DNA of 64,000 nucleotides from an uncultured Anaerolineaceae bacterium (GTDB lineage: Bacteria; Chloroflexota; Anaerolineae; Anaerolineales; UBA4823): contig CAYGZL010000151.1 of assembly GCA_964354345.1 (NCBI GenBank), positions 25,869-89,868 of the forward strand, in the 5' to 3' direction. The notes under the pieces were generated by a model. That model saw nothing but the letters and a program-made list of their open reading frames with translations, made no database searches and was not told the origin of the DNA. The first letter of the stretch is position 1. Each line of letters begins with the position of its first letter. The translations under genes and the position numbers were made by a program. Positions 1-64,000 of this stretch are shown one piece after another.

Positions 1-1759
1 TTGCGTCGGTTTGGGAGGCCGAGGCGATGGGTCGCTCTATGCCGGGTTGAGACGCGGTAGGTTCAAACTCAACCCAACCATATCCAGAAAAATAAACCTC
101 AGGCCAGGCGTGTGCATCACGCTGGAGTACCTGGTAGAAACCATTTGGCTGTCGTTCTCCTTGAGCATAGCCTAAAGCCCAGCGGGCAGGAATGCCGAGG
201 GATCGTAAGAGAATTACCTCCGCAGTCGCGTAGTAATTACAAAAGCCTTGTTTCAGATCGAACAGGAACCAGTCCATTATTTCCTGGTTGGGTGGTGGAG
301 ACGGGATTGTGCTTTCGTATTTAATTTTGGAACGCAGGTAGTCTGTGATGGCTTGCACTTTGTCATACTCATTGGTCAGGTTGGTTGTCAGGCTGCGTGC
401 CAGTTGAATTGTACGCTGCGTGATTGAGTCGGGAAGCTGAAGATAGCGTTGCTTGATCCACTCTGGATAGTCGGAATTGGCAGATCGTAAACTTGTGATG
501 GATGCCTGGCTTAGCGAGGCCTGTACCTGATAGAATTGACCCGCCTTCAAGGAAGGGATGGCCCGGAAGGATAAAAGATCGAGGGTCGAGTCGGGATTCT
601 TAGCATAATCAATTCGACCTGGTCGGCTGACCCAGATCGGTTGAGATGGGATAAACAGCGTTGTGACACGCGTATCCAGGAAAAATTGGAAGGTATTGAT
701 AAAGCGATCTTGTTCCGTGGGAACGACTTGGGGAGGGTTCTCTGGATCGAAGTTCTCTGAGCTGCTGATGGTGTTGGTCCACTGTCCGTTAGCGTATGTA
801 TCGTATACGTTCGCGCGCCAGTATAAGCGTACACCAGACGGGATATCGCTAGGAACCTGAACGTGGAATGTGGCTGAGTTCGGTAAGATACTGCCCCGTC
901 CCAGATTCATACTTGCGCCGTAATATACTGGTGCCGAAGCGGTCGTGGAACGTAACGGTGCTACAAAATTACTGGCTTGTTCTCGGAAACGGTCCCAGGC
1001 AGCCTGGACGGGTTGTGTAATACTTTCAATTGCTGGAAGGTTCTTCGCCAGGGCGGGGAGCGTCCATACCAGAGCGATGATAGTAACTGCGGCAATTACT
1101 CCATAACGGATGAAATCCAGACCGAGCTGGGGAGGTAAAGCTGTACGGGTTTGTTGCCATTTGCGGTGCATGCGCAAAAATGACGTACGGGCGACGAGAA
1201 CCAGGGAAAAGAACAGATATATTGCTAAATACCAAAGGCGCTGGCTCAATTGTTCGGGAGAGGTGTCATAATGGTTAATTACCAGTAGAGACAGACCTGT
1301 AGGCAGGATAGCAACCCACACATTACAATAGCGGGTGAGGATGTAGCCCGAGTGCAGGCTGAGAATCCAAAACAAAAGCGCCATCAGCACCACGAACAGG
1401 ATAGAATCCGTGACCGGTTGCTTACGGAATAGTTGATTTATAACTATATCCAGCCGGTCAATGGTTATGTATAACCGGTCGCCCCATTCTACATTTGGGG
1501 GTAAGGTTGTACCCACCTGCCAGGATACAAAGAACAATGTATAAGTAAGGCCGAACACTCCGGCTAGAAAAGGCGATAATTTACTCAGTCCTAAGGCTAC
1601 CCCCGCGATTAATCCCAGGACAACTAAATTTTGAGTGATGGACAGATCATCTGTCCAATGGGTGATGACCAGGCGTGAGGAGGCTGTAATTAAACCCACC
1701 AGTAAGAGCGTTGCTGCTGGCAAGTCCCACCAACGGGTCGGTTTATTAACGGGTGTCAT
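1..1759 (-). CDS. Transglutaminase-like polytopic membrane protein (TgpA-like); 3' end lies beyond the window
   Basis: A minus-strand frame is open from ATG (1759..1757) to the left edge. It is absent from the ORF track, presumably because there is no stop in the window; the two listed minus ORFs here are in the other two frames. My translation starts MTPVNKPTRWWDLPAATLLLVGL and has several N-terminal TM helices. It then shows transglutaminase-core motifs: GFCNYYATAEVILLRSLGIPAR ... DAHAWPEVYFSGYGWVEFEPT. Confidence 0.7.
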   Translation of the reverse strand, partial: MTPVNKPTRWWDLPAATLLLVGLITASSRLVITHWTDDLSITQNLVVLGLIAGVALGLSKLSPFLAGVFGLTYTLFFVSWQVGTTLPPNVEWGDRLYITIDRLDIVINQLFRKQPVTDSILFVVLMALLFWILSLHSGYILTRYCNVWVAILPTGLSLLVINHYDTSPEQLSQRLWYLAIYLFFSLVLVARTSFLRMHRKWQQTRTALPPQLGLDFIRYGVIAAVTIIALVWTLPALAKNLPAIESITQPVQAAWDRFREQASNFVAPLRSTTASAPVYYGASMNLGRGSILPNSATFHVQVPSDIPSGVRLYWRANVYDTYANGQWTNTISSSENFDPENPPQVVPTEQDRFINTFQFFLDTRVTTLFIPSQPIWVSRPGRIDYAKNPDSTLDLLSFRAIPSLKAGQFYQVQASLSQASITSLRSANSDYPEWIKQRYLQLPDSITQRTIQLARSLTTNLTNEYDKVQAITDYLRSKIKYESTIPSPPPNQEIMDWFLFDLKQGFCNYYATAEVILLRSLGIPARWALGYAQGERQPNGFYQVLQRDAHAWPEVYFSGYGWVEFEPTASQPGIERPIASASQTDA

Positions 1760-1875
1760 AATATCCACTAGGCCTTAAACAAGGGTATACCAACGCGATT
1801 AATTAACCATCTGGTTACCGTTAAGGTTCAGTCTGTGTGAGCCAATTATATTCAGTATAATATTAGATAATCTCT

Positions 1876-1905
1876 TTGTAGATTAAAATAATCTTATGGT
1901 ACAAT
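1876..1905 (+). promoter_or_regulatory. Putative sigma70-type promoter for nuoA (TTGTAG, 18 nt spacer, extended -10 TGgTACAAT)
   Basis: AT-rich divergent intergenic region 1760..1975. TGGTACAAT lies at 1897..1905 and TTGTAG at 1876..1881. This is a sequence-pattern call only. Confidence 0.3.
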
Positions 1906-1975
1906 GACTGGCGTTGATTTTCTGATGAAGATGATCAGCGGGCGGGTTTATTCTTGCTTATATTATTATTAAGGA

Positions 1976-2341
1976 GTGCTCATGCTGAAAGAACAATGGT
2001 TATTCATTGGTCTCTTTCTGGTCCTTGCCACTGTTTTCCCCGGCGTGGCGCTATTAATTCCTCGTTTAATCGCACCTCGAAAACCCAACCGAATAAAATC
2101 TCAAACGTACGAATGCGGTATCGAAACAGTAGGCGATAACTGGGTGCAATTTAAGATCCAATATTACATTTTCGCTTTGGTCTTTTTGATATTTGATGTA
2201 GAGACGGTTTTCCTTTATCCCTGGGCAGTAGCTTTAGGGGTTTTACCAATCTATGCGGTTATAGAAGGTGTGCTGTTCCTGGGCATCCTGTTTGCTGGCC
2301 TGGTCTACGCATGGCGCAAGGGCGCTTTGGAATGGGTCTAA
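1976..2341 (+). CDS. nuoA: NADH-quinone oxidoreductase subunit A
   Basis: A three-TM protein of about 120 aa with NuoA/ND3 motifs YECGIE and FDVETVFLYPWA. The likelier start is ATG 1982, 5 nt after AAGGAG (1971..1976). Confidence 0.9.
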   Translation: MLMLKEQWLFIGLFLVLATVFPGVALLIPRLIAPRKPNRIKSQTYECGIETVGDNWVQFKIQYYIFALVFLIFDVETVFLYPWAVALGVLPIYAVIEGVLFLGILFAGLVYAWRKGALEWV

Positions 2342-2366
2342 GCAGTGGTTAGTACAATTAAGCAGA

Positions 2367-2396
2367 GGCTGAAGGAAATAATTCTTTCAGCCTTTT
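2367..2396 (+). terminator. Intrinsic-terminator-like hairpin between nuoA and nuoH
   Basis: GGCTGAAGGAA-ATAA-TTCTTTCAGCC forms an 11-bp stem with 1 mismatch and a 4-nt loop. It is followed by TTTTAT and ends 24 nt before the nuoH ATG. Confidence 0.45.
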
Positions 2397-2419
2397 ATGT
2401 GTTGTAGAGGAGAGAACTT

Positions 2420-3628
2420 ATGGCTGATCCGGTCAACCTGATCGCAAACTGGTTATCCCAATTATTGCTCAGTTGGGGGTTGGCGCCAGACCTGGTCAAT
2501 TTTATCATGAAAATGATAGGCGTCCTTGTAATTGTAGTGTTTACCCTTGTGGTGGACATATTCCTGGTATGGGTCGAACGAAAAACCGTAGCCCGTTTCC
2601 AGGATCGGCTGGGTCCGAACCGTTTAGGTCCCTATGGGCTGGTGCAACCGATTGCGGATGTAATCAAACTGCTGATTAAAGAAGATATAACACCGATTGG
2701 CGCTGATAAATTTATTTTTAACCTGTCGCCGATCATTGCTTTGGCGACTGTGTTAATGCTTTGGGCAGTTATCCCGTTCGCTCCCACATTATTGGGAACC
2801 GATATTAATGTCGGTATTTTATATATCGTAGCGATTGGGGCGATCAGCACACTGGGCATTATCATGGCCGGATGGGCTTCTAATAACAAATTTGCTCTCC
2901 TGGGAGCCTTCCGAATGGTAGCCCAGATGGTCTCGTATGAAGTCCCAATGGTGATGATCTTATTAGTACCGGTAATATTAGCGCGTTCGATGGGGATCAA
3001 CGATATTGTTAACCAGCAAATGGTATGGTACATCGTTTATGTACCTGTGGCAGCTTTAATTTTCCTGATTACTTCTATAGCAGAAATTGGTCGTGCTCCT
3101 TTCGACCTGGCAGAAGCCGAGTCTGAGATTGTCGCTGGCTTTCATATCGAATATACTGGCATGAAATTCGGGTTGTTTTATGCGGGTGAACTGTTACATG
3201 CGCTGACCATTGGCGCATTGTTCGCCTCGTTATTTCTCGGGGGTTGGCGTGGTCCTTTTGTCGAGCAGGTGCCAATCTTGGGTGTCCTGTACCTGTTCAT
3301 CAAGGCCTTCTTTATATATTGGGTCATTATGTGGATTAAATATTCCCTTCCGCGCATCCGCATTGACCACATGTTGAATTTTAACTGGAAATTCTTAACG
3401 CCTCTGGCGATCGGATTGTTGGTTGTGGTCGCGATCCTGGATAAGCTCTTGCCGAAGAGTCCGGTGGCTATCTATGTCGGTGGAATGTTGCTTGCCAACC
3501 TGGTAATCGGGTGGGTGGCGCTTACTCTCGTACGACGATATGCACGCATCGAACGGAAGCGGGTGGGTGACACTCGTCCGGTGGCCACGCCGACTTCAGG
3601 GGTTAGTGGAACGACCAGTCAGGCATAA
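2420..3628 (+). CDS. nuoH: NADH-quinone oxidoreductase subunit H
   Basis: 402 aa, polytopic. NuoH/ND1 signatures RFQDRLGPNRLGPYGLVQPIADVIKLLIKED and EAESEIVAGFHIEYTGMKF. Strong SD GAGGAG upstream. Confidence 0.95.
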   Translation: MADPVNLIANWLSQLLLSWGLAPDLVNFIMKMIGVLVIVVFTLVVDIFLVWVERKTVARFQDRLGPNRLGPYGLVQPIADVIKLLIKEDITPIGADKFIFNLSPIIALATVLMLWAVIPFAPTLLGTDINVGILYIVAIGAISTLGIIMAGWASNNKFALLGAFRMVAQMVSYEVPMVMILLVPVILARSMGINDIVNQQMVWYIVYVPVAALIFLITSIAEIGRAPFDLAEAESEIVAGFHIEYTGMKFGLFYAGELLHALTIGALFASLFLGGWRGPFVEQVPILGVLYLFIKAFFIYWVIMWIKYSLPRIRIDHMLNFNWKFLTPLAIGLLVVVAILDKLLPKSPVAIYVGGMLLANLVIGWVALTLVRRYARIERKRVGDTRPVATPTSGVSGTTSQA

Positions 3629-3658
3629 TATATCTCGGTTATTGATCCTACACGGAGC

Positions 3659-4174
3659 GTGTTTATGGCCCCTGTCCAAATCTTGTTCATCCTGATCGCA
3701 GCTGCCACATTAGGTACTGCGCTGATGGTCGTGACAGCCCGCAATCTGGTCCATTCAGCTTTGTATCTGGTAGCAACCCTGTTTGGTGTGGCAATTCTAT
3801 TTGTCTTACTCAATGCGGGCTTTTTAGCGATTGCGCAGGTTGTGGTGTATATTGGCGCGATAGCGATCTTAATAATATTTGCGATCATGCTGACTCGCCG
3901 GCTGGCGCAGGACCGTGGTTCACAAATCAATAACAACTGGTTCTGGGCTGCGATCCTGGCGGGTTTGATGTTTGCCGGGTTGGCCTGGATGCTGAATGGT
4001 TGGTCAGGGTTCACCAGCCAGGCAGCGCCCCTCAGCCCGCATGTGGACCAGGTTTCTCAGTTGGGTAAAGCGTTGGTATCTCCTGATGCGTATGTTCTAC
4101 CGTTTGAACTCGCCTCGGTGCTGCTCCTGGCAGCGTTGATTGGGGCGATTGTTATTGCCTGGGAGAAGAAGTAG
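3659..4174 (+). CDS. nuoJ: NADH-quinone oxidoreductase subunit J
   Basis: 171 aa, five predicted TM segments. NuoJ/ND6-type VVYIGAIAILIIFAIML core. GTG at 3659 or ATG at 3665 as start. It follows nuoH after only 30 nt, so there is no room for nuoI. Confidence 0.9.
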   Translation: MFMAPVQILFILIAAATLGTALMVVTARNLVHSALYLVATLFGVAILFVLLNAGFLAIAQVVVYIGAIAILIIFAIMLTRRLAQDRGSQINNNWFWAAILAGLMFAGLAWMLNGWSGFTSQAAPLSPHVDQVSQLGKALVSPDAYVLPFELASVLLLAALIGAIVIAWEKK

Positions 4175-4183
4175 GAGGCGCGC

Positions 4184-4495
4184 ATGATCCCATTATCTTG
4201 GTTCCTGATTTTTTCTGCCGCTTTGTTCAGCATCGGTTTATTCGGCGTGCTGGCACGTAAGAATGCGATCGCTATCTTGATGGGGGTGGAGTTGATGCTG
4301 AACGCGGTGAATATTAACCTGGTTTCATTTTGGCGCTACCAGACTCCCGATCAGAGCATTGCTGGACAAGCCTGGGCGGTGATTGTATTTGCTGTTGCTG
4401 CGGCTGAAGTGGCAGTGGGCCTGGCGTTATTTATCTCGGTTTATCGCCGCCGGAATACTGTAGTGGCGGACGAAATTGATATGCTTAAAATGTAA
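4184..4495 (+). CDS. nuoK: NADH-quinone oxidoreductase subunit K
   Basis: 103 aa, 3 TM. NuoK/ND4L motifs GVELMLNAVNINLV and AAAEVAVGLAL. Confidence 0.9.
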   Translation: MIPLSWFLIFSAALFSIGLFGVLARKNAIAILMGVELMLNAVNINLVSFWRYQTPDQSIAGQAWAVIVFAVAAAEVAVGLALFISVYRRRNTVVADEIDMLKM

Positions 4496-4519
4496 ATTCC
4501 TCGCCCGTGAGGAGAACTT

Positions 4520-6733
4520 ATGGCGACTGAAACGATCATTTGGTTAATCCCCTTTCCGCCTTTACTGGCGTTTTTCTTGATTGTCTTGTTGACCAATCGC
4601 AACAGAGGCATCAGCCATACTTTGGCGATTGGCGCGGCTTTGCTTTCCTGGTTTGGCAGTATGGTTGTCTTTATCCGGGCATTGCAAACCGAGCATCTTG
4701 GCGAGAATCCTTTTGTCGCCTCGATCCCCTGGTTTCCGACAGGAATTTTACCCTCCGGAATAACGACCTGGCTCCAGATTGGCGTGCAAATCGATCCACT
4801 TTCAGCGGTCACGCTCTTTTTCGTTGCCTGGACGGTATTGATGATTTTCATCTATAGTGTCGGATACCACAATTATGGGCAACCTAAAGGCGACCACGAT
4901 CACCCAGGTTTACCTCCGCATGGGGCGACGGTAACGGATGCGCATGGCCATTCTCGCCAGGTGCCTTCGGTCGAGCCCATGTACTCTCGGTTTTTTGCTT
5001 TTATTGGGCTCTTCGCCTTTGGGATGTACCTGCTGGTGGTCTCGGATAATCTACTGACCCTCTTTGTGGGTTGGGAAATTATGGGCTTATGCTCTTACTT
5101 GCTGATCGGCTTTTGGTATGGCAAACCATCTGCCCGCGCCGCTATGATCAAGGCCTTCATCACCACCCGCGTCGGTGATGTATTCATGCTATTAGGCCTG
5201 GCTTACCTTTACTCAGCCACAGGCGCGGTTACTTCGACGGTTGGGACGCTTAACTATCGGGAAATATTTTATTCCGAGCATATGCTTAAGGCGCTGGCAT
5301 CTACCCCTTCAGGCGTGCTGGGTTTATCAGTCGCCGGATTAATTGGGATTTTGTTGTTTATCGGTGTCATCGGCAAGTCAGCGCAATGGCCGCTTCACGT
5401 GTGGTTGCCGGACGCAATGGAAGGACCGACTCCTGTGTCGGCCATGATCCATGCAGCAACCATGGTTTCTGCCGGCGTTTACATGGCCATCCGGATTTTC
5501 CCGCTGTTGTCATACGGCGCAACTGAAGGCCAGATGACTTCACCCATGGTGGTGATGGCTTTTATCGGCGCATTTACTGCTTTGTTTGCTGCGACGATCG
5601 CCCTGGCGCAAAATGATATTAAACGGGTTTTGGCCTATTCAACGATCTCCCAGTTGGGTTACATGATCGCCGCGTTGGGGATCGGTGCGTATGCCGCTGC
5701 CGCGTTCCATCTGTTCACGCATGCCTTCTTTAAAGCTTTACTGTTCTTAGGATCTGGCTCGGTGATCCACGGCATGGAGCATGGCGTTCTACATACCAAC
5801 GCGCATGTTGATCCGCAAAATATGCAGAATATGGGTGGCTTGCGTAAGAAAATGCCGGTCACTTTCTGGACTTTCTTGATTGGTGGCTTTGCCCTGTCTG
5901 GTTTTCCGTTAGTTACAGCCGGATTCTGGTCGAAGGATGAAATCCTGGCGGACGCCTTCGGCAATGGTCATTGGCTGGTTTTTGCTGCCCTGGCGCTTTC
6001 CGCCTTATTAACCGCCTTCTATACCATGCGCCAGATTACCCTCACTTTCCTGGGTGAGCCTCGTACATCAGCCGCCGAACATGCCCGGGAAACACCCTGG
6101 ACAATGACCTTACCTCTGCTTATCCTGGCCGTCTTTGCCATCGCAGCTGGTTGGATTGGCATTCCTGAAGGCCTGACCAATGGAGCAATACCCAATTGGT
6201 TGCACGAGTTTATTGGAGGGACACTTCTAGAGCCTCCGGCTAAGCTTGCATTCAATTATCTACCGATGGTAATCTCGGCAGTGATTGCCCTGACAGGTTT
6301 AGGGTTAGGGTATTGGGTGTACCGGAAGGTAAAGGCTGGCGCGCCTGATCCGCTACAAAAAGCTTTAGGTCCGGTTCATCGAGTGCTGCAAAACAAGTAT
6401 TATTTTGACGAATTGTATAACCTGGTTTTTGTCCGCCCGGCGATCTGGTTCTCCGAAGTCTTTACCTCGATTTGGATGGATCGTAAGGTGATTGATGGTT
6501 TCTTGCATGCTATCGCTGCTTCGGTCTTAGCTCTTGGTAACCTGTTTCGTAATTATATTGACAAACCGATTGTCAATGGATTCGGTGATGCTGTTGGGGA
6601 AAGCACCAAGCGGATGGGTCGCACTTTCCGGGTGATCCAGACTGGAAAAGTGCAGCAATATATGATCATGGCTTTGGTAGCAGTGGCAGCTTTTAGTGTC
6701 TTTTTCTATTATTTATTGGTCTACGCCCGGTAG
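4520..6733 (+). CDS. nuoL: NADH-quinone oxidoreductase subunit L (long form, 737 aa)
   Basis: NuoL/ND5 motifs LFVGWEIMGLCSYLLIGFWY, WLPDAMEGPTPVSAMIHAATMVSAGVY and AYSTISQLGYM. The C-terminal amphipathic helix region YYFDELYN...QTGKVQQY is followed by a final TM. Confidence 0.95.
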   Translation: MATETIIWLIPFPPLLAFFLIVLLTNRNRGISHTLAIGAALLSWFGSMVVFIRALQTEHLGENPFVASIPWFPTGILPSGITTWLQIGVQIDPLSAVTLFFVAWTVLMIFIYSVGYHNYGQPKGDHDHPGLPPHGATVTDAHGHSRQVPSVEPMYSRFFAFIGLFAFGMYLLVVSDNLLTLFVGWEIMGLCSYLLIGFWYGKPSARAAMIKAFITTRVGDVFMLLGLAYLYSATGAVTSTVGTLNYREIFYSEHMLKALASTPSGVLGLSVAGLIGILLFIGVIGKSAQWPLHVWLPDAMEGPTPVSAMIHAATMVSAGVYMAIRIFPLLSYGATEGQMTSPMVVMAFIGAFTALFAATIALAQNDIKRVLAYSTISQLGYMIAALGIGAYAAAAFHLFTHAFFKALLFLGSGSVIHGMEHGVLHTNAHVDPQNMQNMGGLRKKMPVTFWTFLIGGFALSGFPLVTAGFWSKDEILADAFGNGHWLVFAALALSALLTAFYTMRQITLTFLGEPRTSAAEHARETPWTMTLPLLILAVFAIAAGWIGIPEGLTNGAIPNWLHEFIGGTLLEPPAKLAFNYLPMVISAVIALTGLGLGYWVYRKVKAGAPDPLQKALGPVHRVLQNKYYFDELYNLVFVRPAIWFSEVFTSIWMDRKVIDGFLHAIAASVLALGNLFRNYIDKPIVNGFGDAVGESTKRMGRTFRVIQTGKVQQYMIMALVAVAAFSVFFYYLLVYAR

Positions 6734-6754
6734 GCCCGATTGTAGGAGCGAACG

Positions 6755-8317
6755 ATGGATTTCATCCTCCAACACCTGCTTACACTCATTTTGTTTACTC
6801 CTGTTATAGCGGCAGTGATCCTCATTCTTTTGCCCCGCGACCAGGATAACCTGATCCGGTGGACAGCCTTTGTCCTTAGTTTGATCCCCCTTGGGTTATC
6901 TGTGGTGTTATGGTTCCGCTTCATCCCAGATTACCAAGGCTTCCAATTTCAGGAAACATTTGTTTGGTATGCCGCGATTAATTCCTCATTCCATGTGGGC
7001 GTGGATGGCATATCTTTAACGATGGTGCTGCTTACCACCCTATTGACACCCCTGTCAATCCTGGCCTCATTTACTATCAAGGATCGAGTCAAGGCCTACA
7101 TGGTCTTATTCTTCCTGCTCGAGATGGGTATGTTGGGTGTCTTCCTGGCACTCGACCTGTTGATCTTTTTCGTCTTCTGGGAATTCGGTCTGGTACCGAT
7201 GTATTTCCTGATTAACCAATGGGGCAGTGAGAAAGGCGAACGGGAGATCTGGGGTGGGCATAAGGTGCCCGCGCGTATCTATGCCTCCTTTAAATTCATG
7301 ATTTACACCATGGCAGGCTCATTAGGATTGCTTTTAGCCATCCAAATGATCGGGATTACTGCTAAAACCTTTGACATGCTGGAGCTGTTCAAACAGTGGC
7401 CGTCTCTTAGCGGTACGTTGTTAGGTCTGCCGGTGACTACGGTCAAAGCGATCGCTTTCTGGGCCTTTGCGCTTGCCTTTGCCATCAAAGTACCAGTCTG
7501 GCCCTTCCACACCTGGCTTCCTGATGCCCATACCGAAGCTCCGACTGCCGGCTCAATGATCCTGGCAGGTGTGCTATTAAAACTTGGCGCTTATGGTTTT
7601 TTACGGTTGGTCTTACCTCTTTATCCAACGGAGGCAAAGTTTTATGCCGGTGCATTGGCAGTTCTGGCGGTTTTAGCGATTATCTTTGGCGCTTTAGCCT
7701 CTTTTGGGCAAAATGATTTTAAACGGCTGGTGGCTTATTCATCAGTCAACCATATGGGTTTTGTAGTGCTGGGCATCGCAGCAGCTGCTTTTGCGGTCGG
7801 TACAAAAAACGCTGGCGATGCTCAAATTGCACTCAACGGCGCAGTGCTGCAGATGTTTAATCATGGTTTATCCGCGGCAGGCATGTTCTTTCTGGTCGGT
7901 GTGATCTACGAACGCACCCACACGCGTAATTTAAAAGATTTTGGCGGCTTATTTCCGCTGATCCCTATCTATGGTGGCATTTTGATCTTTACTTCGATGG
8001 CCTCGCTCGGCTTGCCAGGCCTGAACGGTTTCGTTTCCGAATTCCTGGTCGTGCGAGGCTCCTGGCCGATCTTCACGTTGTATACCGCTCTGGCAATGAT
8101 TGGCTTATTCTTCACCGGCGCATATATCCTCAAAGCGATCAAAATGGTGTTGCACGGACCAGTGAACGAGCGATGGGTCGGGCAGCTAAGCGAAATTACT
8201 CCGCGCGAGGTCTTCGTGATTGCGCCATTGATGGTATTGATGCTGTGGATTGGCATCTGGCCAACCTGGATTTTGGAAATTATCAATCGTGCAGTGGGTG
8301 CTCTTTTCCTGAGGTGA
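6755..8317 (+). CDS. nuoM: NADH-quinone oxidoreductase subunit M (copy 1)
   Basis: 520 aa. Motifs FFVFWEFGLVPMYFLI, HTWLPDAHTEAPTAGSMILAGVLLKLGAYG and AYSSVNHMGFV. Confidence 0.9.
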   Translation: MDFILQHLLTLILFTPVIAAVILILLPRDQDNLIRWTAFVLSLIPLGLSVVLWFRFIPDYQGFQFQETFVWYAAINSSFHVGVDGISLTMVLLTTLLTPLSILASFTIKDRVKAYMVLFFLLEMGMLGVFLALDLLIFFVFWEFGLVPMYFLINQWGSEKGEREIWGGHKVPARIYASFKFMIYTMAGSLGLLLAIQMIGITAKTFDMLELFKQWPSLSGTLLGLPVTTVKAIAFWAFALAFAIKVPVWPFHTWLPDAHTEAPTAGSMILAGVLLKLGAYGFLRLVLPLYPTEAKFYAGALAVLAVLAIIFGALASFGQNDFKRLVAYSSVNHMGFVVLGIAAAAFAVGTKNAGDAQIALNGAVLQMFNHGLSAAGMFFLVGVIYERTHTRNLKDFGGLFPLIPIYGGILIFTSMASLGLPGLNGFVSEFLVVRGSWPIFTLYTALAMIGLFFTGAYILKAIKMVLHGPVNERWVGQLSEITPREVFVIAPLMVLMLWIGIWPTWILEIINRAVGALFLR

Positions 8318-8320
8318 ACC

Positions 8321-9793
8321 ATGCAATTTCCGATATTGAGCGTGATCGTCTTTACTCCGATTGTTGCCGGGCTGTTAATTTTATTGATCCCGTCTGATCG
8401 TAAAAATGAAGTACGGGTGGCTGCCCTTGCTGCTGCGACAATTACGATGCTGATGTCCTTATGGGTATATTTTTCTTACGATATCGCGGCAGGGGGGTAT
8501 CAGTTTAAGGAGATCTATCCTTGGCTTAAGGCGCTGGGTATTTCATACCATGTCGGTGTGGATGGGATGAATGCCCCTCTTGTCCTGTTGACGGGTGTGG
8601 TGATGTTCACGGGCGTCTTGATCTCTTGGGGCATTGAGGACCGGCCGCGCGAGTTCTTCGCCTTTTTGTTTATCCTGGCGACTGGTGTGTTCGGCGTGTT
8701 CGTCACACTGGATCTGTTCATGCTGTTCTTCTTTTACGAAATCGCAGTCTTCCCAATGTACTTGTTAATCTCAATCTGGGGTTGGAAAGTGACACGCGAA
8801 TATGCAGCGATGAAATTAACCCTCTACCTGTTTATCGGTTCTGTGGTTGCACTGGTTGGGGCGCTGGCGATGTACTTTACGTCCACTCAGAGAACATTCG
8901 ATATGCTCCTGCTAGAGAAGGCAGGCTTTACTTCTCAGTTTCAAATCGCAGTTTTCCCATTTGTCTTCCTGGGTTTCGCAGTTCTCGGTGGCATCTTTCC
9001 ATTTCATAACTGGAGTCCCGATGGCCATGTGGCTGCGCCCACTGCGGTCTCGATGTTCCATGCGGGGGTTTTGATGAAACTGGGTGCATTTGCTGCTTTA
9101 CGTGTGGGTGTCATGTTGCTACCCGAAGGCGCCAGGTTTTGGATGCCTTACGCCATCTTGTTGACATTAGTCAATGTCGTCTATGGTGCGTTTATCGCCA
9201 GCGTTCAAACTGACTTCAAATATGTCATCGGTTTCTCCTCGGTATCGCACATGGGCCTGGTGCTGATGGGTTTTGCCACCCTTAACCAACAAGGCTTGAT
9301 CGGTGCGGGTGTACAGATGTTCTCCCATGGCATCATGACGGCTCTCTTCTTTGCTGTTGTCGGGATGGTGTACGATCAAGCGCACACACGTGAGATCCCA
9401 AAACTGGGTGGTTTCTGGAAAGTAATGCCTGGAGTGGCATTGGCGTTTATTGTCGGTGGCCTGGTTTCGATGGGTATGCCTGGTTTCTCAGGTTTCATCG
9501 CCGAATTCCCTATTTTTCTGGGTTTGTGGCAAAAATACCCATGGATTGCCATCGTTGGGGCGATATCGATTGTGGTAACGGCAGCTTATATTATCCGAGT
9601 TATTGGACGAGTTTTCTTTGGTAAGATGCCAGAAGAATTTGCCCATCATGTCCATGATGTTACTGTATTGGATAAGATCGCCCTGGGGATTCTCTCGGTA
9701 ATCTTGATTGGCCTGGGTGTGTTTCCACGCTTGATGGTTCCCATGGTGGAATCGGGTGTAAAAAATATCATGCGCCTATTGGGAGGTACATAA
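8321..9793 (+). CDS. nuoM: Second NuoM-type antiporter-like subunit (copy 2)
   Basis: 490 aa, starting 3 nt after the copy 1 stop. Motifs FFFYEIAVFPMYLLI, HNWSPDGHVAAPTAVSMFHAGVLMKLGAF and GFSSVSHMGLV. Strongly diverged from copy 1. Confidence 0.85.
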   Translation: MQFPILSVIVFTPIVAGLLILLIPSDRKNEVRVAALAAATITMLMSLWVYFSYDIAAGGYQFKEIYPWLKALGISYHVGVDGMNAPLVLLTGVVMFTGVLISWGIEDRPREFFAFLFILATGVFGVFVTLDLFMLFFFYEIAVFPMYLLISIWGWKVTREYAAMKLTLYLFIGSVVALVGALAMYFTSTQRTFDMLLLEKAGFTSQFQIAVFPFVFLGFAVLGGIFPFHNWSPDGHVAAPTAVSMFHAGVLMKLGAFAALRVGVMLLPEGARFWMPYAILLTLVNVVYGAFIASVQTDFKYVIGFSSVSHMGLVLMGFATLNQQGLIGAGVQMFSHGIMTALFFAVVGMVYDQAHTREIPKLGGFWKVMPGVALAFIVGGLVSMGMPGFSGFIAEFPIFLGLWQKYPWIAIVGAISIVVTAAYIIRVIGRVFFGKMPEEFAHHVHDVTVLDKIALGILSVILIGLGVFPRLMVPMVESGVKNIMRLLGGT

Positions 9794-11251
9794 GTGACTG
9801 GCAATCTCTTTCAATCCTCGATGTTTCTCGCGATTCTGCCTGAAATATTATTAATCATTTTGGGTGGAGTGATCCTCATCGTTGACCTGATCTCTTCAAA
9901 AGAAAAACGAAATGGTCTTGGTTGGGTTGGGGCGATAGGACTGGCAATCATCATCTTGTTGAGTCTGTTTGTAGCCCGACCAGGCGCTGCGGCAGTTGAG
10001 TCTTGGGGTCGAATGATCCGATTTGATTGGTTGTCATTCACCTTCAAAATGCTTTTCCTGTTTGGTGCAGCCATCACGTGTTTGCTAGTGATGGATAATG
10101 AGCGGCTGGGCCAGCGGGGTGAGTTTTATTTACTCCTGTTGGCATCCACCATTGGGATGTGCTTGATGGCGTCCGCTTCCGATTTGATCATGCTGTATCT
10201 TGCGATCGAAACCACTTCTATTCCACTCTATGTATTGGCTGGATTTCTCACGAACGATGACAAGTCGGCAGAAGCCGGCTTTAAGTATCTGCTGTTCGGG
10301 GCATTGACTTCTTCGATCATGTTGTACGGTTTCAGCCTGCTGTATGGCTTTTCTGGGACGACATCTTTATATGATATTGCAGCCAAGGTATCTGCTGGAC
10401 AGGTGGGTTTGGCGTTACTGGGCAGCCTGGTGCTCATCTTGATTGGTTTTGGTTTCAAGATTTCGGCGGTGCCCTTCCATTTTTGGGCGCCGGATGTTTA
10501 TGAGGGTGCACCGACACCCGTGGCAGGTTTTCTATCCACAGCATCGAAGGCGGCTGGTTTTGCTGTCCTTTTGCGGTTTTTCACAGTTGTTTTTCAAGAT
10601 AATGCGATTGTTGTGCAATGGGGAGCAATTTTAGCGGCTCTCTCAGTGGCTACGATGACATTGGGGAACCTGCTGGCTCTGACGCAGAAGAATATTAAAC
10701 GAATGCTGGCATATTCTTCGATCGCACATGCTGGTTATGCATTGATTGGTGTGGTGGCGCTGTCTGCAGATGGTCTATCCAGTACTATTTTTTATCTGAT
10801 CGCCTATATGTTGACGAACCTGGCTGCTTTTGGCGCCGTGGCCGTGGTAGGACGGCTGATCGGCTCGGATGATATGACGGCCTATCACGGTCTAAGCCGC
10901 CGATCTCCTGGTCTGGCATTGATATTACTGGTTGCCTTACTCTCACTATCTGGGATGCCGCCTCTGGGGGGATTTATCATCAAGTTCCTGGTATTTGCTG
11001 CGGCAGTGAAAGCGAATCTGATCTGGCTGGCAGTGGTGGGTGTGTTGAATTCAATTATCGGCTTATATTACTATATGACAGTGCTCAAGTATGTGTACCT
11101 GTACCGGGCTGAAGGTGATGAACAACCTTTGGCAATCCCCCGCCCGTCAGCGTTGGCTTTAATCATCCTTGTATTCGGGATCATTTTAATCGGTACAGTT
11201 TTCTCACCCTGGTATGGCTGGGTAACCAACGCGGCTGCGGCGATTCCTTAA
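9794..11251 (+). CDS. nuoN: NADH-quinone oxidoreductase subunit N
   Basis: 485 aa, with a GTG start abutting the preceding stop. NuoN/ND2 motifs FHFWAPDVYEGAPTPVAGFLSTASKAAGF and LAYSSIAHAGY. Confidence 0.9.
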   Translation: MTGNLFQSSMFLAILPEILLIILGGVILIVDLISSKEKRNGLGWVGAIGLAIIILLSLFVARPGAAAVESWGRMIRFDWLSFTFKMLFLFGAAITCLLVMDNERLGQRGEFYLLLLASTIGMCLMASASDLIMLYLAIETTSIPLYVLAGFLTNDDKSAEAGFKYLLFGALTSSIMLYGFSLLYGFSGTTSLYDIAAKVSAGQVGLALLGSLVLILIGFGFKISAVPFHFWAPDVYEGAPTPVAGFLSTASKAAGFAVLLRFFTVVFQDNAIVVQWGAILAALSVATMTLGNLLALTQKNIKRMLAYSSIAHAGYALIGVVALSADGLSSTIFYLIAYMLTNLAAFGAVAVVGRLIGSDDMTAYHGLSRRSPGLALILLVALLSLSGMPPLGGFIIKFLVFAAAVKANLIWLAVVGVLNSIIGLYYYMTVLKYVYLYRAEGDEQPLAIPRPSALALIILVFGIILIGTVFSPWYGWVTNAAAAIP

Positions 11252-11311
11252 GTCTTGGTAATCGGGTGATTATTGGCGTGAATTTGATGCTTGTGATAAA
11301 ATTCCTGAACT

Positions 11312-11614
11312 ATGGAACCGACTGGTAACCAGCCAGGTAGAAAAAGTGTGTCTGCTTCCCTTAGCGTGGCTATAGGCGCAGTAGTCGGGCAGGTCGGCTG
11401 CCTGACTTTATTAATTGTCCTGGCAGCTTTGTTCGGTGGGTTATGGATGGATAAACTGTTCGGCACCAAACCATTGATCACCATTGGCTTGATGATCGCA
11501 AGTATACCAATCACATTATTCCTGATGTTCTGGGTAGTTCGTAGAGCGACTACCCGAATACAAGCTACAATGCAGGCTAAACCCGGTCAGCAACCTGGAG
11601 GAGACCAGCAGTGA
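11312..11614 (+). CDS. Small two-TM protein, AtpZ/AtpI-like (ATP synthase operon leader gene)
   Basis: 100 aa. The hydrophobic hairpin LFGGLWMDKLFGTKPLITIGLMIASIPITLF resembles the AtpZ family (from memory). Its stop overlaps the atpB start by 4 nt. Confidence 0.55.
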   Translation: MEPTGNQPGRKSVSASLSVAIGAVVGQVGCLTLLIVLAALFGGLWMDKLFGTKPLITIGLMIASIPITLFLMFWVVRRATTRIQATMQAKPGQQPGGDQQ

Positions 11615-12594
11615 AAAGGTTTCGGATTTTCGGGATAGAGATTAAAAATCGTTATTTAGTGCTCATAATTATCGTGTTAGCCTTCCTGGGGGCGCGGGCG
11701 TTTGCGCCAGTTCTTCCCCATATTCAACTTCCGGCTGAAGCCTATACGCCAGACCATCCGTTATTCACTCTACCAGTGATTGGGGATTTCTACTGGACGA
11801 ATACATTGACCGCCATGGTATTAGCCGACTTAATATTAATCGCCATGGCCTTGACAGTACGGCGCGCAGTCCGGAGTGGTAAATTAGTGCCAACCGGAAT
11901 TGCTGGGGTAATAGAGGCATTGTTGGAGGTTATTTATAATTTAACGGAATCGACTGCTGGTCGTTGGGCTAAGAAAATTTTCCCATATTTTGCCACGATC
12001 ACTCTGCTTGTCCTGGTGGTTAATTGGATGGAGTTAATCCCTGGGGTTGACAGTATCGGTCTGATTCATCAAGCAAAGAAAGAGGGTCATGCGATTCAAG
12101 AGCTCGTGCCAGGTGTCCTGACTACGATTACTGGCGCCCAAGGCGAGTTCAACGTGATTCCGTTTGTACGCGTACTTTCGACTGATTTGAATTTCACAGT
12201 CGCTCTCGCCTTGATTTCCGTTGTCATGACGCAGGTTTTCGGTGTACAGTCCCTCGGTTCAAAGTATTTTACGAAATTCATTAATGTTGGTGGTGTCTTT
12301 AAACGTCCAATTTTTGGCGTCATTGATTTTGGCGTGGGATTATTAGAGTTGGTTTCAGAAATTTCGAAACTACTCTCATTTTCCTTCCGGTTGTTTGGCA
12401 ATATCTTCGCTGGATCAGTACTGTTATTTGTGATCGGTACCTTGGTACCGGTTTTTGCACAATCGGTTTTCTTGCTTTTAGAGTTCTTTGTGGGATTAAT
12501 TCAGGCGGTCGTTTTTGGCATGCTCACGATGGTGTTCATGTCGCAGGCGACGGCTGGTCACGGCGAGCAGGGCGAACACGCTGAAGCTCATTAA
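11611..12594 (+). CDS. atpB: F-type ATP synthase Fo subunit a
   Basis: 327 aa, polytopic. Contains the essential-arginine motif SFSFRLFGNIFAG and the C-terminal LIQAVVFGMLTMVF. Confidence 0.9.
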   Translation: MKRFRIFGIEIKNRYLVLIIIVLAFLGARAFAPVLPHIQLPAEAYTPDHPLFTLPVIGDFYWTNTLTAMVLADLILIAMALTVRRAVRSGKLVPTGIAGVIEALLEVIYNLTESTAGRWAKKIFPYFATITLLVLVVNWMELIPGVDSIGLIHQAKKEGHAIQELVPGVLTTITGAQGEFNVIPFVRVLSTDLNFTVALALISVVMTQVFGVQSLGSKYFTKFINVGGVFKRPIFGVIDFGVGLLELVSEISKLLSFSFRLFGNIFAGSVLLFVIGTLVPVFAQSVFLLLEFFVGLIQAVVFGMLTMVFMSQATAGHGEQGEHAEAH

Positions 12595-12645
12595 TTTATT
12601 ACGTCTTATACAGGCAATATTACGATGGAGGCTTAGGAGATAACC

Positions 12646-12873
12646 ATGGATGTCGCAGCAGCAAGACTCATCGGAGCGGGTTTGGCGATGATCGGTACGA
12701 TTGGCGCAGGTTTGGGGATTGGTGTGCTGGTAAATGGCGCAGTTCAGGGCATTGCCCGCAATCCCGATGCAAGTAGTAATGTCCAGACGAACATGATCCT
12801 GGGGATCGCTTTCGCCGAGGCAGTTGCGATTTACTGCCTGGTGGTTGCGCTTCTGATCCTCTTTGTCGGCTAA
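12646..12873 (+). CDS. atpE: F-type ATP synthase Fo subunit c
   Basis: 75 aa helical hairpin with a glycine-rich helix 1 (GAGLAMIGTIGAGLGIG). The ion-binding carboxylate sits in IAFAEAVAIY. Confidence 0.9.
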   Translation: MDVAAARLIGAGLAMIGTIGAGLGIGVLVNGAVQGIARNPDASSNVQTNMILGIAFAEAVAIYCLVVALLILFVG

Positions 12874-12917
12874 AGAGCAGGTACCAAGAGAGTAATTTAG
12901 GTTAATAGGAGGAAGCC

Positions 12918-13655
12918 TTGGAACAACTTGGCCTAAACTTGGGATACCTGCTGGTGCAGGTTTTCAACTTTTTGATTATTTTTTTAGTCCTACGCGCCTG
13001 GGTGTTTGGCCCAATCATGGGTTTGCTGGAGAAACGGCGCCAGACTATCGCTCAAGGCCTGAAAGATGCTCAAACCGCTGCCGAAGCGCGCGCGAATGCA
13101 GAAAAAGACGCACGTGAAATCCTGGCTAAAGCGCAGGTTGAGGCTGCCCAAAAAGTAAAAGAGGCAACTGAACGCGCCGAGGCCGCAGGTCGCGAAGTGA
13201 TGGCGCGCGTCGAAGCTGAAGCTACAAAGGCGCGAGAGGCTGCCCTGGCTGAAGCCGCGCTCGAACGGGAGCGTATCCTGGGTGAATTACGCGGCCAGGT
13301 GGCGGCTTTGTCAATCGCCGCGGCGCAGAAACTGGTCGGCGAGTCGCTAGATGAGCAGCGTCAACACGCTTTGCTGCAGGAGTTTTTCTCAGGCGTTAAG
13401 TCTGGTCGAGTGGTTGTCCTGGAAGGGGCAAGTTTGAGTGGTGCGACGGCGGAAATTACCAGTGCGTTGCCATTGACAGCGGCAGAAAAAGATAGTGTTC
13501 GACAGGATGTCTTATCGAAAATTGGTAGCCAGGCGACAGTGACTTTCCGTGTTGATCCCACCATTCTGGGCGGTTTGGTGATCCGGGTCGGCGATAAGGT
13601 ACTGGATGGATCGGTCTCCGGTCAGTTGGAAAGTTTACGCCAAAACCTGCGTTAA
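12918..13655 (+). CDS. atpF: ATP synthase subunit b fused to a delta (OSCP) C-terminal domain
   Basis: TTG start after AGGAGG. Residues 1 to ~155 form a typical b subunit: an N-terminal TM (LLVQVFNFLIIFLVL) and a long Ala/Glu/Arg-rich helix. Residues ~160..245 match the delta C-terminal domain consensus (AEITSALPLT..VTFRVDPTILGGLVIRVGDKVLDGSVSGQLESLRQNL). No delta N-terminal domain is recognisable. Confidence 0.8.
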   Translation: MEQLGLNLGYLLVQVFNFLIIFLVLRAWVFGPIMGLLEKRRQTIAQGLKDAQTAAEARANAEKDAREILAKAQVEAAQKVKEATERAEAAGREVMARVEAEATKAREAALAEAALERERILGELRGQVAALSIAAAQKLVGESLDEQRQHALLQEFFSGVKSGRVVVLEGASLSGATAEITSALPLTAAEKDSVRQDVLSKIGSQATVTFRVDPTILGGLVIRVGDKVLDGSVSGQLESLRQNLR

Positions 13656-13829
13656 ACAAACTTACTAAAAAGTTTCTCTCTAAGGAGGCTGACTTCCGGA
13701 GTCATTCTGGCCAGGGATATCCCGATGCGGATGTATTCCTGGTGGGCAATGACCTCGGAAGTCTTGATTCATGGATTCGAACGAGGAATGGCTTTCCTTT
13801 GTACGCCGTAACCCATATCTAGTCGCAGC

Positions 13830-15491
13830 GTGATTGCATCCTTATCTGTGGCCATGTCGCATTCCTTAACCAAATTACTTGCCGAAGTACCGGGGATCTT
13901 GAGCATCTCTGGAGAAGGAGCGTCGGGTCAATCCGATGGTTATGTGATCAATGGTGTTGTCTATGATTCGCGTCAGGTTCAGCCGGGCAATTTGTTTGTC
14001 GCTCTGCTGGGAGGCATGACGGATGGTCATCGTTATATCGCCGATGCAATCCAGCGGGGGGCTTGTGCAGTCGTTGGCATGCAATCTCTCGGTGAAATGC
14101 CGGTGCCGTATGTGCAGGTGCAGGACAGCCGCCAGGCATTAGCCTGCTTATCGGCGGCATATAATGACTTTCCGGCGCGTCATTTGATGGTAGTTGGCGT
14201 AACGGGTACGGATGGGAAAACGACGACAACCAACCTGATCTATTCAATCTTACAGGCAGCCGGTCTACGTACTGGCATGATTTCAACGGTAAACGCCATT
14301 ATCGGCGAACGGGTGTTGGATACAGGTTTTCATGTGACAACCCCAGAAGCCCCCGATGTACAGCGCTACCTGGCTGAAATGGTCTCATCTGGTTTAACGC
14401 ATGTAATCCTGGAAGCGACTTCGCATGGTCTGGACCAGCATCGCGTCTCAGCTTGCGAGTTTGATCTGGCGGTGGTGACCAATATCACCCACGAGCATTT
14501 AGATTATCATGGAAGCTTCGAGGCTTATCGGTCAGCCAAGGCGCGCCTGTTCAGTGGTTTGGCAGATACTGTAGGTAAATCCTCGAAACCACCACGCGGG
14601 GCGGTATTAAACCTGGATGATCCTTCCTATGAATATCTCTCGGGAGTAGTTCCTGCCGGAATACCTCAAATGAGTTACGGCATCCGTGGCGCAGAACCGT
14701 CGTTTAAATTCGACACCTTAGAAAAATTCAATGGCATTTTTGCGCAACACATTCAATACAATCGTACAGGCTTGAATTTTGACGCCATCCAATGGGTAGA
14801 TGGAAAGCCTGTAGATTGTTTGCCCATCACCAGCCGGCTCATAGGTAATTTTAATGTTTCAAACTGCCTGGCTGCCATCACGACTACCCGGGGACTTATG
14901 GATTTAGCTACAATTAGCGTTCTGGAAGGGATACAGGCAATGCCCGGAATCCCGGGGAGAATGGAAATAATGGATTCAGGTCAGGATTTCACTGCAATCG
15001 TAGATTTTGCACACACTCCCAATGCTTTACAACGTGTATTGGCAGCCGTCCGCCAAATGATCCAGTTGCAGGAAAAACCTGGCCGTGTGATGGTTGTGTG
15101 TGGATCAGCCGGTCTGCGCGACCGCCAAAAGCGACGCATGATAGCTGAAATCGCGGTTGAGTTTGCGGATGTGGCAATATTTACTGCAGAAGATCCTCGC
15201 ACCGAGTCGTTAGCGGATATCCTGGCAGAAATGGCACGCGGTGCAAGCGCGCGCGGTGGTATTGAAGGACAGAATTTCTGGCGCATACCTGATCGTCGTG
15301 AAGCTTTACGCTATGCGGTGCATTCAGCACAACCAGGCGACCTGGTGATTGCCTGTGGGAAAGGGCATGAGCAGTCCATGTGCTTTGGGACGGTCGAATA
15401 TCCCTGGGATGATCGGATTGCACTTCGCGCCGCGATAGCTGAGCGTCTCGGCATACCTGGTCTGGCGATGCCAGTCCTGCCCAGCGTATAA
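13830..15491 (+). CDS. murE: UDP-N-acetylmuramoyl-L-alanyl-D-glutamate--2,6-diaminopimelate ligase
   Basis: Mur ligase P-loop GVTGTDGKTTTT. MurE-like N-terminal domain (VYDSRQVQPGNLFVAL) and C-terminal domain (VDFAHTPNAL, AEDPRTE). The true start may be ATG 13857. Confidence 0.9.
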   Translation: MIASLSVAMSHSLTKLLAEVPGILSISGEGASGQSDGYVINGVVYDSRQVQPGNLFVALLGGMTDGHRYIADAIQRGACAVVGMQSLGEMPVPYVQVQDSRQALACLSAAYNDFPARHLMVVGVTGTDGKTTTTNLIYSILQAAGLRTGMISTVNAIIGERVLDTGFHVTTPEAPDVQRYLAEMVSSGLTHVILEATSHGLDQHRVSACEFDLAVVTNITHEHLDYHGSFEAYRSAKARLFSGLADTVGKSSKPPRGAVLNLDDPSYEYLSGVVPAGIPQMSYGIRGAEPSFKFDTLEKFNGIFAQHIQYNRTGLNFDAIQWVDGKPVDCLPITSRLIGNFNVSNCLAAITTTRGLMDLATISVLEGIQAMPGIPGRMEIMDSGQDFTAIVDFAHTPNALQRVLAAVRQMIQLQEKPGRVMVVCGSAGLRDRQKRRMIAEIAVEFADVAIFTAEDPRTESLADILAEMARGASARGGIEGQNFWRIPDRREALRYAVHSAQPGDLVIACGKGHEQSMCFGTVEYPWDDRIALRAAIAERLGIPGLAMPVLPSV

Positions 15492-15509
15492 TGAAACGTC
15501 TTCCTACAA

Positions 15510-16256
15510 TTAGCGTAATTCGCGCCCGCCGTTGATGTCGATCGTCGCGCCCGTCATAAATGAATTAACCGGGCTGGCAATGAAGACAATACAACGAGCA
15601 ATTTCCTCCGCATGAGCATAACGCGCTAGTAATATTTTATTTTCGGCGTAATTGGGCGCCAGTTCTGCAATCGTAGCTTCTCCCATGGGCGTGTGCGTGA
15701 TGCCCGGAGATACACAGTTCACCCGCAGGCGTGGCGCCAGTGCCCGCGCTGCGCTTTTGGTCAGGTTCACCAGACCGGCTTTTGCCGCCGCGTAATGCGC
15801 ATGGTGCGGGGCGCCGGTAAAAGCTGCGACACTGGCTACGGTGACTATCGAGCCGCCCTCTCTAATCAAAGGCGCCCAGTATTGCAGGGCATAAAACGCA
15901 CCGTTTAAATTCACCTGGATAATATGATCCCATTCCGCAGGTGTGATCTGTTCCAGGGGAGTGATGATATTGCGACCGGCGCATAGCACAAGCATATCCA
16001 GCGCGCCTGGTTCGGCCTGGATCCGCCGGGCAGCCCGTTCCACACTCTCGGATGATATGAGATCAACCGGTAGAAGCCAGGCTTGCCGGCCGGACTCCCG
16101 GATCGCCCTGGCAGTGCTTTCGGCTCCGGCTTCATCTTGACCATAACCTACCACCAGATCTGCGCCCTCCTCAGCGAATATTCGCGCCGTAGCCGCGCCG
16201 ATGCCGCTGGAAGCGCCAGTGACCAGGGCGATCTTTTCTTGGAGGCCCAGATTCAT
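15510..16256 (-). CDS. Short-chain dehydrogenase/reductase (SDR) family oxidoreductase
   Basis: 248 aa. Contains TGASSGIGAATA (TGxxxGxG) and the catalytic YAAAKAG (YxxxK). Confidence 0.85.
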   Translation of the reverse strand: MNLGLQEKIALVTGASSGIGAATARIFAEEGADLVVGYGQDEAGAESTARAIRESGRQAWLLPVDLISSESVERAARRIQAEPGALDMLVLCAGRNIITPLEQITPAEWDHIIQVNLNGAFYALQYWAPLIREGGSIVTVASVAAFTGAPHHAHYAAAKAGLVNLTKSAARALAPRLRVNCVSPGITHTPMGEATIAELAPNYAENKILLARYAHAEEIARCIVFIASPVNSFMTGATIDINGGRELR

Positions 16257-16295
16257 TGGATTTTCGGTTTTCCCTCCTGCTGGATTGAGGCAAAC

Positions 16296-17195
16296 TCAGG
16301 CTTTCTTGACCGGTCGTAAGAAGACCAGCCAATAGGCAGCTGCCACCAACACCGCACCACCAATGATATTTCCAATCGTGACCGGAAGTAAATTATTAAT
16401 CAAGAAATTACCCCAGGTGAGTGATTCGTAACTGCCGGCTGTTTTCCCGATCGACTCCCAGAATTTCTGATCAGCAAAGCCTCTTATGAAGAGTCCAATT
16501 GGGATAAAATACATGTTAGCAATGCTGTGTTCAAAGCCAGCCGCGACGAAAGCTGAGATCGGGAAAATAATCGCCGCGATTTTGTCGACAACGCTACGCG
16601 CGCTATAGCACATCCAGACTGCCAGGCAGACTAAGGCGTTGCACAGGATGCCCAGCGCGATCGCCTGCACAAAACCCAGCTCGACTTTGTTATTCGCGAT
16701 AGTTAGCGCAGTTAAGCCAACGCTGCCCGCACCCTGGGTGTACTGTTTTCCCAGGAATATCAACAGAGCGGTGCCAATCGAGCCGACAAAATTCCCAAAA
16801 TAAACGATCAACCAGTTGCGGAGCAAGGCCATGGTTTTAACTTTTCCACTCGCCCAGGCCATCACAATCAGGTTGTTACCGGTGAATAATTCTGCCCCAC
16901 CGACAACCACCAGGATCAAGCCCAGGCAGAAGACCAGACCCGCCAACAGTCGGGTGACACCGTAGGGTAGGCCAGTGTTATATGCTAATGTTAATTTGTC
17001 TGGGCCAAAAGTTGCCATACTACCCGCCAGGACAGTAGTAGCAAAGATCGCCCCCAGGGCGATGAAAGCTCCCGCCAGGATTGCCAGGGCGAACATGGTT
17101 AGAAACGGCATTTCGGCTTTGCGGACGCCGATATTTTCAGCGCGCGCCGCCATCTCGGATGGAAGCAAGGCATCAATGTGGATTTCAGTGGACAT
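16296..17195 (-). CDS. Formate/nitrite transporter (FNT) family channel
   Basis: 299 aa, 6 TM. FNT motifs LLAGLVFCLGLILVVVGGAELFTGNN and GFEHSIANMYFIP. Confidence 0.85.
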   Translation of the reverse strand: MSTEIHIDALLPSEMAARAENIGVRKAEMPFLTMFALAILAGAFIALGAIFATTVLAGSMATFGPDKLTLAYNTGLPYGVTRLLAGLVFCLGLILVVVGGAELFTGNNLIVMAWASGKVKTMALLRNWLIVYFGNFVGSIGTALLIFLGKQYTQGAGSVGLTALTIANNKVELGFVQAIALGILCNALVCLAVWMCYSARSVVDKIAAIIFPISAFVAAGFEHSIANMYFIPIGLFIRGFADQKFWESIGKTAGSYESLTWGNFLINNLLPVTIGNIIGGAVLVAAAYWLVFLRPVKKA

Positions 17196-17228
17196 TTGGT
17201 AGATCTCCTTTTTTATTTATCTTAAATA

Positions 17229-18911
17229 TCAGGGGCTTCTTCGGCGCCCGTTTATCCAAATCCAAATTATACATAATCCTGCACCAACGAATAATATAAT
17301 TGCTAAAATTAATTGACCAGCCAGGTAGAGCTGGATTCCACCCATCAAAAAGCCAACGAAAAGCAGGCTGCCGGCGACCTGGCGTACCGCGCCTTCCAGG
17401 CGGCTAATCTGGCGGGAGATCTCTGGGGTGCGCACAGCCACTTCGCCGCGCTCCATTCGGCTGAGCATACTGTCCATCTTGCGCGGTATACTCAGAATTG
17501 CGCGCGCCAGATCACCTACCTCGTGTAGCCAAAGCGTCACACCAGTCCCACTCGCTTCTTCAGCGATTAGCTTCTGAGCATAGGGCGCCAGGTGATCCCA
17601 AACATTAAAATTTGGATCCAGACCAGTGCACATACCCGACAAGATACTCACTGCACGCCCCAGGAAAATTAAATCCTGGGGAATCTGGAAGGGCAACGTA
17701 TAGAGTAAATCACGGAATTCTGCCACGAATTCCATGATTTCATCCATGTTTATCTTCGTTAATTCAGATAATGATTTCCCCCAGAAACGCTCGAACAACA
17801 GGGCTCCAGCCCGCTCGATCTGTTCTAAATCGGCTCCCGGTAACAATATACCCATAGTCTGATAGGCCTTAACCACTCGGGAGGCATTTTGGGTGCCGAC
17901 GCCTACCAGCAGCTCACGCAACGCCAGGCGAAGATTATCCGGTACCCGACCTACCATGCCGAAATCAATAAAAGTAAGCCGCCAGGTTGTTTTGCTCTCA
18001 TTCGTGGGAACGGATTGCCCATCGGGTGTGGTTGAGATTTTGCAAGGACTGATAAAGAGGTTGCCGGGATGGGGGTCAGCGTGAAAGAAGCCATCCTCAA
18101 ATATTTGCTTCAGGTAGGTATCCAGCAAACGACCGGCAACTTCGGTCCGATCAATGCCAGCCGCGGTGATTGCAGCATAATCAGTGATCTTAATTGCCCA
18201 AACATTTTCTAGAGTCAGCGCTCGCTGGGTGGTATGCGTCCAATACACCTTTGGAACGCGCACCCCCGGATTATCCTTGAACTTTTCGGCGAAGGTTTCA
18301 GCATTCCGACCTTCTGCCAGGTAATCAATTTCTTCATAGAGTGTACGGCTGAATTCTTTTAACAATGCTGGCACATCAGCCCGGCGACTGATCGGACGAT
18401 AGCGCATTAACCAACCGCCCACGGTTTTTAAAGCTGAGAGATCAGTGGCTATGATTTTCTCGATATCCGGTCGTTGGATTTTTACTACCACCTCTTCATC
18501 CCCAATACGCGCCCGATGTACCTGGCCCAACGATGCCGCACCCAGTGGAGTGGGATTGAAAGAGCTAAATTTCTCTGAAAGCGGGATACCATATTCCGCT
18601 TCAGCTACCTTTTGAATGGCAGCAAAGTTTTCAGCAGGAACTTCATCTTGTAAATCGGCCAGGACGGAGGTAAATTCAGGCGGTAAGACATCCACCCGTG
18701 TTGAAAGGAACTGACCCACCTTGATCATCACACCACCCATTTGGATTGCCAATGCGCGGAAGGCAACTGCATAGTGGTGCAGACGTTTGGGACGGGTGCG
18801 GTTAATCCACCGGCGTAAACCAAGCCGTACCAGGAGGATGTCCCAGAAAGTAATATTTAACACCAGACGTGCAAAAAATAGGACGATACGCCGGTAACGG
18901 GCACGATACAT
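17229..18911 (-). CDS. ABC1/UbiB-family atypical protein kinase with C-terminal TM segments
   Basis: 560 aa. Contains AASLGQVHRA, IQRPDIEKII and HADPHPGNLF. Confidence 0.85.
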   Translation of the reverse strand: MYRARYRRIVLFFARLVLNITFWDILLVRLGLRRWINRTRPKRLHHYAVAFRALAIQMGGVMIKVGQFLSTRVDVLPPEFTSVLADLQDEVPAENFAAIQKVAEAEYGIPLSEKFSSFNPTPLGAASLGQVHRARIGDEEVVVKIQRPDIEKIIATDLSALKTVGGWLMRYRPISRRADVPALLKEFSRTLYEEIDYLAEGRNAETFAEKFKDNPGVRVPKVYWTHTTQRALTLENVWAIKITDYAAITAAGIDRTEVAGRLLDTYLKQIFEDGFFHADPHPGNLFISPCKISTTPDGQSVPTNESKTTWRLTFIDFGMVGRVPDNLRLALRELLVGVGTQNASRVVKAYQTMGILLPGADLEQIERAGALLFERFWGKSLSELTKINMDEIMEFVAEFRDLLYTLPFQIPQDLIFLGRAVSILSGMCTGLDPNFNVWDHLAPYAQKLIAEEASGTGVTLWLHEVGDLARAILSIPRKMDSMLSRMERGEVAVRTPEISRQISRLEGAVRQVAGSLLFVGFLMGGIQLYLAGQLILAIILFVGAGLCIIWIWINGRRRSP

Positions 18912-18934
18912 GGTAAAGGAATTATACCCTGATT

Positions 18935-19678
18935 ATGGATACATCCATTTTCAGGCCAGTTATGGTATCCTTGTCTATTGTGTCGCCACAGCCTCTTGAT
19001 TTCTCTGTCCTTTATGCCAGTTTTCAAGCACCGGTCGCCTCAATAAATTGTGGAGAGCGTTGCTCTCCTTATAATGAGCAGGATTCACCTTTTTGCTGTG
19101 ATACGCGCCATGCGGTTCCCACTGCTTATCAAGTGGAATGGGAATTCTTACAAGCCCACACGGATTTATGGCATCTGTGGAAACCTGAGAGTGTTTCCGA
19201 ATGGGAAAACCTGCATCAGCGCACACCCTCCGGGCATGTTTTAATTGAGTGCCAGGGTCATCGGTTTTGCCAACGCAATTTCCGTTCGATCACCTGCCGG
19301 GCTTTTCCATTTTTCCCTTACCTGACCCGCCTGGGTGAATTTATTGGTCTGTCTTATTACTGGGAATATCAAGAATATTGTTGGATTATCAGCAATCTGG
19401 CGCTCGTTTCCGATGAATACCGGCAGGAGTTCATCACCTGTTTTGAATATCTATTTGCGCAAATGCCTGCCGAAAAAGACAATTTCCGGTATCATTCTGA
19501 GGTCGTAAGGCGAATATTTGGTCGTTGGCACCGGGCAATTCCTTTGCTTCATCGGAATGGCCATGTGTATAAAATTACCCCGCGTAATGGAAGGCTGCGG
19601 AGGATTGAGGATGGAAAATTACCCATGTTTGGTTCTTACCGTGTGGCTGCAGATCTGAAGTTTCCGGATGAATTATGA
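18935..19678 (+). CDS. Cysteine-cluster protein, YkgJ/UPF0153-like (putative Zn/Fe-chelating domain)
   Basis: 247 aa. [17 protein letters not shown] and [24 protein letters not shown] resemble the CxxCxxCC ... C..RP..CR.FP pattern of that family (from memory). Its stop overlaps the next start (ATGA). Confidence 0.45.
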
Positions 19679-21435
19679 CATCCGTCTCGACTGAATTTAG
19701 CCTTCCACAACATTTACGGACCAATCGACGTGGTCCAGTCCGTTGGATTATCTCTCATGCTATCCATCATTGGTGGTTAGTGTTGGTCATGGTAATCGGC
19801 GCCAGTGTAAATGCCGGATTGGCAGCAGCGGTACCGATCCTGGTTGGGCAGGCGTTTAATGTGATTAATTCCAGTGGTTGGGATGGTCCAGCGTTATTAC
19901 GCCTGGCTTTATTATTAGGTGGATCTCAGCTATTGCGGGGTTTGTTTCAATTTAGCCGGAACTTTGGCGCTGAGTTGATGGGTCAGCGCCTGGAGCGTGA
20001 CATCCGCGCCGAGTTATACGTCAGTCTGTTGGGGAAGAGCATGACCTTCCATAGTCTTCAGGCTGTGGGAGATACGATGGCGCGCGCCACGAATGACGTG
20101 CGTGAGATCAACTTTATGTTCAGCCCGGGTTTGAACCTGGTATTAGGTTCCGCCATTTTTATGATTATGCCCGTTGTGGTGGCGCCGGGCTACCATCCCG
20201 CGTTAATTCTAACACCAGCCCTGTTCATTATTGGCTACTTCCTCGCCTTGTGGCAATATCTGCATGAGTTGAACCCGATCACAACTGATGTGCGTCAGGC
20301 GTTTGGTAAGCTAAATACCCGCCTTGCAGAAGCTATTGATGGGATTGAAATCGTTAAGGGTATGGCGCAGGAGAGCAACGAGGTAGCGCTCTTTGGACAA
20401 AACGCCCGGCGTTTCCGGGATGCTGTAATTCACCAGGGCGATGTTGAGGCGCGGTTTATCCCCTTCCTGCTATTAGGATTTGCTGAAGCGGGGGCATTGT
20501 TGCACTCTCTCTTGTTATTCCAGCATGGGCTGCTTGATATTGGACAGGTAGTCGCTTATTTCGGTCTGATCCAGCTCTTCGGATTTCCGGCATTTACTTC
20601 TCTGTTTGCTTATTCACAGGTATCTCTGGGAATAGCCAGCGCGCGCCGTATCCTGGATCTGATCACCCGGGAGAACAATCTGGACCAGAACATCCAGGGA
20701 TTTACCGGCCCGATGCGGGGTGAAGTGGAATTTCGTAATGTCACCTTCAGCTACGGTGAACATGAACCGGTTTTGGCAGGGGTCTCGTTCAAGGTAAAAC
20801 CAGGTCAGACAGTGGCGATTGTCGGTCAAACCGGGGCAGGTAAAACATCGTTGGTGAAATTAATCAATCGCACCTACGATGTCTCGGATGGACAGGTATT
20901 GGTGGACGGCGTTGATGTGCGCGATTGGAATCTGGAAGCCCTTCGCCGTCGAATTTCAATAATTGAGCAGGATATATTCCTCTTTTCCCGGACCATTTCA
21001 GAGAATATCGCTTTCGGTGATCCGCAAGCGAGTCCGGAAGCAATTGAAAGAGTGGCTCAGGCAGCTCAGGCGCAGGAGTTTATTACCTCTTTCCAGGATG
21101 GTTACCAGACGGTTGTCGGCGAACGCGGTGTGACTCTATCCGGTGGGCAACGTCAACGGTTGGCCCTGGCGCGCGCTTTCTTGACCGATCCAAACATCCT
21201 GGTCCTGGATGATTCGACCAGCGCGATTGATAGCGCTACCGAAGATATGATCCAACGGGCGATTTACGCCGCAGCGCGTGGTCGGACAACCTTTATCATC
21301 ACTCATCGTCTTTCGCAAATTCGCTGGGCGGATCTCATCCTGGTGTTACGGCAGGGACAGTTGGTTGCGGTTGGCACTCATGAGGAATTGATGCAATCCT
21401 CAGATGCCTACCGGCAAATATTTAGTGAAAGATAA
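19675..21435 (+). CDS. ABC exporter half-transporter (TMD-NBD), degenerate-site partner A
   Basis: 586 aa. Walker [10 protein letters not shown], signature LSGGQ, Walker B ILVLDDS (Asp in place of the catalytic Glu), H-loop ITHRL. Confidence 0.9.
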
Positions 21436-21447
21436 TTCTCAGGTAAT

Positions 21448-23292
21448 TTGCTTATGGGCTTCTTTGCTGGATTAGCTAACGAAGGATACGATCGCCAATA
21501 TACTGATCGCCAGTTAGTGGCGCGCATGGTAGCTCATTTTCGCCCCTATGCCGGCATGCTATCGATAGTAATCTTGCTGTTAATCTTAACTGCGATTACC
21601 GGCGCGGCGATTCCACTCATTGTGTCTCGCGGGCTAGATCGAATCAAGGGAAATTTCGACCCGGCTTTAGTCGCTGGATTGGCAGGTATTATTTTCGCTT
21701 TAGATGTGACGAACTGGCTGACAAACTGGATCCGGCGTCGCCTGATTATACGTGTGGTCGGCAACACGATCCTTGATTTGCGCACTGAGGCTTTCCGGGC
21801 TACGGCGGAACATGACCTTTCCTTCTATGATGAATTCGCCTCTGGTAAGATCGTCTCGCGGATTACTTCGGATACTCAAGAGTTCGGTCAAATGGTGACC
21901 ATGGTGACTGATCTATTCGCGCAAATATTCCAGGCGATCATAATGGGTGTATTACTGGTCACAATAGAGTGGCGTTTATCGTTGGTTGTGTTTGGCTTTC
22001 TGCCTATTATTTTTCTGGTGGCAATCAGTTTTCGTAATCTGGCGCGGAAAGCCACCCGGGCTGGAATGCGGGCTATGGCCAATGTGAACTCAACGATTAA
22101 GGAGACGATTAGCGGGATCTCAATCGCGAAGAATTTCCGTCAGGAATCCGCGATCTATGGTGAATTTAATGAGGCCAATCTTCAATCCTACCGGGTAAAT
22201 GTGCGACGCGGCCTCGTCCTATCCATGGTTTTTCCGACGCTCGATGCCTTGGGAGGCGTGGCGACTGCGCTGCTGATTTATGCAGGTGGGTGGAGTACTG
22301 CGCAAGGCGCAGTTACCATTGGGGCATGGTTTTTCTTCCTGCAAAGTTTAAATCGTTTCTTTTTCCCGGTGCTCAATCTGTCAGCATTCTGGACGCAGGT
22401 TCAATCAGGATTGTCGGCCGCTGAACGAGTATTTGCTTTGATTGATGCAGAGGCGAATGTGATTCAAGTGGACCACCAACCGATGGTATCACTGAGGGGC
22501 GATATCCGCTTTGAACAATTAGAATTTCGTTATTCTGAGAAAGAACTGGTATTGGTTGATTTTAATTTGCACATCCAGGCCGGTGAGAATATCGCCCTGG
22601 TGGGCCACACCGGTGCAGGTAAATCCTCGATTGCGAAATTAATCGCTCGGTTTTACGAGTTCCAGAAAGGTGTAATTCTGATCGATGGGCGTGATATCCG
22701 TTCGCTTGACTTGTACACCTATCGCCAGCAGCTAGGCATTATCTCCCAAACGCCATTCTTGTTTTCAGGGACGGTCGCCGATAATATTTGTTATGCCTGC
22801 CCCTCAAGCACCGCGCGGGCGGAGATGGAAACCTTAGCGATGCAGATTGGCAATGGAGAGTGGCTTGAGACTCTACCTGATGGTTTAGATACGGAGGTGG
22901 GTGAGCGCGGTGTCCGCCTGTCGATGGGTCAACGCCAATTAGTTGCCTTGCTGCGGGTTCTGGTCCAACATCCGTCGATTTTCATCCTGGACGAAGCCAC
23001 AGCCAGTATTGATCCTTTCACTGAAGTGCAAATCCAACAAGCTTTAAAGCTGATCCTCTCTTGTACAACCAGCATTTTGATTGCTCATCGCCTCTCGACG
23101 GTAAAAGCTGTCGACCGGATTATTGTATTAGAAAAAGGGAGGATTATTGAGCAGGGCAATCATGATGGTTTGTTAGCACGGGGTGGGCACTATGCCACGC
23201 TATATAATACCTATTTCAGGCACCAGTCGCTCGATTACCGGCCTGAAGGTTTGGAAGAATATCTGGCGGAGAAGAAAACATATCTAGTGTGA
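21448..23292 (+). CDS. ABC exporter half-transporter (TMD-NBD), partner B
   Basis: 614 aa. Walker A GHTGAGKSS, non-canonical signature LSMGQ, canonical Walker B IFILDEAT, H-loop IAHRL. Confidence 0.9.
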   Translation: MLMGFFAGLANEGYDRQYTDRQLVARMVAHFRPYAGMLSIVILLLILTAITGAAIPLIVSRGLDRIKGNFDPALVAGLAGIIFALDVTNWLTNWIRRRLIIRVVGNTILDLRTEAFRATAEHDLSFYDEFASGKIVSRITSDTQEFGQMVTMVTDLFAQIFQAIIMGVLLVTIEWRLSLVVFGFLPIIFLVAISFRNLARKATRAGMRAMANVNSTIKETISGISIAKNFRQESAIYGEFNEANLQSYRVNVRRGLVLSMVFPTLDALGGVATALLIYAGGWSTAQGAVTIGAWFFFLQSLNRFFFPVLNLSAFWTQVQSGLSAAERVFALIDAEANVIQVDHQPMVSLRGDIRFEQLEFRYSEKELVLVDFNLHIQAGENIALVGHTGAGKSSIAKLIARFYEFQKGVILIDGRDIRSLDLYTYRQQLGIISQTPFLFSGTVADNICYACPSSTARAEMETLAMQIGNGEWLETLPDGLDTEVGERGVRLSMGQRQLVALLRVLVQHPSIFILDEATASIDPFTEVQIQQALKLILSCTTSILIAHRLSTVKAVDRIIVLEKGRIIEQGNHDGLLARGGHYATLYNTYFRHQSLDYRPEGLEEYLAEKKTYLV

Positions 23293-23319
23293 TAGTTTAG
23301 GATCTCAGTTCATTCACGA

Positions 23320-24543
23320 TTGAGGTCAAATTTGATAGAGCAGGAATTTTCAACCACATTACGACCAGGTTCACCCGATTTCCATGATTTACCCTGGCAC
23401 CATCCGATAGAGACCTGGGTGGATCACTGTAACCGGCTGGAGGAATTACCGCGTGGACCATCGCGTCATCCGGTGGTATTTATCAATTACTCCGGTGCCC
23501 TTTATGCCGTAAAAGAGTTACCCGCTGGTTTGGCGCATAAAGAATATGACCTCTTGTGCCGGATGGAAGAGGCCAGATTACCTGTTGTTACGCCCGTCGG
23601 CTATGTACAATTTCAGCGTCCAACTGGCGTTGCTGGCGCATTAATAACGCGCTACCTGGAATGTTCATTACCCTACCGGCATATATTTATGAGCAGCAGC
23701 CTGATGCGTTACCGTGAACACTTGCTGGATGCGATGGCTGGATTGTTGGTGCAATTACACCTGGCTGATGTTTATTGGGGCGACTGCTCTTTGGCGAATA
23801 CTCTCTTCCGCCGTGACGCTGGCGCGTTACGGGCTTATCTGGTTGATGCTGAGACAGCTGCTTTATACCCACAGAATTTTCCTACTGCGATGCGCGTTCA
23901 CGAGTTAGAAATAATGGAAGAGAATATCGAAGGGGATGTGGCCGATCTACGCCTGGCGCATGAGTTGGCACAGGGTATACCGATTATTGACACAGGTATT
24001 TATATTCGCCAGCGATACCGGCAACTTTGGAATGAAATTACCCGTGAGGACATCATCAATCCAGGGGAAAATTTCCGGATCCAGGAACGGATCCGCGCCC
24101 TGAATGAGTTAGGCTTTTCGGTAGGAGAGGTTGAACTGGCTGATACCCGAGGTGGGAATCAGCTTCGCTTCCGGGTAGTGGTTACTGACCGGAATTTCCA
24201 CCATCATCAGCTTCAGGGTATGACCGGTATCGACGCTGAAGAGCAGCAGGCGCGCCAGATCATGAATGAAATCCAACAGTTAAAGGCGACTTTGTCCCGC
24301 AGCAGTAATCGCAGCGTGTCTCTCAGTGCAGCAGCTTACCATTGGCTGGAAAATTATTACCAACCCACCATGCGGCGCCTGGAAACTTTGATCGGAAAGC
24401 AAGGTACTGCGCCAGAAATCTACTGCCAGGTTTTGGAACACAAATGGTTTTTATCTGAAAAGGTGCAACGGGATGTTGGTCATTCCCATGCCACCGAGGA
24501 TTACCAGCAGCAGTTCGGGAGTTACTCCGGAAGTGAGTTTTGA
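23320..24543 (+). CDS. Kinase-fold (Kdo/WaaP/RIO-like) protein with DUF4032-like C-terminal domain
   Basis: 407 aa, TTG start. LHLADVYWGDCSLANTLF...AYLVDAETA resembles a kinase catalytic loop / DFG-equivalent region. The C-terminal YCQVLEHKWFLSEKVQRDVG resembles DUF4032 (from memory). Confidence 0.55.
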   Translation: MRSNLIEQEFSTTLRPGSPDFHDLPWHHPIETWVDHCNRLEELPRGPSRHPVVFINYSGALYAVKELPAGLAHKEYDLLCRMEEARLPVVTPVGYVQFQRPTGVAGALITRYLECSLPYRHIFMSSSLMRYREHLLDAMAGLLVQLHLADVYWGDCSLANTLFRRDAGALRAYLVDAETAALYPQNFPTAMRVHELEIMEENIEGDVADLRLAHELAQGIPIIDTGIYIRQRYRQLWNEITREDIINPGENFRIQERIRALNELGFSVGEVELADTRGGNQLRFRVVVTDRNFHHHQLQGMTGIDAEEQQARQIMNEIQQLKATLSRSSNRSVSLSAAAYHWLENYYQPTMRRLETLIGKQGTAPEIYCQVLEHKWFLSEKVQRDVGHSHATEDYQQQFGSYSGSEF

Positions 24544-24607
24544 TATAATAGAAATAGGAGTATAAATTCATCTCCGGTGTCAAATAAGTATTCGACCAGG
24601 TTCCCCC

Positions 24608-25756
24608 ATGAAAAAACAATTTCACCCGATTAATTGTATTGTACCTCCTTACATGTTGCGCTCGATCGCTGAGCGGGGTAGCGAGGCGCAACGCCAGATT
24701 GCACTGCACACGATCCAGGTCACGGGTCAGTTCCAGGGACAAAGAGTGGCACTTAAAGGTCTGCCGGAGGCTACTGCAGCTCTCCGAACAGAGAACAAAC
24801 AGCGCAATGTATACACCTCGGATACTGGCACTTCCTTACCTGGTCGTCTGGTGCGTAAGGAAGGCGATCCACCAACAGGGGACCTTGCCGTAGACGAGGC
24901 ATACGAAGGTGCGGGAGATACCTTTGATTTATACTGGGATGTCTACGATCGAAATTCGATTGATGATCAAGGCATACGGATCGATTCGACGGTCCATTAT
25001 CAAAAGGGTTATGACAACGCCTTCTGGAATGGATTCCAGATGGTGTATGGGGATGGCGATGAGGATTTACCCCCTGCAGAGCGGTTGTTTAATCGCTTTA
25101 CGATCGCTGTTGATGTGATCGGCCATGAGCTTACGCATGGAGTGACTCAGTTTGAAGCCAATCTCACCTATTGGGACCAATCGGGCGCTTTAAACGAATC
25201 ATTATCCGATGTATTCGGCGCGCTGGTCAAACAGCGCAAGCTGGGGCAGGAGGCTCGCGACGCAGATTGGATTATCGGGCGGGGTCTATTTACTCCCAAT
25301 GTCAAGGGGGTGGGCATTCGTTCAATGAAAGAGCCTGGAACTGCTTATGATGATCCAGTGCTGGGGAAAGATCCTCAACCCGGTCATATGAAGGATTATG
25401 TTTCTACGGTGGAAGACAGCGGTGGTGTACACATCAATTCGGGTATCCCCAACCGGGCTTTTTACCTGGCAGCTTATGAGATAGGCGGTTTCGCCTGGGA
25501 GAAGGCAGGTCAGGTATGGTATATCGCATTACGGGACAAGCTGCAGGCACGCGCGAATTTCCAGGATGCTGCTCAGGTGACTGCTCTGGTGGCGGGTGAG
25601 TTATTCGGCACAGGAAGCCTGGAGCAAGAGGCGGTTCGTAAAGGCTGGCTTGGTGTGGGCATCAACCCGGATAGTGGCAGTGGTTCAAATGGGAGTGAGG
25701 GAGGATTGGGGTGTATTAGCAGCTTGCTTCGATTATTAGGCTGGAAAACCAGCTAA
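24608..25756 (+). CDS. M4-family zinc metalloprotease, protealysin-like
   Basis: 382 aa with no signal peptide. Short propeptide with the IVPPYML motif. Zinc site VIGHELTHGV plus GALNESLSDVFG. GGVHINSGIPNRAF is also present. Confidence 0.85.
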   Translation: MKKQFHPINCIVPPYMLRSIAERGSEAQRQIALHTIQVTGQFQGQRVALKGLPEATAALRTENKQRNVYTSDTGTSLPGRLVRKEGDPPTGDLAVDEAYEGAGDTFDLYWDVYDRNSIDDQGIRIDSTVHYQKGYDNAFWNGFQMVYGDGDEDLPPAERLFNRFTIAVDVIGHELTHGVTQFEANLTYWDQSGALNESLSDVFGALVKQRKLGQEARDADWIIGRGLFTPNVKGVGIRSMKEPGTAYDDPVLGKDPQPGHMKDYVSTVEDSGGVHINSGIPNRAFYLAAYEIGGFAWEKAGQVWYIALRDKLQARANFQDAAQVTALVAGELFGTGSLEQEAVRKGWLGVGINPDSGSGSNGSEGGLGCISSLLRLLGWKTS

Positions 25757-25758
25757 GG

Positions 25759-26073
25759 ATGGGTCAGGTGCGCATCGAATTCGAGCGTTTCGGCGGTTTT
25801 ACAGGCATACGGCTGCAAGGCGCATTGAATTTAGATGAGTTAGCGCCCGAAGAGGACCGCGAGATCCAGGATTTGTTGGAAGCCAGTGGCTTCTTCGAGC
25901 TGCCCAGTCAGATCACACCTCAGGTTGGTATTCCCGATCAGTTTCATTACCGGGTTACCGTTTACTCGGCTGAGGATAGTCATACGATTGAGTTGAGTGA
26001 TGCAGTTGCCTCGGAATCCATGCGTTTGTTGCTTCAGAAATTAACTATCATAATTCGAGCCTCGAAAGCCTGA
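25759..26073 (+). CDS. Emfourin-like protein (candidate inhibitor of the adjacent M4 protease)
   Basis: 104 aa, starting 2 nt after the protease stop. The N-terminal VRIEFERFGGFTGIRL and the later PDQFHYRVTV fit my memory of the emfourin (M4in) family. Confidence 0.55.
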   Translation: MGQVRIEFERFGGFTGIRLQGALNLDELAPEEDREIQDLLEASGFFELPSQITPQVGIPDQFHYRVTVYSAEDSHTIELSDAVASESMRLLLQKLTIIIRASKA

Positions 26074-26080
26074 AGTAAAG

Positions 26081-26887
26081 ATGAAGGTTCTGCGGCTGTT
26101 ATGCTGGATTTATGTCTTCTGCCTGGCGCTCGGGTGTACTAAACCTTCTACATCCTCCTTACAGACTACACCCAGTGCGATCAGCACGCCAGGATCTGTG
26201 TTATCTGAAACAGTCGATCCTTACGCTTCTGCCCGCCAGGCGCTGGTTACCCAGAATATCGCGGGGAGTGGCATTCAGGATAAGCGTGTTCTGGGGGCGA
26301 TGCAGAAAGTGCCCCGTCATTTATTTGTCCCGGCTGAATTCTCCGGTCAAGCGTACGAGGATCATCCCCTACCGATAGGATTTGGGCAAACGATTTCACA
26401 GCCCTATGTAGTGGCATGGATGACGGAACTGCTCGGATTAGTAAGTGGTGATAAGGTTTTGGAGATTGGCACGGGTTCGGGTTACCAGGCGGCAATCCTG
26501 GCTGAACTTGGTGGTGTGGAGGTTTATTCCATCGAAATTGTTCCAGAACTGGCGGATCGCGCGGCCCAGACTCTAAGCAATTTAGGCTATCTAAACATTC
26601 ATCTCCGCCAAGGAGATGGCTACTATGGCTGGTCGGAATATGGTCCGTTTGATGCAATTATTGTAACCGCCGCTCCGGATCATCTACCTGCGCCACTCGT
26701 CGCACAACTGGCAGAGAATGGCAGGATTGTCATCCCTATTGGACCGACCGGCAGTGTTCAGACATTGTGGAAATTTGTCAAACAGGATGGTGAAATTCGC
26801 GCCTATAACCAGGGGGATGTGATCTTCGTGCCATTTATCGGGGAAGGGATAAAATCAACTCCTTCTGCGACGCAACCATTGCCATAA
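26081..26887 (+). CDS. pcm: Protein-L-isoaspartate O-methyltransferase with N-terminal lipoprotein-type signal
   Basis: 268 aa. Pcm motifs VPRHLFVP, GQTISQPYVVAWM and the SAM motif VLEIGTGSGYQAAILA. The N-terminus MKVLRLLCWIYVFCLALGC has a lipobox-like ALGC. Confidence 0.85.
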   Translation: MKVLRLLCWIYVFCLALGCTKPSTSSLQTTPSAISTPGSVLSETVDPYASARQALVTQNIAGSGIQDKRVLGAMQKVPRHLFVPAEFSGQAYEDHPLPIGFGQTISQPYVVAWMTELLGLVSGDKVLEIGTGSGYQAAILAELGGVEVYSIEIVPELADRAAQTLSNLGYLNIHLRQGDGYYGWSEYGPFDAIIVTAAPDHLPAPLVAQLAENGRIVIPIGPTGSVQTLWKFVKQDGEIRAYNQGDVIFVPFIGEGIKSTPSATQPLP

Positions 26888-29381
26888 GCCAGGCAATCCC
26901 ATAACAAAGTGCACCGATCTGGAGTACCCAATGGAAACCAAACGAAAGCGCCAGGAGGGCGGCCAGAACCGAGGCTACCACCGATGCTGCGCCATTCGCG
27001 GCCCAAATCAGGGGGAAGTCTGATCCACCTCCCAACAAGCGCCGCACTCCGCCAGGAAAGGGAATACCCATCAAGAAACCGTAAGGGCTGAGCAGGATTA
27101 CGGTGATCGCCAGGCGTAACGGCAGGAGGAATCCCAACGAGAGGTTGAAGACAAAAGTAAAGAGATAAGGGCTGGCAACCAGCAGTAAGATCAAAAGAAA
27201 TAAGGCTGACCGGATAGAGATCCGTTGGTTAAATTGGCTGCCTAAACCTGAAAACAGGAGCAAGCTAAATAATACTGCGGTCATGGCATAGGCCGGGTGT
27301 CCCAAAAACAATATAAAGCGCTGGATAAAGGGGATTTCAACTAACAGGTAAGCCAGCCCAATACTTATGAAGTAGATGAGTGCTGTAGTTCTCGGAGTAG
27401 ATGCCATCCCTGTTGCACCAGGCTTCGATTGAATTTTCGCTTTACGATAATGGAGAATAACGACTGGCACCAGGATCAAAATTGAAGATAATAACAGCGC
27501 CAGAATGAGTAAAATTACGATTACAAAGTAGCCTGCGCCACCAAATGGCTGCCATGTTTTTCCAAGTTCTGCAATAACTTGCCGGGTTTGGGACCATTTG
27601 AAGAAATGCCCAAAAAAGGGATCATCATCCGTAGGAGGGCGGATATCATAAGGATACGTCTGGTAGAACTGCTCCTTTGATGGAGCGTAAATTAAATCTT
27701 GAAACGTCTGGTAATAGACTGAAGTGGGTAAGATATTATATTGGTTTGTCTCACTCGCCTGAATATCTGGCGCATAAACCAGGTCGAACGCTCGTTGTGC
27801 AGTAAAATCGCGCACCTGTGATAACTCTGCTGGCGTGAAAGATGTCTTCTTTATCAGGAATGTAATCAGGTTGTAGCCCCGAAATGCTACAATTTTGTCT
27901 GCTGGGCTCCTACCACTGCGCTCTAGCGCAGTAATCGCCAGGGCAAAGGTACGTAAGCATTCGCTGGGCGGTTTTTGCAGCCAACGTGTGACGGCAAAGA
28001 TGCCATTATCGTCTAAATTAGCCAGCACATCCCCGAAGGCCTCGACTGTGTAACGATAATCCTCCATCAGGCTGTAAGCCCCAGACTGAACCGGATGGTA
28101 GTTACTGATCAGGGATAAAATGACAATATCGTAGGAGTTTGAAGCCTCGGGTTGTGTAGCCAGGCGGTGGATATAGCTGCGGTCGGAATCGAGGATGGTT
28201 TGAACCCGTGGGTCGCCGTAAATGTGTTGAGCAGCCCGGATCACTGCCGGGTTCATTTCGACTGCGGTAACGCGGTTGGCGTTGAGCGCCAAAGCGGTAA
28301 ACACATCCAATCCTCCACGCGGCTCGAGAATCAGGGTTTGTGCCTGGGGACGTAAGATGAAAGCCGCTGCCAGTGGTAAGTACCTTTCAAACCCCGGTTG
28401 AGTTCCGGGGTGGATGATTGGGCTGAGGTCATCGCCATCGGTAAAGATGCCGTCTTCAGCGGGAGACGCTTGCGGGTAAAGGTAGCTAAGGCCGGGTAAA
28501 GAACGAATGCTGGAGCTGCGCACGATATCCGTTCGAGCAGTCGTGTTCCATTGGCTGGAAATTAATTGGACATCCGGATATTGTAGGGCGTAGGATAATC
28601 CTTTGTATGGGGAAATTTTTAAATCAAGCCAGGCGAAAGAATGCCTGCCGGCGATGCGGTTGAAAGAGTCGGTCAGACAGAAGAACAATAAGAGTATGGC
28701 TAACCAGCCAGGCAAACCGGCAACTAATCCCCTCAATGATCTCCAAATCCTGATATCATTCCCCCCGGTCACTGGTGCGGGTTTAAGCATGAAGCACAAC
28801 GCTGACAGCGCAGCCAGGCTGCTACTCAACACTACAATCCCTTCGCCACCGAAAATCCGTGGGGTGACCAAAGCGGCTAAACAACCCAGGGCAGAGCCAG
28901 ACAGGTTAGCCGCGTAATTTGAGCCAATCTCTTCTCCGTGCCTCGAAAGCAGGATAGCAATTACTAACCCATTAAAAAAGAAGGGTGTACTGAGCAGGAA
29001 ATAATGAAAAACCAGAATCCCGATTTGCCGGCGATCCCAGGCGATGCTAAATGAATCAAAGGGCAGGTGATTGATCGTCAGGTAAGTACATAGGATAGAT
29101 AACCCGCTGGCAAGCGATAACCAGGCTAGCTTACGCCGAGAAGCTCCCTTTGAGAGGCTGGGGAAGATTACCAACGCTGTCCCGCTAGCGCCGTAGCCTA
29201 GCAGGCCGATACTGACGATCATGAAGGCAAAATGGTAAAACTGAGCAACAGAATACAGGCGGGTCAGGTTTATTTCGAATAGTAGAGTGCCGGCTGAAAG
29301 GAGAATCAATCCCACGCGAACAGCCCAGCGATCCTGGGGTTGGGTGATTTCATCTGCGATGGTATAGGGTTCGGCTGGCAT
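26835..29381 (-). CDS. Polytopic membrane protein with a central spermidine-synthase-like / class I methyltransferase-fold domain
   Basis: 848 aa, with TM bundles at both ends. The central soluble region has LILEPRGGLDVFTALALNANRVTAVEMNPAVI and SYDIVILSLIS. This is a SpeE-like topology, but the canonical GGGDG and D..DP residues are not conserved. Confidence 0.6.
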   Translation of the reverse strand: MPAEPYTIADEITQPQDRWAVRVGLILLSAGTLLFEINLTRLYSVAQFYHFAFMIVSIGLLGYGASGTALVIFPSLSKGASRRKLAWLSLASGLSILCTYLTINHLPFDSFSIAWDRRQIGILVFHYFLLSTPFFFNGLVIAILLSRHGEEIGSNYAANLSGSALGCLAALVTPRIFGGEGIVVLSSSLAALSALCFMLKPAPVTGGNDIRIWRSLRGLVAGLPGWLAILLLFFCLTDSFNRIAGRHSFAWLDLKISPYKGLSYALQYPDVQLISSQWNTTARTDIVRSSSIRSLPGLSYLYPQASPAEDGIFTDGDDLSPIIHPGTQPGFERYLPLAAAFILRPQAQTLILEPRGGLDVFTALALNANRVTAVEMNPAVIRAAQHIYGDPRVQTILDSDRSYIHRLATQPEASNSYDIVILSLISNYHPVQSGAYSLMEDYRYTVEAFGDVLANLDDNGIFAVTRWLQKPPSECLRTFALAITALERSGRSPADKIVAFRGYNLITFLIKKTSFTPAELSQVRDFTAQRAFDLVYAPDIQASETNQYNILPTSVYYQTFQDLIYAPSKEQFYQTYPYDIRPPTDDDPFFGHFFKWSQTRQVIAELGKTWQPFGGAGYFVIVILLILALLLSSILILVPVVILHYRKAKIQSKPGATGMASTPRTTALIYFISIGLAYLLVEIPFIQRFILFLGHPAYAMTAVLFSLLLFSGLGSQFNQRISIRSALFLLILLLVASPYLFTFVFNLSLGFLLPLRLAITVILLSPYGFLMGIPFPGGVRRLLGGGSDFPLIWAANGAASVVASVLAALLALSFGFHWVLQIGALCYGIAWLMAMVASQKELILSLPR

Positions 29382-29430
29382 AGATAGAGTATAACGCGTT
29401 TGTAAACACCAGAATGGGCAGGAGTTACGA

Positions 29431-29459
29431 TTGACAATTTACCTTCTGTCAGGCAGAAT
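29431..29459 (+). promoter_or_regulatory. Putative promoter of the MoxR operon (TTGACA, 17 nt spacer, CAGAAT)
   Basis: Perfect -35 hexamer at 29431..29436, a 17-nt spacer and a weak -10 at 29454..29459. It lies in the 98-nt divergent intergenic region. Confidence 0.3.
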
Positions 29460-29479
29460 TAACCCCATAGGGGGCAAGT

Positions 29480-30490
29480 ATGTCAGAGTCGATGAAAGGT
29501 GAAGCGATGTCATCAGTTCAGAATTTTTCCTCTCGCATTATGGATAATGTCGAGCGTGTGATCGTGGGTAAGCGCTCAGTAATTGAACTATTAATGGTTG
29601 CTTTTCTGTGCGAAGGACACGTCTTACTCGAAGATGTTCCTGGTACTGGGAAAACCATGTTGGCCCGGGCGATGGCGATCAGTCTCGGGGGATCGTTTAA
29701 ACGACTGCAATGTACGCCCGATTTACTTCCCAATGATGTGACCGGAGTCTCGGTATTCAACCAACAGAACAACCAGTTTGAGTTTCGACCAGGACCGATT
29801 TTTGTCAATCTCCTGCTGGCTGATGAGATCAACCGGGCAACTCCGCGTACTCAATCGGCGTTGCTGGAGGCGATGCAAGAGCAGCAGGTCACCGTGGATG
29901 GGGTCACGCGCCCGCTGCCTCGTCCATTTATGATTTTGGCGACTCAAAATCCTATTGAGTATGAAGGGACCTTTCCCTTGCCAGAAGCGCAACTCGATCG
30001 ATTTCTTTTGCGCCTCCCGGTCGGTTATCCTTCGCCAGGCGACGAGAAACTTATCCTCAACCACCTTCGCCGGGAACACCCAATCATTCACCTTAAAATG
30101 GTTGACCTGATGAGTGATTTACCGGGTGAAGGTTCTGTGGATAGTCTAAATTATTTGATATCCTTGCAGAAGGTTGTTTGGGAAGTGCATGTCGATGATT
30201 CACTGCAGGAGTATCTGGTGCGATTAGTTGGGGCGACGCGCCAACATCCTGACCTGGCGTTGGGAGGCAGTCCGCGCGCCAGCCTGGCGTTATATAAGGC
30301 CACCCAGGCTCTCGCGGCAGTGCGTGGGCGTGACCATGTTATCCCCGATGATATTCAATACCTGATCCCCTACGTATTGCCCCATCGCTTGATTACCCGA
30401 CCTGAAGCTGAGTTAAGAGGACGGAGTAAACGGATTGTCTTGGAAGAAATATTAAAAAATACCCCCCTGAAGCTTGAAATGAATGGGTAG
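29480..30490 (+). CDS. MoxR-family AAA+ ATPase
   Basis: Walker A EDVPGTGKT, Walker B LLADEINRA, ATQNPIEYEGTFPLPEAQLDRF, and the C-terminal GGSPRASLAL lid. The start may be an internal Met (29507). Confidence 0.9.
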   Translation: MSESMKGEAMSSVQNFSSRIMDNVERVIVGKRSVIELLMVAFLCEGHVLLEDVPGTGKTMLARAMAISLGGSFKRLQCTPDLLPNDVTGVSVFNQQNNQFEFRPGPIFVNLLLADEINRATPRTQSALLEAMQEQQVTVDGVTRPLPRPFMILATQNPIEYEGTFPLPEAQLDRFLLRLPVGYPSPGDEKLILNHLRREHPIIHLKMVDLMSDLPGEGSVDSLNYLISLQKVVWEVHVDDSLQEYLVRLVGATRQHPDLALGGSPRASLALYKATQALAAVRGRDHVIPDDIQYLIPYVLPHRLITRPEAELRGRSKRIVLEEILKNTPLKLEMNG

Positions 30491-31667
30491 TTCTGTTTTG
30501 CTCTTCCTGGTGTTTTTGTTATTATTCGCCGCGATTCTCGGAGATGATTCTATTCTCACCATAATCTATTTGCTCTTAGGAGCATTCTGGTTAGGAAGGT
30601 GGTGGAGCCAACGAGCATTGAGAAGTACTCATATGCGGCGGGTTCATGCTCCACGTGCATTTTTAGGAGAAAAACTGACTGTTCATTTGGAAGTATTTAA
30701 TTCTGGTATGCTACCAGCAGTTTGGTTACGTCTGAGGGATAGCTTACCCATCGAGCTGGCAGTGACAGGCTCCTTCAATCACCTGATCAGTTTGGGTCCC
30801 AAGGGAACAATTACATTTGAATATCCCGTCGAATGCCGTAAACGCGGCTATTATCCGATCGGACCGTTAGACCTGTATACCAGTGATTTGTTTGGCTGGA
30901 CTGATCAACTCCATCGCAGGGAACCGGTGGACTATTTAACAGTCTACCCTAAAATTATTCCCCTGGTTCGTTTGAAAATCCCTTCCCATTCGCCAATGGG
31001 CACATTACGCCATATACAACCAATATTTGAAGACCCAACCCGGATTCTTGGAAAACGCGATTATGTTGCCGGTGATTCGCTCCGCCGGGTTGATTGGAAA
31101 GCCACCGCAGTGACCCACCGTCTTCAGGTGAAAGTATATGAACCTTCGATAGCACTGGAGACAGCTCTCTTTCTAAATTTAAATGCCTCCGATTATGAAG
31201 GTCGAGCTCGGTATGATATGACAGAATTGGCCATCGTGGTAGCAGCCTCTTTAGCAAATTATTCGATTCGTTTGCGCCAATCAGTGGGACTATTTACGAA
31301 CGGCGATGACCCAATCTTTGCCGGAGAATCACCCTCAGGAATATCTCCAAGACATGGGCAGGCTCATTTAATGCAGATTCTAGAAACCCTGGCTCGGATT
31401 CAGATTGGAGTAATATTTTCTTTAAATCAACTTCTAGAGCGAGAAATACACCGTCTGGCATGGGGGACTACCTTGATCGTGATCAGTCACCAGATCGCTG
31501 AGGATGTATTCGATCAATTCTTCCAGGCGCGCCGGCTGGGAATGCAGGTGATGTTAATTGTGTGTGGAGCAATTGTTAATTCCGAGCAAATCAAACAAAA
31601 GGCAGAATTCTTTGGTTTTCCGTTGGTCCAGGTGGAACATGAGTATGACCTTGAGATGTGGAGATAG
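30483..31667 (+). CDS. DUF58 (vWA-like) family protein
   Basis: 394 aa, two N-terminal TM segments. Hallmark RDYVAGDSLRRVDWKATA. Overlaps the moxR stop by 8 nt. Confidence 0.8.
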   Translation: MGSSVLLFLVFLLLFAAILGDDSILTIIYLLLGAFWLGRWWSQRALRSTHMRRVHAPRAFLGEKLTVHLEVFNSGMLPAVWLRLRDSLPIELAVTGSFNHLISLGPKGTITFEYPVECRKRGYYPIGPLDLYTSDLFGWTDQLHRREPVDYLTVYPKIIPLVRLKIPSHSPMGTLRHIQPIFEDPTRILGKRDYVAGDSLRRVDWKATAVTHRLQVKVYEPSIALETALFLNLNASDYEGRARYDMTELAIVVAASLANYSIRLRQSVGLFTNGDDPIFAGESPSGISPRHGQAHLMQILETLARIQIGVIFSLNQLLEREIHRLAWGTTLIVISHQIAEDVFDQFFQARRLGMQVMLIVCGAIVNSEQIKQKAEFFGFPLVQVEHEYDLEMWR

Positions 31668-31673
31668 GTAGAC

Positions 31674-33350
31674 TTGACCAAAAATCCCATAAACCATCCG
31701 GTCAATTATCCTCCCGAAACGGTAGCTCCGCCTAACGTCAAACAAGAGCGCTGGATTTTAGCGATAGCTTTCCTGCTCGTTATTGGTATGATCTGTTGTG
31801 CTCTAGCAGCGGTTTTCCAGATGGTTGCATCATTAATCCCCGGTTGGAATGGTGCGTATCTAATCTTTTTTAGTATTTTTATATCCCTTGAAGTGTATTA
31901 TTCACGACAAGTTTTGAAACGAGTCCATTTCCCCGAGAGGGAATGGGTTTCCTTTCGCGTAGCTGAGTGGACTTTTATCCTGATCTCCTTAAAGGTGGCC
32001 TTCTATTGTATGCGAGGTTTTAACCAGCTTATATTCGATCTACCTCATTGGCGCGAGAACTTCCTAAGCAATTTTTTCTCAGCTGAATATCTGATTGCAC
32101 TTATGATAGTGTTCTTGATTTGGGGAATCAGCACATTTTTTGCGGTTTCGCTATCGCAAATTGGACTGGATGAGAAAGAATTGATCCTTGAGGAGGACGG
32201 CGTGGCTTCTCTTGAGCGTGTGCAAGCTCGTTCAGCGTTGCTGAATGGATACCTGATTCTAGGAGGAATCCTGATTGTAAGCATAACAGTACTCAAGTTG
32301 GTAGGGTATGAAATGGGGATTCAGACGAAGGGGATTTTGTTTCTAGTATTAGCTTACTTCTTAGCCGGATTGGGATTGCTCAGTCTGGTTCATCTGGCGA
32401 CGATGGAAACGCGTTCGATCGTAGATCATGTTACGCTTCAGAAAGGTATTTCCTGGCGATGGCTTGCCTATAGCATTGGTTTTACACTATTATTAGGAAT
32501 TATTACCAGCCTGCTGCCTACCCATTATTCCGTAGGCCTTTTTGATATGATTCGAACGCTGCTACAGTTAATTCTATCCATAATAGGTTTTCTATTATTT
32601 TTGGTCATTGTACCCTTCGCCTATCTGTGGAATTTACTGATGGGATTACTCAGTGGTTCGAAAAAATCCGATCAAAGCACACCGGTTATCCCAAATGTAC
32701 CTGTTATCCAGGCTCCAGCAACACCCCTCGCCTGGCTTGAATTTTTGAAATCATTGATATTCTGGATTGTGTTAATTGGGCTGGTTAGTTATTCGATCTA
32801 TTATTACTTACACAGTCACAAAGAGCTGCTCGAACGGTTACGCAGATTGCCATTCTTCGCATTCATTACCTATCTCTGGAGAGGACTTCTCGATTGGTTG
32901 CGAAAAGCGCGTAGGGAACTCTACCAGGGTATCCAGGCTGGTTGGCAACGTCTGCGTGGGGAAGAGAGAAGCAAAAGGGAGGCACTTCCCTGGCAACTGC
33001 TTCGTTTACGTAGGTTGTCGCCTCGCCAGAGGATAATATATTATTACCTGGCCATGGTGCGGCGGGGAGTGGAAACGGGTATATCGAGGTCAATTTACCA
33101 GACCCCATATGCTTATTCTCAAACGCTGGTTCAAGGCATCCACATGCGAGCTGGTTCAGGAACTGGAATAATAGATACAGGGGATATACAAGAAGGGATT
33201 GATCAACTGACGGACCAATTTGTCGAGGCGCGCTATAGTTTGCATGAAATATCTATCGCACAAGTTTCGGCTTTACACCCGATCTGGCTAAAAATACAAC
33301 ATGCGCTTCGGCGATTCCGTCAGAGGAATAAGGAGCAACCATCTGGATGA
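31674..33350 (+). CDS. Polytopic membrane protein with C-terminal DUF4129-like domain (TgpA C-terminal module without a transglutaminase core)
   Basis: 558 aa, TTG start 6 nt after the DUF58 stop. It has many TM helices. The C-terminal region RIIYYYLAMVRRG...YQTPYAYSQTL...FVEARYS fits DUF4129 (from memory). No Cys-His-Asp transglutaminase motif was seen. Confidence 0.6.
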   Translation: MTKNPINHPVNYPPETVAPPNVKQERWILAIAFLLVIGMICCALAAVFQMVASLIPGWNGAYLIFFSIFISLEVYYSRQVLKRVHFPEREWVSFRVAEWTFILISLKVAFYCMRGFNQLIFDLPHWRENFLSNFFSAEYLIALMIVFLIWGISTFFAVSLSQIGLDEKELILEEDGVASLERVQARSALLNGYLILGGILIVSITVLKLVGYEMGIQTKGILFLVLAYFLAGLGLLSLVHLATMETRSIVDHVTLQKGISWRWLAYSIGFTLLLGIITSLLPTHYSVGLFDMIRTLLQLILSIIGFLLFLVIVPFAYLWNLLMGLLSGSKKSDQSTPVIPNVPVIQAPATPLAWLEFLKSLIFWIVLIGLVSYSIYYYLHSHKELLERLRRLPFFAFITYLWRGLLDWLRKARRELYQGIQAGWQRLRGEERSKREALPWQLLRLRRLSPRQRIIYYYLAMVRRGVETGISRSIYQTPYAYSQTLVQGIHMRAGSGTGIIDTGDIQEGIDQLTDQFVEARYSLHEISIAQVSALHPIWLKIQHALRRFRQRNKEQPSG

Positions 33351-34390
33351 ATAAAATCCTCTATTTTTACCCCACCGGTCATGAAGCGCATTATGAAAAA
33401 GATCATCCAGAAGGGCCAGAACGCCTTGAGGCCATTGTACATGGATTGCGTATCGCTGGTTGGTGGGATAATGAATCGAAGCTGGCACCTGGGCAAGTTC
33501 CTCTAGAAATATTACACACCGTGCACCGACCGGAATATTTGATTACACTCCAGAAGGCTTGTGCGAAGGGTTTATATATTGATTCAAACACCTACACTAC
33601 ACCGGCTTCGTGGAGATTAGCCCTGCAAGCCGCAGGAGGTGGTATTGCGGTGGCTAAGGCTGTCTGGGAGGCCGTAAATGAGGGAAGGACAGGTCAGGTC
33701 AAAGGGTTCGCTTTGACCCGCCCACCTGGTCATCATGCCACGGCGGAGCAGGGGATGGGTTTTTGCTTACTTAATAATATCGCCATCGCTGCGGAATATC
33801 TGCATCAAAAAAAGTCAGCCAATCGAATAGCAATTGTTGATCTCGACCTTCACCATGGCAATGGCACCCAGGATATTTTTTGGACACGAAACGATGTGTT
33901 GTATATTTCCACACATCAATCGCCATTATTTCCAGGCAGTGGTCAGCTGGAGGAAATTGGCGCCGGTCCAGGTGAAGGGTATACGGTCAATTTACCGATG
34001 CCACCTGGAACAGGTGATCAGGGTTTCCTAACTGTGATGGAACAGTTGATCCTACCGCTGCTCGCACGTTATTCGCCTGAGATAATTCTCGTGAGTGTTG
34101 GCTTTGATCCTCACTGGCGTGATCCCCTGGGGCATTTCCAGTTATCCGCAGCAACCTACGGGTCTCTCGTATCTGACCTGGTAAATTACGCTGATCGCTA
34201 TTGTGCGGGGCGGATTGCATTTTTTCTTGAAGGAGGGTATGATCTTGAAGCTAACGCGGCCTGTGCTCAAGGACTGGTTGCAGCTATATATAGTTTACCC
34301 TGGCAGGATCCTCTCGGACCTACTCCCCGGTTTGAAGGGAAATCCTGGCAGAGCACTGTCCGTATCGCGAAACAAATTTGGAAATTGTAA
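33347..34390 (+). CDS. Histone deacetylase-family amidohydrolase (AcuC / acetylpolyamine amidohydrolase-like)
   Basis: 347 aa. Contains RPPGHHA, DLDLHHGNGTQ and LEGGY. Its start overlaps the previous stop (ATGA). Confidence 0.85.
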   Translation: MNKILYFYPTGHEAHYEKDHPEGPERLEAIVHGLRIAGWWDNESKLAPGQVPLEILHTVHRPEYLITLQKACAKGLYIDSNTYTTPASWRLALQAAGGGIAVAKAVWEAVNEGRTGQVKGFALTRPPGHHATAEQGMGFCLLNNIAIAAEYLHQKKSANRIAIVDLDLHHGNGTQDIFWTRNDVLYISTHQSPLFPGSGQLEEIGAGPGEGYTVNLPMPPGTGDQGFLTVMEQLILPLLARYSPEIILVSVGFDPHWRDPLGHFQLSAATYGSLVSDLVNYADRYCAGRIAFFLEGGYDLEANAACAQGLVAAIYSLPWQDPLGPTPRFEGKSWQSTVRIAKQIWKL

Positions 34391-34415
34391 ATAAAATAAC
34401 CAAAGGAGTTATAAA

Positions 34416-36425
34416 ATGGGTGATCAATTAGCTGTATTCATAGATTTTGAGAATGTGGCCTTGTGGGCTGAGCGAGAATTTTTCGATTTTGAAATTACTC
34501 CCTTAATGGAATATCTGCAGAGTCGCGGACCGGCGATTGTCAAACGCGCCTATGCTGATTGGTCTCGGTTCGCTCGTTATCGGGACGAGATGATGAATAA
34601 CTCAATTGATACCATCCAGGTTTACAGTGTACGGCAGGGCAAGAACCGGGCAGATATTCGGCTGGCAGTAGATGCCCTTGAGATTGCAGTGTTACGTCAA
34701 CAGATCAACACCTTTGTGATCGTTTCGGGAGACAGCGATTTCAGCCCTCTGGTAGCGAAGCTACGTGAATATGGACGTTATACAATCGGGATTGGCCCAC
34801 GCAGTATTACGCATCACTTGTTAGTTAAATCTTGTGATGAATTTGTTTACCTGGAAACAGCCCTGGGTGAGCCTACAGATGCGGGCGAACATACACCCGG
34901 CGATCGAGAAGCAGCGCGCAGTCTACTCACCAAAGCCTTGCAGGCTTATGGGCAACGTGGCGAACTACCCGTCTTGGCCAATCGTCTCCGACAAACCTTG
35001 CTGTTGATGGATCCAGCCTTCAATGAAGCCAACTTTGGTTACTCTCAATTTAAAAATTGGTTAGAAGATAATCCCGATCTGGTGCGGATGTTTGTCAAAG
35101 ACATGCATATTTACGTGGCCCCGTTAGATTATGTTGCCCCAGCTACCCAGGATTTGTTACGCAATGGTATTCCTGAGCCTGCCCGAACAACCTCCTTGAC
35201 CAGTGTACCTGCGTCATCCAATTCGGTTACCCATGTTCAATCAGGTTTGGATTATCAATATCGCCAAATCTTTAACCGGTTGAGGATGACTACGGTAGAT
35301 GTATCAACCCGGCGAGATTTCTTGCGTGACATCTTCCGAGAGTTGTCCGAACACCCTGGCGAGTCGACTGTCGATGATTTATTGGACCATCTTCGTGAAC
35401 GCTATGAAGCACAAGGAATGATTCGCACGAAAGCAACCTTAAGGGATGTCTTACAAATGGCCTTTCGACAACGTGGCTTTGATTTTCATAACCGGGCAGT
35501 TGCAGCGGATGCACCGATCTGGATGGCGGAGGAGATTAATGATGAAGCAACATTTATCCTCCGGGCAGAGTCGGATTTTGTTTATGCCATTGTACGCGCC
35601 GGGTTGGAAATCGATTTAGGAGAGTTGGCGTGTGTTGTGGTGAATGATCGGACTGAGGTGGATTATGTCCAGTCTCTGATAGATGATTTACGCCAACGGG
35701 GCATAATAATTCGCCGGGGGAAGCGCTACATGTTGCCCGGTCGGGGCGTCATTCCCTTTGAGAACGAGCCTGCCTTACAGATCCTCTGCCGGGATATTGA
35801 CCAGGTGCAGATTCCTGAAAATATGCAGACCGGTGTGGAGATGGCGCATAATTTAGCGAAGAAAGCCTTGATGCAGCGCTCACAAGATTTTGCCTCCTCC
35901 GGAAATACCTATTTGTTAGCCTGCCGTCTGCAATGGGACGCAGTCGAAAAAGGTGAACCCGGGGCTTCTCTGGAAGATTTACGCTGGTTCATGGCATCCT
36001 ATGCTTCAGCGATGGCAGGGAAATTATCCCAGGTAAACCATGATTATTCAGGCGCACGGCTGTATTATCTGTCTTTTTTTGCCCTGGTGCAGGAAGATGA
36101 TCCTTTATGGAGCCGGATGCGGGGGTTGATCAATCCTATGCTTTCATACTATTGGGCAAATGCCGGGCGCGAATTAGATTTAAATGTCAGTTCCTGGAAT
36201 ATTAGCATGTCTTCACCAGCCCAAATCGCTATTTTTGCCGCCAATCACCCAAATCCTGATCTACGGAAGCTCTGGCTCAATATCACAGTGGAATTGGCTG
36301 AGGTCAATCCCGGTCTGTTACGCCGGATTGGTCACCAGATCATGATGAATCGTTCCGAGGATCCAGAGAGTATGCATGTGGCTGAGCAGATCGATAACAT
36401 TCTCTCTAGTTTAACGACTTCATAA
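34416..36425 (+). CDS. NYN (LabA-like) nuclease domain + OST-HTH/LOTUS domain protein with a ~400-aa uncharacterised C-terminal region
   Basis: 669 aa. NYN region: LAVFIDFENV ... FVIVSGDSDFSPLVAKLREYG. LOTUS-like region: LLTKALQAYGQRGELPVLANRLRQTLLLMDPAFNEANFGYSQFKNWLED. I could not assign the remainder. Confidence 0.75.
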   Translation: MGDQLAVFIDFENVALWAEREFFDFEITPLMEYLQSRGPAIVKRAYADWSRFARYRDEMMNNSIDTIQVYSVRQGKNRADIRLAVDALEIAVLRQQINTFVIVSGDSDFSPLVAKLREYGRYTIGIGPRSITHHLLVKSCDEFVYLETALGEPTDAGEHTPGDREAARSLLTKALQAYGQRGELPVLANRLRQTLLLMDPAFNEANFGYSQFKNWLEDNPDLVRMFVKDMHIYVAPLDYVAPATQDLLRNGIPEPARTTSLTSVPASSNSVTHVQSGLDYQYRQIFNRLRMTTVDVSTRRDFLRDIFRELSEHPGESTVDDLLDHLRERYEAQGMIRTKATLRDVLQMAFRQRGFDFHNRAVAADAPIWMAEEINDEATFILRAESDFVYAIVRAGLEIDLGELACVVVNDRTEVDYVQSLIDDLRQRGIIIRRGKRYMLPGRGVIPFENEPALQILCRDIDQVQIPENMQTGVEMAHNLAKKALMQRSQDFASSGNTYLLACRLQWDAVEKGEPGASLEDLRWFMASYASAMAGKLSQVNHDYSGARLYYLSFFALVQEDDPLWSRMRGLINPMLSYYWANAGRELDLNVSSWNISMSSPAQIAIFAANHPNPDLRKLWLNITVELAEVNPGLLRRIGHQIMMNRSEDPESMHVAEQIDNILSSLTTS

Positions 36426-36437
36426 TGATTTATCATT

Positions 36438-36472
36438 GGAATGTGCGGGTTGCGCAGCAGCCCACACATTCC
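36438..36472 (+). terminator. Hairpin downstream of the NYN-LOTUS gene
   Basis: GGAATGTGCGGG-ttgcgcagcag-CCCACACATTCC forms a 12-bp stem with 1 mismatch. There is no clear T-tract after it. Confidence 0.4.
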
Positions 36473-36551
36473 AATTCCACGCAAAGATCGATAGATGAAA
36501 TCTGGAATAAACAGTCATGGTTGGAAGCGACTTTAATTACCTATTTGAGAT

Positions 36552-37124
36552 ATGCTGACAGGACGTTTTGAGGATGCCCTGGTTTTTGCGGCGCGTTTGC
36601 ATGCTGGTCAAAAACGTAAAGGTACAGACATTCCATATTTAGGACATCTTTTGGGGGTTGCCAGTCTGGTTTTGGAGGATGGCGGTGATGAAGATCAAGC
36701 AATTGCCGGCCTGCTCCATGATGCGGTAGAAGACCAGGGGGGGTTATCTGTCTTAGAGGTTATCCGCCAGCGGTTCGGCGAGCGTGTCGCGCGGATCGTT
36801 GACGGTTGTACAGATACCTACGACAATCCGAAGCCTGCCTGGCGGACCCGAAAAGAACATTATTTGGCTCATCTAAGTGTTGTTGCATCAGACGTTTTGC
36901 GTGTCTCTCTGGCCGACAAGCTTCACAATGCCCGTGCCATTCTCCACGATTTGCATAGGCAGGGCATCAGTACCTTCGACCGGTTTAACGGTGGCAGAGA
37001 AGGAACCCTCTGGTATTACTCAGCCCTGGTAATAAAATTTAAGGAATTAGGTGTTTCCACACCCATGGTTGATGAGCTGGAGCAGGTAGTTAATGAAATA
37101 CTACAGTTAGCTGCCGAAGCGTGA
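36552..37124 (+). CDS. HD-domain phosphohydrolase (RelA/SpoT-hydrolase-like small protein)
   Basis: 190 aa. Contains YLGHLLGVASLVLEDGGDEDQAIAGLLHDAVEDQ (an H...HD...D pattern). Confidence 0.7.
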   Translation: MLTGRFEDALVFAARLHAGQKRKGTDIPYLGHLLGVASLVLEDGGDEDQAIAGLLHDAVEDQGGLSVLEVIRQRFGERVARIVDGCTDTYDNPKPAWRTRKEHYLAHLSVVASDVLRVSLADKLHNARAILHDLHRQGISTFDRFNGGREGTLWYYSALVIKFKELGVSTPMVDELEQVVNEILQLAAEA

Positions 37125-37219
37125 GCCCCCGATTGGGTGGGATATATCAGTCCTGAGGCTACCCCATCGATACATTCGTGATATTACTACTCACCCTTCA
37201 CTTCAGTCCAGATACGGTC

Positions 37220-37591
37220 CTAAAGTTTCGTGTCGAGTGAGGATCGCACTTCGTAATCGGCTTTGAGTTTGAGCAGGATTAAGAAGGTGTGTAAGCTAAG
37301 TACACCGGGTAGCTTGCGCAGACTCTGATTTAAAAAGTTGGTAGGATGCTCCCGATCCCGGCACATCACTTCGACGATTAAATCATATCCTCCTGAAACC
37401 ATCAGGAGATAGCTGACCTCAGGGAATTGTGAAATTTGCTGAGCAGCACTTTATACTTCGGAAGGATGCACCGAGACGCCCACTATCTCCGCGATTTCGG
37501 TGTACGGTTTACGACCATCGCGTTCATTTTCCATAATTTCGTAATTACCAGAATAATCATGATATAATCGTACAAGTTCATTGCAAGGCAA
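37220..37591 (-). pseudogene. Lrp/AsnC-family regulator remnant (in-frame stop plus internal deletion)
   Basis: My translation of the upstream part reads ..YEIMENERDGRKPYTEIAEIVGVSVHPSEV-stop (TAA at 37453..37451); this is the HTH part. The same frame continues ISQFPEVSYLLMVSGGYDLIVEVMCRD..., a RAM/AsnC C-terminal domain (ORF track 37220..37402). About 40 residues expected between the two parts are missing. Confidence 0.5.
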
Positions 37592-37597
37592 TAAGTC

Positions 37598-38077
37598 ATG
37601 ACTGTCAATCCTGATACATCCCCACTACCTCAAGCAGCTCTTCCTGAAGCACCAATTCCGAAGGCCGAAAGAAGCACTGGCAAGCAACGGCTTGCTGCGC
37701 TTGGCGTCGTTCTTGCAATTCTCATTATCCTGGCAATCATCGTTGCCAGCATTTACTTTCTACTCCGTCCGGGATATGCAGAGACCACGGCTCAAATCCG
37801 AGATGTCTTTATCATCTTCCTGGCGTTAGAGTCTTTGCTTATCGGGTTGGTATTGGTCTTATTGATATTCCAGTTAGCTCGTTTGATCAATCTCTTGCAA
37901 AATGAAATCAAGCCCATCCTTGAATCGACTAATGAGACCGTCAGTCACTTGCGTGGGACTACCGCGTTTCTCGGCGATAATCTGGTCGCGCCGGTAATTA
38001 AGCTCAATGAATACCTGGCAGGTTTGTCCCAATTGTTGCAAGTGATTGGTTTGGCGCGTAAAAAACCGAAAAATTAG
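37598..38077 (+). CDS. Membrane protein, DUF948-like (YtxG-like)
   Basis: 159 aa with a disordered N-terminus, two TM helices and a helical C-terminal region. Its position directly upstream of a YtxH gene mirrors the Bacillus ytxG-ytxH order (from memory). Confidence 0.4.
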   Translation: MTVNPDTSPLPQAALPEAPIPKAERSTGKQRLAALGVVLAILIILAIIVASIYFLLRPGYAETTAQIRDVFIIFLALESLLIGLVLVLLIFQLARLINLLQNEIKPILESTNETVSHLRGTTAFLGDNLVAPVIKLNEYLAGLSQLLQVIGLARKKPKN

Positions 38078-38096
38078 ATCATCAGGAGAGTGATAG

Positions 38097-38486
38097 ATGT
38101 CAGATAGCAACGATTTCACGAACTTTTTGGCAGGCTTTGTTATTGGAGGCCTGGTCGGCGCAGCAGTAGCACTCTTAATGGCTCCGCAATCGGGTGAGGC
38201 GACGCGGGCGACTATTCGCGAAAAGAGCATCGAACTGCGCGATAAAGCTGCTGAGACTGCCGAGGATGCTCGGGCAAGGGCTGAGAAAGGTATTGAGGAG
38301 GCCCGTATCCGCCTGGAACAGGCAACTGTAGATTTGCGTAGCCGAACGGAGGAATTGACTCGCGTGACTCGTGAACGAGCCGCGGAGCTACAAAAACGTG
38401 GTCAGGGAATCCTGGATGAGCAGCGCGCTCGTATAGCCAAGGGTAAAAATGTCGGAGAAGAACCGGCTGCGCCGGCTGCCGAGTAA
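38097..38486 (+). CDS. YtxH-domain general-stress-type protein
   Basis: 129 aa. FLAGFVIGGLVGAAVALLMAPQSGEATRATIREK is the YtxH signature, followed by a charged helical tail. Confidence 0.75.
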   Translation: MSDSNDFTNFLAGFVIGGLVGAAVALLMAPQSGEATRATIREKSIELRDKAAETAEDARARAEKGIEEARIRLEQATVDLRSRTEELTRVTRERAAELQKRGQGILDEQRARIAKGKNVGEEPAAPAAE

Positions 38487-38511
38487 CATAAATTACTATC
38501 AACTAACCAGA

Positions 38512-38546
38512 AGCCGGGGATGATTGCTGTTTATCCCTGGCTTTTG
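38512..38546. terminator. Hairpin between convergent ytxH-like and nnr genes
   Basis: AGCCGGGGA (38512..38520) pairs with TCCCTGGCT (38534..38542), giving 9 bp including one G-U pair. It is followed by TTT. Confidence 0.5.
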
Positions 38547-38548
38547 AT

Positions 38549-40180
38549 TCATTGAAGATCATTCATAACATCAATCACGGAACGCAGCACGTCGCCAGCT
38601 ATGACCGAGGCTGGATTGCCAACTGCCAGAGCAGCCTTGATACCGGCCTGGGCATGGATCCAGGCGGCTGCAACTGCCGCAAGATAAGCCTCTACCCCCT
38701 GGGCTCGCAAGCCAACAATCAATCCAGCCAGTACATCACCTGTTCCGGCGCGCGCCAGGGCCGGTGAAGCTACTGGGATAATAGCAGTTTGGCCATCCGG
38801 AGCGGCAATAATCGTCATCGCTCCTTTTAGCACAACAACATGGCCCCATATACGGCTGAAACGCTCAGCAGTGAGTAATCGTTCAGCCTGGATTTCATCT
38901 CGCGAAAGCTGGGTTAAGACTGCCATTTCACCTGGGTGGGGCGTCAAGACTGCTGTGCCAGGCAAGAGGGCGGGCCAGTCGGGCAGGCGGGCTAGCAATT
39001 TCAATCCATCGGCGTCAATCACCAGTGGAGGTAAGTGATCTGGTTTTGCTTGAACAGACTCTGGCGCCATCCGTGCAAAGCCTATCCGTCCCGGGGCGGG
39101 TTGTGTCGGGCTGGTCAACAGCCGGTTAAGAAACTCTCCGGTACTGGTTTCCAGACCGAATCCCGGACCGATAAGCAAGGCTGTAGCGCGTTCGAAGCTC
39201 TCCCGAACAATTTCCGCAGCATCCGCGGCGATGACACCGATTTCATCCGGTAATAACACCCAGGTAGCCTCTGGGAACTGGCCAGCCAGCGGCGTGTGAA
39301 GAGGCGCTGGAACAGCGAGAGTGACAAGACCAGCACCAATCCGGTAAGCTGCCTGTCCAGCCAGCCAGGCAGCCCCGGTATAGTTTACCGAACCAGCTAC
39401 CACTAAAGCAGTCCCGAAAGTGCCTTTATGAGCGTTGACTGGACGCGAGGGGATAATTTCGCGCACCCACTCGAAATCAGCTACCCGGCGCGTGACCTGC
39501 CTCCAGGCAAGCAGGTTCTCCATCTGCTGGGGCAGCCCGATTTCAACCACCTGGATATCGCCGACAAGCTCATAGGCGGGAAATCTTAATAATCCATATT
39601 TGACTGCCGCCATCGTGACGGTCCGTTCGGCCGTGAGACATTCGGCAGCCGCCTCTCCACTATCGCAATCAATTCCAGAGGGACAGTCCACCGCCACCAC
39701 ACAGGGTGGGTCTTCCAGGGCGGCCAGAATTTGTTGGATTGTTTTTAAGATACTGCCTAGCTCTGGTTTCAGGGGTAAACGCACACCCGTGCCCAACACA
39801 CCATCGAGCAGCACGGCATGGGAGTGCAGGAGTTCACTGAGCTGTGTATAAGATGGATCCTCCTCCACGCGGAAAAGCTTGCCGCCAGCGTTTAACAGAC
39901 GAGTAATCAGAGGATCATCCTCTGGTCGTGGCCGCACCAGATATGCGCTGGCAGGCCACTCTTGCTGTGCTAAATAAGTCAAAGCGACGAGGGTGTCACC
40001 GCCGTTGTTGCCAGAACCGACCAGCCCACATACACCTTCATCAGTCAGATAGCCATAAAAATCGGCGACCACTTCTGCCAGACCCCGGCCAGCATTTTCC
40101 ATCATCATTTCATAAGTCAGGCCCTTCTGGTTGGCTTCATCTTCCACAGCTTGCATTTCAGCCATACTGATTAGCTTCAT
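38549..40180 (-). CDS. nnr: Bifunctional NAD(P)H-hydrate repair enzyme (epimerase + ADP-dependent dehydratase)
   Basis: 543 aa. The YjeF-N part has GSGNNGGD. The C-terminal carbohydrate-kinase part has HKGTFGTALVVAGS and GTGDVLAG. Confidence 0.9.
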   Translation of the reverse strand: MKLISMAEMQAVEDEANQKGLTYEMMMENAGRGLAEVVADFYGYLTDEGVCGLVGSGNNGGDTLVALTYLAQQEWPASAYLVRPRPEDDPLITRLLNAGGKLFRVEEDPSYTQLSELLHSHAVLLDGVLGTGVRLPLKPELGSILKTIQQILAALEDPPCVVAVDCPSGIDCDSGEAAAECLTAERTVTMAAVKYGLLRFPAYELVGDIQVVEIGLPQQMENLLAWRQVTRRVADFEWVREIIPSRPVNAHKGTFGTALVVAGSVNYTGAAWLAGQAAYRIGAGLVTLAVPAPLHTPLAGQFPEATWVLLPDEIGVIAADAAEIVRESFERATALLIGPGFGLETSTGEFLNRLLTSPTQPAPGRIGFARMAPESVQAKPDHLPPLVIDADGLKLLARLPDWPALLPGTAVLTPHPGEMAVLTQLSRDEIQAERLLTAERFSRIWGHVVVLKGAMTIIAAPDGQTAIIPVASPALARAGTGDVLAGLIVGLRAQGVEAYLAAVAAAWIHAQAGIKAALAVGNPASVIAGDVLRSVIDVMNDLQ

Positions 40181-40208
40181 AATTACATCCTTTAATAGTT
40201 ATTAGAGA

Positions 40209-42050
40209 TTATTCGGTTTGTCTCACAGGAGGCCACAAATCCTGCGCAGCCCAGGCCAGACCTAACTCGGATAACTTTTCGAATGTTGGGTAACCCGTTA
40301 TCAAATCCCAACCCCGCGCGATATAGTAAGCATCGAGCATCGCCGGAAAATCAATTTTGGTATCCTTGTCACCCAAGGGATTATCCTTCCTGGGTCGTAG
40401 TAATGGCTTAGGTAGCGTATCATTGGCACGGGTCAGTCCTAGGCGGTTATTAATGACTCGTTTCAGGTTCCAGCCCCGTTCACCACATTTCAAGAAGTCC
40501 ATGAGGTCCTTGTTAAAACCACACGCCAGGTTCACCAATTCGGCAATGTTCTCGGGTGGTACATTGGCAAACAAACATATCACGAGCGCATTATTGAGCG
40601 TGCGCCAATCTTGGTGGCGAGCGACGTTGGCAGCCTTTTCGGCACCACCCAGGCGAGGGTAGAGTTGTAACCCCAGGCTGCTTTCCACCTGACCAATATC
40701 TGCAAGAAAATAGTCCGATTGGTTATGACAACCGCCGCGGGGAGAAGTAGCATAAACTAACGCCATACCTGTCGCACCGCGCGGATCATGGTATGCGATT
40801 TCCAGGTTGTTTACCTGGACAGCTTCCTCAGGTGCGCCAAAGTGCTTTGCCAGGGCACGGGCTCCTTGTGCCAGGTAGTTGCCGATGCCTTCGCCGCGCA
40901 CCGTTTGCTGGATGAGGGGGGCAACCACCTCTTCCTTGCCCCATTCCAACACCAATCCACTGGTATCTGCTGGTGTGATTACGCCTATCTCGTAGAGACG
41001 AAATGCCAGGCCAATGACATTGCTCATACTGATGCTATCTAAACCATATCGATCGCACATCTCGCCCAGGTGGGTGGCCAGGATCGCATTGTTCAAGCCC
41101 AGGTTGGGGCCGAACCCCATTAGAGTTTCGTATTCTGGGCCTTTACGCCGGACGCCATCTTCCAAAGTGACAACTCGTCCGCAAGCGATAACACAAGCAT
41201 GGCAGGCGCTAATACCAGTTAAGATGGTTTCTTTCACAGCTGCGCCGGAAATGTGTAATTCCTCTTCAACACCACCCTCCTGGAAGTATCTTTTGGGCAT
41301 CTCACCCAGGTAGTTGAAATACTCTGCAGAACTGGAAGTACCTAACTCGCGCAAAACCAGGCTCTGCGAAGCGGAGCGCAGGGTTCGGTTTATTTCCGAC
41401 CGCCGGCTGCTGAAAGCTGCTGGATCGGCTATGGGTACTTTGCCATGCCCTTGAACTGCGATGGCTTTTAGATTCTTCGAACCCATCAGCGCGCCCATGC
41501 CAGTCCGGCCGGCCACGCGGCCATGATCACATAGCACCAGAGCAAAGGGGATTAATTTCTCCCCAGCCGGTCCGATTGCTGCTACCCGTACTTTACCAGC
41601 TTGGAGCTGTTCTTCCAGGGTGGCCTGGGTTTGGTAGGTGTCCATACCCCAAAGGTGAGAGGCGGACTGTATTTTAACCTTATCATCCTGGATCCAGAGA
41701 TAGACGGGTTCTTCCGCGCGCCCTTCGATCCACACGCCAGTATAACCAGCCGAGCGTAGCTCCGGCCCCCAAAAACCACCACAGTTCGATTCGCCCCACA
41801 GCCTGGTGGCGGGTGAGCGGCCACAAATGACAAATCGCCCCACTGCCGGCCCGGCTGTTCCCGTCAGAGGGCCATTCATGAAGAGAATTGGCGCTTCAGG
41901 CGCCAGGGGATCTATATCAACTTGGATATGGCGATATAAGAAGCGAGCTGCCAGCGAGGCTCCACCCAGGTAATCTTCTACCCAATCGGACGGGATATCC
42001 ATCTGGTCAATCGTTAATGTGGTTAAATTTATCTTCAGAATAGGCTGCAT
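40209..42050 (-). CDS. Aldehyde:ferredoxin oxidoreductase family (tungsto/molybdopterin enzyme)
   Basis: 613 aa. The N-terminal ILKINLTTLTI...YLGGASLAARFLY is AOR-like. Contains cysteines spaced as expected for a [4Fe-4S] cluster. Confidence 0.9.
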   Translation of the reverse strand: MQPILKINLTTLTIDQMDIPSDWVEDYLGGASLAARFLYRHIQVDIDPLAPEAPILFMNGPLTGTAGPAVGRFVICGRSPATRLWGESNCGGFWGPELRSAGYTGVWIEGRAEEPVYLWIQDDKVKIQSASHLWGMDTYQTQATLEEQLQAGKVRVAAIGPAGEKLIPFALVLCDHGRVAGRTGMGALMGSKNLKAIAVQGHGKVPIADPAAFSSRRSEINRTLRSASQSLVLRELGTSSSAEYFNYLGEMPKRYFQEGGVEEELHISGAAVKETILTGISACHACVIACGRVVTLEDGVRRKGPEYETLMGFGPNLGLNNAILATHLGEMCDRYGLDSISMSNVIGLAFRLYEIGVITPADTSGLVLEWGKEEVVAPLIQQTVRGEGIGNYLAQGARALAKHFGAPEEAVQVNNLEIAYHDPRGATGMALVYATSPRGGCHNQSDYFLADIGQVESSLGLQLYPRLGGAEKAANVARHQDWRTLNNALVICLFANVPPENIAELVNLACGFNKDLMDFLKCGERGWNLKRVINNRLGLTRANDTLPKPLLRPRKDNPLGDKDTKIDFPAMLDAYYIARGWDLITGYPTFEKLSELGLAWAAQDLWPPVRQTE

Positions 42051-42169
42051 TCCTAGTCTCTCCGGACGCCTTGGTATGGTTGATTATCCAATAGCTCTAT
42101 TTTACATCCTACTGGCGATAACAATTTGTCTAATTGCAGTTTTTTGGGTATTGTTGTATAGTTCAAGCT

Positions 42170-42515
42170 ATGCCGGATTGGGTTGTCAGAAACCTTGACG
42201 AAAGCGACCGACCCTGGGTTGCTGAATGGCTCAGGCGAAGTTGGGGGGCGACGCAGGTGGTGTCGCTCGGTCAGGTCGCATCAGGCGGATCAATTACCCG
42301 GCCTGGCAGCTTTCTGGGCAGGTTCAAGCTCGGTCACCCAACCGGTGCGAGTTGGTGAGCCGGTCGGATTTATCGCCTACCATCTTGCGGGTGGAGAGTG
42401 CCAGATAGTTACCATTAATAGTTTGCTTGAGAATATTGGAATCGGCCTGGGCGGCATTCCGATTCGAGATGAGATCGAACTGGAGATGATTCTGTCTTTA
42501 TCTGGGAAATATTAA
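42170..42515 (+). pseudogene. GNAT-type acetyltransferase remnant (frameshift plus internal deletion)
   Basis: Two overlapping ORF-track frames together spell one protein: MPDWVVRNLDESDRPWVAEWLRRSWGATQVVSLGQV (frame of 42134..42358), then ADQLPGLAAF...GEPVGFIAYHLAGGECQIVTINSLLENIGIG-LGGIPIRDEIELEMIL (frame of 42183..42515). The acetyl-CoA-binding core between ENIGIG and GIPIRDEIELE appears to be missing. Confidence 0.5.
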
Positions 42516-42531
42516 TTTTGGAGGCAGAGAG

Positions 42532-43467
42532 ATGGCATTTTATCGAATACTTTCATTAGATGGTGGTGGAATCCGAGGGGTAATTACTGCGACAATACTG
42601 GAGAGATTAGAGAAAGCTTGCCCAGGTTTTCTTAAAAAATTTGATTTATTTGCCGGGACCTCAACGGGAGGCATCCTGGCTCTGGGATTTGCTTACGGCT
42701 TCACCCCGACCGAGGCACGCGAATTATATGAAAAACATGGTAAGGAAGTTTTTACCGATACGATTCTGGATGATGTGCGCGACCTGGGTAGCTTAATTGG
42801 AGCGGATTATGAAACGGGACCGTTAAAAAAGTTGTTAATGAACCAATTTGGCCTGACACGGCTTCGTGAACTGCCCAAACGAGTCCTGATCTCAACGTTC
42901 GATATGGACTACGACCCTGAAAAAGATCCACGGCGGAAACCAGATGGGATACCTTTTCGCTCCTGGAAAGCTAAGTTTTTTCATAATTACCCGGGCGACG
43001 AATCGGATGGGGAGCAGTTAATGGTGGATGTCGCCGTACGGACCAGCGCCGCGCCAACCTTTTTCCCGATTTACCAGGGTTATGTGGATGGAGGCGTAGT
43101 AGCGACGAATCCCAGTGTCTGCGCTTTGGCTCAGGCGCTGCATACCAAGACGGGTGGACAATTGCTCGAGAATGTGATCCTGCTGTCTGTGGGTACTGGT
43201 TTAAGCCCTCGTTATTTGGCGGTTGAAGATGGGGATTGGGGTTTGATGCAATGGGCTCCCCATATGATTAGCCTGATGCTGGAAGGTAACGCCGGACTGG
43301 CGGATTATCAATGCCGTCAACTCTTAGGCGATCATTATCAGCGCATCGAATCGCTGCTGCCCTATTCTATTGAATTGGATGGCGTGAACCAGATGCCAAC
43401 TATGCTGGAGGTCGCTCGTAATGTAGACTTGAGCCAGGCTATTGCATGGCTTGAAAATTTTTTCTAA
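42532..43467 (+). CDS. Patatin-like phospholipase
   Basis: 311 aa. Contains LSLDGGGIRG, the nucleophile elbow GTSTGG and the catalytic Asp in YVDGGV. Confidence 0.85.
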   Translation: MAFYRILSLDGGGIRGVITATILERLEKACPGFLKKFDLFAGTSTGGILALGFAYGFTPTEARELYEKHGKEVFTDTILDDVRDLGSLIGADYETGPLKKLLMNQFGLTRLRELPKRVLISTFDMDYDPEKDPRRKPDGIPFRSWKAKFFHNYPGDESDGEQLMVDVAVRTSAAPTFFPIYQGYVDGGVVATNPSVCALAQALHTKTGGQLLENVILLSVGTGLSPRYLAVEDGDWGLMQWAPHMISLMLEGNAGLADYQCRQLLGDHYQRIESLLPYSIELDGVNQMPTMLEVARNVDLSQAIAWLENFF

Positions 43468-43485
43468 AACCAGCTAACATTTTCT

Positions 43486-44250
43486 TCAGGCGCATGCTTG
43501 GTTTATCCAGGTTGGGAGATTGTCAATCAGGTGTTTCATAATGTCTTCAGTGGCAGCCTCGAAAAAAGCCAGATTGCCGTAAGCTTCACTGGTTTGGATG
43601 CTTTCACCTTGAAAGCCAACCAGATCGGTGACGCCGCGCAGGATCAACAGTCGTGTCTGGTTGCGAGCAGCCACGAAAGCGATCGCGCCCGATTCCCAAT
43701 CGCCTGCGATCGCGCCGTAGCGCGCTTTAAGTAAGGGAATGTCTTCAACAAGCAGATCCCGATCGCCTGAGACCAGCAGTGAACGATGTACATTGATCAG
43801 GTTCGGGCTTTTCAACCAGGACAGGTCGATCTGAGTGGTGTAATGGGCGATGTGGGCATCAAAGTCACCCATCTGTTCGAGGATGTCATAAACAATCGTT
43901 TTCTCCGCCAGGAGGATCGTCCCGCGTTCAATTTCACCTGCAAAACCCCCGCAGGTTCCTAAATTAATCAACAGGTCAGGTTTCCAGCGGTCAATGACAT
44001 ACTGAGTTGAAGCTGCAGCAGCGATTTTCCCCCAGCCACCCTGGAAGAACGTCACGGTATTTTTCGAGTTTGTTTCAACGCATTGATCGGTTAATTCCTG
44101 AACAAACCATTCACCGAACAGGGAGAGTTGTACCTGAGCAGCAGGGTAGTGTCTGTGAATCACCTGCCACTCGGCATCAGCAGAGATTAAGATAATTATT
44201 CGGCTCGGATCCGTCAAGGCGTATTTTGTTCCAGGAGTTTTGGGAACCAA
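43486..44250 (-). CDS. Nucleoside phosphorylase-fold protein (MTA/SAH nucleosidase-like, PNP_UDP_1 family)
   Basis: 254 aa. Contains LINLGTCGGFAGEIERGTILL and IAGDWESGAIAFVAARN. An alternative TTG start at 44217 would give a TTGA start/stop overlap with the upstream gene. Confidence 0.65.
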   Translation of the reverse strand: MVPKTPGTKYALTDPSRIIILISADAEWQVIHRHYPAAQVQLSLFGEWFVQELTDQCVETNSKNTVTFFQGGWGKIAAAASTQYVIDRWKPDLLINLGTCGGFAGEIERGTILLAEKTIVYDILEQMGDFDAHIAHYTTQIDLSWLKSPNLINVHRSLLVSGDRDLLVEDIPLLKARYGAIAGDWESGAIAFVAARNQTRLLILRGVTDLVGFQGESIQTSEAYGNLAFFEAATEDIMKHLIDNLPTWINQACA

Positions 44251-46670
44251 TAGGCCAGGAGAGCACTGGCCGGTTTGGCGTTTACCGAGGCGGTTTCATC
44301 CTGTAACGCCGCCCAGGGGAAATAACCCTGACTGACCAGGCCGTTAAACCAGGGACGCTCATTGACCAGTTGCAGGATAGTATGATAATCATCCCACTGT
44401 TTTTTTACATCCGGTTTGGACGGCAGGGATACAGCCAATACAATTGGTTTATCAGCCAAATAGTGCACCGGGCGAACGATGTCATCCAAGAACAAACCCA
44501 TTTCCTTTGCCAGGTCATCTTTCGGGGTGGCATTTTCAAACCTCTGGGATCCTTCCCAGGTCAGGTATATTTGATCGAATGCCTCAATGAAGGGCGGTGG
44601 GGATGCGATGGCCTGGGTCGAAACAGCCCACGCCAGAGTCCCCGTAAAGTGAGAGCGAACTTCCGTTATCAAATTTCGCCAACGAGTTTCGGAATCCCCG
44701 GGGACATTGGATGGTGTTTGGTCAGCGAGTTTCCCGCCAGGCAGTGCGGGCAGCAACCAATCGCCACCCAGGATCAATTCATCGGCTCCAGCTTGTTGGG
44801 CTAAATCGGCAAAGTGAACGGCAAACTTACGGTATTGTTCGAACCACACGATCCACCAGCTAAAGTCACGCTGTGCATTTTGCCACCATTCTTGACTGAT
44901 ATCCAGGCATCCCGTGTCAGGACATGAGGATGTAAAGTTGAATTCTGGGGTTGGATAAAGAGCGACATGAATGTTGCCAATCCGGTTTGCTTCAACCATG
45001 GATAACAACTCATCCCAGAGCGGGTTACTTCCTGCAATCGGTTCTAGCAAAGGTGGATTCTCATGGGTATACGACCAGCCAGGAGTAAGAACCAGCCAGT
45101 TCGCACCCAATCGTTTCACTTGTTCGATCACGGTTAGCATCCGGTACTGCATGATTGGCTGGTAGCCGGGTTCTAAAGATATACCTGCCATGAATTCTGA
45201 TCCCCTTTGGTTGACCAGATCGGTTGGCGTTGAAAAATTTTCCAGAGATTGTTCCAGGTCGACCCATGCAGTCACCTGGTCTTTATGGGTAAACGGCAAA
45301 TTTGATAGGTCTGCGATACGACCTTTACCAAATTCCCCAGGGGTTTGTGAATCATCTGCACGACCGCAGAGGCTATTTCGACAATAACGATAGTTTAAAT
45401 TACCGGGTAGATTTAGTGGACTGTAGAGCACATATCCCCAACGATTTTCACTTAACCGCCACATCGGAATCGGCTCAGTCCAACCAAAAAGCGGGTTAAG
45501 CTGGAGATATATTTCATCTCCGAGGGGCGTGGTCGCCGGCACGGTTAAATCAAAAGAAATACTGGTTGATCCAATCGTGTGCCAGGTATCTACCGATTCT
45601 TGGATGAGGGTATTTTGTGTTGGAACAATAAGTTGGCGAAGGCGAATTTCTCCCGTTGTAGTATATTCAGCATTCCAGAAACCATCGCCCAGGGTGTATT
45701 TATAGCGTACATCTGCCCCGACAGGCAAGGATAGCGTGACCGTGTAGCGACCATCGGGCAGAGTCTCCAACACCGGCATAGCAGAGATAAGGCTGCTGAT
45801 GCCGCCATGCAGGGTTGCGAAGGTGTTTCCGAGTTGGACCAGATTTCCAGCCAGGCGGAGGGGAACAATGGGTGGTGTATCATCAGGTACTTTCACCACA
45901 AAGGTGACTCGCACCTGGGGTACTGAGTTTAGCTTGAGTGGAGTGGGTGTGGTGGATTCGGCAGCGACTTGCGCGCCTTGTTGGAAGGTTTGATAAGATC
46001 CATCCAAGGCAATCGCAACCAGGTTGTGGATGCCAATCGGTAACCCCTCAATCCGGAATGAGCCATCTGAAGCAGTAAAGGTCTGGGCGCCGCCAGCTGT
46101 CACGAGCAATTGAGGAAGAGGTTGACCTGATGAAGCGTCAAGCGCCTGACCAATAATTCGGCCCTGATCGCCTTCGAATACGGTATCCGTCCATCGGCTA
46201 ACAACATCGGTTAGAGTGCCAGGGGCGACGACGGAGTACAACCGGTAGCGCACAGGTGAGCCATCCGAAGTGTGTTCATTAACCAAGATCGCTTCGCTTT
46301 GCCGTTCATAACGATACAGTACTAACGAGCCGATCGCGAACGGTAAGGTCAGTCGGAAACGACGCGGCGCGCCCGGCTGGTCGGGTTCAGGTTCCATTCT
46401 GAAATGGCGCACATTCAGCGCCAGTCCGGTTACTTCATCCAATATACTGATATAAACCAGGGTGTTCTCTGGGGTATTGGCCGGAATAGCGACCCGAAAG
46501 GTAATTTCAGTTTCAGGTCCTGAGGGAAGTGATGTGGATTCGGGTATGCCTGGCTGCTCTGGCCTGGTTAAGACTTGTGAAGGGGTTGCTGTGGGTAAGC
46601 CACCCGAATTACATGCGCTGAAGAAGATAGTCAGCAGAATCAGGATGGAAAAGCTTCGCCTCATGATCAT
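44214..46670 (-). CDS. Large lipoprotein with a carboxypeptidase-regulatory-like beta-sandwich and a putative TIM-barrel glycoside-hydrolase-like C-terminal domain
   Basis: 818 aa. Signal plus lipobox LLTIFFSAC. GRIIGQALDASSGQPLPQLLVTAGGAQTFTASDGSFRIEGLPIGIHNLVA is CarboxypepD_reg-like. The C-terminal region (GANWLVLTPGWSY, ELILGGDW) is only loosely GH-like. Confidence 0.5.
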   Translation of the reverse strand: MIMRRSFSILILLTIFFSACNSGGLPTATPSQVLTRPEQPGIPESTSLPSGPETEITFRVAIPANTPENTLVYISILDEVTGLALNVRHFRMEPEPDQPGAPRRFRLTLPFAIGSLVLYRYERQSEAILVNEHTSDGSPVRYRLYSVVAPGTLTDVVSRWTDTVFEGDQGRIIGQALDASSGQPLPQLLVTAGGAQTFTASDGSFRIEGLPIGIHNLVAIALDGSYQTFQQGAQVAAESTTPTPLKLNSVPQVRVTFVVKVPDDTPPIVPLRLAGNLVQLGNTFATLHGGISSLISAMPVLETLPDGRYTVTLSLPVGADVRYKYTLGDGFWNAEYTTTGEIRLRQLIVPTQNTLIQESVDTWHTIGSTSISFDLTVPATTPLGDEIYLQLNPLFGWTEPIPMWRLSENRWGYVLYSPLNLPGNLNYRYCRNSLCGRADDSQTPGEFGKGRIADLSNLPFTHKDQVTAWVDLEQSLENFSTPTDLVNQRGSEFMAGISLEPGYQPIMQYRMLTVIEQVKRLGANWLVLTPGWSYTHENPPLLEPIAGSNPLWDELLSMVEANRIGNIHVALYPTPEFNFTSSCPDTGCLDISQEWWQNAQRDFSWWIVWFEQYRKFAVHFADLAQQAGADELILGGDWLLPALPGGKLADQTPSNVPGDSETRWRNLITEVRSHFTGTLAWAVSTQAIASPPPFIEAFDQIYLTWEGSQRFENATPKDDLAKEMGLFLDDIVRPVHYLADKPIVLAVSLPSKPDVKKQWDDYHTILQLVNERPWFNGLVSQGYFPWAALQDETASVNAKPASALLAYWFPKLLEQNTP

Positions 46671-47560
46671 TCTACCTGTTGGATTAACTGAAGTAATAGT
46701 TCTAGGTTAGGAATTACTGACACTGGAAAAGCCTGTTGCAGTGAGCGTCTTCCAGTTTGATATTTCACCCTTAAATAACCATTATTGACGGCTATCTTGG
46801 TTAATGCCTCCCAGGCGATCATCACCCGCAAATCAGGATAACCAGTAAAATTACTGGTTGGTTTCTTCAAGATACCCAGACCAGTTTGGTGAATGGCAAA
46901 AGGTCCAAAGGCGATCCATTGACCAGTTTCAAAATCGGCCTGGAGAATGGGTTGGAGTCGGGTATATAACCCGGCCTTGATATAGGAGAGTGCTTCTGCC
47001 AGTTGAGGGATATGCGCGGTAAGCAGAAACGATCGACCATTCTTTGGGAAAATTCGAGCCTGATAGCAAATCCGTCCATGAACACTCAAGAATTGATTCA
47101 GTCGCATGCTCAATGCGATACCAGCAATTTCCGACCAAAGCAACCGACGTGTCCTGGACAATCCCCGCTGGTAACTAATTCCGTTTTGATAGATAGTCAG
47201 GTGCATGCGGGCGGTAATTAACCGACTACAACACCAGACGAAAACCCCGAGCAGAATCAACCAGCCAGCCCAGAACCATGGCTGGATGGGGCTGATGGCT
47301 GCAGCAAATCCATATTGTATATAGCGGATATAGATGGTCCTGCCACCGTATCCCACCATGCTGACGCCGGCGATGATAACCAACATTGCCCCCAGGCAGC
47401 TTCCTGCCGTAAAGGCTCGGGGATGGTAGAAACCAACTTGATTACCCAAATTGGGCGAAGGCTGTGTGTCACCCGGATTAGCTGACCCGTCCAATGAAGG
47501 TCGTTGGTCAAGTGCTGGTTGCTTACGAGCTTGCTTCCTCATCATATTCCATCTTTGCAA
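46667..47560 (-). CDS. Hypothetical membrane protein (disordered N-terminus, 3 TM, C-terminal PH-like repeats?)
   Basis: 297-aa ORF with a 4-nt overlap onto the downstream gene. I recognised no family motif. Confidence 0.45.
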   Translation of the reverse strand: MQRWNMMRKQARKQPALDQRPSLDGSANPGDTQPSPNLGNQVGFYHPRAFTAGSCLGAMLVIIAGVSMVGYGGRTIYIRYIQYGFAAAISPIQPWFWAGWLILLGVFVWCCSRLITARMHLTIYQNGISYQRGLSRTRRLLWSEIAGIALSMRLNQFLSVHGRICYQARIFPKNGRSFLLTAHIPQLAEALSYIKAGLYTRLQPILQADFETGQWIAFGPFAIHQTGLGILKKPTSNFTGYPDLRVMIAWEALTKIAVNNGYLRVKYQTGRRSLQQAFPVSVIPNLELLLQLIQQVE

Positions 47561-47664
47561 GAATCATGCCGGTACATCCCAGGCAGGTTCTCTACCTGAT
47601 GGACAGATTTATTGGGGGAATAACGATGCTTGCCGGAGAGAAGGTGAAATTCCCGGGGAAAAAA

Positions 47665-48549
47665 TTACGTTTTGTTACGATTACGCTGCGCCAGGTATGC
47701 GAGTCCGATACTCATGAAGTATAGAATGATCAATGGACCCATCACCAGTGACATGTTCACCGGATCGACAGTGGGAGTGATTGCTGCCGAGAGAACAGCG
47801 ATAATTACGATGGCTAATCGCCACTGCTGTGTGAGAGATTTAGCTTTCACCACGCCCATCCCAGCCAGAACGAAGATGACCAAAGGGAACTCGAAAGCCA
47901 GACCTAGCCAAAAGATCATCGAAGTTACAAAGCTGATATATGAGGAAGGTCGCACCTGGGTAGTAATACCCATAACATTGAGTAAAAAGGGAATCGCTGC
48001 TGGCATCATCACGAAATAAGCAAAGGCCATCCCACCTAAGAAAAATACCACAACGATTGGAATGGATAGGCAACCCCAGATGCGGGCTTTGCGGCTGACG
48101 CCGGGGGCGATGAAACGGTACAACTCAAAGACTATATAGGGTAATGCCAGCGAGAAACCCGAAAGCAGAGAGATCCGCATTAATGTACCAATTGGTTCAG
48201 TAACATCGATTGCCACCAGACCCTCGATACCACCCGGGAGAGATTGGGAAAGAATCTCGAGAATCTGACGGCTAAAGGTGAAGGAAAAAGCTGTCGTAAC
48301 TGCCATAAAGAGAACTGCTCGGAAGAGGTGCTTCCTGAGATCGTTGAGATGTGACAACAATCCCATGGGATTTTCCGCAGTTTTCGCGAGTGTTTCTGGT
48401 AGGGGTGTGTCTTCGATTTCTTCTGTAAAAAAAGTTCGAATATCCGTAGCTAGATGAGTAATCCAGCGTTGAATTACCCGAAAAATCCAGATGATGACGC
48501 GAAATGGAAAAGATATAACCCGCCAAAGAGTCCTGAAGAATTTCCGCAT
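47665..48549 (-). CDS. tatC: Twin-arginine translocase subunit TatC
   Basis: 294 aa, 6 TM. Contains SHLNDLRKHLFRAVLFMAVTT and a TatC-like topology. Confidence 0.85.
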   Translation of the reverse strand: MRKFFRTLWRVISFPFRVIIWIFRVIQRWITHLATDIRTFFTEEIEDTPLPETLAKTAENPMGLLSHLNDLRKHLFRAVLFMAVTTAFSFTFSRQILEILSQSLPGGIEGLVAIDVTEPIGTLMRISLLSGFSLALPYIVFELYRFIAPGVSRKARIWGCLSIPIVVVFFLGGMAFAYFVMMPAAIPFLLNVMGITTQVRPSSYISFVTSMIFWLGLAFEFPLVIFVLAGMGVVKAKSLTQQWRLAIVIIAVLSAAITPTVDPVNMSLVMGPLIILYFMSIGLAYLAQRNRNKT

Positions 48550-48552
48550 AGT

Positions 48553-49017
48553 TTATTTAGACTCTGAATTATTAGGATTTTCCGTCGATGCAGGAGGCGA
48601 TTCAATGATCGTGGGAGGTGTGGTCCAATCCGATTGATCTGTTTTAACCACCTTTGGTGGAGTGGCGCTTGGCGGTGTGGTACCAGGCTGGCGAGGATCA
48701 ATCGTTAGCGTTAAGCTCTCCTGTTCGGGTAAACTGGATTTTAATTCTTGACTGATTTGTTGAACATCTTCTTTCAACTCCTGGCTTATTTCTTTTATCG
48801 GTTCTTCTAATCCAGCATCTCGCATCAGCTTGTTTGGCAGGTAGCGTAGATCGCGAGATGTTTCCTGGATCGTTCGCCAGGTAGGGGAAGTTACCAGATT
48901 ACGTAAAAACCGCCCGATCGTTCGTCCGGCCTTAATCATGTCATTTGGGCCTAGCACGATCAGGGCAATCAAGATAATGAAAAGTAATTCCAGCGGTCCG
49001 ACGCCTAAAATTTCCAT
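48553..49017 (-). CDS. Twin-arginine translocase TatA/TatB-family protein (TatB-like long form)
   Basis: 154 aa. The N-terminus ELLFIILIALIVLGPNDMIKAGRTIGRFLRNL shows the TM plus amphipathic-helix signature. It has a Pro/Thr-rich tail. Confidence 0.75.
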   Translation of the reverse strand: MEILGVGPLELLFIILIALIVLGPNDMIKAGRTIGRFLRNLVTSPTWRTIQETSRDLRYLPNKLMRDAGLEEPIKEISQELKEDVQQISQELKSSLPEQESLTLTIDPRQPGTTPPSATPPKVVKTDQSDWTTPPTIIESPPASTENPNNSESK

Positions 49018-49025
49018 TAATAGAC

Positions 49026-49466
49026 CTAAGTTTTCAGTGACCGTTCCAAGGCTTGTTGGATTTCAATTTGTCGGGTGGCGAGACTGCCAAGCACCCCATT
49101 CACGAAACGTGGCGTGCTGTCTGATCCGAAGGCTTTCGCCAGCTCTACAGCCTCATTGATTGCCACCTTAACGGGAGTCTTTCCAAACACGGCAAACTCC
49201 CATAATGCTATTCGGATTATGTTGCGATCTATAATAGCTACCTGGTCTAATGGCCATTCGGGAGCGTGCTCTGCGATGAAGTTGTCTAGCATGGCGACCA
49301 TTGGCCAGACGCCAACGATAATATTGCGTGCGAAAGCCGCTAGAGTCGGTTCTAGTTCCGCCTCATCGATGCGCTCTTCGATCACTTGTTCTGGGGGGTG
49401 ACCGGTGACATCAATTTCGAAAAGTGCTTGCAGGGCAACGCTCCGTGCCCTGGTGCGCGGTTTCAT
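49026..49466 (-). CDS. nusB: Transcription antitermination factor NusB
   Basis: 146 aa. Contains RTRARSVALQALFEIDV and RIALWEF...PVKVAINEAVELAK. Confidence 0.85.
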   Translation of the reverse strand: MKPRTRARSVALQALFEIDVTGHPPEQVIEERIDEAELEPTLAAFARNIIVGVWPMVAMLDNFIAEHAPEWPLDQVAIIDRNIIRIALWEFAVFGKTPVKVAINEAVELAKAFGSDSTPRFVNGVLGSLATRQIEIQQALERSLKT

Positions 49467-49472
49467 TTTTAT

Positions 49473-49922
49473 TTAGGCTTCTGCCTCCGCAGGATAGTCA
49501 ACATCTTCTACGTGAACATTGATGCGACCAACTTGCATGCCCACCATTTCGGAAATTGCCCGTGCTGTTTCTTGTTGCACCAGCCGGCACACCTCGCGAA
49601 TATTGTAGTCATGCTTAAGGATCACATACAAGTCAACATTCACTGTATCTTCTTTAATTTCGAGGCGGACGCCTTCGTTGTAGCCGCGTGTGAAGAATCG
49701 GTCAACCCCTCCAGTAATCGTGCTCATCCGACTGATGCCATCAACATTCAAAGTGGCCAAACGGGCGATATTCAACAGCACCTCAGGCGCGATAGTCGTC
49801 TTCCCAGCTGCGATGGCTCCATAATCTGCGTCTTCAGCATGTTGTGAAAGCGCCGGATTTTGAGATGATGGTTCCGGCATACCCGGATTTTTCTTCTCCG
49901 CCGGATCAGTTTGTTCCGCCAT
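49473..49922 (-). CDS. Asp23/Gls24-family (alkaline shock) protein
   Basis: 149 aa. Contains TTIAPEVLLNIARLATLNVDGISRM and VNVHVEDV. The asp23-nusB adjacency is a common synteny. Confidence 0.8.
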   Translation of the reverse strand: MAEQTDPAEKKNPGMPEPSSQNPALSQHAEDADYGAIAAGKTTIAPEVLLNIARLATLNVDGISRMSTITGGVDRFFTRGYNEGVRLEIKEDTVNVDLYVILKHDYNIREVCRLVQQETARAISEMVGMQVGRINVHVEDVDYPAEAEA

Positions 49923-49934
49923 ATCTCCTCCCGA

Positions 49935-50696
49935 TTACATCATCATCATGCCGCCGTCCACACTCAGCACCTGTCCGGTGATATAACTTGCTTCGTCGGA
50001 GGCGAAAAATGCCACAGCATAAGCAATCTCTTCCGGTTTACCCCAACGGCTGAGGGGGATCAGCTTCATCATAGAATCTTTTAGTTCGGCTGGTAAATTA
50101 ATGGTTAATGCCGTAGGCACAAAGCCAGGGGCTACAGCGTTGACCGTTATATTGCGTGAGGCGACTTCACGCGCCAACGCTTTAGTAAAACCGATCACCC
50201 CGGCCTTGGAAGCCGAATAATTCGTTTGACCAATCTGACCTGCCAATCCGGATACCGAGGATATGTTAATAATCCGGCCATAGCGTTGTTTCATCATGGA
50301 ACGTATGAGGGCTTTGCTGCAGTTGAACGCGCCCTTTAAATTGATGTTAATCACCAGATCCCATTCTGACTCGTCCATGCGCATGATCAGATTGTCGCGC
50401 GTGATACCGGCATTGTTGACCAGGATGTCGATATGACCGAACTCGGCCAGTGCATGTTCTACCATTGTCCGGGCACTGGCGTGGTTGGATACGTCAACCG
50501 GCAACGCAAGCGTGTGTCGTCCGGTCGCTGCCGCGATTTCCTGAGCTGTGGATTGAGCAAGTTGTTCCTGGATATCGGCAATCACCACATCCACACCACG
50601 TCCAGCCAATGTCTCTGCGATGGCGCGGCCAATTCCCCTGGAACCACCCGTAATTACAGCAGTCTTACCTTCAAAGGACATGGCGAAAATCTCCAT
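49935..50696 (-). CDS. fabG: 3-oxoacyl-[ACP] reductase
   Basis: Contains TGGSRGIGRAIA, NNAGITRD and YSASKAGVIGFTKALA. The likely start is the internal Met at 50681. Confidence 0.85.
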   Translation of the reverse strand: MEIFAMSFEGKTAVITGGSRGIGRAIAETLAGRGVDVVIADIQEQLAQSTAQEIAAATGRHTLALPVDVSNHASARTMVEHALAEFGHIDILVNNAGITRDNLIMRMDESEWDLVININLKGAFNCSKALIRSMMKQRYGRIINISSVSGLAGQIGQTNYSASKAGVIGFTKALAREVASRNITVNAVAPGFVPTALTINLPAELKDSMMKLIPLSRWGKPEEIAYAVAFFASDEASYITGQVLSVDGGMMMM

Positions 50697-50744
50697 TCAG
50701 TATTAATAAAATAATCCTCGCATGCAACTGCAACCCGCAGGTGA

Positions 50745-51731
50745 TTATACCGCGTCCTTTGCCAGTTTTTCAAAATCGGCGGGCATACCCAGGGTAAACC
50801 CTCTAACTTCGGGGTTGATTCGTTTTAACAGCCCGGTGAGGACTGATCCGTTGCCCAATTCGATGAAGGTAGTAACGCCCAGGCGGATCATCGTTTGGAT
50901 TGACTCGCTCCAACGCACGCGCGAGGTTAATTGAGCCTGTAAGTCGTTCCGTAATTGGTCAGCAGAAGAGAGTGGTTCTGCAGAAACATTACCAACTAAC
51001 GGGAGAAGTGAATCGCGGATAGGCGCAGCCTGGACCGCTTGATTAAAGGACTCCTGTATCGAAGTCATTAAGGGTGAGTGGGCCGCGATACTCACGGCCA
51101 GGGATCTGGCACGCCGGGCGCCCGCTTGTTGCGCCAGCACAAGTGCGCGTTCCAGCGCCGGGCTGGCCCCAGAAATTACCACTTGCCCAGGGCAATTGTC
51201 ATTGGCCACCTGGACGATCGCGCCAGGTTGGCTGGCTTCAGTGCACACCCGCTCTAAGGTAGTGATATCTAAACCCAGGATGGCTGCCATACCACCGGGT
51301 GAAATTTCGCCGGCTTTTTTCATTAATTCCCCGCGTCGCCGAACCAATCGCAGCCCGGCAAGGAAATTGAGTGCGCCAGCCGCGATCAGAGCGCTGAATT
51401 CACCCATCGAATGACCGGCGACAAAAGCCGCTCGGAAACCAGGATAATATTGGAAGAACACGTATAATGAAGCGATCGAGTGAACTAATAGAGCGGGTTG
51501 GGTATTCAGGGTATCGTTAAGCTCGCTTTCTGGACCTTCCCAGGCTATTTTTCTAAGAGGAAAACCCAGTTCAAGCTCAGCTTGTTCAAACATCTCGCCG
51601 GCAACCGGGAAAGCTTCAACGAGCTCTCGCCCCATTCCAATTGTTTGTGAACCTTGACCGGGGAAGATGAAAGCAGTGTGTGCCGGATCCATGTTATTCT
51701 CCCTTAAATGCTTACGGGCCGTGATCTTCAC
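50745..51731 (-). CDS. fabD: Malonyl-CoA:ACP transacylase
   Basis: Contains FIFPGQGSQ and the active-site motif GHSMGEFSA. The likely start is the Met at 51692. Confidence 0.9.
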   Translation of the reverse strand: MKITARKHLRENNMDPAHTAFIFPGQGSQTIGMGRELVEAFPVAGEMFEQAELELGFPLRKIAWEGPESELNDTLNTQPALLVHSIASLYVFFQYYPGFRAAFVAGHSMGEFSALIAAGALNFLAGLRLVRRRGELMKKAGEISPGGMAAILGLDITTLERVCTEASQPGAIVQVANDNCPGQVVISGASPALERALVLAQQAGARRARSLAVSIAAHSPLMTSIQESFNQAVQAAPIRDSLLPLVGNVSAEPLSSADQLRNDLQAQLTSRVRWSESIQTMIRLGVTTFIELGNGSVLTGLLKRINPEVRGFTLGMPADFEKLAKDAV

Positions 51732-51742
51732 GGCCCGTTGGC

Positions 51743-51928
51743 TTATTTCTCTTCTTTGCTGACCACTTCGCGGTCTCGGTAATGTCCGCAGCTCGGGCAG
51801 ACTGTATGGGGCAAGCGCATTTCACCACAGTTCGAACATTGAACCAGATTGCGCGCCTCCAGTGCGTCATGTGCCCGCCGGCGATCACGGCGTCCACGCG
51901 AAAGTTTACGCTTTGGATGAGGGGGCAT
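51743..51928 (-). CDS. rpmF: 50S ribosomal protein L32
   Basis: 61 aa. Contains PKRKLSRGRRDRRRAH and the zinc ribbon CSNCGE...CPSCG. Confidence 0.9.
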   Translation of the reverse strand: MPPHPKRKLSRGRRDRRRAHDALEARNLVQCSNCGEMRLPHTVCPSCGHYRDREVVSKEEK

Positions 51929-51940
51929 GGTCTTTCTCCT

Positions 51941-51968
51941 ACAAAATAATACCTGCCCGATCGGCAGG
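51941..51968 (-). terminator. Terminator-like hairpin immediately upstream of the rpmF ribosome-binding site
   Basis: The minus strand reads CCTGCC-GATCG-GGCAGG (a 6-bp GC-rich stem), then TATTATTTTGT, then AGGAGA, 6 nt, ATG. Confidence 0.35.
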
Positions 51969-52026
51969 CAGGGGGATTATACGTGTATGCCGGATGGTTG
52001 TCAAGTCTGGTTTTCCACCGGAAAAC

Positions 52027-54549
52027 TTACTTATTTGCGACGCGAAAAATAGTCACGCCGGCCTGATCGTATAATTGATCGAAATAAACACTGGTACGTA
52101 ATTCCTGAGCCGAAAAAGCACCGCTGTGAGCGCCCAGGTAAATGTAATGAATGTTATGGTTTATCAACCAGGTGTGTAAGGATTCGGGTTCATGATTGTA
52201 GCTGGCGGCTTGACGGCAAATATCCGCAATCCTGTCCATTTCGGATACCGCAAAATCCAGTCCATAGAGTAATGGCGGCGGCATCGTTTTCCTACCGGTG
52301 AGTGGGGTGATCCAATAACCTCCGTCGCTGCCCGCAAATAATCGAAATCCCCAGGGAATAGCATTAATAAGCACTGTTTCATCCAGTGGGACATTCTGTT
52401 CCAACCAGTCCAGTGCGATCAGGTCGGCCTGGCGCGTCAGGATGGTGACGGGATTGAGAATTGGCAGCAGGTTTTTTGAAGCATGGATGGATGCGATTAT
52501 CAGGCCAATCAAGATCACTCCCTGATACAGCCTGCGCCAGGGCAGTGGGAATACGGCATTCCAACCCTGGATCAACCAGCTGAAAAGATATCCACAGGCA
52601 AGGGCAATAGGTAGGAAAAGCGTTATTTCGACTGACGTATTATTTATAAAGCTGGCTCCAGGGAGCTGCCAGGCTCCAAGATTGGCAATTCCGAACAGGA
52701 TGCCTACCCACAAGGTTAAAATTATGGGAAACCATTGGCGTTGGATTAGCCCCCAAATCAATCCGATACCCGCCAGCCAGGTGGCATATTTACCTAACGC
52801 TGTTGTCAGATACGCCCAATTAAAATCAGCGAAGAGCTTTACAGGGATACTCTGTAAAGCCAGGTTCGGAATCAGGAGTGTAGTGATCATCCCTGGCCAC
52901 CAGGGTAGAGTCAACAAGATGGTTGAGACACCAACCAGAATGATCAGAAATAAACCACTCCTGGTTTTTTGCCGGAAATCATGATTGCGAATAATCTGGT
53001 AAATCACGAATGGCGTACAGGCCAGACATAAGCCGCCCAGGAAAACGATAACACGATAATGTGTCAAGAAAAGTCCGGTGCAAGCCAGGGAAAGTAAAAA
53101 GAGTTCCAGAAGGCTATTATGTACAGAACTACGATTCTTAAGTAATTGCACGGTCACCGTCAGGCTTTTCTCTGAGTGCCTGTTAATAAACTCTTTGCCC
53201 AGAACCAGGATGGTAGGAAGGATCAGGATACCAGCCAATTGGGTATAACGTCCCCAACTGGTGTAATAGGCTGGCATGGGTGTAAAGAGGCCTGCGACCA
53301 GTGCGGCTAATACACCAGCCAGTTTATTATTTGTGAAGGTGACGGTGAACAGATAAACAGCCAGAATGCTACAGGCATTCAAAACCTGTCCCAGGATCAA
53401 CATGGCCTGGGGCAGATCCAAACCCGAAAGCCATTGGAATACAGCAACCAGGCTGTGGAAACCGGCATGGTAACTGGCAGTTTGTACATCGAGATAAGGG
53501 GCATAACTGTTCGGGAAAGCGCCTTGTTCAGTGATCAGACGGATTAAAGTTGCGTGATGAACCGAGTCAACCCAGGCAGGTGTAGCCAGGTCTCGGATCA
53601 TCGCCAGACGAACAGCAAGAGAGATGACGAACACCACGCCAATTGCCAGGTACAGTGTCCTTGAGCCCGGCTGATGCTCGCTGGTGGAATTTGGTGGCTG
53701 AGATATCCCTGGACGCCGTCGCCGTATTGCAGAGCTGAGGATTTGGACTATACAAATGATACCTGACAGACAGGCAACCGCAATTACAATCGGCCGGCTC
53801 CAATGCAATCCAAGTGTTGAGGTCCAGAGCATGATTGTGGGGATAATTGCCAAGCTCAAACCTAACGATACGCAGATTCGTTCAACCGGATCGAGGCGAT
53901 GGCGCAGCCGGGTTTGCTGGATCAGCAACCAACCGGGTAGCCAGAGGATTGCCAGGAGAGGGAGAATTAACCAGGCCGAACGAACAACGGATATCCCATC
54001 GGATGCCATCGCCGGCAGGTCGTAGTCGTAGGTTAGCCGAAAACTCAAGTCGGATGGTTGCGGATTACCTTGCAGGTACAGTTGCCCGGCGGAATAAGCA
54101 TCCTCGAGGCGTCCGAATACCAGGAAGGATCCGGAGGTGCTGGTCATCTCTAGGTAATAAGATTGACCTGGCGGGTCAGCGATGGGGGGAAAAGTGATTG
54201 TCAGTGGATTGGTATGCGTCAGGCTGGAGAGTTTGTACCGATAATTCACCAGCGGTTTTTCGTCACCGGGTTGATGGTACAAAGATACCTGGAAGAACTG
54301 TTCTGGTTCTTTCGCTAGATTGATGTTTAGCCAGAGTTGCACACCATTCAAGCGTGGTCGCCGAGAAACGAGGGTTTGCCCTACTCGCTCTCCAGCTTGC
54401 GGGCTAGCGACGATGTCAGCACGAAACTCCTGGGCCGCTTCCGGATCATTAAGAGTGACGCACCCACTCAATGCGAGACCCAGTACCAGGAGCAGGCTTA
54501 TTTTAGCCAGCGCGGAGATAAGCCTGGATAAAGCCATCGATAGCGCCAT
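52027..54549 (-). CDS. Large polytopic membrane lipoprotein, possibly a GT-C-fold glycosyltransferase
   Basis: 840 aa. Signal plus lipobox LGLALSGC, a ~170-aa extracytoplasmic domain, 12 or more TM helices and a ~150-aa C-terminal domain. The family assignment is a guess from topology only. Confidence 0.45.
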   Translation of the reverse strand: MALSMALSRLISALAKISLLLVLGLALSGCVTLNDPEAAQEFRADIVASPQAGERVGQTLVSRRPRLNGVQLWLNINLAKEPEQFFQVSLYHQPGDEKPLVNYRYKLSSLTHTNPLTITFPPIADPPGQSYYLEMTSTSGSFLVFGRLEDAYSAGQLYLQGNPQPSDLSFRLTYDYDLPAMASDGISVVRSAWLILPLLAILWLPGWLLIQQTRLRHRLDPVERICVSLGLSLAIIPTIMLWTSTLGLHWSRPIVIAVACLSGIICIVQILSSAIRRRRPGISQPPNSTSEHQPGSRTLYLAIGVVFVISLAVRLAMIRDLATPAWVDSVHHATLIRLITEQGAFPNSYAPYLDVQTASYHAGFHSLVAVFQWLSGLDLPQAMLILGQVLNACSILAVYLFTVTFTNNKLAGVLAALVAGLFTPMPAYYTSWGRYTQLAGILILPTILVLGKEFINRHSEKSLTVTVQLLKNRSSVHNSLLELFLLSLACTGLFLTHYRVIVFLGGLCLACTPFVIYQIIRNHDFRQKTRSGLFLIILVGVSTILLTLPWWPGMITTLLIPNLALQSIPVKLFADFNWAYLTTALGKYATWLAGIGLIWGLIQRQWFPIILTLWVGILFGIANLGAWQLPGASFINNTSVEITLFLPIALACGYLFSWLIQGWNAVFPLPWRRLYQGVILIGLIIASIHASKNLLPILNPVTILTRQADLIALDWLEQNVPLDETVLINAIPWGFRLFAGSDGGYWITPLTGRKTMPPPLLYGLDFAVSEMDRIADICRQAASYNHEPESLHTWLINHNIHYIYLGAHSGAFSAQELRTSVYFDQLYDQAGVTIFRVANK

Positions 54550-55580
54550 TTAAGACAGATTGGGCGTTACCAATCTCGAAATTGGTGCGGTGATCTTTTA
54601 CCATTTGGTAAGGATGGAGAACATAAGAGCGGATTTGGCTGCCCCATTCTGTTTTGGTGTATTCGCCGCGTAGTTCAGCTAACTGCTTTTCCTGTTCGGT
54701 ACGCTTGATCTCAAGCAGCCGGGCGCGTAACACCCGCATGGCGTTCTCTCGATTTTGCGTTTGAGAACGCTCGTTTTGGCAAGTAACAACCATCCCCGTT
54801 GGCAGATGGGTAATACGCACAGCTGTGGAGTTCTTTTGAACATTTTGACCACCAGCCCCAGAGGATCGGTAAACGTCAATTTGTACATCTTCTGGTCGAA
54901 TCTCCACCTGGTCGTCACGTTCTACCTGGGGCAGCACTTCGACCTGGGCGAATGAGGTATGCCGGCGATGAGCTGCGTCGAACGGCGATAGGCGTACCAG
55001 ACGGTGAACACCCTTCTCAGAACGGAGATAACCATATGCATTAGGTCCGTTAACCGCAATGGTGACGCTTTTAATGCCGGCTTCCTCGCCTTCGCTGAAA
55101 TCAAGTATTTCAGTGGTATACCCGTTCGCTTCCGACCAGCGTAAATACATTCGCTCGAGCATCTGCACCCAATCCTGAGAATCAGTTCCCCCCGCGCCAC
55201 TATGGATGGCAAGCAAAGCATTTCCTTGATCGTAAGGCCCAGACAAAAGAGTGGCTAACTCCCGTTGATCCACCTGCCTTTCGATCTTTGATATTTCTGC
55301 TTCCAATTCTACCCGCAAGCGATCGTCTTCAAGTTGGCATAGCTCTAAGGTATCCTTGATCTGCTGCTGCAAGGATTTCCAGCTCTCAATTTCTTCTCGC
55401 CGCGCAGCCAGGTTCCTCATCACCTTTTGGGCGCGTTCGGGATCCTCCCACAGGTGCGGCTCTTCAGATTGAGTTTGGAGTTGAAGTAGGTCTCTTTCCT
55501 TGGCTGGTAAGTCAAAGACGCACCAGTAAATGTTGTAATTTTTGTTGGCTGCCGGTCAGGCGATCAATCAGGTCTTGCAT
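54503..55580 (-). CDS. prfB: Peptide chain release factor 2, requiring a programmed +1 frameshift: join(55580..55515, 55513..54503)
   Basis: The ORF track lists only 54503..55423. Frame 0 reads ATG(55580) MQDLIDRLTGSQQKLQHLLVRL, then TGA. The +1 frame continues DLPAKERDLLQLQTQSEEPHLWEDPERAQKVMRNLAA..., and carries SPF (RLSPFDA) and GGQ (SGAGGQNVQK). Confidence 0.9.
55511..55517 (-). promoter_or_regulatory. prfB +1 frameshift site CTT TGA C
   Basis: The minus strand reads CTGGTGCGT CTT TGA C. This is identical in form to the E. coli CUU UGA C slippery/stop context, with a GGUG SD-like element 3 nt upstream. Confidence 0.85.
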
Positions 55581-55617
55581 AAGTTTATCTTCTCTTGAAT
55601 TCAGCTCGATGCGCTAC

Positions 55618-56532
55618 CTAGCGCATCTCTGCCAGGATTCCATCAATAAAGCCCTCTGGATCGAATGGCTGTAAGTCTTCAAGTTTTTCACCCAACCCGG
55701 CGAATAAAATCGGCAATCCCAATTCACGTTGAATAGCAAACGCCATACCGCCGCGAGCGGATGAATCTAGTTTGGCCAGGATGACACCGGTGACGTTGAC
55801 GGCCTCTTTGAAAGCCCGTGCCTGTTGTAAAGCGTTCTGACCTGTCGTTGCATCCATCACGAGCCAGATGGCATGTGGCGCGCCGGGCATTGCCTTACCG
55901 ACCACGCGGTAAACTTTTTTCAATTCTTCCATTAGGTTAAAGCGGGTGTGCAAACGACCCGCCGTGTCAATTATGACGATATCGGCCTTGCGCGCAATAC
56001 CAGCCTGGACCGCATCATAAGCGACGGCGCCAGCATCGCCACCCATTTGCCCCGAGATCACCGGTAAACCCACGCGTTGTGCCCATACCTCGAGTTGATC
56101 TACTGCTGCGGCGCGAAATGTATCCGCCGCGCCCAGGATTACACTTTTTCCCTGACGGGTGTACAGGCTACCCAACTTGGCTATGGTTGTCGTTTTCCCG
56201 GAGCCGTTGACTCCAACAATCAAGATGATCGTTGGCTGAACATTAAAAACGATTTTCTGCGGTTCTGTTAGTTGGCCGCGTAGTTCTTCGCGCAACACCT
56301 GCTTGAGTTGGCTGGTGCGCGTTAACCCCTCGCGATCAACACGCGTTTCGAGTGCGTCGAGAATCAAGTCAGTTGTATCCATTCCCAGGTCAGCCTGGAC
56401 GAGCAGCGCCTCTAAATCGTCCCAGGTATCGGGAGTAATTTGGGTGCTGCCTAACAAAGTAGCAATCTGCCCAAAAGCAGCTTTGCTGGACTTTGCCAGA
56501 CCTTCTCTCCATTTGGTGAACAAATTACTCAT
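55618..56532 (-). CDS. ftsY: Signal recognition particle receptor FtsY (NG domain only)
   Basis: 304 aa. Contains GVNGSGKTTTIAKL, DTAGR and ILAKLDSSARGG. Confidence 0.9.
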   Translation of the reverse strand: MSNLFTKWREGLAKSSKAAFGQIATLLGSTQITPDTWDDLEALLVQADLGMDTTDLILDALETRVDREGLTRTSQLKQVLREELRGQLTEPQKIVFNVQPTIILIVGVNGSGKTTTIAKLGSLYTRQGKSVILGAADTFRAAAVDQLEVWAQRVGLPVISGQMGGDAGAVAYDAVQAGIARKADIVIIDTAGRLHTRFNLMEELKKVYRVVGKAMPGAPHAIWLVMDATTGQNALQQARAFKEAVNVTGVILAKLDSSARGGMAFAIQRELGLPILFAGLGEKLEDLQPFDPEGFIDGILAEMR

Positions 56533-56570
56533 GGGGCGATATTATAACAGGTTCTCTTAACAGACACCCA

Positions 56571-56579
56571 TGCTATAAT
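56571..56579 (+). promoter_or_regulatory. Putative extended -10 element (TGcTATAAT) upstream of moaD
   Basis: Lies in the 65-nt divergent ftsY/moaD spacer, about 19 nt before the moaD ATG. No good -35 or SD was seen. Confidence 0.3.
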
Positions 56580-56597
56580 CTGTGTGTGTGAATCATA

Positions 56598-56843
56598 ATG
56601 GCAGTTAAAGTGTTACTTTTCGCTACTTTAAAGGAACTGGTTGGAACAAATGCGTTCGAATTGGACTTGCCAGATGGTATATCTGTTGTGCAGTTGAAAG
56701 CGCAGATTGCTCAGCGTTATCCCCAACTGTCATCCAATCTGAAAAGCATCCTGGTAACGGTTAATCAAGCAGTTGCTTTCGATGAAGATAGCATCCCGGC
56801 GGGTGCGGAAGTCGCATTATTTCCGCCAGTAAGTGGCGGTTAA
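56598..56843 (+). CDS. moaD: MoaD/ThiS-family sulfur-carrier protein ending in Gly-Gly
   Basis: 81 aa. Begins VKVLLFATLKELVG and ends AGAEVALFPPVSGG-stop, the classical MoaD C-terminus. Confidence 0.8.
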   Translation: MAVKVLLFATLKELVGTNAFELDLPDGISVVQLKAQIAQRYPQLSSNLKSILVTVNQAVAFDEDSIPAGAEVALFPPVSGG

Positions 56844-57039
56844 CGAGAGTAAAATTTTATACATTATGCGGAATATTCTCCATGCGCCTGATGAAGGTTG
56901 GTCAACTACTGAAGGAATTGCCATCGTACAACGGATTGGCCGGTTGTATCTTGACACGCCAACGGTGGTTGTAGCCTGGACAGCGGCTCATCGTAACATC
57001 GGTGTTTATGAGACGGCGCGGTATGGTATTGACCGATGA
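56833..57039 (+). pseudogene. MoaE (molybdopterin synthase catalytic subunit) remnant, truncated at both ends
   Basis: 68 codons (GTG start) or 57 (ATG 56866). IAIVQRIGRLYLDTPTVVVAWTAAHRNIGVYETARYGID aligns by eye with E. coli MoaE VTVIHRIGELWPGDEIVFVGVTSAHRSSAFEAGQFIMDY (from memory). The ORF stops before the K..PFWKKE lysine region and lacks the first ~60 residues. Confidence 0.5.
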
Positions 57040-58130
57040 TGGAAATCCATTGTACCAATTGCCGGCGTCCATACCCCTCGGATGGAGTTCCATATCGTTG
57101 TTCTGCCTGCGGTGGGATTTTTGACTTTTTAAGTAATTTCCACTACGAACCAGAAAAGATTGAACCTGGTTTACCAGGAATATGGCGCTATCGCCATACA
57201 TTTGGTCTACCTACAGAAGCGCCAGTAATCAGCCTGGGAGAAGGTAGGACACCGTTGGTGTGGAAATCTATCATGGACCGTGATATCGCATTCAAGCTGG
57301 AATATGCTAATCCAAGCGGATCTTTTAAGGATCGCGGTTCTGCCGTGTTAGTAAGTTTCTTAAAAACCAGGTGTGTTCAGGCCGCAGTAGAAGATTCTTC
57401 AGGAAACGCTGGTGCTTCATTTGCTGCATATGCTGCTCATGTCGGAATCCAGGCAAGCATATATATTCCTGAGTACAGCTCAGGACCGAAGCGCGCCCAA
57501 ATAGAATCCTATGGAGCCGAGATGGTTTCGATTGCTGGCCCACGTTCTAAAGCAGCCGAGGCGGTGCGGTGCGCAGCAGATGCTGGTGCAGTATATGCCA
57601 GCCATGCTTATCTGCCACACGGATTGGCAGGCTATGCAACGATTGCTTATGAGCTTGCTGAGCAGATGGAACAACCACCTGCTACGATCATATCTCCTGT
57701 TGGGCAGGGGAATTTACTTCTGGGGATCGGGCGTGGATTTGATGCCTTACGAAATTGTGGATGGATAAAAAAGTCACCACTCCTGGTGGGTGTCCAGGCT
57801 CTCGCCTGCGCTCCTTTATGGGCTGTGCACCATTATGGCGCGGCTGGTTTGAGCTGGGCAACAGAAGGCCGTACCCTGGCAGAAGGTGTCCGAGTTAAGT
57901 ATCCACTGCGTGGTGACGCAGTACTTCACCAGGTAGAAACTACCCAAGGAACATTTGTGGCTGTCGATGAAGATCATATTTTACCCGGGCGCGACCAACT
58001 CAATCGCCTTGGGTTACCTGTTGAACCGACATCGGCTCTTGTTTGGGATGCACTTGAGCAAGTATTGAGCCAACTCCCTGAGCCAGTTGTTGTCATATTA
58101 ACCGGGGCTGGATTCAAAAGTGATAAATAA
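57036..58130 (+). CDS. Threonine-synthase-like fold-type II PLP enzyme with N-terminal zinc ribbon
   Basis: 364 aa. Contains CTNCRR...CSACG, the PLP-lysine motif NPSGSFKDRG and SSGNAGAS. Overall collinear with short ThrC proteins. Its start overlaps the previous stop (ATGATG/TGA). Confidence 0.75.
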   Translation: MMEIHCTNCRRPYPSDGVPYRCSACGGIFDFLSNFHYEPEKIEPGLPGIWRYRHTFGLPTEAPVISLGEGRTPLVWKSIMDRDIAFKLEYANPSGSFKDRGSAVLVSFLKTRCVQAAVEDSSGNAGASFAAYAAHVGIQASIYIPEYSSGPKRAQIESYGAEMVSIAGPRSKAAEAVRCAADAGAVYASHAYLPHGLAGYATIAYELAEQMEQPPATIISPVGQGNLLLGIGRGFDALRNCGWIKKSPLLVGVQALACAPLWAVHHYGAAGLSWATEGRTLAEGVRVKYPLRGDAVLHQVETTQGTFVAVDEDHILPGRDQLNRLGLPVEPTSALVWDALEQVLSQLPEPVVVILTGAGFKSDK

Positions 58131-58166
58131 TTCATTGGCGGTTTAAATACTGCGATCGGAGGAATT

Positions 58167-59402
58167 ATGCCTGAAAGAGTTGTTGTAACCGGAATGGGTG
58201 CTTTATGCGCATTGGGCTTATCGGTGCAAGAGGTTTGGAATAACCTGATCCGGGGGGTTAGTGGTGTGGGTCGAATAACCGCCTTCGATCCTTCAGAATT
58301 ATTAGTGAAGATCGCTTGTGAAGTAAAGCACTTTAATCCGGAGAATTATCTAACCCCACGTGAGTCGCATAGGCGGGATCGTTTCCAACAATTTGCTACG
58401 GCAGTGGCTCAAGAAGCGATCCAGCAAGCTGGTCTGAATACGGATCAAGCAAACCCTGATCGGGTAGGAGTGGTAATATCTTCAGGAATTGGCGGATTTA
58501 ATACGATCCAGCAAGCGGTTTACACTGCTCGCGATGAAGGACCGCGGCGAATCAACCCTTTGGTAATTCCAATGTTAATGACGAATGGTGCAGCGGGGCT
58601 GGTTGGAATTGACCATGGTTTTCGCGGTCCGGCATTCTCAGTAGGCTCAGCATGCGCCTCCGGGTCTGATGCGATTGGCATCGCCTGGAATCTGCTTCGC
58701 TCGGGGATAATTGATGCAGCTGTGGCAGGAGCCAGTGAAAGCGCGATCGCGTTTGTCGGGATTGCTGCTTTGGATAGAACAGGGGTAATGTCGCGCAGAG
58801 ATGAAAATGCCTTGACCCCTCAACCATTCGACTTGAACCGGGATGGTTTAGTGATGGGCGAAGGCGCGGCCGTGATAATTCTAGAAACAGAGACTCATGC
58901 CCGCCGGCGCGGCGCAAATATCGTGGCAGAACTGGCGGGTTATGGCGCAACGGCTGATGCTTTTCACATCACTGCTCCTTCCCAAGATGGGGCGGGTGCT
59001 GCAAAGGCGATTCGTAAAGCACTGGATTCTGCCGGAGTGAATCCAGAGGATGTAGATTATATTAATGCCCACGGCACCGGCACGCGTTTGAATGATGTGG
59101 CTGAAACCCATGCAATCAAGAAAACCTTTGGCAGTCAGGCTTATGATATCCCTGTATCCTCCACAAAGTCGATGACTGGTCATATAATGGCAGCGACCGG
59201 GGCTTTGGAAGCGGTCTTTTGTGTTCAATCAATCCTGCAGGGGATCATCCCACCAACGATCAACTACCAGACGCCTGATCCGTTGTGCGATTTAGATTAT
59301 GTGCCTAACCAGGCGCGCGTGAAACCAGTGCGGATTGTGGTAAGTAACTCTTTCGGATTTGGTGGGCACAACGCAGTCCTGGTTTTTCGAGCGTATTCAT
59401 AA
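58167..59402 (+). CDS. fabF: 3-oxoacyl-[ACP] synthase II
   Basis: 411 aa. Active-site Cys in SVGSACASGS, HGTGT, and the C-terminal SNSFGFGGHN. Confidence 0.9.
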   Translation: MPERVVVTGMGALCALGLSVQEVWNNLIRGVSGVGRITAFDPSELLVKIACEVKHFNPENYLTPRESHRRDRFQQFATAVAQEAIQQAGLNTDQANPDRVGVVISSGIGGFNTIQQAVYTARDEGPRRINPLVIPMLMTNGAAGLVGIDHGFRGPAFSVGSACASGSDAIGIAWNLLRSGIIDAAVAGASESAIAFVGIAALDRTGVMSRRDENALTPQPFDLNRDGLVMGEGAAVIILETETHARRRGANIVAELAGYGATADAFHITAPSQDGAGAAKAIRKALDSAGVNPEDVDYINAHGTGTRLNDVAETHAIKKTFGSQAYDIPVSSTKSMTGHIMAATGALEAVFCVQSILQGIIPPTINYQTPDPLCDLDYVPNQARVKPVRIVVSNSFGFGGHNAVLVFRAYS

Positions 59403-59419
59403 TATTCCGGGAAGTTTGA

Positions 59420-60142
59420 ATGGAATCGAACCAACCGAGGGATTATAGTCTTGAGTCACCCCAGGAATTTGCCCGGCGACTCAATTTACCGTTCACTGAT
59501 TATCTACTTTTACGCCGTGCATTAACCCATCGCTCCTATGTGAATGAGCACTCCGAGGCGTTGGAAGACAACGAGCGCCTTGAATTTTTAGGGGATGCCG
59601 TATTGGATTTTTTAGTCGGCGCATGGCTATATAACCATTTCCCGGAAATGCGCGAAGGTGAACTGACGCGTATGCGATCAGCCTTGGTCCGGACTGAACA
59701 ACTCGCCGTATTTGCTGTTGGGATTAATTTAGGTGCGGCAATGCGCTTGGGCCATGGAGAGGAGGCTGGGGGTGGGCGGTATCGCCAGACATTGCTGTGT
59801 GGGATGTTCGAGGCTGTGATCGGTTCGCTGTATTTGAACGCAGGCCTGGACGCAGTAAAGCAATTTATCGAACCGATGTTACAATCCGCCTCTGCCCATA
59901 TTTTAGCCAGCCATAAAACTCAGGATCCGAAAAGTTTACTCCAGGAATGGGTACAATCCCAGGGGTTCAGTCCGCCTGTTTACCGTCCAGTAACTTCTGA
60001 AGGGCCAGAACACGAGAAAACATTTGTGGTTGAAGTGATGGTGAATGGCCAAATATATGGACGAGGATCGGGTCGCAGTAAACAAGCTGCGGCAAAAATG
60101 GCAGCACGAAATGCTTTGGACATAATGAACGTTGAACATTGA
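59420..60142 (+). CDS. rnc: Ribonuclease III
   Basis: 240 aa. Signature NERLEFLGDAVL and a C-terminal dsRBD (PKSLLQEW...GSGRSKQAAAKMAARNAL). Confidence 0.9.
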   Translation: MESNQPRDYSLESPQEFARRLNLPFTDYLLLRRALTHRSYVNEHSEALEDNERLEFLGDAVLDFLVGAWLYNHFPEMREGELTRMRSALVRTEQLAVFAVGINLGAAMRLGHGEEAGGGRYRQTLLCGMFEAVIGSLYLNAGLDAVKQFIEPMLQSASAHILASHKTQDPKSLLQEWVQSQGFSPPVYRPVTSEGPEHEKTFVVEVMVNGQIYGRGSGRSKQAAAKMAARNALDIMNVEH

Positions 60143-63100
60143 TTGTACTCGATAGAGGTTGTATGCTTATCCGTTTAAAATCGTTGGAACTACATGGTTA
60201 TAAAACGTTTGCCAACCGCACTCTCTTTGAATTTGCAGATGCAATCACTGCGATAGTCGGACCAAATGGCAGCGGTAAATCGAACATAGCGGATAGCTTG
60301 CGCTGGGTTTTGGGAGAGCAATCCTTCAGTTTGTTGCGGGGGAAAAAGACTGAGGACATGATTTTTTCTGGTTCAGAGACGCGTCCGCGAGCCGGTATGG
60401 CCTCGGCTACGATAACATTCGATAACAGCGATGGTTGGCTACCGATTGATTTCGCTGAGGTAGCAATCACACGCCGGGCTTATCGGGATGGACAGAACGA
60501 GTATCTGATCAATCGCCAGCGCGTGCGGTTGAAAGATGTTTCCGAACTCCTGGCACAATCGGGTCTGGCCGAAAGAACCTATACGATAATCGGTCAAGGT
60601 TTGGTTGATGCTGCTCTTTCTTTGAAAGCTGAGGAACGCCGTCGATTGTTCGAAGAAGCAGCTGGAGTAGGTTTACACCGTGCCAGGCGGGAGGATGCAT
60701 TACGCCGTTTGGATCTGACGCAACGCAACCTGGAACGAGTACAGGATATTCTGGCAGAACTCGAGCCGCGCCTGGCCAGTCTGGAGCGCCAGGCGCGGCG
60801 TGCTCAAGAATTTAACCAGGTTAAGGCTGACTTGCAGCTGGCACTTCGCGATTGGTATGGCTACCATTGGCATCGCTCCCAGCAAGAATTGATGGATGCT
60901 CAGCTGGCGACGCGCATTCAAGAAGAAGCATTGAGTAAAGTGCGCCAGGAACTGGAGGAATTGGATCGAAAATTGACGGCTGTCGGTGATCATTTGCTAG
61001 GATTACGCGCCCAACTGAACGCCTGGCACCACCAATCGGCTCTGCTCCATACCCGACGTGAGGAGCTCAACCGGGAATTGGCCGTGGCTGAGGAACGTAT
61101 CCGTTCGCAAACTGCCCAGGCACAAACTGCACAGGATGAACAGGCGCGCTTGGCGGAGGAGCAAAATTTATACCAGCAACAAATCAAGGAGACTGAACTC
61201 GAACTTGAACGCCTGAAGGTTGAATTGAATGAAGCCCGAGCCCAGAGCGAACAAACTCAGCAGGCCTTGGATGAAAGGCTGAAAGAACGCTCCCAGCATG
61301 AAAATAGCCTCCAGGATGTACGCGAGAGCTTGAACAGTTTAGGGATACAGCAAAATCGGCTTCAGGCGCGACGGATTGAGCAGCGCGCTCACATTGAGCG
61401 AGCACAGCAGACTCTACAGGCAACCAATCAAGCGGTCGCACAGGTTGAGGCGGAGCAATCATCCGCTGCAGAGAATTTACAGGCCGCCCTACAAAAGCAG
61501 GACAGCGCAGAGAAAGTCCGCAGCCAGGCTGATGCAGCTTATCAGATGCAGATAAAACGGATAGCTGAGGTGGAAAGCGCCAACCAGCGCATCGTTGAGC
61601 AACGTACAAACCTGGCTGCGGAAATAACCCGTGTGAAAGCCCAGCTGGGTGTATTGGCACAAGCTGAAGCTGCTCTGAGTGGATATAGCAGTGGAACGCG
61701 GTTGCTTTTGCAGGCTACTCGTCAGAAAAAACTCACTGGTGTGATCAATGCGCTGAATGTTGTGTTGGATGTAAATGCTGAACATGAAGCTGCTATCAGT
61801 GCCGCGCTGGGAGAGTTTCTTGATGCCACGCTATTCACGATTGATTCGGAAAAGGTGATCGAGTTTCTACAAGAACGGGTGAGGTCAGACTTTTCTTCGG
61901 GAAAAGGAGCGCTTTTACCGCTGGGAGAAATGAAACAAGTTGCCGGGTTGCTGCCTGATCCGGATTACCTGGTTGAATTAGGCGCTGATTGGATTGGCGT
62001 TGCGTCGGAATTGGTCCGTGTTCCTGGAGAGATCCGCCCGACAATTAATTTGTTACTGGGACGTGTGTGGGTGGTACGAAATCGCCATGCAGCACGCCGC
62101 TTATTAAAGAAATATTCGGATAATAGACTGGCATCGGTTTCAATTTCTGAGTTGCGAGTGGTTACCCTGGAAGGTGAAGTTTTCCATGCCAGTGGACCCA
62201 TTCTAATCCCGGCAGGAAGCAAGGGCGCAAAACTTGAATCACAGGCGGAATATAACACCACTTTGAGCCGGCAGCGACAAATCCGCGAGTTGCGAGCGAC
62301 GATTGCTCAACACGAAATCCAATTGAGCCAGATGGATGACCAACGTCTGGAAAGTGAGAAACGATTAGAGTTCATGCAAACTGACCTCAATCGTCTGGCG
62401 CAGGTTCTCCGTACAACACAGGAGGATTTTGAACAAGCGCGATTATCCGTTCATCAGTCCCACTTACAGATGGAACAGGTTGAGATGCAGGCGCGTTGGC
62501 AGGGTGAACAACGTGATCGTTTGCATAGTGAAATCGCACAAGGGGAAGAGGAGCTTGTTCAAGCATCGAGTGAGATCGAGCGCCTCGAAGGAGAGGTTGC
62601 TGGATTACGTAATCGGTTGCGCGAAACCAGCCATATTCTGGTCAGTTTGGCTTTAGAAGAACACCAGGCACAAGTTAATTATTGGAATACTCAAGTAGCA
62701 GTTTCGCAGCGAGCCGTGGCTGATGCTGAGAGACGATTACAGGAAAGGCGGGCAAATTTTGATCGTGCGACTCAAGCACAAATCAAGTTAGAACAACGAT
62801 TATCCGTGCTTGCCGAGGGACTAACCGACCTGGCACAGCAAATTGCTACCTGGCAGGAAACAGAGGCCACGGTTGGAAAGCAAATCGAGGAATTACGCAT
62901 GATACTATCGCCTGTTGAAGCTCAACTGGAGCAAGTAGAGCAAGAGCAGCGCGAACTACAAAGCACAACCACAGCGAGCCGGCAGACATTAAACCTGGCA
63001 GATCAACGTTATACGCAGGCGCGGATCAATTTTAACCGCCGACAGGATGCCTTACAGGCTTTACGCCGTCGAATCGAAGACGATTTTGGGTTGGTAGCTT

Positions 63101-63849
63101 TTGAATATGCAGAGCAGGTATCCGGACCTACTCCTCTCCCGTTGGAGGGGATGGTGGAGCAATTACCTCATCTTCTTCAGTTGCCAGGTGAGGTTGAAGA
63201 CACAATTAAGCGTTTGCGCGCCCAGTTACGACGGATTGGTGCCATCAATCCAGAAGCCCAGGCTGAATATCAGGAAGTAAAGCAACGCTACGGTTTTCTA
63301 AAAGAACAAGTGGCAGATTTACACCAGGCAGAAAGTGATGTACGCCAGGTGATCACTGAATTGGATGGTTTGATGGAACGTGAATTTCGCCGGACTTTCG
63401 AGGCCGTCGCGGGGAAATTCCACGAAATATTCACCCGTCTTTTCGGCGGGGGCTCTGCAAAACTAATCTTGACGGATCCAGACGACCTGACTGAGACAGG
63501 CATCGATATCGAGGCGCGCTTACCAGGGCGCCGAACTCAGGGTTTATCCTTACTTTCGGGAGGCGAGCGCAGTCTCACGGCAGCAGCTTTGATATTTGCA
63601 TTGCTTAAAGTCTCGCCGACCCCCTTCTGTGTTCTGGACGAAGTGGATGCCATGCTAGACGAAGCCAATGTCGCCCGGTTTCGTGATATGCTTAATGAGT
63701 TAAGTATAAATACTCAAATTATCGTTGTTACACATAATCGGGGCACAGTTCAAGCAGCCGACGTAATTTATGGCGTTACCATGGGATCCGATTCGGTCAG
63801 CCAGGTGCTAAGTCTACGGATGGACGAACTGAGCCGGGTGGTAGATTAA
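60139..63849 (+). CDS. smc: Chromosome partition protein SMC
   Basis: The likely start is ATG 60163 (MLIRLKSLELHGYKTF). Walker A GPNGSGKSN, long coiled coils and a hinge. The C-terminus has LSGGERSLTAAAL and CVLDEVDAMLD. Confidence 0.95.
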   Translation: MIVLDRGCMLIRLKSLELHGYKTFANRTLFEFADAITAIVGPNGSGKSNIADSLRWVLGEQSFSLLRGKKTEDMIFSGSETRPRAGMASATITFDNSDGWLPIDFAEVAITRRAYRDGQNEYLINRQRVRLKDVSELLAQSGLAERTYTIIGQGLVDAALSLKAEERRRLFEEAAGVGLHRARREDALRRLDLTQRNLERVQDILAELEPRLASLERQARRAQEFNQVKADLQLALRDWYGYHWHRSQQELMDAQLATRIQEEALSKVRQELEELDRKLTAVGDHLLGLRAQLNAWHHQSALLHTRREELNRELAVAEERIRSQTAQAQTAQDEQARLAEEQNLYQQQIKETELELERLKVELNEARAQSEQTQQALDERLKERSQHENSLQDVRESLNSLGIQQNRLQARRIEQRAHIERAQQTLQATNQAVAQVEAEQSSAAENLQAALQKQDSAEKVRSQADAAYQMQIKRIAEVESANQRIVEQRTNLAAEITRVKAQLGVLAQAEAALSGYSSGTRLLLQATRQKKLTGVINALNVVLDVNAEHEAAISAALGEFLDATLFTIDSEKVIEFLQERVRSDFSSGKGALLPLGEMKQVAGLLPDPDYLVELGADWIGVASELVRVPGEIRPTINLLLGRVWVVRNRHAARRLLKKYSDNRLASVSISELRVVTLEGEVFHASGPILIPAGSKGAKLESQAEYNTTLSRQRQIRELRATIAQHEIQLSQMDDQRLESEKRLEFMQTDLNRLAQVLRTTQEDFEQARLSVHQSHLQMEQVEMQARWQGEQRDRLHSEIAQGEEELVQASSEIERLEGEVAGLRNRLRETSHILVSLALEEHQAQVNYWNTQVAVSQRAVADAERRLQERRANFDRATQAQIKLEQRLSVLAEGLTDLAQQIATWQETEATVGKQIEELRMILSPVEAQLEQVEQEQRELQSTTTASRQTLNLADQRYTQARINFNRRQDALQALRRRIEDDFGLVAFEYAEQVSGPTPLPLEGMVEQLPHLLQLPGEVEDTIKRLRAQLRRIGAINPEAQAEYQEVKQRYGFLKEQVADLHQAESDVRQVITELDGLMEREFRRTFEAVAGKFHEIFTRLFGGGSAKLILTDPDDLTETGIDIEARLPGRRTQGLSLLSGGERSLTAAALIFALLKVSPTPFCVLDEVDAMLDEANVARFRDMLNELSINTQIIVVTHNRGTVQAADVIYGVTMGSDSVSQVLSLRMDELSRVVD

Positions 63850-63856
63850 ATAATTA

Positions 63857-63903
63857 GGCCTTTTCGAGCAGTCGTGCCAACATAACCCACATTCGAAAAG
63901 GCC
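63857..63903. terminator. Perfect 11-bp inverted repeat between smc and a convergent gene
   Basis: GGCCTTTTCGA (63857..63867) pairs with TCGAAAAGGCC (63893..63903) across a 25-nt loop. No T-tract follows. Confidence 0.35.
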
Positions 63904-63908
63904 AAATC

Positions 63909-64000
63909 CTATAGTTGATCCAGCCGATTAGCGAGTCGTACCAGGAGAATTGCTCGGAGAGCCTGTTTGCCCGGATGTATATTGCTGGATGTAGTCAGTA
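63909..64000 (-). CDS. 3' end of an unidentified convergent gene (30 codons visible)
   Basis: A minus-strand frame is open from the right edge to TAG (63911..63909): ..LTTSSNIHPGKQALRAILLVRLANRLDQL-stop. It is too short to assign. Confidence 0.25.
   Translation of the reverse strand, partial: LTTSSNIHPGKQALRAILLVRLANRLDQL

Follow-up and report, generated by a model that had tools for sequence, protein, structure and literature searches.

A predicted 2M-type complex I membrane-arm operon in Anaerolineae and its NuoM copy lacking the TM7 lysine

Introduction

The 2M class of complex I described by Chadwick et al. (2018) is characterized by a second NuoM, which the citing papers, in the passages that treat the class, read as an extra pumping site (PMC7117926, PMC9040806, PMC6606698). 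An insertion of ~26 residues in the lateral helix (HL) of NuoL is a further feature of these enzymes (PMC9040806, PMC6606698). For the Chloroflexi 2M enzymes of the Anaerolinea thermophila type, the relevant passage of PMC7117926, itself citing Chadwick et al., places nuoBCDI apart from the operon and gives nuoC and nuoD as fused. The locus studied here, which lies in a 64-kb stretch of DNA from an uncultured Anaerolineaceae bacterium (hereafter the window), shows the same nuoL-M-M-N order and belongs to the same bacterial class; its nuoBCDI are predicted to be likewise separate, with nuoCD fused, and no substantive difference from that account was found.

Several other systems are comparable to different degrees. 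The Cagg_1620-1631 cluster of Chloroflexus aggregans, from the same phylum, likewise has two NuoM genes and no nuoEFG, and is transcribed; unlike the window it is contiguous (nuoABCDHJKLMMN), and a canonical operon of 14 genes is present elsewhere in that genome (PMC8004040). The 2M clusters of Acidobacteriota and Verrucomicrobiota, including Akkermansia (our loci L054-L084), resemble the window in having the canonical NuoM next to NuoL and a lysine-less NuoM next to NuoN, an HL with the same ~26 extra residues, likewise placed, and no nuoEFG; they differ in forming one operon, in having C and D as separate genes, and in that their subunits are only 35-50% identical. The Nitrospira 2M enzymes (clade 3) and Complex_I_3 of 'Ca. 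Manganitrophus' combine an extra NuoM and the ~26-aa HL insertion with the lack of NuoE/F, and a link to ferredoxin or to reverse electron transport has been proposed for them; they belong to a different phylum from the window and are said to be convergent in origin, and the 'Ca. Manganitrophus' enzyme counts five pump subunits, NuoL being replaced by MrpD-like proteins (PMC6606698, PMC9040806). The 11-subunit NDH-1 of cyanobacteria and chloroplasts is, like the window, without NuoEFG (PMC3144371). It is unlike the window in its single NdhD per complex, its oxygenic-specific subunits and its canonical TM7 lysine lineage. The ndh genes of this enzyme are dispersed among several loci, and thus the modular genomic separation of a complex I has precedent.

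Results

Eight genes coding for membrane subunits

Eight ORFs on the + strand (as are all features given with coordinates below), nuoA-H-J-K-L-M-M-N, occupy positions 1976-11251 of the window, exactly where a sequence-only reading of this DNA had placed them, and Pfam and NCBIfam models assign each to the expected Nuo family. From nuoA to nuoN they are separated by 78, 30, 9, 24, 21, 3 and 0 nt. NuoA (1976..2341; 121 aa; PF00507, 127.5 bits) has D74 and E76 aligned with E. coli D79 and E81, while NuoH (2420..3628; 402 aa; PF00146, 375 bits) retains, in alignment with its E. coli counterpart, the charged residues, both acidic and basic, of the quinone/E-channel region and bears a C-terminal extension of ~60 aa. 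In NuoJ (3659..4174; 171 aa; PF00499, 141.5 bits) Y64 aligns with E. coli Y59, and in NuoK (4184..4495; 103 aa; PF00420, 89 bits) E36 and E75 align with E. coli E36 and E72. These are followed by a long-form nuoL (4520..6733; 737 aa; NF005141 NuoL, 607 bits), whose product aligns D220, K286, H311, K405, K472 and D473 with the E. coli key residues and has cyanobacterial NdhF as its closest PDB match, a canonical nuoM (copy 1, 6755..8317; 520 aa; TIGR01972, 523.7 bits), a second nuoM (copy 2, 8321..9793; 490 aa; TIGR01972, 455.8 bits) and nuoN (9794..11251; 485 aa; TIGR01770, 409 bits), in which E139, K222, K252 and K397 are kept by alignment. Comparison with E. coli finds the channel residues intact in all membrane subunits except at TM7 of NuoM copy 2.

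None of nuoB/C/D/I/E/F/G is present in the window: tblastn with E. coli NuoB, CD, E, F, G and I gave no match better than E=0.28, and Pfam scans of all other window ORFs of at least 150 aa recovered no peripheral-arm gene.

Flanks, spacer hairpin and the Fo genes

The neighbors are likewise those originally named, a divergent transglutaminase-like gene upstream and ATP synthase Fo genes downstream. The latter comprise a gene for a small atpI-like membrane protein (11312..11614), which has a weak PF09527 match and occupies the same place in relatives, atpB for Fo subunit a (11611..12594; PF00119, 124.6 bits), atpE for Fo subunit c (12646..12873; 75 aa, identified by translation and 93-95% identical to a PF00137-annotated gene in the related loci L003 and L093), and an atpF/atpH fusion coding for b plus a C-terminal delta (12918..13655; PF00430 plus PF00213). 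The fusion is followed on its 3' side by a Mur ligase gene rather than by F1 genes. Fo-only ATP synthase genes stand directly 3' of nuoN across Anaerolineae, a linkage of which we found no mention in the literature searched, where Chadwick et al. is represented by papers that cite it. The membrane arm and the Fo genes thereby appear to form a conserved 12-gene 'membrane-sector' cluster in Anaerolineae, the peripheral partners of which would be encoded elsewhere.

The spacer between nuoA and nuoH contains a 14-bp hairpin followed by a T-tract (2364..2395; MFE -24.2 kcal/mol). Its outer stem, AGGCTGA/TCAGCC, and the TTTT are kept in L003, L004, L007 and L023, with differing inner stem and loop, and it is a putative terminator-like site.

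A widespread split layout and a stand-alone Q-module

The order A-H-J-K-L-Ma-Mb-N without B/C/D/I recurs in assemblies of 3.68 Mb, 3.65 Mb, 1.46 Mb and 43 kb, and the same or an orthologous layout is seen in about 20 Anaerolineae genomes; the genome loci with this split include those of the isolate Leptolinea tardivitalis and of closed MAG chromosomes of Aggregatilineales and Phototrophicaceae. Removing BCDI from the Acidobacteriota and Verrucomicrobiota order, A-B-C-D-I-H-J-K-L-Ma-Mb-N, yields the order of the window.

The missing genes were sought with a clade consensus of NuoC plus NuoD. A real NuoD from another lineage was dropped as a probe, since the lineages with an unsplit layout are all remote from the window (NuoH at most 48% identical). 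The consensus recovered fused NuoCD proteins of 577-581 aa, named as Anaerolineales, Anaerolineae or Bellilinea and including one from the isolate Bellilinea caldifistulae. On Anaerolineae contigs these belong to a nuoB-nuoCD-nuoI cluster with no membrane subunit inside 10 kb, adjoining a gene for an Mrp/ApbC-type Fe-S cluster carrier. With the N2 cysteines, a pair of 4Fe-4S motifs and the quinone-site His/Tyr all retained in the encoded proteins, the stand-alone Anaerolineae Q-module is predicted to be catalytically intact. Among the NuoCD and NuoM matches, nuoB/nuoCD/nuoI were located neither in the genome of the window nor on any contig that has a membrane-arm operon. Nor is there any nuoE/F/G in the window, beside the membrane-arm operon in relatives, or beside the Q-module locus; at these associated loci the nuo genes thus have the composition by which the 11-subunit class is recognized (PMC3144371). 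In a separate survey, 31 of 55 Anaerolineae MAGs were reported with all complex I subunits (PMC11748557).

The sequence-only reading had regarded the separation from any Q-module as undescribed. This part falls away, given the account in the passage of PMC7117926 that cites Chadwick et al. and the stand-alone nuoB-nuoCD-nuoI locus found here: the layout is an ordinary one for Anaerolineae because the Q-module genes are normally at a separate locus there.

The NuoL lateral helix and membership of the 2M class

The HL insertion of the window NuoL lies at about residues 654-687 (6479..6580) and E. coli NuoL, when aligned with it, shows a gap of exactly 26 residues. Across the sampled genome loci it is present at the same alignment position in 24 of 24 with two NuoM genes as opposed to none of 48 with one; the HL region measures 81 aa in the window and 78-82 aa in the 24 two-M loci, versus 52-53 aa in the 48 one-M loci. 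Together with this lengthened helix, the window has tandem NuoM-family genes between nuoL and nuoN, in the order L-M-M-N, and its extra subunit is a NuoM paralog rather than one of Mrp, Mbh or Hyf type. From these sequence features, the cluster is identified as the membrane arm of a 2M-type complex I with four antiporter-like subunits, in agreement with the class originally suggested for it.

Two NuoM copies and the missing TM7 lysine

The two full-length NuoM copies had been described as strongly diverged, and indeed they are 34.6% identical, both scoring far above the TIGR01972 (NDH_I_M) cutoff of 263.8 bits. Mrp and Hyf models reach at most 170 bits on either copy, and trees place both within NuoM, copy 1 inside the canonical group; profile scores and trees hence agree that copy 2, too, is a NuoM. 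A neighbor-joining tree unites all copy-1 proteins in one group, although this tree is not robust.

The sequence-only reading had also credited both copies with the key motifs. The three motifs quoted are found in both, but copy 2 is without the TM7 lysine. The full canonical set of an antiporter-like subunit consists of GluTM5, LysTM7, Lys/HisTM8 and Lys/GluTM12 (PMC10212512), and is complete in NuoL, NuoN and NuoM copy 1 (in the last as E143/K245/K276/E429 by alignment) and incomplete in copy 2, which aligns as E140/L222/K253/E395. The codon for Leu222 (8984..8986) stands at the position of E. coli NuoM K234. This leucine is invariant in 27 orthologs, and the position is L/I/F/M in all 84 copy-2-like genes from genome loci. 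A compensating conserved charged residue was sought in the lysine-less clade and none was found, while the other key residues (E/K/E plus His) are strongly conserved across the lineage.

Homologs of copy 2 at 80-84% identity number in the hundreds, and in trees its clade also holds the sole NuoM of one-M clusters without NuoEFG; in Bacteroidota, Dehalococcoidia, Firmicutes and other groups, the 11-gene complexes without NuoEFG have a lysine-less protein as their one NuoM. In each of Anaerolineae, Acidobacteriota and Verrucomicrobiota, the 2M enzyme appears to have placed a lysine-bearing canonical NuoM between the lysine-less one and NuoL. No 2M enzyme and no lysine-less NuoM has a solved structure, the best PDB matches being canonical complexes at ~290-390 bits, and the literature searched, where Chadwick et al. 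is represented by papers that cite it, contained no relevant report of TM7 lysine loss in NuoM.

Discussion

Positions 1976-11251 of the window are very probably the membrane-arm operon of an Anaerolineae 2M complex I whose partner Q-module is encoded elsewhere. The nuoA-H-J-K-L-M1-M2-N operon would supply the membrane arm, and a distant three-gene cluster beside the Mrp/ApbC-type Fe-S carrier would supply NuoB, fused NuoCD and NuoI, the two loci in this genome presumably yielding one enzyme. Quinone would be reduced at the NuoCD/NuoB/NuoH interface and protons translocated by the four antiporter-like subunits, probably ordered L-M1-M2-N, with the NuoL lateral helix, ~26 residues longer, predicted to span the extra subunit and hold the four together. 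The stoichiometry might then exceed 4 H+/2e-. The electron donor may be of low potential, e.g. ferredoxin, or the enzyme may run in reverse, as either would fit five-site menaquinone-linked energetics better than NADH, with no nuoEFG near either half.

The unusual 78-nt gap, with its hairpin, falls at the usual place of nuoB-D, as might be expected of an assembly chimera or of a remnant decaying next to a canonical nuo operon that is complete. This is barely credible, given that the 2341-2420 junction recurs in six or more independent assemblies and the layout in about 20 genomes, base composition is uniform across the junction, and the nuo ORFs are all intact and highly conserved, with key residues in place and copy 2 abundantly represented by close homologs; an identical NuoH moreover occurs in two Logan runs, on two contigs with the same neighbors, and runs ERR4334727 and ERR4334728 contain the same strain. 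The worry that the contig is chimeric at this point therefore does not apply. The exclusive coding for membrane subunits, together with the homology of the antiporter-like subunits to those of Mrp, visible as secondary matches, might instead point to a free-standing Mrp-like cation/proton antiporter complex that needs no Q-module. Such systems have an MrpA-G set without NuoH or NuoA, but here Nuo models give the best match for each of the eight genes, beating Mrp models by more than 250 bits, and NuoH, NuoA, NuoJ and NuoK are specific to complex I, with quinone/E-channel residues kept. Further, B-C-D-I stand in line within the orthologous clusters of other phyla, and the orphan nuoB-nuoCD-nuoI locus of Anaerolineae needs a membrane partner; we therefore consider a free-standing antiporter highly improbable.

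A different question is what the second NuoM contributes. It may add no fifth proton, if copy 2, as the resident NuoM of the clade, is impaired or differently coupled and copy 1, as the added one, restores pumping at ~4 H+/2e- without raising it. The TM7/TM5 pair belongs to the minimum set of sites for coupling in Sazanov's review (PMC10212512), and copy 2 has Leu222 at the lysine position with no compensating conserved charge found; it also groups with the NuoM that one-M complexes without NuoEFG have as their only copy, and it is copy 1, the canonical one, that adjoins NuoL. However, the lysine-less form is the sole NuoM of very many one-M complexes, e.g. in Bacteroidota and Dehalococcoidia, and its other key residues are strongly conserved, all of which speaks for a functional protein; the papers that cite Chadwick et al. 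also take 2M as an extra pumping site in the passages concerned. On balance we regard the loss of the fifth proton as unlikely, even if that proton is not assured because copy 2 is without the TM7 lysine.

The preferred reading thus remains that of a 2M membrane arm with a distant Q-module. The split 2M layout of Anaerolineae is already described, and as a re-identified published class in a lineage with a known split layout, the window adds one more example and little else on that score. It does carry a warning for annotators: where a nuo cluster of Anaerolineae codes for the membrane arm only, this is no ground for scoring complex I as incomplete or novel.

The window also leads to a widespread lineage of NuoM proteins in which the TM7 lysine is missing. 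We propose, tentatively and with more doubt than confidence, that copy 2 represents a deep NuoM lineage in which this lysine has given way to Leu/Ile/Phe with no compensating charge found, and that 2M enzymes have set a canonical NuoM between it and NuoL. If the lysine loss is indeed unreported and functionally meaningful, 2M would not be simply three pumps plus one, and would constitute a natural experiment on the coupling of antiporter-like subunits. The lysine-less NuoM lineage, which includes that of abundant gut bacteria, could be used to test current coupling models.

Gene content and authenticity of the membrane-arm operon

Eight co-directional ORFs at 1976-11251 (+ strand), with gaps of 78, 30, 9, 24, 21, 3 and 0 nt, were identified by Pfam and NCBIfam as NuoA, H, J, K, L, M, M and N, just as a sequence-only reading had placed them. 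Both M proteins (copy 1, 6755..8317; copy 2, 8321..9793) are NuoM rather than Mrp, Mbh or Hyf subunits: against the NuoM model TIGR01972 (cutoff 263.8) they score 523.7 and 455.8 bits respectively, and models of the MrpA/D, Hyf and Mbh type score far lower. The claimed absence of nuoB/C/D/I/E/F/G from the 64 kb also holds: a tblastn search using all thirteen Nuo proteins of E. coli K-12 (locus L001) recovered the eight membrane genes, with a best E-value of 0.28 for NuoB, CD, E, F, G and I, and by Pfam no peripheral-arm or F1-ATPase genes were found among all other window ORFs of at least 150 aa. The flanks are as described: a divergent transglutaminase-like gene upstream and, downstream, the atp Fo genes (an atpI-like gene, atpB, atpE and an atpF/H fusion), beyond which lies a Mur ligase gene.

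A chimera at 2341-2420, which the same reading had named as a possible source of the layout, is excluded, since the junction recurs in independent assemblies: two independent Logan assemblies carry a NuoH identical to that of the window and reproduce the transglutaminase/nuoA/nuoH/nuoJ/nuoK/nuoL junction. The order nuoA-H-J-K-L-M-M-N followed by Fo genes is also found in separate projects, on contigs of 3.68 Mb, 3.65 Mb, 1.46 Mb and 43 kb. Base composition does not shift along the region. Public data hold a sequence that matches the copy 2 protein at 100%, and its hundreds of homologs that are 80-84% identical are named Anaerolineales, Anaerolineae or Chloroflexota, which places the source organism in the Anaerolineae.

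A two-NuoM complex I with a known gene separation

The interpretation as complex I of the two-NuoM (2M) class is right, as indicated by the two NuoM proteins and by a 737-aa NuoL that, aligned with E. coli NuoL, has a gap of precisely 26 residues inside its lateral amphipathic helix (HL) region. A study with Chadwick as co-author describes an insertion of ~26 amino acids in NuoL HL that accommodates the fourth pump subunit (PMC9040806). As a control, one genome per species was scanned with an alignment of copy-2-like proteins, giving 80 uniformly annotated loci: the HL region has 52-53 residues in 48/48 one-NuoM loci versus 78-82 in 24/24 two-NuoM loci, where the insertion occupies an identical alignment position in every case.

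These loci display three gene organisations: (i) split 2M, A-H-J-K-L-Ma-Mb-N (Ma and Mb being copies 1 and 2) with no B/C/D/I within 10 kb, in several orders of Anaerolineae, among them the isolate Leptolinea tardivitalis and MAGs of Aggregatilineales and Phototrophicaceae with closed chromosomes; (ii) contiguous 2M, A-B-C-D-I-H-J-K-L-Ma-Mb-N, seen in Acidobacteriota and in Verrucomicrobiota such as Akkermansia; and (iii) an 11-gene one-M type, A-B-C-D-H-I-J-K-L-M-N, which lacks E/F/G and occurs in Dehalococcoidia, Bacteroidota, Firmicutes and other groups. The contiguous 2M order minus its B-C-D-I block is the split 2M order. The 2M cluster of Chloroflexus aggregans, which according to PMC8004040 is contiguous and transcribed (nuoABCDHJKLMMN), differs from that of the window, which is without nuoB/C/D/I.

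The separation from any Q-module (NuoB, NuoCD, NuoI), undescribed as far as the sequence-only reading knew, has already been published for Chloroflexi: PMC7117926 reports that in the authors' MAG nuoLMMN and nuoBCDI lie on different contigs, with Anaerolinea thermophila as the reference. Thus, the claimed novelty falls for this very lineage; the separation is the norm across Anaerolineae and the finding as originally claimed is already known.

A stand-alone Q-module locus in Anaerolineae

As the non-split lineages are too distant (NuoH at most 48% identical), a consensus probe of NuoC+NuoD was built from non-Bacteroidota loci. Its best matches included NuoCD fusions of 556-585 aa (PF00329+PF00346) under the names Anaerolineales, Anaerolineae or Chloroflexi; searching again with one of these fusions added the cultured Anaerolineae member Bellilinea caldifistulae. 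The genes lie in a conserved order, nuoB (~220 aa), nuoCD (577-581 aa), nuoI (~203 aa), in most cases a 106-109-aa CxxC...CxxC protein, and then an Mrp/ApbC-type Fe-S carrier, PSP1, PIG-L and an M20 peptidase, with a 2-oxoacid:ferredoxin oxidoreductase (POR) a few kb beyond. The CxxC...CxxC protein (L089 12397-12726; L090 10005-10334; L094 12393-12713) is conserved, matches no Pfam family and may act as an accessory or assembly factor. NuoB keeps 4/4 N2 cysteines, NuoI both 4Fe-4S motifs, and NuoCD the residues aligned with E. coli H224 and Y273, the quinone ligands. No nuoA/H/J/K/L/M/N occurs within 10 kb of these clusters; judged from sequence, they encode a working Q-module whose membrane partner is not encoded alongside it, complementing the operon in the window.

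In a closed 5.35 Mb Anaerolineales genome (L088; CP070811.1, 1,262,974-1,284,644), nuoCD stands alone without an adjacent nuoI, the only nuoB trace being a 28-aa NuoB-like fragment upstream; thus, peripheral-arm genes can be fragmented further.

Since the operon and the Q-module locus were found together on none of the Anaerolineae contigs compared, we infer their pairing in the genome of the window from PMC7117926 and from the reported encoding of all complex I subunits in 31/55 Anaerolineae MAGs (PMC11748557).

A NuoM lineage lacking the TM7 lysine

NuoL, NuoN, NuoK, NuoA, NuoJ, NuoH and NuoM copy 1 all retain their channel residues. The three motifs quoted in the sequence-only reading occur in both M copies, yet its statement that both keep the key motifs is incomplete: Leu222 of copy 2 (8984-8986) aligns with E. 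coli NuoM K234 (LysTM7); GluTM5, LysTM8, GluTM12 and the conserved histidines of copy 2 are retained. All 27 orthologs compared have Leu222. Among 1.84 billion representatives, searched exhaustively, LysTM7 is missing in 30/123 full-length relatives, which form a single clade with copy 1 and E. coli NuoM outside it. Across the genome loci the position is L/I/F/M in 84/84 copy-2-like genes and Lys in 32/32 copy-1-like genes. The nuoN-proximal NuoM is of the lysine-less type in all 2M clusters sampled (loci L003-L085), and one-M NuoEFG-less clusters of Bacteroidota, Dehalococcoidia, Firmicutes, Planctomycetota and other groups have this type, a deep NuoM clade, as their only NuoM. This suggests that copy 2 is the resident NuoM of a large NuoEFG-less clade and copy 1 the added canonical one, a reading drawn from an NJ tree that is not robust at depth. 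Only one sampled cluster of the lysine-less clade has N-module-like genes in line, the one-M cluster of a Verrucomicrobiia MAG (L083, DATJWQ010000008.1), in which nuoD and nuoH flank NuoF- and NuoG-like genes.

Neither a compensating conserved charge nor a solved structure was found for this clade. The Sazanov review (PMC10212512) includes the TM7/TM5 pair in the set of sites which "appear to be a minimum necessary"; no mention of LysTM7 loss was found in the literature surveyed, which did not include the primary 2M paper.

Other conserved features of the operon

Across Anaerolineae orders (loci L003-L014, L017, L023, L028, L093), the atpI-like, a, c and b-delta fusion genes (11312-13655) lie directly 3' of nuoN, and F1 genes never follow this Fo cluster in the loci compared, nor are they in the window. 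Complex I and ATP synthase thus have their membrane sectors joined in a single conserved block of 12 genes, with the soluble partners encoded elsewhere. This cluster and the lysine-less NuoM lineage are leads outside the original claim.

The nuoA-nuoH spacer holds a 14-bp hairpin followed by a T-tract (2364-2395), by its sequence possibly an attenuator, partial terminator or mRNA-stability element. Its outer stem (AGGCTGA/TCAGCC) and T-tract are kept in the closest relatives, where the inner stem and the loop differ; in more distant Anaerolineae the spacer is short and the hairpin absent. NuoL residues ~115-148 (4862-4963) comprise a His/Pro/Gly-rich loop insertion of ~32 aa (HNYGQPKGDHDHPGLPPHGATVTDAHGHSRQVPSV), conserved in Anaerolineales-type NuoL and absent in other Anaerolineae orders and all other sampled clades. 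NuoH bears a ~60-aa C-terminal extension (3440-3628) with an extra hydrophobic segment and a charged tail; two-M clusters consistently have the longer NuoH, with medians of 405 aa in split 2M and 391 aa in contiguous 2M against 360 aa in one-M clusters.

Proposed mechanism and electron donor

All components of a four-pump membrane arm, its tether extended, are encoded in the window, and the same class also has a separate Q-module; the products of the two operons would assemble into one enzyme reducing menaquinone. The Chloroflexus homolog is called an NADH:menaquinone oxidoreductase in PMC8004040. Genes for nuoEFG are absent both beside the membrane-arm operon (the 64-kb window and its relatives) and beside the Q-module locus. 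The midpoint potentials are -320 mV for NADH, -74 mV for menaquinone and -420 to -500 mV for ferredoxin. By calculation, electron transfer from NADH to menaquinone yields ~0.49 eV per electron pair, equivalent to only ~2.5-3.3 H+ at a proton-motive force of 150-200 mV, and that from ferredoxin 0.69-0.85 eV, or ~3.5-5.7 H+ at the same force. Thus, a five-site enzyme would be better matched by a low-potential donor, or by operation in reverse, than by NADH, in agreement with hypotheses on the 2M electron donor in PMC6606698. An aldehyde:ferredoxin oxidoreductase (AFOR; 40209-42050, - strand) in the window and the POR near the Q-module offer a circumstantial ferredoxin link for the enzyme; the AFOR, together with a FocA-type formate/nitrite transporter (16296-17195, - strand), fits a ferredoxin-using, fermentative or facultative metabolism.
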